Origin: Alkalihalobacillus alcalophilus ATCC 27647 = CGMCC 1.3604
GTDB taxonomy: Bacteria; Bacillota; Bacilli; Bacillales; Bacillaceae_D
Length of the DNA: 24,522 nucleotides
Assembly (NCBI RefSeq): GCF_000292245.2
Contig: NZ_ALPT02000060.1
Span: 1 to 24,522, forward strand
Direction: 5' to 3'
Below are positions 1 through 24,522 of the stretch, piece after piece. The position numbers were made by a program, and so were the translations under genes. Below the pieces are notes generated by a model. That model did not search any database. It worked only from the letters and a program-made list of their open reading frames with translations, and had not been told where the DNA came from. The stretch's first letter is position 1, and the number at the start of each line of letters is the position of its first letter.

Positions 1-58
1 TTATCTGTTCTTCTGTTGGGTACAATCTAAACTTATACGCTTTGTTTTGTTTAGCCAT
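1..58 (-). CDS. tnpB: IS200/IS605-family TnpB (OrfB), N-terminus only; runs off the window edge
   Basis: Minus-strand ATG at 58..56 preceded by GAGGTGA (SD). It translates MAKQNKAYKFRLYPTEEQI, the typical YKFRLYPTxEQ start of IS605 OrfB/TnpB. It begins 11 nt after the tnpA stop. It is absent from the ORF track only because it is truncated. Confidence 0.6.
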   Translation of the reverse strand, partial: MAKQNKAYKFRLYPTEEQI

Positions 59-69
59 ATCAAATCACC

Positions 70-468
70 TCACTTTATCCCTTGGTTTTCAATATATTTT
101 TTCACTACTTCAATAGGTGAGCCACCAGTCGTCAACAAACAAAAGCTTCTTGACCAAAACATCTCTTTCCATAACCTTTTGCGTACAGGGGGAAAATCCT
201 TCTTGATGACCCTTGAACTTGCACTTTTATAGGCATTGATGAATTTCGATAATTCACTGTTAGGTTGTGCTTTGAATAAAATATGAACATGGTCCATATC
301 GTGGTTCCATTCGACCAATGTAATATTGTATTTTTCACTCAAAGAGACAAATTTATCTTTAGCGTAGTCAGATATAGTATCATCTATCACTTTCCTTCGA
401 TATTTCACGACTAACACAAGATGGTAGTACATTAAGAATACTGAATGATTATTACTATCTAATTTCAT
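70..468 (-). CDS. tnpA: IS200/IS605-family Y1 (HUH) transposase TnpA
   Basis: 132 aa, the typical size. It has an HUH-type motif (HDMDHVHIL) and the conserved C-terminal block FWSRSFCLLTTGG...YIENQ that carries the catalytic Tyr region. It lies directly upstream of tnpB. Confidence 0.85.
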   Translation of the reverse strand: MKLDSNNHSVFLMYYHLVLVVKYRRKVIDDTISDYAKDKFVSLSEKYNITLVEWNHDMDHVHILFKAQPNSELSKFINAYKSASSRVIKKDFPPVRKRLWKEMFWSRSFCLLTTGGSPIEVVKKYIENQGIK

Positions 469-701
469 TGTTATATCAACCCTTATACTTTATAAGACTG
501 ATCATAGCACATCGGGGGGAAAGTCAAAAGAAAAAAGCCTTTGTGCTAACGCCCAACCGAAATTCATCTCCCCCTTATCGTTGGGCTACACCCTTCACAC
601 GCTTGAAGAGGGAGACTTCTTTCGGAAGTAAGTTAAATACTTTTGTTCTAGTATATCACTATTCCTATAGGCGTCTTGCTGTCTTCTATAAATTGTTAAG
701 C

Positions 702-735
702 AAAAAAAAAGAAGCCTCACTGTAAATAGTGAGAC
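702..735 (-). terminator. rho-independent terminator of spoVG
   Basis: Minus strand: GTCTCACT-ATTTAC-AGTGAGGC hairpin followed by TTCTTTTTTTTT. Confidence 0.75.
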
Positions 736-742
736 ATGTTGT

Positions 743-1115
<373 letters not shown>

Positions 1116-1176
1116 GAAAAATTCTCCCTTTTTTATCAGTTTTTTATTTTTTGACCTAATCAATATGAACTAATAA

Positions 1177-1232
1177 TCCAAAAAGGCTGTGCTAAGGTCC
1201 ATTTAATGACCTCAGCACAGCCTCATTATGAT
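1177..1232 (-). terminator. rho-independent terminator after ridA(yabJ)
   Basis: Long hairpin GGCTGTGCTGAGGTC...GACCTTAGCACAGCC on the minus strand, followed by TTTTT. Confidence 0.8.
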
Positions 1233-1235
1233 AAT

Positions 1236-1613
1236 TTATGTTGTCACAAGAGCAATAACTTCAATCTCTACTAGCACATCTTTAGGAAGTCTTGCCACTT
1301 CCACACAAGAGCGTGCCGGTTTATGCTCTGAAAAATATTCTCCATATACTTCATTAATCAATGGAAACTCATCCATATTTTTAATAAACACAGTCGCCTT
1401 CACAACTTGTTCAAGTGAAGAACCCGCTTCTTTTAATACCGCTTTTAAATTTTGGAATACTTGATGAGTTTGCTCTTGTACATCACCATTTACCAAATCC
1501 CCATCTGCCTTTAATGGAATTTGACCTGAACTATAAAATAAATTATTGACGACCATTCCTTGTGAATATGGCCCAATCGCATCTGGTGCTTCTTTCGTAT
1601 AAACTTTCTTCAT
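1236..1613 (-). CDS. yabJ: RidA/YjgF-family reactive-intermediate deaminase (YabJ)
   Basis: 125 aa, with [11 protein letters not shown]...[19 protein letters not shown] typical of RidA. Its ATG overlaps the purR stop (ATGA), as in the purR-yabJ operon. Confidence 0.93.
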
Positions 1614-2464
1614 GAGTGATTATCCTCCTTTGTTATAGAAGCAAGCTGGTCGAGCACATTGCCTGCCTCAACTTTAATCATTCTTTCTTGAACATTTATA
1701 TCAGAAATTCTAGTTAACGAAATATATTCGTCAACTAATTTTTCTTCTACCTCTACTGATTCAACGAGTACACCAATTCCAACTAATTCGGCTTCAAATT
1801 CAGCTAATAAATCGATCATCCCACGGATCGTACCACCAGCCTTCATAAAATCATCAACAATAAACACTCTAGCTCCAGGAGCAATACTTCTTCTCGCTAA
1901 AGTCATCGTTTGAATTCTGTTAGAAGAGCCAGAAACATAGTTAATGCTAACCATTGATCCCTCTGTCACCAGGTGGTCTCTACGAATGATACTTACAGGA
2001 ACATTTAAATAATCTGCCACCGCATAAGCAAGCGGAATTCCTTTCGTTGCGACCGTTAAAACGGCATCGATTTTTTTATTAGCAAGAGCCCCGGCAAATA
2101 AGCGACCAACCGCTTTATTAAAACGTGGACTTCCTAACACATCCATCATATACAAGTACCCACCAGGTAAGATCCGATCAGAAACAGCCAATTGATCAAT
2201 GATCGTGTTGACTAATTCAACTGCTTCCTCCTTGCCTACTTTAGGAATATACTTTACTCCCCCACTTGCCCCAGGGATCGTTAATAAAGAGCCATATCCT
2301 TCATCTTCAAATATATCTTTGACGATCACTAGATCTTCGCTGATCGAAGACTTCGCCGACTGATAACGTTCCGCAAAATGAGTAAGTGAAATTACCTCGT
2401 GTGGATGCTGTAGAAGAAAATAGGTCATGTCCACCAATCTTCCACTTCTTTTCAGTTTTTTCAT
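1610..2464 (-). CDS. purR: Purine operon repressor PurR
   Basis: 284 aa. It has the N-terminal [17 protein letters not shown] winged-helix region and a PRT-type fold ([17 protein letters not shown] motif). SD is GGAGG. Position is syntenic. Confidence 0.95.
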
Positions 2465-2476
2465 AATACCTCCACG

Positions 2477-2520
2477 AAATCCGAATATTTATAATAAACA
2501 TACCATCAATGTACGGATTT
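2477..2520. promoter_or_regulatory. Inverted pair of PurBoxes (PurR operator) in the purR control region
   Basis: AAATCCGAATATT (2477..2489, + strand) and AAATCCGTACATT (2520..2508, - strand). Each has one mismatch to AWWWCCGAACWWT. They are in inverted orientation, 18 bp apart, between the ispE stop and the purR start. Confidence 0.6.
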
Positions 2521-2531
2521 TATCAAGTCTT

Positions 2532-3392
2532 TTAGCCAAGTAGACGAACCGCATACACATCACTACAAAATCCTTTTAAGCCATTGTAGACCCGATTTAA
2601 ACGAGACTCTTTTTGGACAAGCCCAAAAACAGTTGGTCCACTTCCACTCATTAAGACACCATCAGCCCCAAATTTAAGCATTTGCTCTTTGATCTTTTTC
2701 ACCTCAGGGTATAAATCAAGGGTCACACTTTCTAATGTATTATGGAGCCCTGCACAGATGCTTTGAAAGTCTTGATTTTCTATCGCTCGTATCATTTCTG
2801 ATGTATTAGGATGTAAGATCTCATCCACATTTAAACGGTTGTATATGTCGGCTGTAGATACACCGATAGGCGGTTTAGCTAAGATTACCCAACACGGTGG
2901 CGGAGAAGCAATTTTTTCAATTTTCTCTCCTCTTCCTGTCGCTAAAGCCGTCCCCCCATAAATACAGAAAGGAATATCAGAACCAATTTTTGCTCCTAGC
3001 TCTGCAAGTTCATCTAAACTAAGACCTAGAGACCATAGTTGGTTAAGACCTTTTAGAGTAGCCGCCGCATCACTACTCCCACCTGCTAATCCAGCAGATA
3101 CAGGAATCCTTTTCGTAATATAGATCGAAACACCACGAGTAATGTTACAGTGCTTTCTTAATATATCAGCTGCTTGATAGGCCAAGTTACGATGATCATT
3201 CGGAACAAAACCTTCAGATACATCAATAACAATCTTTCCATCCTCTCGATCAGCTAAATCAAGGCGATCAGCTAAATCAACCGTTGTCATAATCATCTCT
3301 ACTTCATGATAACCATCTGAACGTTTTTTCAATGTATCAAGCGTCAAATTAATTTTCGCTGGGGCTTTAATCGAATACTTCAATATCGTCAC
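2532..3392 (-). CDS. ispE: 4-diphosphocytidyl-2-C-methyl-D-erythritol kinase IspE
   Basis: [10 protein letters not shown]...GYHEVEMIM...[15 protein letters not shown] (GHMP kinase motif). The track start is GTG 3392. TTG 3383, behind GAAGGTG, is the more likely start. Confidence 0.93.
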
Positions 3393-3516
3393 CTTCTATA
3401 GTTTCCATTTGCTTACGTTATTTTATCACTTGTTTCATCAACATACCACCTTCAATGCAAACAAGCCATAAAGAACTTCCCCACCCAAAACTCATGTGCT
3501 CATTAGACAAAAAATT

Positions 3517-3562
3517 CTCCCTCTTAATGAAATGTTTGCTAAAGGGAGATTCATTCTAGTCT
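3517..3562 (-). terminator. rho-independent terminator downstream of the micro-ORF
   Basis: Minus strand: AATCTCCCTTTA...TTAAGAGGGAGAATT imperfect stem followed by TTTTTG. Confidence 0.55.
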
Positions 3563-3591
3563 TTTTAATTTATAGATACATAGATTTAAGC

Positions 3592-3666
3592 TCACTCTTC
3601 CACCGTTTCTTCTTTTGCCTTCTCTAACATCTCATTAATCGATTCAATATATTCTTGTAAACTCAT
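3592..3666 (-). CDS. Candidate 24-aa acidic micro-protein (MSLQEYIESINEMLEKAKEETVEE)
   Basis: Strong SD AAGGAGTG lies 6 nt upstream of ATG 3666, and the terminator at 3517..3562 lies downstream. It is below the ORF-track length cutoff. I recognise no family. Confidence 0.35.
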   Translation of the reverse strand: MSLQEYIESINEMLEKAKEETVEE

Positions 3667-3760
3667 TATTAACACTCCTTATGGTTGATTGGTAGTATTA
3701 TTATTCCACCTACAAGAAAGTTTAAACCTTCCACCACTAAATAATAGAATTATCTGATAA

Positions 3761-4075
3761 TTATAAACTTAACTTTCTCAGCGTATGATTGACCCTTAAC
3801 CGTTGATAGAGATTGACTTTACATGAACGGTTCAATCGTTGACAATCTGAACACATCTCTTCGTAGGCTGTTGAAGGAAACTGTGCACTAAAATTAAGAG
3901 CTTCGGCCGTCGCTACCAAAACCATACTCCGCGTCCTGCGGGAACCTGGCGAGCCTCCTCGGCAAGCCTTGCGGGGTCTCGCTCCACGGTTTATTCCCGC
4001 GGGAGTCTCCGTATGGTTTTGTCCGCTAAGTGTCGTGGAGAGGCTTGATGATATGGCCATTCTCAATCAGCTATT
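3761..4075 (-). repeat. Left arm of the foldback: diverged copy of a ~300-bp element with a GC-rich hairpin core (3917..4021)
   Basis: The reverse complement aligns along its length with 4280..4587. The termini match: TTATAAACTTAACTTTC versus the reverse complement of GAAAGTTGAGTTATAAA. The core is AGCGGACAAAACCATACGGAGACTCCCGCGGGAATAAACCG... Confidence 0.75.
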
Positions 4076-4279
4076 TCTAACGCAGAAGGACCTTCTTCTT
4101 CACTTTGTTGGTTATGGAACTAAATAGGGAGTTGCCACCCATCTTTTTCCTAAGTCTGCAGTCATGAAAAGACATGATTCAAATCGAAACCAGCTCGACC
4201 ATCTAGCTAACCTACAGAGCATCAACACGGATTTGTTTACAACTGCAACGGAATGAGTCATGGAAGGAGAAAACCGAAC

Positions 4280-4587
4280 CTAGATTCGATTCTATTATCA
4301 AGCGGACAAACAGACACGGAGACTCCCACAGGAATAAACCGTCCAATGAGACCCCGCAAGCGTGCTGAGGAGGCTCATGAGGTTCTCGGCAAGGACGCGG
4401 AGTGTCTGTTTGGGAGCGACAGCCGAAGAAGAGCATTGTCTATTTTTTCTTACTGCACAGTTTATCCGTTTTGTGTGATAGTACGTTCTCGCTTTTCAAA
4501 CGTGTTAAGGGCATTTATTTAAGAGCTTCTCTTTCGCTCTGCCAACTAGTTGAACGGTTTTTCTCGATGCGAAAGTTGAGTTATAAA
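4280..4587 (+). repeat. Right arm of the foldback: second copy of the same element (hairpin core 4307..4412)
   Basis: AGCGGACAAACAGACACGGAGACTCCCACAGGAATAAACCG...GTGTCTGTTTGGGAGCGACAGCCGAAG aligns with the reverse complement of 3899..4030. By hand alignment it is roughly three-quarters to four-fifths identical. Confidence 0.75.
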
Positions 4588-4619
4588 CCTAGCGCCGATG
4601 ATATTTCTGTTTTTATTCA

Positions 4620-4653
4620 AAAAGAAAACCTATCCCAAAAGGAAAACCTTTTG
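4620..4653 (-). terminator. Possible terminator after sspF
   Basis: Minus strand: CAAAAGG-TTTT-CCTTTTG hairpin. The T-run (TTTTCTTTTT) starts only 7 nt further on, so this is a weak call. Confidence 0.4.
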
Positions 4654-4679
4654 AGATAGATTCTTGTCGTTGACCTATA

Positions 4680-4865
4680 TTATTTTGACTGTCGTTGGTT
4701 CGCTAACTGCGCTTCAGCAATTTCTATGGCACGTTTGACCATATTCCCTGCATCTCTTGCTCGTATACCGCCCCAACCTTCCTTTTGTACGGTATCATAG
4801 AAACCAAGCTCTTTCGCCAATTCCTCTTTAAATGGTTCAGACATGACTCCTCTTCTTCTACTCAA
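4680..4865 (-). CDS. sspF: Small acid-soluble spore protein, alpha/beta-type-related (SspF)
   Basis: [54 protein letters not shown] closely parallels B. subtilis SspF (61 aa). The start is set at the in-frame TTG 4865, 9 nt after AAGGGG. A sigma-G-like -10 CATACTA lies at 4912..4906. Confidence 0.88.
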
Positions 4866-4921
4866 GGAAAACAACCCCTTTTTAAATAAGGTACAACGAC
4901 ACCATTAGTATGTCTTTAACT

Positions 4922-4962
4922 AAAAAAAATAAACTTCCTGTTCTTACTAAATACAGGAAGTT
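4922..4962 (-). terminator. rho-independent terminator of veg
   Basis: Minus strand: AACTTCCTGT-N11-ACAGGAAGTT perfect 10-bp stem followed by TATTTTTTTT. Confidence 0.85.
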
Positions 4963-4973
4963 GTGTGATGCAC

Positions 4974-5237
4974 TTATGCTCTTATAGTCCCATTTTCGCC
5001 TTCTTCACAAAACATTAATTCTACAGATTCTGTTAAAACGTCTGCATAACTATAAGAAACGCGTTCAAACGCATTTTGCTGTTCATCTAGTTTGACGATG
5101 AACACTGAAGGATATGTTTCCTCAAGAAGACCAGACCGTTCCATCGTTTTACGGCGACCACCGTTCGCCTTAATTGTAATTCGTTTTCCAACATTTGCAT
5201 CTAAAGCTCGCTTGATGTCTACTAACGTTTTTCCCAT
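4974..5237 (-). CDS. veg: Veg (biofilm-stimulating small protein)
   Basis: [51 protein letters not shown]...[16 protein letters not shown] is highly similar to B. subtilis Veg. The start is ATG 5237, behind GAGGTGGGG. Confidence 0.95.
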
Positions 5238-5264
5238 TTGTACACCCCACCTCACTCAAATACT

Positions 5265-5334
5265 ATTTTACACCATCCTACAAAAAAAGTCAAATAAATT
5301 TTAAATTATATCAATTGGACAAGAATCTTGTCAA
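5265..5334 (-). promoter_or_regulatory. Tandem strong sigma-A promoters of veg
   Basis: Minus strand. Promoter 1: TTGACA (5334..5329), 18 nt, TATAAT (5310..5305) with TGn extension (TGATATAAT). Promoter 2: TTGACT (5293..5288), 17 nt, TAAAAT (5270..5265) preceded by TG. An A/T-rich UP-like region lies upstream. Confidence 0.7.
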
Positions 5335-5573
5335 TAACTTTCGTCCGAAAGACCCCTAAAAATTTATTTTGCTTCTATTATTTCTATATTTTGGTCTAAA
5401 TCATGAAAAATATGTATGAATACGCATCCATTTATTAGAAAACGCTTCATTTGCGTAAATAATGTCACTTCACCTTATTTTATCTTCGTATTTCTCTTTT
5501 TTTATGTAATTACCCTAATAATGGAAGTGAATATAAGAGGTGGCGTTCGTCAACTTTTTGACTTTCTTCCTAA

Positions 5574-5620
5574 CAAAAAAACTGTCACATCGGTCCGAAA
5601 AATCGACCCTCTGGGACAGT
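5574..5620 (-). terminator. Terminator after yabG (hairpin flanked by A- and T-runs, potentially bidirectional)
   Basis: ACTGTC(A)C...(G)GGACAGT stem at 5581..5620. It has an AAAAAAA run on one side and TTTTT on the other. Confidence 0.65.
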
Positions 5621-5625
5621 TTTTA

Positions 5626-6495
5626 TTATTTATCTTTTTCGCTTTTAATATATGGAAGACCAATACGCATGACTCCACGAGTTTCAATTCCACCGAGTCC
5701 TTTATCTCCTGTAATTGTGTTGCGAATGACATCCCACAACCCTACATGTTCCATAAATGACGTCAAACTCACTTTAGCGACGATATAAACAGGGTCTAAG
5801 GCGTGAATATTAATTCTTTCTGGAGAGCTTGCAAAATTTGCTCCTGCCTTTATCAGTGTTTCAAAATGAGACTGACAAGCTCCAGCAAAAATAACAAGCT
5901 GGTCCCGATGCGGACAGAACCGCCGAGCAATCCTCACACATTCTGCAAAATACTTTGTATGGCGATAGGCTCGAACTTCTTCTTCCTCTCCTTTTGATTT
6001 AACATAAGCATCATGCCCCGTAATAACAAGGATATCTGGTTGCACCATTTCAAGCAAAGACTCCAATTGCTCAGGCATTTCTTTTTCTTGAATATGGACT
6101 CCATAAACCGGTATGCCTAGCTTCTGATATAACTCCGTGCATTTTCTTAAATAAAAACTATCGCCATCAATATGCAAAACACGACCTCTTAGCTCAAAAT
6201 AAGATGGTTCAGTAGTATAATGATCCGTTCCCTCATATTCACTCCGTTGCTTCATCAACTTAGCATCTTGCCGAAACAAACGATATGATTTTTCCTCTAC
6301 TTCTTTCACTTGCTCTCTTTTTTTTATACGTTCCTCGGCAGAGACAAGCTTTAAATCCCCCAGAGGAGCATCCGCTAGCAAGCGCATATCTTCTCCGGCC
6401 AACTCAGCCTGACTATCTACAATTTTTATAACACGAAAAAACACATCACATTTATAGGAATGACGAGCCACAATATCGCCTACTTTAATTTTCAT
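5626..6495 (-). CDS. yabG: Sporulation-specific protease YabG
   Basis: MKIKVGDIVARHSYKCDVFFRV...ITGHDAY...FAGACQSHFE resembles YabG peptidase. The start is ATG 6495, behind GGGAGAGGGAGG. The upstream ATG 6516 has no SD. Confidence 0.9.
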   Translation of the reverse strand: MKIKVGDIVARHSYKCDVFFRVIKIVDSQAELAGEDMRLLADAPLGDLKLVSAEERIKKREQVKEVEEKSYRLFRQDAKLMKQRSEYEGTDHYTTEPSYFELRGRVLHIDGDSFYLRKCTELYQKLGIPVYGVHIQEKEMPEQLESLLEMVQPDILVITGHDAYVKSKGEEEEVRAYRHTKYFAECVRIARRFCPHRDQLVIFAGACQSHFETLIKAGANFASSPERINIHALDPVYIVAKVSLTSFMEHVGLWDVIRNTITGDKGLGGIETRGVMRIGLPYIKSEKDK

Positions 6496-6515
6496 CGATA
6501 CGCCTCCCTCTCCCA

Positions 6516-6543
6516 TAGGCTATGACAGAAACAAGAAAACTGT
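6516..6543 (-). promoter_or_regulatory. sigma-K-type promoter of yabG
   Basis: Minus strand: AC, 17 nt, then CATAGCCTA (matches AC-N16/17-CATAnnnTA). It lies about 20 nt upstream of the yabG ATG. yabG is sigma-K-dependent in B. subtilis. Confidence 0.45.
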
Positions 6544-6550
6544 GAATTGA

Positions 6551-6680
6551 AAAGAAGAGTGGAAGGAAGCGGTCAGGAACGAGGAAAAATTAGAACAGCC
6601 TTGGAAGTCGCTCTTTGACTTCCCAAGGATGGACGATTTTTCCTGAGTTCCTGCTGACTGCAGCTCGACAAAGAAAAGCG
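6551..6680 (+). repeat. 130-nt structured intergenic repeat, copy 1 (nested hairpin 6572..6658)
   Basis: It aligns without gaps to 24111..24240, with 116 of 130 positions identical by hand count. Outer stem: GTCAGGAACGAGGAAAAAT / ATTTTTCCTGAGTTCCTGCTGAC. Inner stem: CCTTGGAAGTC / GACTTCCCAAGG. Confidence 0.8.
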
Positions 6681-6712
6681 GTTTCCTACGAGTCCATTCG
6701 TAGAAACCGCTT
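6668..6712 (-). terminator. rho-independent terminator of rsmA(ksgA)
   Basis: Minus strand: AAGCGGTTTCTACG-loop-CGTAGGAAACCGCTT followed by TTCTTTG. Confidence 0.75.
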
Positions 6713-6737
6713 CATGATTAAAAATCCCTAACTGCAC

Positions 6738-8167
<1,430 letters not shown>

Positions 8168-8395
8168 CTCTTTGCTCCTTATATTTTAAACCGAATTGAC
8201 CTTCTCTAACAGAAAGCCAGCAGATTGTACTTGATTAATCAATAAAATAGTTTCTTTAGTTTATCACTTTTTATGAAAAGTTCCTACTAGCGGCATCAAT
8301 ACAATATTACTTCACTAGACTTTCTCTGTTTGGCGGCGTTTCTCTCCTCTTTTTACACATCAACCCCGGCCAAAGTAATAACCGCCAAAAGAACA

Positions 8396-8430
8396 AAAAG
8401 AAAAGCACAGAGCCGCTGCCCTGCACTTTA
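8396..8430 (-). terminator. Probable terminator after yabE
   Basis: Minus strand: AAAGTGCAGGGC-AGCG-GCTCTGTGCTTT stem (contains G-U pairs) followed by TCTTTTT. Confidence 0.5.
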
Positions 8431-8440
8431 CAATTTAAGC

Positions 8441-9697
8441 TTAATCTAGAATGGTTATCTTCACTTGTTTGCGGCCCCAACGTTGGGCTTCTGCCTTTGT
8501 TGGAACGTGAACATCAATTTTATTTCCGCTAATAGAGCCACCTGTATCACCAGCAATCGCCACACCATAGCCTTCCACTTCAACACGGCTGCCTAATGGG
8601 ATAATACTCGGATCAACGGCAATGACTTTCATATTAGGATTATTTTTTAAATTAATGCCTGTGGCTGTGACACCACTACAACCGTTACAGCCAGCTGTAT
8701 ACGCCGTAGCCGTTACCGTAAATGTCTTATTATCAGATGCTGAACTACTTGATTGGTTGGACTCACTCTTATTACTACTTGATTGGTTAGAAGATGATGG
8801 CGTGGAACTTCTTGCAACTTGGACAGGTTCTGGTTTCGTTCCAACCGCAATCACACGATCAGCACTTTCCTTCACTATCTCTTCTTTTACAAGCTCTCGG
8901 GAAACTTCTTCACCGTCTTCAAACACGACTTCATAGTGTTTTTCAACTTTTCCCTCTTCGCCTTCATCCACGACTTTCTCTTTTCCACTTTCAAGCGTAT
9001 TGTCTTTTTTAGTCACTGTACCAAAAGAGACCGTTTCTTCCACTACATCGGTGACTTTTTCTACCCGCACAACTTTAACTTGTGCTTCTTGCTCTAGCTT
9101 TTCCTCGAGTGCTGGTTCCACACGATCAAGTTTACCTAAAGACACATCTTCTTTTTCTAAAAAGTCAGCGACAGTCGTCGAAGTTGTCCAAAACTCTTGC
9201 TCTTCCCCATCACTCGTTAACACAACTTGAAAGGCCGAATCAAATTGAATCTCCAAATTTTCAGTTATGATTGTTGCAAGAGCTGGTTCTATCACGTCAT
9301 GTTCCTTATATGCTATATCTAAATCTTCAAGAAGTTGTTCGATTGTATCTCTGGTCGTCCACACTGTCTCTTCTTGCCCGTCAATCGTTACAAACACTTC
9401 CTTCGCCTTCTTCCAAACGACTTCCATGTTCCCAGTAATTTCGGTATCAAGTGCTGGTTCTATAAGATCATGCTCTTGGACATTCCAGTTTTGCTCCATC
9501 ATGAAATCAGCAAGTGTGCTAGCGTGTGTATCATATCTCTCTACTTCGCCATCAATGCTAATTTCAACCGTGGCCTTTGTCACCTCGTATACAGCGTAAA
9601 TAATTACGCCAACGAAGAGAATGAGACTAATGACGGAGATGAATAATCCCTTTCCAGTAAGCTTACCTGGTAGAAGATTACGTATGTTTGCTACCAT
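8441..9697 (-). CDS. yabE: YabE-like cell-wall protein (TM anchor, three DUF348-like repeats, G5-like region, C-terminal 3D/RlpA-like domain)
   Basis: There is an N-terminal hydrophobic helix. It has three internal repeats (..HD.IEPAL.T.IT.N.E..) and a Ser/Asn/Gln linker. The C-terminus reads TATAYTAGCNGCSGVTATG...VIAVDPSIIPLGSRVEVEGYG...DTGGSI, typical of 3D-domain proteins. Confidence 0.88.
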   Translation of the reverse strand: MVANIRNLLPGKLTGKGLFISVISLILFVGVIIYAVYEVTKATVEISIDGEVERYDTHASTLADFMMEQNWNVQEHDLIEPALDTEITGNMEVVWKKAKEVFVTIDGQEETVWTTRDTIEQLLEDLDIAYKEHDVIEPALATIITENLEIQFDSAFQVVLTSDGEEQEFWTTSTTVADFLEKEDVSLGKLDRVEPALEEKLEQEAQVKVVRVEKVTDVVEETVSFGTVTKKDNTLESGKEKVVDEGEEGKVEKHYEVVFEDGEEVSRELVKEEIVKESADRVIAVGTKPEPVQVARSSTPSSSNQSSSNKSESNQSSSSASDNKTFTVTATAYTAGCNGCSGVTATGINLKNNPNMKVIAVDPSIIPLGSRVEVEGYGVAIAGDTGGSISGNKIDVHVPTKAEAQRWGRKQVKITILD

Positions 9698-9726
9698 GTC
9701 ATAAACTCCTCTCTCTCAACGTCCGA

Positions 9727-9756
9727 ATTATAAACACTGACCTCCTCTTTTGTCAA
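9727..9756 (-). promoter_or_regulatory. sigma-A promoter of yabE
   Basis: Minus strand: TTGACA (9756..9751), 18 nt, TATAAT (9732..9727). It is followed by a short leader with GAGAGGAG SD. Confidence 0.55.
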
Positions 9757-10012
9757 CTTTATATTTTTGTATCTCTCCCGCATGTTGTTCATTATCCACG
9801 AAATTTCGAACGAGGGAAATAAAAAAATATCGACACGTCCACTGTATGTATAACGTCCAAATTGTAGAACAAAAACGAATTTAGCAAAAAGAGGACAAGC
9901 ATATACAAAAAGCGACAAAAACCCTTTTAAACTAATACATCACACACCTTTAAAATCCTACATGATTTGTCAAATTGTAATGAAGATGTAATCTATATTA
10001 CAACAAAAATCG

Positions 10013-10043
10013 AAGAAAAAAATGGACCCCAACTTGGTCCATT
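10013..10043 (-). terminator. rho-independent terminator of yabD(tatD)
   Basis: Minus strand: AATGGACC-AAGTTGG-GGTCCATT followed by TTTTTTTC. Confidence 0.8.
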
Positions 10044-10050
10044 TACTCGT

Positions 10051-10818
10051 TTATTTAATCTTAAATAATTTTTTTGCATTTTCTCTCGTTTGCAATGCAA
10101 TTTCTTCCAGACTCATCTCACGCAATTCAGCAATTTCTTTGGCAACTAATTCCACATAAGCTGGTTCATTTCTTTTCCCACGAAATGGATGGGGAGCAAG
10201 ATAAGGACAGTCTGTTTCAATTAACAAACGCTCAAGTGGAACTTCTTTGGCAATTAACTTTGGACGCTTCGCATTTTTAAACGTTACAGGTCCTCCTAAA
10301 GAAATATAGAAGTTCATATCTAAGCATTGGGTTGCTATTTCTACACTTCCACCAAAGCAATGCATAATTCCACCGACTTCTTCTGCCTTTTCTTCTCTCA
10401 AAATATCGACAACATCTTGATCGGCATCACGATTATGGATGATGATCGGTAGTTGAACCTTTTTAGCTAGTGCAATTTGTTGACGAAAGACTTGTTTTTG
10501 AATCTCCTTTGGCGACTTGTCCCAATGATAATCTAACCCCATCTCTCCTAGGGCGACTACTTTCGGATGAGCAGCAAGTTCTTCCAACCATTTTAAGTGA
10601 TCCTCTGTCATATCAATCGCATCAACCGGGTGCCAACCAACTGCCGCATAGAGTTGCTCATATTTCTCTATTAACTTAAGAGCTCGATTAATGGTCTTCT
10701 CATCAAAACCGACGACAACCATCTCTTTCACACCGGCCTCTTCTGCCCTCTGAATAACCTCCTCTAGATCATCATCAAATTGATCAGCATTCAGATGAAC
10801 ATGTGTATCAAAAAGCAT
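10051..10818 (-). CDS. yabD: TatD-family metal-dependent DNase/hydrolase (YabD)
   Basis: MLFDTHVHLN (HxH metal motif)...GEMGLDYHW...IIHNRDA...IETDCPYLAP. 255 aa. Position is syntenic. Confidence 0.95.
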   Translation of the reverse strand: MLFDTHVHLNADQFDDDLEEVIQRAEEAGVKEMVVVGFDEKTINRALKLIEKYEQLYAAVGWHPVDAIDMTEDHLKWLEELAAHPKVVALGEMGLDYHWDKSPKEIQKQVFRQQIALAKKVQLPIIIHNRDADQDVVDILREEKAEEVGGIMHCFGGSVEIATQCLDMNFYISLGGPVTFKNAKRPKLIAKEVPLERLLIETDCPYLAPHPFRGKRNEPAYVELVAKEIAELREMSLEEIALQTRENAKKLFKIK

Positions 10819-10861
10819 TTATACCACTCCTTTAACAAACTATCACTCCATAAAATTATTC

Positions 10862-10899
10862 TAAAATAACAATAGAGAGAAGAACAATCTTCTCTCTAT
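10862..10899 (-). terminator. rho-independent terminator of metG(metS)
   Basis: Perfect 11-bp stem ATAGAGAGAAG-N6-CTTCTCTCTAT, followed on the minus strand by TGTTATTTT. Confidence 0.75.
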
Positions 10900-10917
10900 A
10901 TAACAATTAGGTTACAA

Positions 10918-12933
<2,016 letters not shown>

Positions 12934-12950
12934 TCACTTTAAAAAACAAT

Positions 12951-13243
12951 ACAAAAAGCCCTCATCCAACATGGGACGAGAGCGTTTCTCACGTGGTACC
13001 ACCCAATTTCCCCTTTTCAAAAATCAAAAGGGCTCAATAAGTCATTTGACAATCTGTTAACGCCAGCTACGTCACACCCTTATGCCTTTTATGAGACACT
13101 CGAATGTAAGTTCCTCCCGAGACCATCTTCTAACGCTGATTTATACCGGTTTTCAGCTCCCCCGGCTCTCTGCACGCAATAACTGCTTATAAATCTAGGC
13201 ATTGTACTCATCTCTTCATCGGAATCCTATATAAATCCATCTT
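12951..13243 (-). promoter_or_regulatory. T-box leader (tRNA-Met-sensing transcription attenuator) of metG
   Basis: Minus strand: Stem I elements CGATGAAGAGATGAGTA and AGAGAGCC...GCTGAAAACCGG. The candidate specifier is AUG at 13126..13124 (GAAG-AUG-G). The T-box sequence AATTGGGTGGTACCACGTG is at 13008..12990. The terminator hairpin CTCGTCCC..GGATGAGGG (12982..12959) is followed by CTTTTTGT. Confidence 0.85.
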
Positions 13244-13249
13244 TCCATA

Positions 13250-13278
13250 ATTGTACCCAAAATATACCTAACAATCAA
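13250..13278 (-). promoter_or_regulatory. sigma-A promoter of the metG T-box leader
   Basis: Minus strand: TTGATT (13278..13273), 17 nt, TACAAT (13255..13250), just upstream of Stem I. Confidence 0.55.
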
Positions 13279-13333
13279 TCAGGGAATACTGAATAATCAA
13301 TGATAAGATTCAACCAATTTTCATTCATAAGAG

Positions 13334-13799
13334 ATTGGTAATGTAATTTTTACTTTCTCTCCATTACGGTGCGTATTATCCAGGATTGGTAATGTAATTT
13401 TTACTTTCTCTCTTTTTCGGTGCGTATTATCCTCAATTGGTAATGTAATCTTCCCTTGCTCCCTTTTTCGGTGCGTATTATCCAGGATTGGTAATGTAAT
13501 TTTTACTTTCTCTCCATTACGGTGCGTATTATCCTCAATTGGTAATGTAAATTTCCCTTGCTCTCTTTTTCGGTGCGTATTATCCGCAATTGGTAATGTA
13601 ATTTTTACTTTCTCTCCATTACGGTGCGTATTATCCAGGATTGGTAATGTAATTTTTACTTTCTCTCTTTTTCGGTGCGTATTATCCGCAATTGGTAACG
13701 TAATCTTCCCTTTCTCTCCATTACGGTGCGTATTATCCTCAATTGGTAATGTAATCTTCTCTTTCCCCCTTTTACGGTGCGTATTAACCGTGATTGGTC
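13334..13799. repeat. Tandem array: 9 complete copies plus one decayed start of a 51-bp unit
   Basis: Units start at 13334, 13385, 13436, 13487, 13538, 13589, 13640, 13691 and 13742 (decayed start 13793), in exact 51-nt phase. The invariant blocks are ATTGGTAATGTAA and CGGTGCGTATTATCC. The 20-nt middle segment occurs in three recurring versions. The last 3 nt are AGG, TCA or GCA. Confidence 0.97.
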
Positions 13800-13832
13800 A
13801 TACTCACCTGCTCTTAAATGGGTTTTTGACAA

Positions 13833-13880
13833 GAAAAAATAAGCATTTGCTCCAATGTTTTTCAAAAGGCAAATGCTTAT
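13833..13880 (-). terminator. rho-independent terminator of the nurA-herA operon
   Basis: Perfect 12-bp stem ATAAGCATTTGC (13839..13850) / GCAAATGCTTAT (13869..13880). It is followed on the minus strand by TTTTTTCTTG. The loop is rather large (18 nt). Confidence 0.7.
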
Positions 13881-13919
13881 CCAGTTCAGTTCATCTAAAA
13901 ACCTCTTTAATAAAAACGG

Positions 13920-15752
13920 TCAAGGGCGATCATAAATATGAGCAAATGGTGTTTTGTTTTCCTTTAAATGCCCTTCTACACTTAAACTTTTGAGCTTGTT
14001 TTTCCATTCCTTCACGTCCCATGATTTGGATGTTTTTTGATTAAGCTCAGATAGCTGATTCATAAGTTGAATTTCAGTTAATGGAAGAAAGTCATCTAAT
14101 GCTTCCATTAAACTCTCCGTATCCGTTTCTTTCATTTCATTTAACTCATCAAAGGGGTTCAAAGTATGTGGACTTGAAGAATGGGCAAGGCGTATCCGAA
14201 CCGCCATCGTCCGCCCAATAATAGCTGAAGATACAAAAACATCACCAGAGCGTAAGTACGGGAGTCGTTTACCTTCCTCAGCCGTTAAATCGGTTTCTTC
14301 CTTGATTGTCTGAATATCGGTCCCACGAACCGTTCGAAAGACAAACTTAGAATTAAGCTGTGCCGTAATCGTTTCATCTAATAGAGTCGGTCTTTGTGTC
14401 GCAAAAATCAAAAATACCCCATATTTCCGCCCTTCTTGAGCAATTTCTTTTAATACAGACTTAGCAGGCGACTCATAGCCTTTAGGGGCAAAATTATGAG
14501 CCTCATCTGTTACAATTACAAACGGTGGGAAAAACTCACCTTGCTGTTGCTGTAACCTTGCATCTTTATATGTGCGACGCTTCCCGTACAAGGACCCAAT
14601 TACATAACTTGAAAAAACTTGCAAGAGCCAGACTGCTCCTTGTACAACAACCAATTGCCCGGCATGGATTCCTTGCTCAATCGCTCGAATATTATGTTGG
14701 AAAAGCCCGGCCTGATATAGGCGATTCATTCGCCATTGAATCCCCTTCACAGAAGAGAGCGGCAAACTACCATATTGGTCTAAGAGCTTTTTAAATGTAT
14801 TATATCGTTGGAGTTCATCTCTTGTCATTCCACCATCATTTAAGATCGACTCAAGTTTCTGTTTGCCAAGCTCAATTGCCTCTGCTAGATTGGCGGTACG
14901 ATCACTAAAAGATTGATAACTATCTTTACGTTTATGCACAGACTGAATGACATTAATCATTGATTCTGTTAATGCTCCTGATGCAGCAAGCAAACGCTCC
15001 ACATCACGTGTTGACAACGCTGAGAAATCGACCCCGACATCACGACCAATTTGCACAACCATATAACGTTGCTTATAGTTTGGCACAGTTCCAACCCCAT
15101 CTGTTTGAACGGAAAAATCCATTTCAAAATGTGGGTCAAACACAAGCGTTGGAATTTGTAATTTCATAAGTTCCTCTAACATGACACGTAATCCAAAAGA
15201 CTTCCCTGAACCCGATCCACCAAATACACCAATATGTGGATATTGTTGCATCGCTCGAATATCAAATATAAATGGAATCCCTTGTTGCTGCCTTTTTATA
15301 TCATTTTCTTGGATCGACACAAGCCCTTGTAAATCCTCTGGTAGCGTCTCAGCAACATAATCAGTTGACTTCACTTCGCCTAAAACCATGCCTTTTTTAG
15401 CTGTTGTTGTCACTAGTAATGATTCAATCTCATAAAACTCAGGGTGTCTCACATGAGCCCCTGTTTGTAATGGCTGAATCGCCTCTTCAAACAAACGAAC
15501 CTTAGCCAAATGAATATCATCGGCACCGATATCATAACCAATATGCTCAAGCGTTTTTAATACTTGATCATCTACTAATCCTTTATCAAACCCCATGGGA
15601 ATGTAACGATTATAGGAAAATGTTTCGACAACCTCTCCTTTTGGTTGATTGAGATGGTCATCTTCAATGACAACCATTTCATTCATTCGAAACTTATGTT
15701 CTTTTGAAGCGACATACACTTCATGCTGGGTTGTAACACCAACAACTTGCAT
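13920..15752 (-). CDS. herA: HerA-like (DUF87 / FtsK-HerA superfamily) hexameric ATPase-translocase
   Basis: 610 aa. The N-terminal HAS-barrel-like region is MQVVGVTT..VYV...FRMNEMVVIED. Walker A is GGSGSGKS (178-185) and Walker B is FVIVTDEAHNF (DE 416-417). ATQRPTLLDETITAQLNSKFVFR is the typical HerA sensor/Arg-finger block. ATG 15752 follows the SD AAGGGGGATGA, 14 nt after the nurA stop. Confidence 0.85.
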   Translation of the reverse strand: MQVVGVTTQHEVYVASKEHKFRMNEMVVIEDDHLNQPKGEVVETFSYNRYIPMGFDKGLVDDQVLKTLEHIGYDIGADDIHLAKVRLFEEAIQPLQTGAHVRHPEFYEIESLLVTTTAKKGMVLGEVKSTDYVAETLPEDLQGLVSIQENDIKRQQQGIPFIFDIRAMQQYPHIGVFGGSGSGKSFGLRVMLEELMKLQIPTLVFDPHFEMDFSVQTDGVGTVPNYKQRYMVVQIGRDVGVDFSALSTRDVERLLAASGALTESMINVIQSVHKRKDSYQSFSDRTANLAEAIELGKQKLESILNDGGMTRDELQRYNTFKKLLDQYGSLPLSSVKGIQWRMNRLYQAGLFQHNIRAIEQGIHAGQLVVVQGAVWLLQVFSSYVIGSLYGKRRTYKDARLQQQQGEFFPPFVIVTDEAHNFAPKGYESPAKSVLKEIAQEGRKYGVFLIFATQRPTLLDETITAQLNSKFVFRTVRGTDIQTIKEETDLTAEEGKRLPYLRSGDVFVSSAIIGRTMAVRIRLAHSSSPHTLNPFDELNEMKETDTESLMEALDDFLPLTEIQLMNQLSELNQKTSKSWDVKEWKNKLKSLSVEGHLKENKTPFAHIYDRP

Positions 15753-15766
15753 CCTTTCATCCCCCT

Positions 15767-16789
15767 TTAATATGGTCTTCCTTCTCTTTTTTTACTTAAA
15801 AATCGCTGTTTCAATTCTGGGTCAATATATTGTTCAACTAAGGCCTCGACTAGTTTATCGGTTACCCGCACTTCTCGGTCAATATGATCAAGCCAAAAAG
15901 GAATCCCTCTCCCATTTTTAGGAGTTAAGGTCGCTAATAGACGCGACATTTCCCATTTGTGCTCCGCTTGTTCATCCAACATATCAAACCCCGTTATTTG
16001 AGGGTCTGCCCCTAACCTCATCCAAACGGATTGCAAACCGGCTTTATGTTGGATTTCTTCTATATAAATAGCTTCTCCCTGATGAAGAACCCCAAAAAGC
16101 AAATCGCGATCATATGTATAACCACTTTGCTTCAACGATTGAAACGCTTCAAGGCGAACTAAATTGCTAGTCGTAATCTCTTCTGAGACGCCAACGAGGA
16201 AGACACGCTCAGCTAATGCCTTCTCTTTTAGTTTTTCCCACTCTAACGGAGCATCAATCCGGTAATGATAAAGAGCTCCATCCATCATTAATACTTTCAA
16301 ATTCTGTTCCTCTATTAATTGATAGGCAGCAGTCAGTTCTTGTTTAGCTAGTAGATGCGAGCGTTTCTTTTTCGAATCTTCTCTTTCCTCCTCTTCCGTC
16401 CTTTCATCATCTAATAAGGGAAAATAAACATCCGAAACAAAACATTCATAACCAGTCGTCGTTTTAGCGAGTGCTTGGAAAAAATAAATAAGATGTGGTG
16501 GCTCACCTTTCGTTTGATTAACCGATCCATCTACAGCACCTAACAATCCACCGCCTAGCCAAATACTTAAAGATTCGTTGTCGAATGTTGGTATTTGTCG
16601 AATATCAACATCTGATTCACTCATTTTTTGTCGAATACTATATTTATCTATATTAGTAGACTTATATTTTTGTCGAAATGATAGGTTCACTTTCTTTATC
16701 TTATCTAAAAAGTCTTGGTTAATTTTTAACAATTTTACCCAACCCCTCACTATGAAAATACTTATATATAAAGGTTTTTTTACGCTCAC
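15767..16789 (-). CDS. nurA: NurA-like 5'-3' nuclease (RNase H-like fold), partner of HerA
   Basis: NurA motif order is present: AVDGS (D87), KQELTAA (E151), LMMDGAL (D170), VGVSEEITTS (GVSKxS-like) and GIPFWLDHIDREV (D301/H302/D304). The track start GTG 16789 has no SD. TTG 16732, 10 nt after GAGGGG, is more likely and gives 321 aa. Confidence 0.75.
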   Translation of the reverse strand: MSVKKPLYISIFIVRGWVKLLKINQDFLDKIKKVNLSFRQKYKSTNIDKYSIRQKMSESDVDIRQIPTFDNESLSIWLGGGLLGAVDGSVNQTKGEPPHLIYFFQALAKTTTGYECFVSDVYFPLLDDERTEEEEREDSKKKRSHLLAKQELTAAYQLIEEQNLKVLMMDGALYHYRIDAPLEWEKLKEKALAERVFLVGVSEEITTSNLVRLEAFQSLKQSGYTYDRDLLFGVLHQGEAIYIEEIQHKAGLQSVWMRLGADPQITGFDMLDEQAEHKWEMSRLLATLTPKNGRGIPFWLDHIDREVRVTDKLVEALVEQYIDPELKQRFLSKKREGRPY

Positions 16790-16834
16790 TTATGAAATTT
16801 CTATAAAAAATATACGGAATTCAAGAAATATTAA

Positions 16835-16897
16835 TTGACTTGTTTTGGAAACGTTGGTATTCTTAGTTCAGATAGAAAAATGTCGAATAATGACACA
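16835..16897 (+). promoter_or_regulatory. abrB sigma-A promoter with downstream tandem Spo0A (0A) boxes
   Basis: TTGACT (16835..16840), 17 nt, TATTCT (16858..16863). TGTCGAA (16881..16887) and TGACACA (16891..16897) mirror the B. subtilis abrB TGTCGAATAATGACGAA operator just downstream of the start site. Confidence 0.6.
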
Positions 16898-16937
16898 ATA
16901 AAAATAAATTTTAATAGTCTGAGAGGAGACGATTTGA

Positions 16938-17225
16938 ATGAAATCTACAGGTATCGTTCGTAAAGTTGATGAATTAGGACGTGTAGTTATTCCAATTGAA
17001 CTACGTCGTACACTTGATATTGCTGAAAAAGACGCTTTAGAAATTTATGTTGATAATGATCGTATTATCCTTAAAAAGTACAAGCCAAACATGACTTGCC
17101 AAATTACTGGTGAAGTATCTGATGATAACCTATCTATCGGTGGCGGAAAGATTATTTTAAGCCCAGAAGGTGCAAAAGAAATCTTAAAAAGCCTTGAAGA
17201 TTACGTTGCCAAAACAGAAGCTTAA
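16938..17225 (+). CDS. abrB: Transition-state regulator AbrB
   Basis: MKSTGIVRKVDELGRVVIPIELRRTLDIAEKDALEIYVDNDRIILKKYKPNMTCQITGEVSDDNL is near-identical to B. subtilis AbrB (SpoVT/AbrB swapped-hairpin domain). SD is AGGAG. Confidence 0.97.
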   Translation: MKSTGIVRKVDELGRVVIPIELRRTLDIAEKDALEIYVDNDRIILKKYKPNMTCQITGEVSDDNLSIGGGKIILSPEGAKEILKSLEDYVAKTEA

Positions 17226-17241
17226 TTTATTATGATGACCC

Positions 17242-17280
17242 AAAGACTCGATTTTTTAAATCAGAGTCTTTTTTCTTTTT
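17242..17280 (+). terminator. rho-independent terminator of abrB
   Basis: AAAGACTC-loop-GAGTCTTT followed by TTTTCTTTTT. Confidence 0.75.
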
Positions 17281-17295
17281 AGATAGGTAAAGCTC

Positions 17296-17337
17296 TAAAA
17301 AACAGCTAGTAGAGGTGTTATTCACATAGCCTCTACT
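17296..17337 (-). terminator. rho-independent terminator of rsmI
   Basis: Minus strand: AGTAGAGG-N14-CCTCTACT followed by AGCTGTTTTTTAG. Confidence 0.6.
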
Positions 17338-17354
17338 CCTTTCGTTTTACCTAT

Positions 17355-18224
17355 TTATTGATGATATTGTTGATAAATCTCTCTTTTAGGTTCATCACGT
17401 TCTTCGGCCACTTGTTTTATCGCTTGTTTTGAAGTCATCCCTAAAGAAATATAATGGTCAACATGTTGAACCGCTGAAAGTGCCTCCCACCATTTATGTT
17501 CCTGTTCGGCTTCTTCATTTGCTCCTTCCACAACAAGGCAAAATTCTCCTTTTACGACTCCTTGCTCGACCCATTGTAGGGCTTCCTCTAACGTCCCTCT
17601 TTGATACTCTTCAAACCGTTTTGTTAATTCTCGACAAATAGACAAGCGGCGATTTCCCAAGTGATCATACAAAGCAAGGAGAGTTTCTTTTAACCGGTGT
17701 GGAGCTTCATAAAAAAGCAAAGTCGCCTTATGATATTGAATTTCTTCTAATACTTCCTGCCTTCGTTTCTTATGTCTTGGTAAAAAGCCAATAAACTGAA
17801 ATTGTTCGGTCGGTAAACCAGAGGCAATTAAACTTGTTAAAGCAGCATTTGCCCCTGGTAAAGAGATGACTGGAATATTTGTTTCCCTTAATATGAGTTG
17901 CACTAAATCATAACCTGGATCAGATATGGCGGGCATCCCAGCATCGCTAACTAAAGCTACCGTTTCTCCTAATTGCAATCTTTTCAAAAGCTGTTCTCCT
18001 GCTTTAGCTTTATTATGTTCATGATAACTAAATAAACTTGTTTCAATTTCAAAATGATTACATAATTTTTTCGTTTGGCGAGTATCTTCACAAGCAATAA
18101 TATTAGCTTCCTTCAATATACGAATCGCCCGGAACGTCATATCTTCCAAATTCCCAATCGGTGTCGGAACAAGATAAAGCATCCCTATTTTCCCTTCCTC
18201 TTTAAAGCTCGTCTGTTCTTTCAT
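17355..18224 (-). CDS. rsmI: 16S rRNA (cytidine1402-2'-O)-methyltransferase RsmI (YabC)
   Basis: LYLVPTPIGNLEDMTFRAIRILKEANIIACEDTR...VSDAGMPAISDPG is the tetrapyrrole-methylase-fold RsmI signature. The start is ATG 18224, behind AAGGGTG. It overlaps the yazA 3' end. Confidence 0.93.
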   Translation of the reverse strand: MKEQTSFKEEGKIGMLYLVPTPIGNLEDMTFRAIRILKEANIIACEDTRQTKKLCNHFEIETSLFSYHEHNKAKAGEQLLKRLQLGETVALVSDAGMPAISDPGYDLVQLILRETNIPVISLPGANAALTSLIASGLPTEQFQFIGFLPRHKKRRQEVLEEIQYHKATLLFYEAPHRLKETLLALYDHLGNRRLSICRELTKRFEEYQRGTLEEALQWVEQGVVKGEFCLVVEGANEEAEQEHKWWEALSAVQHVDHYISLGMTSKQAIKQVAEERDEPKREIYQQYHQ

Positions 18225-18483
18225 AGAAATCACCCTTTTCCCTATAAATCAATCGTTCTTTTTCTTTTCTTGGTAATCGTTTGAATGCATATTCTGCTTT
18301 TAATGCTTCTGATTTTGTTTCGTACTCTGTTACATGAATCACTTTAAAAGGACCTCTTCCTCTCGTATACTTGGCCCCTTTCCCTTCTTCATGTCTCTTT
18401 AATCGCTTCTCAAAATGATTTGTATATCCTGTGTACCAGCTACCATCCGCACATTCTAACACATATACAACATGAGATGTCAT
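18202..18483 (-). CDS. yazA: GIY-YIG domain protein (UPF0213, YazA)
   Basis: VVYVLECADGSWYTGYTNHFEKRLKRHEEGKGAKYTRG is a GIY...YTG...R...H..G GIY-YIG core. 93 aa. Its ATG overlaps the yabB stop (ATGA). Confidence 0.88.
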   Translation of the reverse strand: MTSHVVYVLECADGSWYTGYTNHFEKRLKRHEEGKGAKYTRGRGPFKVIHVTEYETKSEALKAEYAFKRLPRKEKERLIYREKGDFYERTDEL

Positions 18484-19220
18484 TGTTCGATATACACCTC
18501 TTTAAAAGCGTCAGAGTATTCACCTGACTGATTTAAAATCGTAAGCGGGTAAAGCGTTTCCAATCCTGGCTGACCTTCCTTAATCGCTTCAATTAAGACC
18601 ATATTCGCTGGTTTTCCTTCTTTCGGATAAATCAGCTGCATTCTTTTTGGTTCAAGTCGATACGCTCTCATTTTTTCCAAAATATCCGCTAACCGCTCTG
18701 GTCGGTGAACAATTGCCACCTTCCCTTTGTACTTGACTTGCTCACTACATACTCGAATCACGTCATCAAGTGTACAAGCAATTTCATGTCTTGCTAAGGC
18801 ATGGTGCTCATTTAAATTCTTTTCTAATGCTTGTCCCGCCTCAAAATAAGGAGGATTACACGTCACCACATCGTATTTCTTCTTTTGAATAGAAGCTGGT
18901 AAATGATTTAAATCAGCTTGGACAAATTGGACTTGTTCCTCTCTTTCGTTCAACTGTCGATTTCGGAGAGCGTAATCGATCAATCGTTCTTGGAGCTCAA
19001 CCCCAACAATCGTTGCCTTCGTTCGCGTTGTTAGCAAAAGAGCAATGACCCCATTCCCTGTACAAAGATCGAGAATAGCTCCCTTCTGAATAGGAACTCG
19101 TACAAACTTTCCTAAAAGAATCGCATCGATTGAAAAGGAAAAGACAGAAGGACTTTGAATGATTTTTAAGTCCGTCCCACTAATATAATCAAGTCGTTCA
19201 TCCTTTGTTATTTTTTCCAT
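18480..19220 (-). CDS. yabB: SAM-dependent tRNA (adenine-N6) methyltransferase-like protein (YabB / TrmN6 family)
   Basis: ILDLCTGNGVIAL (SAM motif I) and VTCNPPYF (NPPY N6-amino-methyltransferase motif). 246 aa. Position is syntenic. Confidence 0.88.
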   Translation of the reverse strand: MEKITKDERLDYISGTDLKIIQSPSVFSFSIDAILLGKFVRVPIQKGAILDLCTGNGVIALLLTTRTKATIVGVELQERLIDYALRNRQLNEREEQVQFVQADLNHLPASIQKKKYDVVTCNPPYFEAGQALEKNLNEHHALARHEIACTLDDVIRVCSEQVKYKGKVAIVHRPERLADILEKMRAYRLEPKRMQLIYPKEGKPANMVLIEAIKEGQPGLETLYPLTILNQSGEYSDAFKEVYIEQ

Positions 19221-19384
19221 CTTACTTTTTCCTCACTTTTTACTATCTTTGTCATCGTCTATTCTTTTCATAATAGACATGTAGCTATTACTTCTTATAC
19301 CCCATAAATAATTGAACTATATATTTAGTTTAATCTCATAATAAAAACATTCCTATTTCATTATAATTTAACTATCTTAAAGTG

Positions 19385-19413
19385 GAAAAAAGTCCTCCTT
19401 ATAATTGGAGGAC
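19385..19413 (-). terminator. rho-independent terminator of yabA
   Basis: Minus strand: GTCCTCC-AATTATAA-GGAGGAC followed by TTTTTTCC. Confidence 0.8.
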
Positions 19414-19434
19414 CCTTTGAGGTAGACATAGATT

Positions 19435-19776
19435 TTATTTTTGATGTAAAAAGGACAGGCAAAACAAGCAATCATCACCATCAGAACGAATACTTCCATA
19501 ATGAGTATTACAAATATGAAAGCCTTCCTGGTACAAACGAGCTAAGTTATCATAGCCTTCCCCAACAACGGTTTTCTTTTTCTCCTTTTTCGCCGCTGTT
19601 GTTCGTTCCATTTGAGAATCAAGTCTCTCTCTCAATTTTTCATTTTCCATCTTTAATGCTTGATTTTCTTCTAAAAGATGGGCTAGCTGTTTTTTCAATT
19701 CACCCATTTCACGATGAAGCTCCCCAATTCGCACCTCAATATTACTTACCTCAGTAAAAATTGCCTTTTTGTCCAC
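19435..19776 (-). CDS. yabA: DNA replication initiation control protein YabA
   Basis: The N-terminus is a coiled coil ([38 protein letters not shown]..). The C-terminus is a Zn-binding HICNTHYG...CLFC motif. The start is GTG, behind GAGGTGGA. Confidence 0.93.
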
Positions 19777-19791
19777 GTCTTTTCCACCTCA

Positions 19792-20616
19792 TTATTCTGC
19801 GGCTTCAGCTGCTGCCTTTCGGTTCACTAACTCATCCAAGGTAAACTCTAATATTCTCTCACCCTCAAATAGTTCTACTTGAACAATTTGCTCAAGAATA
19901 TTTAAACCAATTACCTTCCCTATACCATCAGGGGTCGAGATCTTTTTACCGACATCAGGTAGCTCCTGTTTAGCCGTTTCATACATGTCATTCTCATATT
20001 TCAAGCAACACATAAGCCTTCCACATAAGCCCGATATTTTCGCAGGATTTAACGAGAGGTTTTGATCCTTTGCCATCTTAATCGAAACCGGTTCAAAATC
20101 ACCTAAAAAGGAGGAGCAACATAACATACGACCACATGGACCAATTCCCCCAAGCATCTTCGCTTCGTCTCGAACCCCAATTTGTCTTAATTCGATTCTC
20201 GTCCGGAAAATCGCCGCCAAATCTTTGACAAGCTCACGGAAATCAATTCTTCCATCCGCTGTAAAATAAAATAAAACTTTATTTCGATCAAATGTATATT
20301 CAACATCTACTAACTTCATATCTAGATCATGCTCTTGTATCTTTTCCGTACAGACATCTAAAGCATTACGTGCAGCTTCACGATTCTCTTGAACCGTTAA
20401 CTTATCCTTAGCTGTTGCAATTCGTATAACTTGCTTTAACGGCAAAACAACATCTTCTGCACCTACTGTTTTTACCCCAATAACTACACGGCCGTACTCG
20501 ATACCACGGGCCGTTTCAACAATAACTGCTTCCCCTTTTTCCAGTTCGAATTCCCCAGGGGAAAAATAATAGATTTTGCCTGCTTTTTTAAAACGGACAC
20601 CTACAACCTGATGCAA
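19792..20616 (-). CDS. ricT: RicT/YaaT (PSP1 domain, Fe-S RNase Y-maturation complex component)
   Basis: VVGVRFKKAGKIYYF...GGIGPCGRMLCCSSFL...GLCGRLMCCLKYE. The start is set at TTG 20616, 7 nt after AGGAGGG, giving 274 aa. The track's TTG 20640 adds 8 aa. Confidence 0.92.
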   Translation of the reverse strand: MHQVVGVRFKKAGKIYYFSPGEFELEKGEAVIVETARGIEYGRVVIGVKTVGAEDVVLPLKQVIRIATAKDKLTVQENREAARNALDVCTEKIQEHDLDMKLVDVEYTFDRNKVLFYFTADGRIDFRELVKDLAAIFRTRIELRQIGVRDEAKMLGGIGPCGRMLCCSSFLGDFEPVSIKMAKDQNLSLNPAKISGLCGRLMCCLKYENDMYETAKQELPDVGKKISTPDGIGKVIGLNILEQIVQVELFEGERILEFTLDELVNRKAAAEAAE

Positions 20617-20620
20617 ACCG

Positions 20621-21616
20621 TTATCCCTCCTGTATGTCAAGCAACAGCTTCTCCATCAAAAGCTGTGAATTAACATTAGCATGTAAGTACTGCTTTGCCT
20701 CTATTACAGCCGCCATGCTTTTACTTAATTTCTCTTGCGAACTAGAGAGTGCTTGTTGTTGCAATAATTTAGTTTGGTCAACGAAGGTCTCCACTTCCTT
20801 GCCAACCTGTGTATATAAAAGGTCTCTCAACCATAAGAGTATCATATCCAGACCAAGTTCCTGTTCCTTTTTCTCTTTAAATAGCGGAACCCATTTCTCT
20901 TGAACAGTAAAAAACGCTTGATTAGGTCTATCATATAGCTCCTGCATTAATTGTATCACTACGGTCCTTGCTTGTGCAATCCAATCACCATTAGTTAATT
21001 CAATCGCTTCATCAAAACTTGTTGTCAGACTTCCCAATATATTGGAAATCCCCTCTGAGAAATTTTGTTCTCTTAACCTCGCAACAAATTCATCACGAGG
21101 TAAAGGTGAAAACGTCAGCTGCTGACTTCTTGATTGGATCGTCGGCAAAATCGCTTGCCCTTTTTCCGTTAAAAGTAAGGCAAGAGTCGGTGCCTCAGGT
21201 TCTTCAAGGAATTTAAGCAAACTATTAGCTGCACTTGAAGTCATTTTATCCGCATCCTGCACTAAATAGACCTTCTTTTTTGATTCCATCCCACGATAGG
21301 TAAATTCCTTTTGTAGATGCTCTACTTGTTGTTTTTTGATCGATAAACCATCTGGTTCAATCATATGAAGATCTGGATGATTTCCATGCTCAATTCTGGT
21401 GCAGTCCACACAAGATAAACAGGGCTCGGCTGCAGTAGCTTGTCTATTTTGGCAAAAGAAGCTCTTCGCTAACTGAAGAGCTACGGCCGACTTTCCCGTC
21501 CCTTTGCTTCCTTCCAATAAATATGCATGTGCAAGTCGGTCTTTCTCCAAACTACGCTTTAACATCTTAACGACTTTTGGTTGTGTTTTTTCTAAGTCCG
21601 CCCAAGTTCTCTTCAT
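20621..21616 (-). CDS. holB: DNA polymerase III delta' subunit HolB
   Basis: RLAHAYLLEGSKGTGKSAVALQLAKSFFC...C..C..C (Zn module)...HPDLH...SAANSLLKFLEEP...LPTIQSRSQ are clamp-loader AAA+ motifs. Confidence 0.93.
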   Translation of the reverse strand: MKRTWADLEKTQPKVVKMLKRSLEKDRLAHAYLLEGSKGTGKSAVALQLAKSFFCQNRQATAAEPCLSCVDCTRIEHGNHPDLHMIEPDGLSIKKQQVEHLQKEFTYRGMESKKKVYLVQDADKMTSSAANSLLKFLEEPEAPTLALLLTEKGQAILPTIQSRSQQLTFSPLPRDEFVARLREQNFSEGISNILGSLTTSFDEAIELTNGDWIAQARTVVIQLMQELYDRPNQAFFTVQEKWVPLFKEKKEQELGLDMILLWLRDLLYTQVGKEVETFVDQTKLLQQQALSSSQEKLSKSMAAVIEAKQYLHANVNSQLLMEKLLLDIQEG

Positions 21617-21627
21617 TTAATCACCCT

Positions 21628-22612
<985 letters not shown>

Positions 22613-22613
<1 letters not shown>

Positions 22614-24043
22614 CACACTTCCTCCAAATCTATCGTCAAAATACTACCTTTTTTAGCATCATAACCTTGAAATCTCGCTCCTGCTTTTGCTAATCGTTCC
22701 ATTTGTTCTAATACGGACTGTTCAATTTTTTCCCCTCGATACAATAAAGGAACTCCCGGTGGGTAAGGGATGACCGTTTCTGCCGCCACTTTCCCTACCG
22801 CCTCATTCCATTTTGAGACCGTTGTTTCATAACGTTCTGTTTCTAATATCTGTAGAGTTGAAACCTTTTCTGTCCGTTGTTCGACTTTTATTTTACGTTT
22901 CTCAATGACAGGCTTAAACTTTAATTGCTCCCTTAATAGGGAAATACTTGTTATCGCTTGACTAGCTGGAGCAATAAACCCGCATACGAGCAATACGTGG
23001 TGCTCATCCGCTAACTCCGTTTCCAACTTATATTGTGAAAAGAGCCGCTGCAACTCAAAACCTGTTAAATTAGTCATTGATCTTATTGTAACCTTTAATG
23101 GATCGCTTTGTAAGCTTGAGTTCTCATATTGAACCACTTCCAATTGTGGAATACTATTTAATTCGGCTTTTAACCGCTCTACCCCTGCTAGAACAGTCTC
23201 AACATCTTCTTTTTTTAAAGATTGTAAAAAGGCTCTTGCCCCTTCTAAAGAAACGAGTAGAAGATAAGAAGGGCTACTTGATTGAAAAATAGCTAACGCT
23301 TGTTGAAGCTTCTTTATCTCCTCATTATTAACTGAATGAGAGACATGTAAATAGGCTGACATCGTCAATGCAGGTAACATTTTATGAGCGGATTGCACAA
23401 CCATATCTGCCCCTAACATAACAGCAGAGGGCGGAAAAGGTTCTCCCAAAATAAAATGAGCCCCATGTGCTTCGTCAACTATGACTTTCAAATTAAACTC
23501 CTTCGCGATTTGAATAAGCGGCTTTAGCGATAAACTGATTCCATAGTAATTTGGATATGTAAAAATAATTCCCTTTGAGTCAGGAAACTTTTTCAATGCT
23601 GCCTTTAAAGTTGAGGGATCTATACCGACCGCTTGCCCTGTCACCTCATCATACTCGGGTTCAAGGAAAACAGGGATCACTTCTCTTACTTTGAGTGCAT
23701 TTAGAACCGATTTATGACAATTGCGTTGAACAAACACATAATCCCCTTTTTGAAAGGAAGCGTAAATCATTGCTAAGTTTCCAACCGTTGAACCATTCAC
23801 AAGGTAATATGACTTTTTTGTCCCATAGAAAGAAGCAAGCAGCTTTTCACTTTCTAAAATAGGGCCTTGTGGGTCATGTAAATCATCCAACCCTTCAATT
23901 TCGGTTAGATCATAACTCATCATCACCTGAAGATCTGACAGCTCTTTCGGAAATACCGCCCCATTTTTATGTCCAGGCACATGAAAGGAAACGGACTGTT
24001 TCTCACGATGCTTCTGAATCGTATCAATTAATGGCGTCCTCAT
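22613..24043 (-). CDS. yaaO: PLP-dependent Orn/Lys/Arg decarboxylase family protein (YaaO-like)
   Basis: FHVPGHKNG...[10 protein letters not shown]...VDEAHGAHF...[12 protein letters not shown] (PLP-Lys). The start is set at ATG 24043 (MRTPLIDTI..), giving 476 aa. The track's extra 21 aa are unsupported. Confidence 0.88.
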
Positions 24044-24110
24044 ATATTCACATCTTTTCCATACTCTCTTTTCTTCTATTATATATGAAACCCCCACCCC
24101 AAGCATCTAC

Positions 24111-24240
24111 AAAGAAAAGTGGAGGGAGGCGTTTAGGAACGAGGAAAAATTAGAACAGCCGTGGAAGTCGCTTTTTGACTTCCTAAGGATGGGCGATTTT
24201 TCCCGAGTTCCTGCTGACCGCAACTAGACATAGAAAAGCG
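24111..24240 (+). repeat. 130-nt structured intergenic repeat, copy 2 (hairpin about 24131..24218)
   Basis: Ungapped alignment to 6551..6680, in the same orientation, with the same nested stems (GGAACGAGGAAAAAT / ATTTTTCCCGAGTTCC; CCGTGGAAGTC / GACTTCCTAAGG). Confidence 0.8.
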
Positions 24241-24282
24241 CAGAGCGTTTGCTTAGAAGTGTGAAAAAATACAGGGCACACA

Positions 24283-24313
24283 AGAAAAAACCATTTTCCG
24301 TTAAGAAAATGGT
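24283..24313 (-). terminator. rho-independent terminator of csfB
   Basis: Minus strand: ACCATTTTC-TTAACG-GAAAATGGT followed by TTTTTTCTTG. Confidence 0.8.
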
Positions 24314-24315
24314 CT

Positions 24316-24522
24316 CTAATTTGACTCACTATGAGAATGAATTTTTTTCATTTGATGTAAGTAATGACTATAATCTAAATCACTCGTATTAGAGTTTATA
24401 ATCTTTCGTTCACACGCCTCACATAAAAAAGAATCAATGACATGTATTCCTGCTTTTTGTGGCTTTTCGCAAATCATACAAACTTCACCAAGCCGCAATT
24501 GAATGACTCCGGTTTTTTTCAT
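24316..24522 (-). CDS. csfB: Anti-sigma-G factor CsfB/Gin
   Basis: C.IC......GIH.....FLCEACERKIINSNTSDLDYSHYLHQMKKI parallels B. subtilis CsfB (CVICD...GIH...ICLDCERKVISTSTSDPDYAFYVKKLKSI). The ATG is the last codon position of the window. Confidence 0.85.
   Translation of the reverse strand: MKKTGVIQLRLGEVCMICEKPQKAGIHVIDSFLCEACERKIINSNTSDLDYSHYLHQMKKIHSHSESN

Follow-up and report, generated by a model that had tools for sequence, protein, structure and literature searches.

The window analyzed here is a stretch of 24,522 nt from Alkalihalobacillus alcalophilus ATCC 27647, and the HerA and MetS proteins that it encodes are exactly those of this strain. All of the genes around the repeats described below lie on the minus strand, and the order in the direction of transcription is nurA, herA, an intrinsic terminator, an array of tandem repeats, a predicted promoter, a T-box leader, and metS (Table 1). 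Folding of the herA terminator gave -21.6 kcal/mol (z -4.8). The T-box of metS scores just under the Rfam gathering score of 93 bits, and the orthologous leaders of 1P02AB (98.3 bits) and H. urbisdiaboli (94.5 bits) pass it. Between holB and veg, the ORFs identified with Pfam all belong to housekeeping families, and the remaining ORFs were read as housekeeping genes from the conserved gene order. The initial annotation had placed the repeats between the herA terminator and the metS promoter, 55 nt from the -35 hexamer, and this position was borne out, with the 55 nt consisting of unique sequence. As DNA that lies between a terminator and a promoter, the array is probably untranscribed.

Table 1. 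Features of the nurA-metS region, by position in the window
Feature	Position	Strand	Evidence or remarks
nurA-like nuclease gene	15767..16789	-	Pfam NurA, E 3e-30
herA-like ATPase gene, upstream neighbor	13920..15752	-	Pfam DUF87/HerA; homologues; WP_003320841
Lineage-specific filler (herA terminator and array)	13313..13917	.	Alignment with 1P02AB
Intrinsic terminator of nurA-herA	13839..13880	-	Inverted repeat: 12-bp perfect stem, extended by folding, then U-run
Decayed start of a tenth unit, ATTGGTCAT	13793..13801	.	herA-proximal edge; similarity lost beyond
Minisatellite proper	13334..13792	.	TRF, unit listing, pattern count
Predicted metS promoter, TTGATT-17-TACAAT	13250..13278	-	Same sequence in 1P02AB
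T-box leader of metS	12969..13228	-	Rfam RF00230, 92.1 bits, E 1.5e-20
Terminator stem of the T-box leader	12958..12983	-	Followed by metS
metS, methionine-tRNA ligase gene, downstream neighbor	10918..12912	-	WP_003320862, A. alcalophilus

Structure of the Array

The array consists of nine head-to-tail units of 51 bp, all in phase, which start every 51 nt from 13334 to 13742. TRF found a single array (13334-13786/13798) with periods of 51, 102, and 153, scores of 619-722, and 0% indels. Read on the plus strand, each unit is made up of ATTGGTAATGTAA, 20 variable pyrimidine-rich nucleotides, CGGTGCGTATTATCC, and 3 variable nucleotides. The pattern formed where the two conserved blocks meet, CGGTGCGTATTANCCNNNATTGGTNA, has nine copies in the window, and all nine are within the array; when up to three mismatches were allowed, it was found 0 times in 100 shuffles, compared with the nine copies observed. 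Judged by the TRF score and by this count (nine observed, none expected), head-to-tail copies of a unit in the 10-100 bp range are present above chance, as is expected of a minisatellite. Three further statements of the initial annotation held up: TRF and cutting of the sequence every 51 nt confirmed a nine-copy 51-bp repeat that lacks indels and is followed by a decayed tenth start at 13793, a pattern search confirmed that the conserved blocks are absent from the rest of the window, and an inverted-repeat search together with folds of the units confirmed that no conserved hairpin lies within the unit.

Because an identical array is present in an independent assembly, GCA_036211745.1 (L001/L004), and because the contigs of two short-read assemblies end inside the array with the correct edge units, we conclude that the array is not an assembly artifact. 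Among the A. alcalophilus assemblies, those that span the array are identical in copy number, and the remainder break inside it.

Variation among the Units

Fifteen of the 51 columns vary among the nine units. In 11 of these, a variant is common to at least two units, and all 11 fall in columns 15-33 or 49-51. Columns 1-13 contain a single change (T9C, in unit 8), as do columns 34-48 (T46A, in unit 9), and 43 of the 45 minor-allele counts are found in columns 14-33 and 49-51, which together make up 23 of the 51 columns. The last three columns read AGG in three units, TCA in three, GCA in two, and GTG in one. The conserved parts thus form one contiguous and almost invariant module of 31 bp, CGGTGCGTATTATCC-NNN-ATTGGTAATGTAA, and successive modules are separated by the 20-nt variable tract. 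A two-largest-gaps test for clustering of the variation gave p = 0.02 for the shared polymorphisms and p = 0.09 when every variable column was included; a test of the longest uninterrupted invariant run gave p = 0.15-0.19. The clustering is therefore modestly significant and weakly non-random, which is suggestive but not compelling. The near-invariance of the 31-bp module could reflect constraint on a binding site. Equally, the low-complexity purine/pyrimidine tract may mutate faster: nearly all of the changes lie there, and T>C or A>G accounts for about half of them (22 of 45). The units differ from one another by a mean of ~14%, comparable to the third-codon-position divergence from 1P02AB (~16-18%), which indicates that the unit types are not all very young, and yet the blocks are intact.

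Columns 14-33 had initially been described as occurring in three recurring versions. Two versions do recur (A in units 1, 4, and 6, and B in units 2 and 7), but units 3, 5, 8, and 9 are four different mosaics. The accompanying proposal that the versions were interleaved by recombination or conversion inside the array is supported by several features of the units. Unit 6 has the same sequence as unit 1, and unit 7 differs from unit 2 by one base; the 102 nt of units 1-2 are thus repeated in units 6-7 with a single mismatch, which points to a recent duplication or conversion of 102 bp. All four combinations of variants are present for column 15 with column 29 and for column 29 with columns 49-51, and these combinations require recombination or recurrent mutation. 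Adjacent units are the least alike (mean of 8.4 differences). Unit 9, which lies at the herA-proximal edge next to the decayed stub, is the most diverged of the full units and differs from the others at 7-11 of 51 positions. A diverged edge unit with a decayed stub is the usual picture in arrays that have been homogenized by unequal exchange. The four-gamete patterns, the identities between units, and the diverged edge unit together form the signature of unequal exchange or conversion that is seen in minisatellites.

The Locus in Related Species

The gene order abrB-nurA-herA-metS is kept in all nine species for which the locus was fetched (A. alcalophilus, 1P02AB, FJAT-45037, A. pseudofirmus, A. 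trypoxylicola, H. urbisdiaboli, LL01, H. krulwichiae, and H. halodurans). HerA homologues are 72-82% identical throughout the alkaliphilic Bacillaceae and ~60% identical in the Thermoactinomycetaceae. As the gene order is the same in all nine species, nurA-herA is old and vertically inherited in this clade rather than a recent insertion. The 51-bp array, however, is absent from all eight of the other syntenic alkaliphilic Bacillaceae, including the sister species 1P02AB. The suggestion that the array had arrived with an insertion of nurA-herA is refuted by this distribution: eight relatives carry nurA-herA without the array.

The herA, nurA, and metS genes of A. alcalophilus and 1P02AB are 92-94% identical at the DNA level, and the promoter and T-box are 90.5% identical. 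In contrast, the filler that extends from the herA stop codon to the sequence held in common with 1P02AB is 605 nt long in A. alcalophilus and corresponds to an unrelated 331 nt in 1P02AB, and the two cannot be aligned (37% identity). The herA-metS spacer changes rapidly within this clade, and the distances between herA and metS in the nine species are 308, 363, 378, 419, 452, 526, 731, 1008, and 3892 nt.

Reading of the sequences of A. trypoxylicola, H. urbisdiaboli, and FJAT-45037 placed the metS promoter directly after herA: the herA stop codon falls within the -35 hexamer (TTGACA or TTGACT), which is followed after 17-18 nt by TATATT. The corresponding TTGAC...GGTATATT stretch can also be aligned in A. 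pseudofirmus, and the comparison thus covered four relatives, three by direct reading and the fourth by alignment. In A. alcalophilus and 1P02AB, TTGACC at the herA stop codon and GGTATATTTTGG are both kept, with extra DNA between them, and the two species share a new metS promoter 11 nt further on. We infer from this arrangement that an insertion split the ancestral metS promoter before A. alcalophilus and 1P02AB separated; the filler would since have been replaced or remodeled, and the array would have expanded solely in the A. alcalophilus lineage.

A different array occupies the same herA-metS spacer in Halalkalibacter urbisdiaboli, where a 55-bp unit is repeated 63.6 times (~64 copies, 98% identity) over 3.5 kb (L015, 12195-15687). 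It resembles the A. alcalophilus array in its spacer, in its similar unit length, in being strictly tandem, and in being species-specific. It differs in that its unit is unrelated and GC-rich, and in its place relative to the metS signals: the H. urbisdiaboli array occupies the metS 5' leader between the T-box terminator and the start codon of metS, whereas the A. alcalophilus array lies upstream of the promoter.

Searches for the Unit Elsewhere

The unit was not found in two exact-pattern scans that covered one genome for each GTDB species, nor in two pattern scans of IMG/VR, and a blastn search gave no match in plasmids or phages. One scan of the JGI metagenomes returned two single matches; both fall within coding sequence that has no tandem repeat at the match or close to it, and they are chance matches. 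These scans require an exact match or roughly at least 65% identity, a level at which diverged relatives could be missed. The exact patterns gave no other copy in the window or in the GTDB representatives of the kind expected for a dispersed (MIRU- or REP-like) family. The source of the unit could not be traced: local alignment of three units with the flanks, with the remainder of the window, and with the loci of the relatives gave scores no better than those of shuffled queries. A search of the literature on tandem repeats in Bacillus alcalophilus found nothing relevant.

Discussion

The explanation that we favor, with moderate confidence, is that the array is a neutral, noncoding minisatellite of the VNTR type that is specific to the A. 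alcalophilus lineage and has no sequence-specific function. The lineage-specific reading follows from the absence of the array from the eight relatives and from the databases searched. The sequence comparisons suggest a course of events. In the ancestor of A. alcalophilus and 1P02AB, extra DNA would have been inserted just after the -35 hexamer that overlaps the herA stop codon, and the new promoter TTGATT-17-TACAAT, 11 nt downstream, would have taken over. The inserted filler would then have turned over completely between the two species, and in A. alcalophilus it would have come to hold the strong herA terminator and nine head-to-tail copies of an amplified 51-bp segment. What is generally known of tandem repeats suggests that such amplification may proceed by replication slippage or by unequal sister-strand exchange. 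The mosaic versions, the recent two-unit duplication, and the decayed edge unit are products of continuing exchange and gene conversion inside the array, as the comparison of the units shows. The sole probable effect of the array, together with the terminator, would be to space metS from nurA-herA and to uncouple its transcription from theirs. Two independent arrays in one spacer of ~0.4 kb, in two of nine species, may mean that the spacer is prone to the birth of minisatellites, or they may have arisen there by chance; their presence in the same spacer is a coincidence that the favored reading leaves unexplained.

Three readings that would give the repeated sequence a coding or RNA-level role can largely be set aside. 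It is very improbable that the array belongs, or once belonged, to a gene whose protein contains 17-residue repeats. The unit length does equal 3 x 17, frame -1 reads ITLPIxDNTHR(NG/KR)E(K/Q)(V/G)K, and two of the six frames (+0 and -1) are open across all nine units; about two open frames of six are expected by chance for a 17-codon unit, however, and both of the open frames lack ATG, GTG, and TTG, with no ORF listed across the array. Nearly all of the differences between units, as read from the translation, change the amino acid. Neither translation contains a Pfam family above the cut-off, the +0 peptide has no match among 5.8 billion proteins, and the best match of the -1 peptide among 1.84 billion representatives is an unrelated repeat translation at E 1e-9 and 29% identity; all of its matches are weak (E 1e-9 or worse, 19-41% identity) and are unrelated repeat translations. 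With neither an ORF that has a start codon nor homologues, a repeat-protein gene is largely refuted. Only slightly less improbable is that the array acts as RNA, whether as a repeat sRNA, a protein sponge, or an extended metS leader, and is transcribed either by read-through of the herA terminator or from a weak promoter (13865-13836). The purine-rich tract of each unit, as read on the gene strand, does contain GGA and GGAG motifs, and the sequence at 13865-13836 matches a promoter at 9 of 12 positions. Against this, a strong intrinsic terminator lies directly upstream, promoter-like matches are as frequent as in shuffled sequence (4 found, 4.0 expected), and the promoter scan found no promoter-like site within the units. 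The array has no Rfam match at the gathering score or at E up to 1, and the fold of the whole array is no better than those of shuffled sequences (gene strand, z -0.84; opposite strand, z -1.27). Folds of the three unit versions are weak (-2 to -6 kcal/mol) and differ from one another, with no hairpin in common, and a structured RNA, or a member of a known RNA family, was rejected for the lack of an Rfam match and of a stable fold conserved across the units. We attach next to no credence to an orphan CRISPR-like array with a 31-bp repeat and 20-bp spacers. The length of the module is within the range of CRISPR repeats and the spacing is regular, but the would-be spacers are variants of each other (3 of 20 positions distinguish version A from version B), and this mutual similarity refutes the reading. 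In addition, 20 nt is too short for spacers, the repeat lacks a hairpin when folded, and none of the window's ORFs of at least 80 aa remains as a candidate cas gene.

Protein-binding readings deserve more weight, and we regard a protein-binding array of some kind as unlikely overall. Somewhat less likely still is the form in which the units are sites for a sequence-specific DNA-binding protein, as in iterons or centromeres, and nucleate or titrate that protein upstream of metS. The strictly indel-free spacing, the intergenic and probably untranscribed location, and above all the contrast between the near-invariant 31-bp module and the variable 20-bp linker (p = 0.02) are what such an array would display, and the case for binding sites comes down to the sharpness of the conserved module. 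Arguing against it, the array adjoins herA and metS rather than a rep, par, or regulator gene, with no adjacent initiator or partition gene of the kind that accompanies iterons and centromeres; the module has no clear dyad or internal sub-repeat; and it was found at no other locus in the scans of GTDB genomes and JGI metagenomes, with no plasmid, phage, or viral match. The array is also absent from 1P02AB, which keeps the same promoter and T-box, and it follows that nothing conserved depends on it. The initial annotation had placed the conserved blocks about five helical turns apart, which is approximately right, but 51 bp is 4.86 turns (51/10.5), and successive sites therefore rotate around the helix instead of sharing one face. 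The module fits none of the AbrB (bipartite TGGNA), Fur/Zur, cre, TnrA, Spo0A, parS, or RTP-Ter sites when compared by eye with their consensus sequences. The original view that protein-binding sites or a functional RNA/DNA module explain the array better than slippage does is thus left without support, as there is no partner gene, dyad, surviving motif, or RNA structure. A variant that we consider distinctly unlikely is that the 31-bp modules are a binding array born de novo, in which minisatellite expansion in one species gave phased sites that titrate or nucleate a DNA-binding protein, in a spacer that could bear arrays repeatedly.

The one candidate that can be named is DnaA, through weak TTATCCNNN boxes, and it is a weak lead. 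It is improbable that the array is an origin-near cluster of DnaA boxes that titrates DnaA, as datA or the B. subtilis clusters do. A DnaA-box-like 9-mer occupies columns 43-51, where TTATCC is followed by AGG, TCA, GCA, or GTG, and the TRF consensus unit ends in the box-like TTATCCACA. We scored the units with the published B. subtilis PSSM of Smith & Grossman (PMC4447404, S3 Table; threshold p<=0.0015), and five units (TTATCCTCA and TTATCCGCA) pass. The locus of H. halodurans lies ~30 kb into its record, which would be compatible with an origin-proximal position only if the record starts near oriC. The scores are less encouraging in detail: the passing units reach 7.5-7.75 bits, compared with 13.65 bits for a perfect box, and four of the nine units fail. 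By the consensus TTATNCACA or the PSSM, five of nine units are marginal, none contains the CACA core, and the bases that differ between units are box positions 7-9, which are the most stringently conserved in the PSSM (A in 138 of 150, C in 144 of 150, and A in 135 of 150 boxes; PMC4447404). Arithmetic from the PSSM p values gives a random 51-bp unit a chance of ~9% of containing an equally good 9-mer, and predicted DnaA boxes occur once per ~370 bp in B. subtilis (PMC4447404). Finally, the conserved sequence reaches far beyond the box, and the eight syntenic relatives lack the array at this locus.

Among known systems, the neutral minisatellite that we favor is closest to the intergenic minisatellites or VNTR loci of bacteria, such as the MLVA markers of Bacillus anthracis. 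Like them, the A. alcalophilus array has in-phase, noncoding, head-to-tail units of tens of base pairs, unit variants shuffled by unequal exchange, and a decayed edge unit; it is present or absent between close relatives, and it breaks short-read assemblies. Its pattern of conserved and variable blocks is somewhat sharper than is typical of VNTR loci. In practice, neutral VNTRs are recognized by copy numbers that differ from strain to strain. MIRUs are tandem units of ~51-77 bp that occupy tens of loci per genome and contain small ORFs overlapping the neighboring stop and start codons. The array shares with them a unit length in this range and divisible by 3 and a location between co-directional genes, but the scans found its unit at a single locus, where it is flanked by a terminator and a promoter. 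The sopC locus of F has 12 units of 43 bp, and iteron and centromere arrays of this type lie beside par or rep genes and carry an inverted-repeat binding site in each unit. The A. alcalophilus array is likewise a regular direct tandem of about ten long units in probably untranscribed DNA, but it has no partner gene, dyad, or plasmid or phage relative. The datA locus of E. coli is a cluster of DnaA boxes outside oriC. DnaA-box clusters outside oriC are also found in B. subtilis (DBCs; PMC3245932). The array resembles these loci as an intergenic, possibly origin-proximal cluster of DnaA-box-like 9-mers. Real clusters, however, consist of consensus or near-consensus boxes at irregular spacing and in both orientations, whereas the boxes of the array are marginal and vary at the critical positions 7-9.

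Should the 31-bp module prove to be bound by a protein, the array would illustrate cleanly, in a natural setting, how repeat expansion can create regulatory or titration arrays. There is modest evolutionary interest in the split ancestral metS promoter, its replacement, and the full turnover of the filler between sister species. As it stands, the finding is minor, and the array offers at most a strain-typing marker and a warning that the locus breaks short-read assemblies. A tandem duplication or a 17.5 kb circle, considered on the basis of the circularly permuted contig CABMHA010000011.1, proved to be a mis-join through a dispersed repeat of 130 nt.

The metS leader and promoter

A default Rfam scan misses the T-box leader of metS, because its score of 92.1 bits falls just short of the gathering score of 93. 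The orthologous leaders score 98.3 and 94.5, and the predicted element is therefore clearly real. In the herA 3' ends that we read in relatives (loci L008, L012, and L013), the herA stop codon shares bases with the -35 hexamer of metS (TTGACA/TTGACT). Alkalihalobacillus alcalophilus (window 13250-13312 and 13917-13925) and its sister species 1P02AB carry an insertion between that hexamer and the old -10 (TATATT), and in both a new metS promoter, TTGATT-17-TACAAT, is predicted 11 nt downstream.

Other occupants of the herA-metS spacer

In 1P02AB, the position of the 51-bp array is taken by an unrelated filler, which includes the GC-rich stretch GGAGCGAGGAGGCTCCCGATTCACCCGCGGAACGCGTAGGGCATGC and in which we found no convincing ORF and no Rfam match at the gathering score. 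Halalkalibacter urbisdiaboli has a tandem array of its own within the metS 5' leader, with the T-box terminator on one side and the metS start codon on the other. Its unit is GC-rich, shows no kinship with the 51-bp unit of A. alcalophilus, and contains AGGAGG in every copy. An ORF of 1080 aa called on the opposite strand spans this array and is almost certainly spurious.

Coordinates of the leader, filler, and repeats
Feature	Location	Description
metS T-box leader	window 12969-13228	
Filler of Alkalihalobacillus sp. 1P02AB	L007 6836-7166	331 nt
H. urbisdiaboli tandem array	L015 12195-15687 (GCA_002156385.1 MVJM01000006.1)	55 bp x 63.6, 98% identity, 3.5 kb
Dispersed direct repeat	window 6551-6680 and 24111-24240	130 nt, two copies, 89% identity
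Nested inverted repeat	window 3901-4428	large, GC-rich; arms 3901-3937/4392-4428 and 3968-4027/4301-4360

Repeats elsewhere

Both copies of the dispersed repeat, which contains the hairpin GGAAGTCAAAGAGCGACTTCC, are intergenic: one lies in the ksgA-yabG spacer and the other upstream of a lysine-decarboxylase-like gene. The copies share an identical 26-nt stretch, and this repeat explains why contig CABMHA010000011.1 (L002/L005) is circularly permuted: the contig is a mis-join through that stretch.

The nested inverted repeat, with arms that are 83-84% complementary and a GC content of 0.46 (versus ~0.39 in neighboring DNA), has no Rfam match and could be a MITE-like or other structured element. 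The rsmI-abrB spacer of A. trypoxylicola holds a 126-bp x 2 tandem repeat (L012 1170-1420, 78% identity).

Follow-up and report, generated by a model that had tools for sequence, protein, structure and literature searches.

The window, a 24,522-nt stretch of the Alkalihalobacillus alcalophilus ATCC 27647 genome, carries on its minus strand two tightly coupled genes that encode a NurA nuclease (15767–16732) and an ATPase of the HerA hexameric-translocase type (13920–15752, an ORF of 610 aa). The 14-nt spacer between them (AGGGGGATGAAAGG, 15753–15766, minus strand) holds the herA Shine-Dalgarno sequence (AGGGGG), an arrangement that points to translational as well as transcriptional coupling, and most related loci likewise have a short gap (median about 27 nt). 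The nurA gene has a Shine-Dalgarno sequence of its own, GAGGGG (16743–16748, minus strand), 10 nt upstream of a TTG start at 16732. Downstream of herA, an intrinsic-terminator-like hairpin (13831–13878, minus strand) consists of a 10-bp stem (AAGCATTTGC/GCAAATGCTT) with a long loop, followed by ATTTTTTCTT. The hairpin proper (13841–13878) and its T-run lie 40 nt past the herA stop, the RNA fold reaches −27 kcal/mol (z = −3.76), and the structure probably ends the nurA-herA transcript; a simple terminator scan missed it because the loop exceeds 8 nt. GC content and skew of the pair are the same as those of its flanks.

All the elements of this layout described by the first-pass annotation (two coupled minus-strand genes, the 14-nt gap, their own Shine-Dalgarno sequence and a terminator) were found in the sequence, and one detail of it was revised. 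The nurA frame is open up to a GTG at 16789, which would give 340 aa and had been taken as the start, but this codon is probably 19 codons too far upstream, translation more likely beginning at the TTG. The position of the Shine-Dalgarno sequence favors the TTG, the resulting 321-aa product is 100% identical to the NCBI protein of A. alcalophilus ATCC 27647, and the aligned homologues all share this start.

The divergent neighbor on the plus strand is abrB (16938–17225, 95 aa; Pfam MazE_antitoxin and AbrB_C), which shares with nurA a 205-nt control region. The downstream neighbor is metS (10918–13228, minus strand; Pfam tRNA-synt_1g), preceded by a T-box leader at 12969–13228 that scores 92.1 bits in Rfam (E = 1.6e-20) against a threshold of 93; at the gathering threshold, Rfam gives no matches in the window.

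NurA reaches 106 bits with the Pfam family NurA (PF09376; gathering score 21, E = 3.1e-30), covering positions 3 to 254 of the 254-position model. Its AF2 model (pLDDT 88) has an RNase H-like fold whose top PDB matches are the NurA proteins of Thermococcus kodakarensis (9x1m_G; E = 1.8e-9, TMq 0.56) and Pyrococcus furiosus (3tai_B), followed by PIWI and EndoV. No solved NurA could be reached from the window protein by a profile search of the PDB (E > 0.7), and the fold comparison alone provides the link. The candidate catalytic residues are D68, E132, D151, H156, D282, and D285 in the 321-aa numbering. The five acidic residues are invariant in 24 close and 39 distant homologues, even at identities of only 24 to 39%, and H156 is nearly so in the close set; they are conservation-based candidates. 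Their invariance across the subfamily indicates that nuclease activity is under selection. Adding 19 gives the earlier 340-aa numbering, in which the motifs quoted from the sequence (D87, E151, D170, H175, GVSEE, D301, and D304) are all present and invariant in the homologue alignments.

HerA matches Pfam DUF87 (PF01935; 58 bits against a cutoff of 23.2, E = 1.6e-15) and FtsK_SpoIIIE (E = 9e-9), and Sulfolobus HerA (4d2i) is its best PDB hit by sequence (E = 2e-15). Judged by their scores, the Pfam matches of both proteins are not due to chance. The AF2 model of HerA (pLDDT 72) has archaeal HerA structures, 4d2i and 9x1m_A, as its best fold matches. It comprises a RecA-like core with Walker A at G178–S185 (K184) and Walker B at D416/E417, inserted helices (approximately residues 248 to 363), and, at the C-terminus, a module made up of three helices and two strands (residues 535 to 610). 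The motifs GGSGSGKS (K184), VTDEAH (D416/E417), ATQRP, and N-KFVFR, all quoted earlier from the sequence, are present and invariant in the homologue alignments, as is R442, and long invariant blocks run through 24 homologues. The N-terminal third is modeled with low confidence. Beta strands are predicted there (pLDDT 32 to 49 for residues 1 to 100), and the Pfam HAS-barrel model gives 13.7 bits (cutoff 25.2, E = 0.067); the region is possibly a HAS barrel. The profile searches proposed at the outset thus placed NurA and DUF87/HerA far above their gathering scores and left the HAS barrel below threshold; together with the folds and the invariant residues, the Pfam matches support both family calls. 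The NCBIfam equivalogs for archaeal HerA (NF040937 and NF040819) and for anti-phage HerA (NF042943 and NF042944) do not reach their cutoffs, the best scores being 68.6 bits (cutoff 800) and 53.7 bits (cutoff 850), with the alignment confined to the C-terminal ATPase segment, and HerA is therefore a member of the superfamily but an equivalog of neither curated group.

The pair occupies a fixed place. All 80 genomes that have this NurA subfamily show the order rsmI-abrB(−)-nurA-herA, followed by metS if the contig extends far enough, and these loci span alkaliphilic Bacillaceae, Thermoactinomycetaceae, Caloramator, and Fuchsiella; Orenia, Tissierellia, and other Bacillota provide further cases. 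The block is origin proximal and also contains tmk, holB, and yabA. Metagenomes were scanned with the narrower seed alignment A4, the very divergent NurA set A3 being too variable, and rsmI lies upstream of nurA in 45 of the 80 loci obtained, while herA follows nurA in all 68 with enough sequence. Among 1.84 billion proteins the subfamily forms 176 clusters at 50% identity, and all named carriers are Bacillota. The first-pass annotation had seen the pair as an insertion at a variable spot, and a survey of the abrB-metS interval had been named beforehand as the observation that could overturn this view; the exact locus proved to be shared by all 80 relatives, across several families and classes, and by at least 45 metagenomic loci. 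The underlying point, that abrB and metS can be direct neighbors, does hold for Bacillus shivajii and for the sister genera Salipaludibacillus and Evansella, where the pair is absent and the abrB-metS gaps contain no remnants of a deleted nurA-herA, but an insertion of the pair into such an arrangement is not supported. The Bacillus cereus group and Clostridioides difficile presumably lack nurA-herA as well. Enlarged herA-metS spacers hold occasional cargo, consisting of metabolic or chemotaxis genes and tandem repeats and not defence-like.

Evolutionary rates tell of shared descent with the surrounding genes. The pairwise-identity matrices of HerA and MetS correlate with r = 0.91, and dS to the nearest relative is equal across nurA, herA, metS, rsmI, and tatD (0.30 to 0.36). 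Values of dN/dS are 0.023 for herA and 0.028 for metS, and 0.076 for nurA and 0.062 for rsmI. In tblastn searches of 72,556 plasmids and 50,697 phages we observe no NurA homologue; HerA finds only paralogues of 31 to 39% identity without NurA on megaplasmids and weak terminase matches in phages. The nurA-herA pair is an old, vertically inherited, and strongly conserved possession of many Bacillota and not a recent insertion; the Bacillus subtilis lineage has lost it, as have several other lineages.

In a sister clade the two genes belong to a larger unit. Operons of nurA, herA, and Mre11-like and Rad50-like genes are found in Desulfolucanica, whose HerA and NurA share 45% and 29% identity with those of the window, as well as in 13 metagenomic loci, and this company points to DNA ends. 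The window pair has abrB and metS as neighbors and no adjacent mre11 or rad50, and so lacks the four-gene operon of the archaeal type. Taking together family, fold, motifs, operon coupling, synteny, co-divergence, strong purifying selection, and the link to mre11-rad50 in related loci, we think it probable that the pair is an ancestral, Bacillota-restricted NurA-HerA helicase-nuclease, inherited vertically at rsmI-[abrB]-nurA-herA-metS, that processes DNA ends with a partner of the SbcCD type. We infer its stoichiometry, substrate, and role: HerA would form a hexameric, ATP-driven translocase of double-stranded DNA, with a NurA dimer docked on the ring, and free DNA ends would be threaded through the ring and cut at the metal-dependent sites of NurA (D68/E132/D151/D282/D285). 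The role would most likely be processing or degradation of double-strand DNA ends in genome maintenance, and the presumed partner would be an Mre11/Rad50 (SbcCD)-type complex such as the one encoded in the same operon in the sister clade.

Several observations weigh against a repair role. Bacilli generally have AddAB and RecJ for end resection, and the many lineage losses show that nurA-herA is dispensable. Neither the window nor any of 74 related loci has a LexA (Cheo) box, GAAC-N4-GTTC with at most 1 mismatch, in the 260 nt preceding nurA; SOS control of nurA was accordingly rejected, and there is no sign of SOS induction. For the archaeal system, a recent study argues that HerA-NurA breaks down both DNA strands and may act against viruses instead of in resection (PMC12977600).

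The abrB promoter found by a promoter scan (TTGACT-17-TATTCT with TG) and the proximal Spo0A operator box (16881–16887) occupy 16835–16887 on the plus strand, forming a block that is almost invariant in 17 aligned species, and the proximal box is kept in nearly all 80 loci. The 0A-box core motif and PabrB have been described (PMC3485338). Four perfect Spo0A-box cores, TGTCGAA, lie on the plus strand at 16579, 16596, 16629, and 16671 (16579–16677), inside the first 52 codons of nurA and oriented like the abrB operator box. With it, five of the seven TGTCGAA sites of the window fall within 309 nt in one orientation. Over the 80 loci, the density is 4.1 per kb against a background of 0.17 per kb. 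The boxes at nurA nt +97 and +130 are kept across the nurA-carrying alkaliphilic Bacillaceae. In 38 to 40 of 41 species, codons 33 to 35 read ATT CGA CAA and codons 44 to 46 read [AT]TT CGA CA[AT], the latter with residues flipping between I and F and between Q and H. A conserved IRQ/FRQ peptide as the cause of the boxes was rejected in view of these residue changes at fixed nucleotides, of the use of CGA for only about 20% of arginine codons elsewhere in nurA, and of R34 of the Thermoactinomycetaceae, where all six arginine codons are used. Predicted Spo0A boxes fixed at synonymous nurA positions illustrate cleanly how a regulatory site constrains the choice of codons. Transcription of nurA-herA is probably damped when Spo0A~P rises, or else the predicted boxes act on abrB and simply happen to lie within nurA.

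These boxes are an argument for a transition-state or sporulation system, active only in vegetative or early stationary cells and switched by Spo0A~P, that would act for example on chromosome ends before asymmetric division. Spo0A represses abrB from boxes downstream of the promoter, and the intragenic boxes, being downstream of any possible nurA promoter, have the same geometry; the restriction of named carriers to Bacillota would fit as well. We nevertheless regard such a dedicated role as unlikely. Species without nurA also have distal 0A boxes 230 to 300 bp upstream of abrB, and those within nurA may therefore serve only the control of abrB. Thermoactinomycetaceae, Caloramator, and the Tissierellia loci have nurA-herA but no intragenic boxes, and the overlap of nurA with the rsmI stop in Tissierellia suggests constitutive co-transcription. 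The nurA-proximal half of the 17 aligned intergenic regions is not conserved and contains no conserved nurA promoter, no sigma factor can be assigned, and no sporulation-sigma promoter was recognized there. The fallback offered by the first-pass annotation, an abrB-linked system processing ends in stationary phase, does come closer than its main proposal, given the mre11-rad50 operon of the sister clade and the Spo0A boxes at the 5' end of nurA. A related and rather doubtful proposal is a RecBCD-like, dual-purpose destroyer of double-stranded DNA ends, serving both repair and restriction of linear or phage DNA, that would belong to the core genome of many spore-forming Bacillota and be gated by Spo0A~P through the boxes in nurA codons in alkaliphilic Bacillaceae; if true, cells entering stationary phase and sporulation would lower the degradation of linear DNA along with abrB.

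The main proposal had been a dedicated anti-phage or anti-plasmid cassette in which HerA would thread incoming linear DNA and NurA destroy it, by analogy with SIR2-HerA and DUF4297-HerA. In its favor, PADLOC HerA models recognize the HerA core (best E = 3.8e-23, residues 409 to 523 only), as does the mad8 model, solved defence HerAs are good fold matches, the patchy spread, in which entire genera go without the pair, would be in keeping with an accessory function, and an antiviral role has been speculated on for archaeal HerA-NurA (PMC12977600). Yet archaeal HerA is the better fold match, PADLOC has no match for NurA, and the partner is neither SIR2 nor DUF4297. Defence genes usually turn over fast and sit in variable islands, whereas this pair is fixed among housekeeping genes in all 80 genomes that carry it and in at least 45 metagenomic loci, co-diverges with MetS under similar purifying selection, has no defence genes among its neighbors or spacer cargo, and has no NurA relative on the plasmids and phages searched. 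We accordingly dropped the cassette as proposed and consider a dedicated defence function improbable. Least probable is a chromosome-handling translocase in replication or segregation, with HerA acting like FtsK/SpoIIIE and NurA as an accessory, for which the origin-proximal block, the housekeeping-level conservation of HerA, its place in the FtsK-HerA superfamily, and a cell-division role proposed for archaeal HerA (PMC12977600) can be cited, but against which stand the invariant NurA catalytic residues, the operon link to Mre11/Rad50-like genes, the lack of a membrane or septum-targeting domain in the Pfam matches and AF2 model of HerA, and the many lineages that lost the pair.

No paper on the Bacillota pair was found in the searchable literature, where bacterial NurA-HerA is treated as a Deinococcus-Thermus trait acquired from Archaea (PMC12977600). 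The window pair reveals a separate, compact NurA-HerA subfamily that spans several Bacillota classes and is conserved like a tRNA synthetase, and one clade of it retains the archaeal-style mre11-rad50 operon. It was overlooked because B. subtilis is without it. Tractable carriers exist in Halalkalibacterium halodurans, Alkalihalophilus pseudofirmus, and Shouchella clausii, so the contribution of NurA-HerA beside AddAB and RecJ is directly testable, and it bears on the current debate over whether the machine resects DNA ends or destroys DNA.

Outside the subfamily, the closest full-length relatives of HerA are HerA-like ATPases on Bacillota megaplasmids (Bacillus thuringiensis BTB_502p, Paenibacillus, and Clostridium perfringens pJFP838A), which have similar length and 31 to 39% identity over 97 to 99% of the protein. 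In place of a NurA partner, the upstream gene in these three records encodes a protein of about 207 to 216 aa; one of the three matches Bax1-I and two have no significant Pfam match. SIR2-HerA and DUF4297-HerA (8wiv, 8xau, 9c1m, and 8ziq) likewise combine a HerA ATPase and an effector in a two-gene operon with similar ATPase cores, whereas the window pair has NurA as effector, lies at a housekeeping locus outside any defence island, and is inherited vertically and not found on mobile elements.

Archaeal HerA-NurA of Sulfolobus, Pyrococcus, and Thermococcus (4d2i, 3tai, and 9x1l to 9x1p) is also a two-gene module of a nuclease and a hexameric ATPase; its structures give the best fold matches to the two window proteins, and acidic residues and Walker motifs are kept. 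It usually forms an operon with mre11-rad50, as does the sister clade of the window subfamily but not the window pair itself. The window pair is, by contrast, bacterial and mesophilic and has the order nurA then herA, a shorter NurA (321 aa against about 400 to 450 aa for 9x1m_G and 3tai_B), and a HerA with an additional module of about 75 aa at its C-terminus. Deinococcus radiodurans and Thermus thermophilus (7f6d and 7wrw/7wrx) have, to our knowledge, the only bacterial NurA-HerA pairs studied. They resemble the window in forming a nurA-herA operon without adjacent mre11-rad50 and in an N-terminal extension of NurA relative to the core, but they resemble it very little in sequence (HerA, E = 6e-5 to 7f6d_B). 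A role in end processing and recombination has been proposed for these pairs, which are regarded as a transfer from Archaea (PMC12977600), whereas the Bacillota subfamily shows deep, phylum-wide synteny and co-divergence with its flanking genes.

The two minus-strand ORFs described in the first-pass annotation are borne out by their coordinates, with a herA-type gene at 13920..15752 (610 aa) lying downstream of a nurA gene that had been read as 15767..16789 (340 aa from a GTG). Between the nurA stop and the herA ATG there are 14 nt, AGGGGGATGAAAGG, and a hairpin with a 10-bp stem followed by a T-run is located 40 nt past the herA stop (13831-13878), in a region that folds at -27 kcal/mol (z = -3.8). 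The nurA start is, however, most likely the TTG at 16732 and not the GTG at 16789, because GAGGGG lies 10 nt upstream of it, the resulting 321-aa product is the NCBI protein of A. alcalophilus ATCC 27647 (100% identity and coverage), and all NurA homologues start at the equivalent position.

The upstream product covers the entire Pfam NurA model (PF09376; E=3.1e-30), and its AlphaFold2 model (pLDDT 88) finds as best solved-structure matches the archaeal NurA proteins of T. kodakarensis (9x1m_G; E=1.8e-9) and P. furiosus (3tai_B), followed by PIWI and EndoV RNase H-like folds; the family assignment thus stands. A profile of the subfamily reached no solved NurA by sequence, which points to a divergent NurA. 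This NurA belongs to a compact subfamily, which accounts for 176 clusters at 50% identity in a set of 1.84 billion representatives; nearly all members measure 300 to 340 aa, and every named one is from Bacillota. The downstream product matches Pfam DUF87, "Helicase HerA central domain" (E=1.6e-15), as well as FtsK_SpoIIIE and AAA_10, and its top matches are Sulfolobus HerA (4d2i) and T. kodakarensis HerA, ahead of anti-phage HerAs and D. radiodurans HerA, in agreement with the earlier HerA call. The HerA model reaches a pLDDT of 72, with the N-terminal 100 residues poorly predicted and the Pfam HAS-barrel match sub-threshold. Residues 535 to 610 are modeled with confidence (pLDDT 81 to 87) as three helices and two strands, a module that matched no Pfam family, and the archaeal and anti-phage NCBIfam HerA equivalogs aligned only to the C-terminal ATPase segment, with scores far under their cut-offs. 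Both proteins look catalytically intact, as had been proposed, judging by residue conservation: D68, E132, D151, D282, and D285 of NurA (321-aa numbering, in which D68 is the first-pass D87) are invariant even in homologues of only 24 to 39% identity, as are the HerA Walker A (K184), Walker B (D416/E417), and R442 with the long blocks around them.

GTDB was scanned with the NurA alignment using one genome per species, and the neighbor proteins of the window were mapped by tblastn onto the best 80 of 127 confirmed loci. All 80 display the order rsmI, abrB (opposite strand), nurA, herA, continuing into metS, and usually also tatD, wherever the contig extends. Carriers include Alkalihalobacillus, Halalkalibacter, Halalkalibacterium halodurans, Alkalihalophilus, Alkalicoccobacillus, Shouchella (B. 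clausii group), and Alkalihalobacterium, along with Thermoactinomycetaceae (about 35 of the 80 loci), Caloramator (Clostridia), and Fuchsiella (Halanaerobiales, without abrB). The arrangement is rsmI-nurA-herA-2xMCP-metS in Orenia and rsmI-abrB-nurA-herA-metS-tatD in one further distant Bacillota locus. Two Tissierellia loci read rsmI-nurA-herA-glgB, with glgB directly after herA; there the nurA start overlaps the rsmI stop codon (L089 6189-7951; L090 6174-7942), and the pair appears to be fused into the rsmI transcription unit. In 80 additional loci from a metagenome scan seeded with divergent NurA members, rsmI is directly upstream in 45, and herA follows nurA in every one of the 68 whose sequence continues for at least 800 nt. 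The earlier reading of the pair as an insertion at a variable spot does not agree with a locus that is the same in 80 of 80 genomes and across several Bacillota classes, and its presence there in relatives favors lineage-specific core repair genes over accessory status. Two Shouchella species carry an ABC-F ATPase gene and an opposite-strand 219-aa ORF between metS and tatD (L032 13079-15938; L033), so that the otherwise rigid block accepts insertions elsewhere.

HerA identity to the window protein follows that of MetS closely (Pearson 0.97; 68 genomes), and in all-against-all matrices HerA versus MetS gives r=0.91 and RsmI versus MetS 0.86, at mean pairwise identities of 0.69 for HerA, 0.73 for MetS, 0.57 for RsmI, and 0.50 for NurA. 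Relative to the closest relative, dS is equal for nurA, herA, metS, rsmI, and tatD (0.30 to 0.36), with dN/dS values of 0.076, 0.023, 0.028, 0.062, and 0.088, respectively, and GC content and skew run smoothly across the pair and its flanks in the window. The pair therefore shares the history of its housekeeping neighbors and is under housekeeping-grade selection. The MetS search recovered sister genera that are missing among the NurA and HerA matches listed, and abrB directly adjoins metS in Bacillus shivajii, Salipaludibacillus keqinensis, and Evansella cellulosilytica, whose abrB-metS gaps hold no remnants of the pair. The B. subtilis-type abrB-metS adjacency, which served the first-pass annotation as the ground state, thus does exist in some Bacillaceae. 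Because the occupied arrangement spans several Bacillota classes, an ancestral pair that was lost repeatedly is a more parsimonious account than repeated insertion at one site.

Enlarged herA-metS spacers contain tandem repeats, chemotaxis receptors, an epimerase with an HxlR-type regulator, or spore-maturation genes, and no defense-like cargo was seen in them. In the window, the stretch from the herA terminator to the metS T-box leader contains a 51-bp tandem repeat of about nine copies (13334-13798; 84 to 88% matches, higher-order periods of 102 and 153 bp). Its core, GATAATACGCACCG, occurs nine times in this array; the rest of the window and 83 related loci, that of the closest relative among them, contain no copy. 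A 69-aa ORF at 13656..13865 is an artifact of the 17-codon repeat period, not a gene. The same spacer holds 64 GC-rich copies of 55 bp at 98% identity in Halalkalibacter urbisdiaboli (L005 11217-14709) and 19 copies of 73 bp at 99% identity in Bacillus solitudinis (L014 11274-12628). The repeat units of these two arrays have a common core, GCGCCGGCAGCCGA; as assembled, both arrays are very young and unrelated to that of the window, and the spacer seems prone to minisatellite expansion. The metS T-box leader (12969-13228, minus strand) scores 92.1 bits, just below the Rfam gathering score of 93, so that Rfam at default settings gave no match anywhere in the window.

The pair had also been proposed as a candidate defense module, and the HerA ATPase core does match PADLOC HerA models, over that core only; yet NurA has no PADLOC match, its tblastn search against 72,556 plasmids and 50,697 phages found no copies, and the locus is a fixed housekeeping one, so that a dedicated defense system is unlikely. 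In the same plasmid search, HerA recovered only megaplasmid paralogues (31 to 39% identity). Full-length paralogues at 34 to 39% identity are carried by megaplasmids of B. thuringiensis (BTB_502p), Paenibacillus thiaminolyticus, and C. perfringens (pJFP838A) (L084 5256-7848; L085 5208-7827; L086 5241-7794). In these three records NurA is absent as a partner, and the preceding gene encodes a product of about 207 to 216 aa (one matching Bax1-I, two without a significant Pfam match), which looks like a different, undescribed HerA pairing.

Neither the window nor any of 74 relatives has a LexA box upstream of nurA. The 205-nt divergent region contains a strongly conserved abrB promoter (TTGACT-17-TATTCT) and a Spo0A operator box, and its nurA-proximal half is not conserved. 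Four perfect copies of the Spo0A-box core TGTCGAA (PMC3485338) fall within the first 52 nurA codons (16579-16677), in the orientation of the abrB operator box. The window has seven copies in total, five of them inside 309 nt, and across the 80 genome loci their density is 4.1/kb near the nurA start versus 0.17/kb elsewhere. Two boxes with a spacing of 33 bp (nurA nt +97 and +130) are fixed in nurA-carrying alkaliphilic Bacillaceae: codons 33 to 35 read ATT CGA CAA, and codons 44 to 46 [AT]TT CGA CA[AT], in 38 to 40 of 41 species, while residues 44 and 46 vary (I/F and Q/H). Elsewhere in nurA only about 20% of Arg codons are CGA, and Thermoactinomycetaceae use all six codons for the same conserved Arg. 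Since dS exceeds 2 between even neighboring species, the fixed CGA codons reflect constraint at the DNA level. Read on the other strand, the extended box motif TTCGACAAA becomes TTTGTCGAA, in agreement with the longer Spo0A consensus. Species without nurA also have one or two such boxes, in noncoding DNA 230 to 300 bp upstream of the abrB ATG, and for this reason the distal boxes may belong primarily to abrB control. Wherever nurA is present, they lie past its promoter, and Spo0A~P bound there would be predicted to impede nurA transcription.

In Desulfolucanica intricata, which encodes a HerA 45% identical to that of the window over its full length, C-terminal module included, and a NurA 29% identical, the pair is followed by a metallophosphoesterase matching SbcD/Mre11 models and a split SMC-like ATPase matching Rad50 models. 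This nurA-herA-mre11-rad50 order recurs in one other looked-up locus and in 12 of the 80 metagenomic loci, and never together with the rsmI context at one locus. In the looked-up locus, also metagenomic, the operon runs on into an ERCC3/RAD25 (XPB)-type helicase gene (L092 9731-11458). In the literature searched, bacterial NurA-HerA is described only from Deinococcus and Thermus, where it is ascribed to transfer from Archaea, and no published work on a Bacillota pair was found. Of the first-pass account, then, the sequence observation and family assignments hold, whereas insertion, variable spot, and defense module find no support in the results on locus, descent, and mobility. The pair is an uncharacterized NurA-HerA of an ancestral Bacillota subfamily whose most probable role lies in genome maintenance, where it would process or degrade double-strand DNA ends. 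Relatives carrying mre11-rad50 share their operon architecture with the archaeal end-resection machinery, so that conserved gene linkage, besides homology, ties the subfamily to DNA-end processing; by analogy with the dual role of RecBCD, the pair may also act on foreign linear DNA.
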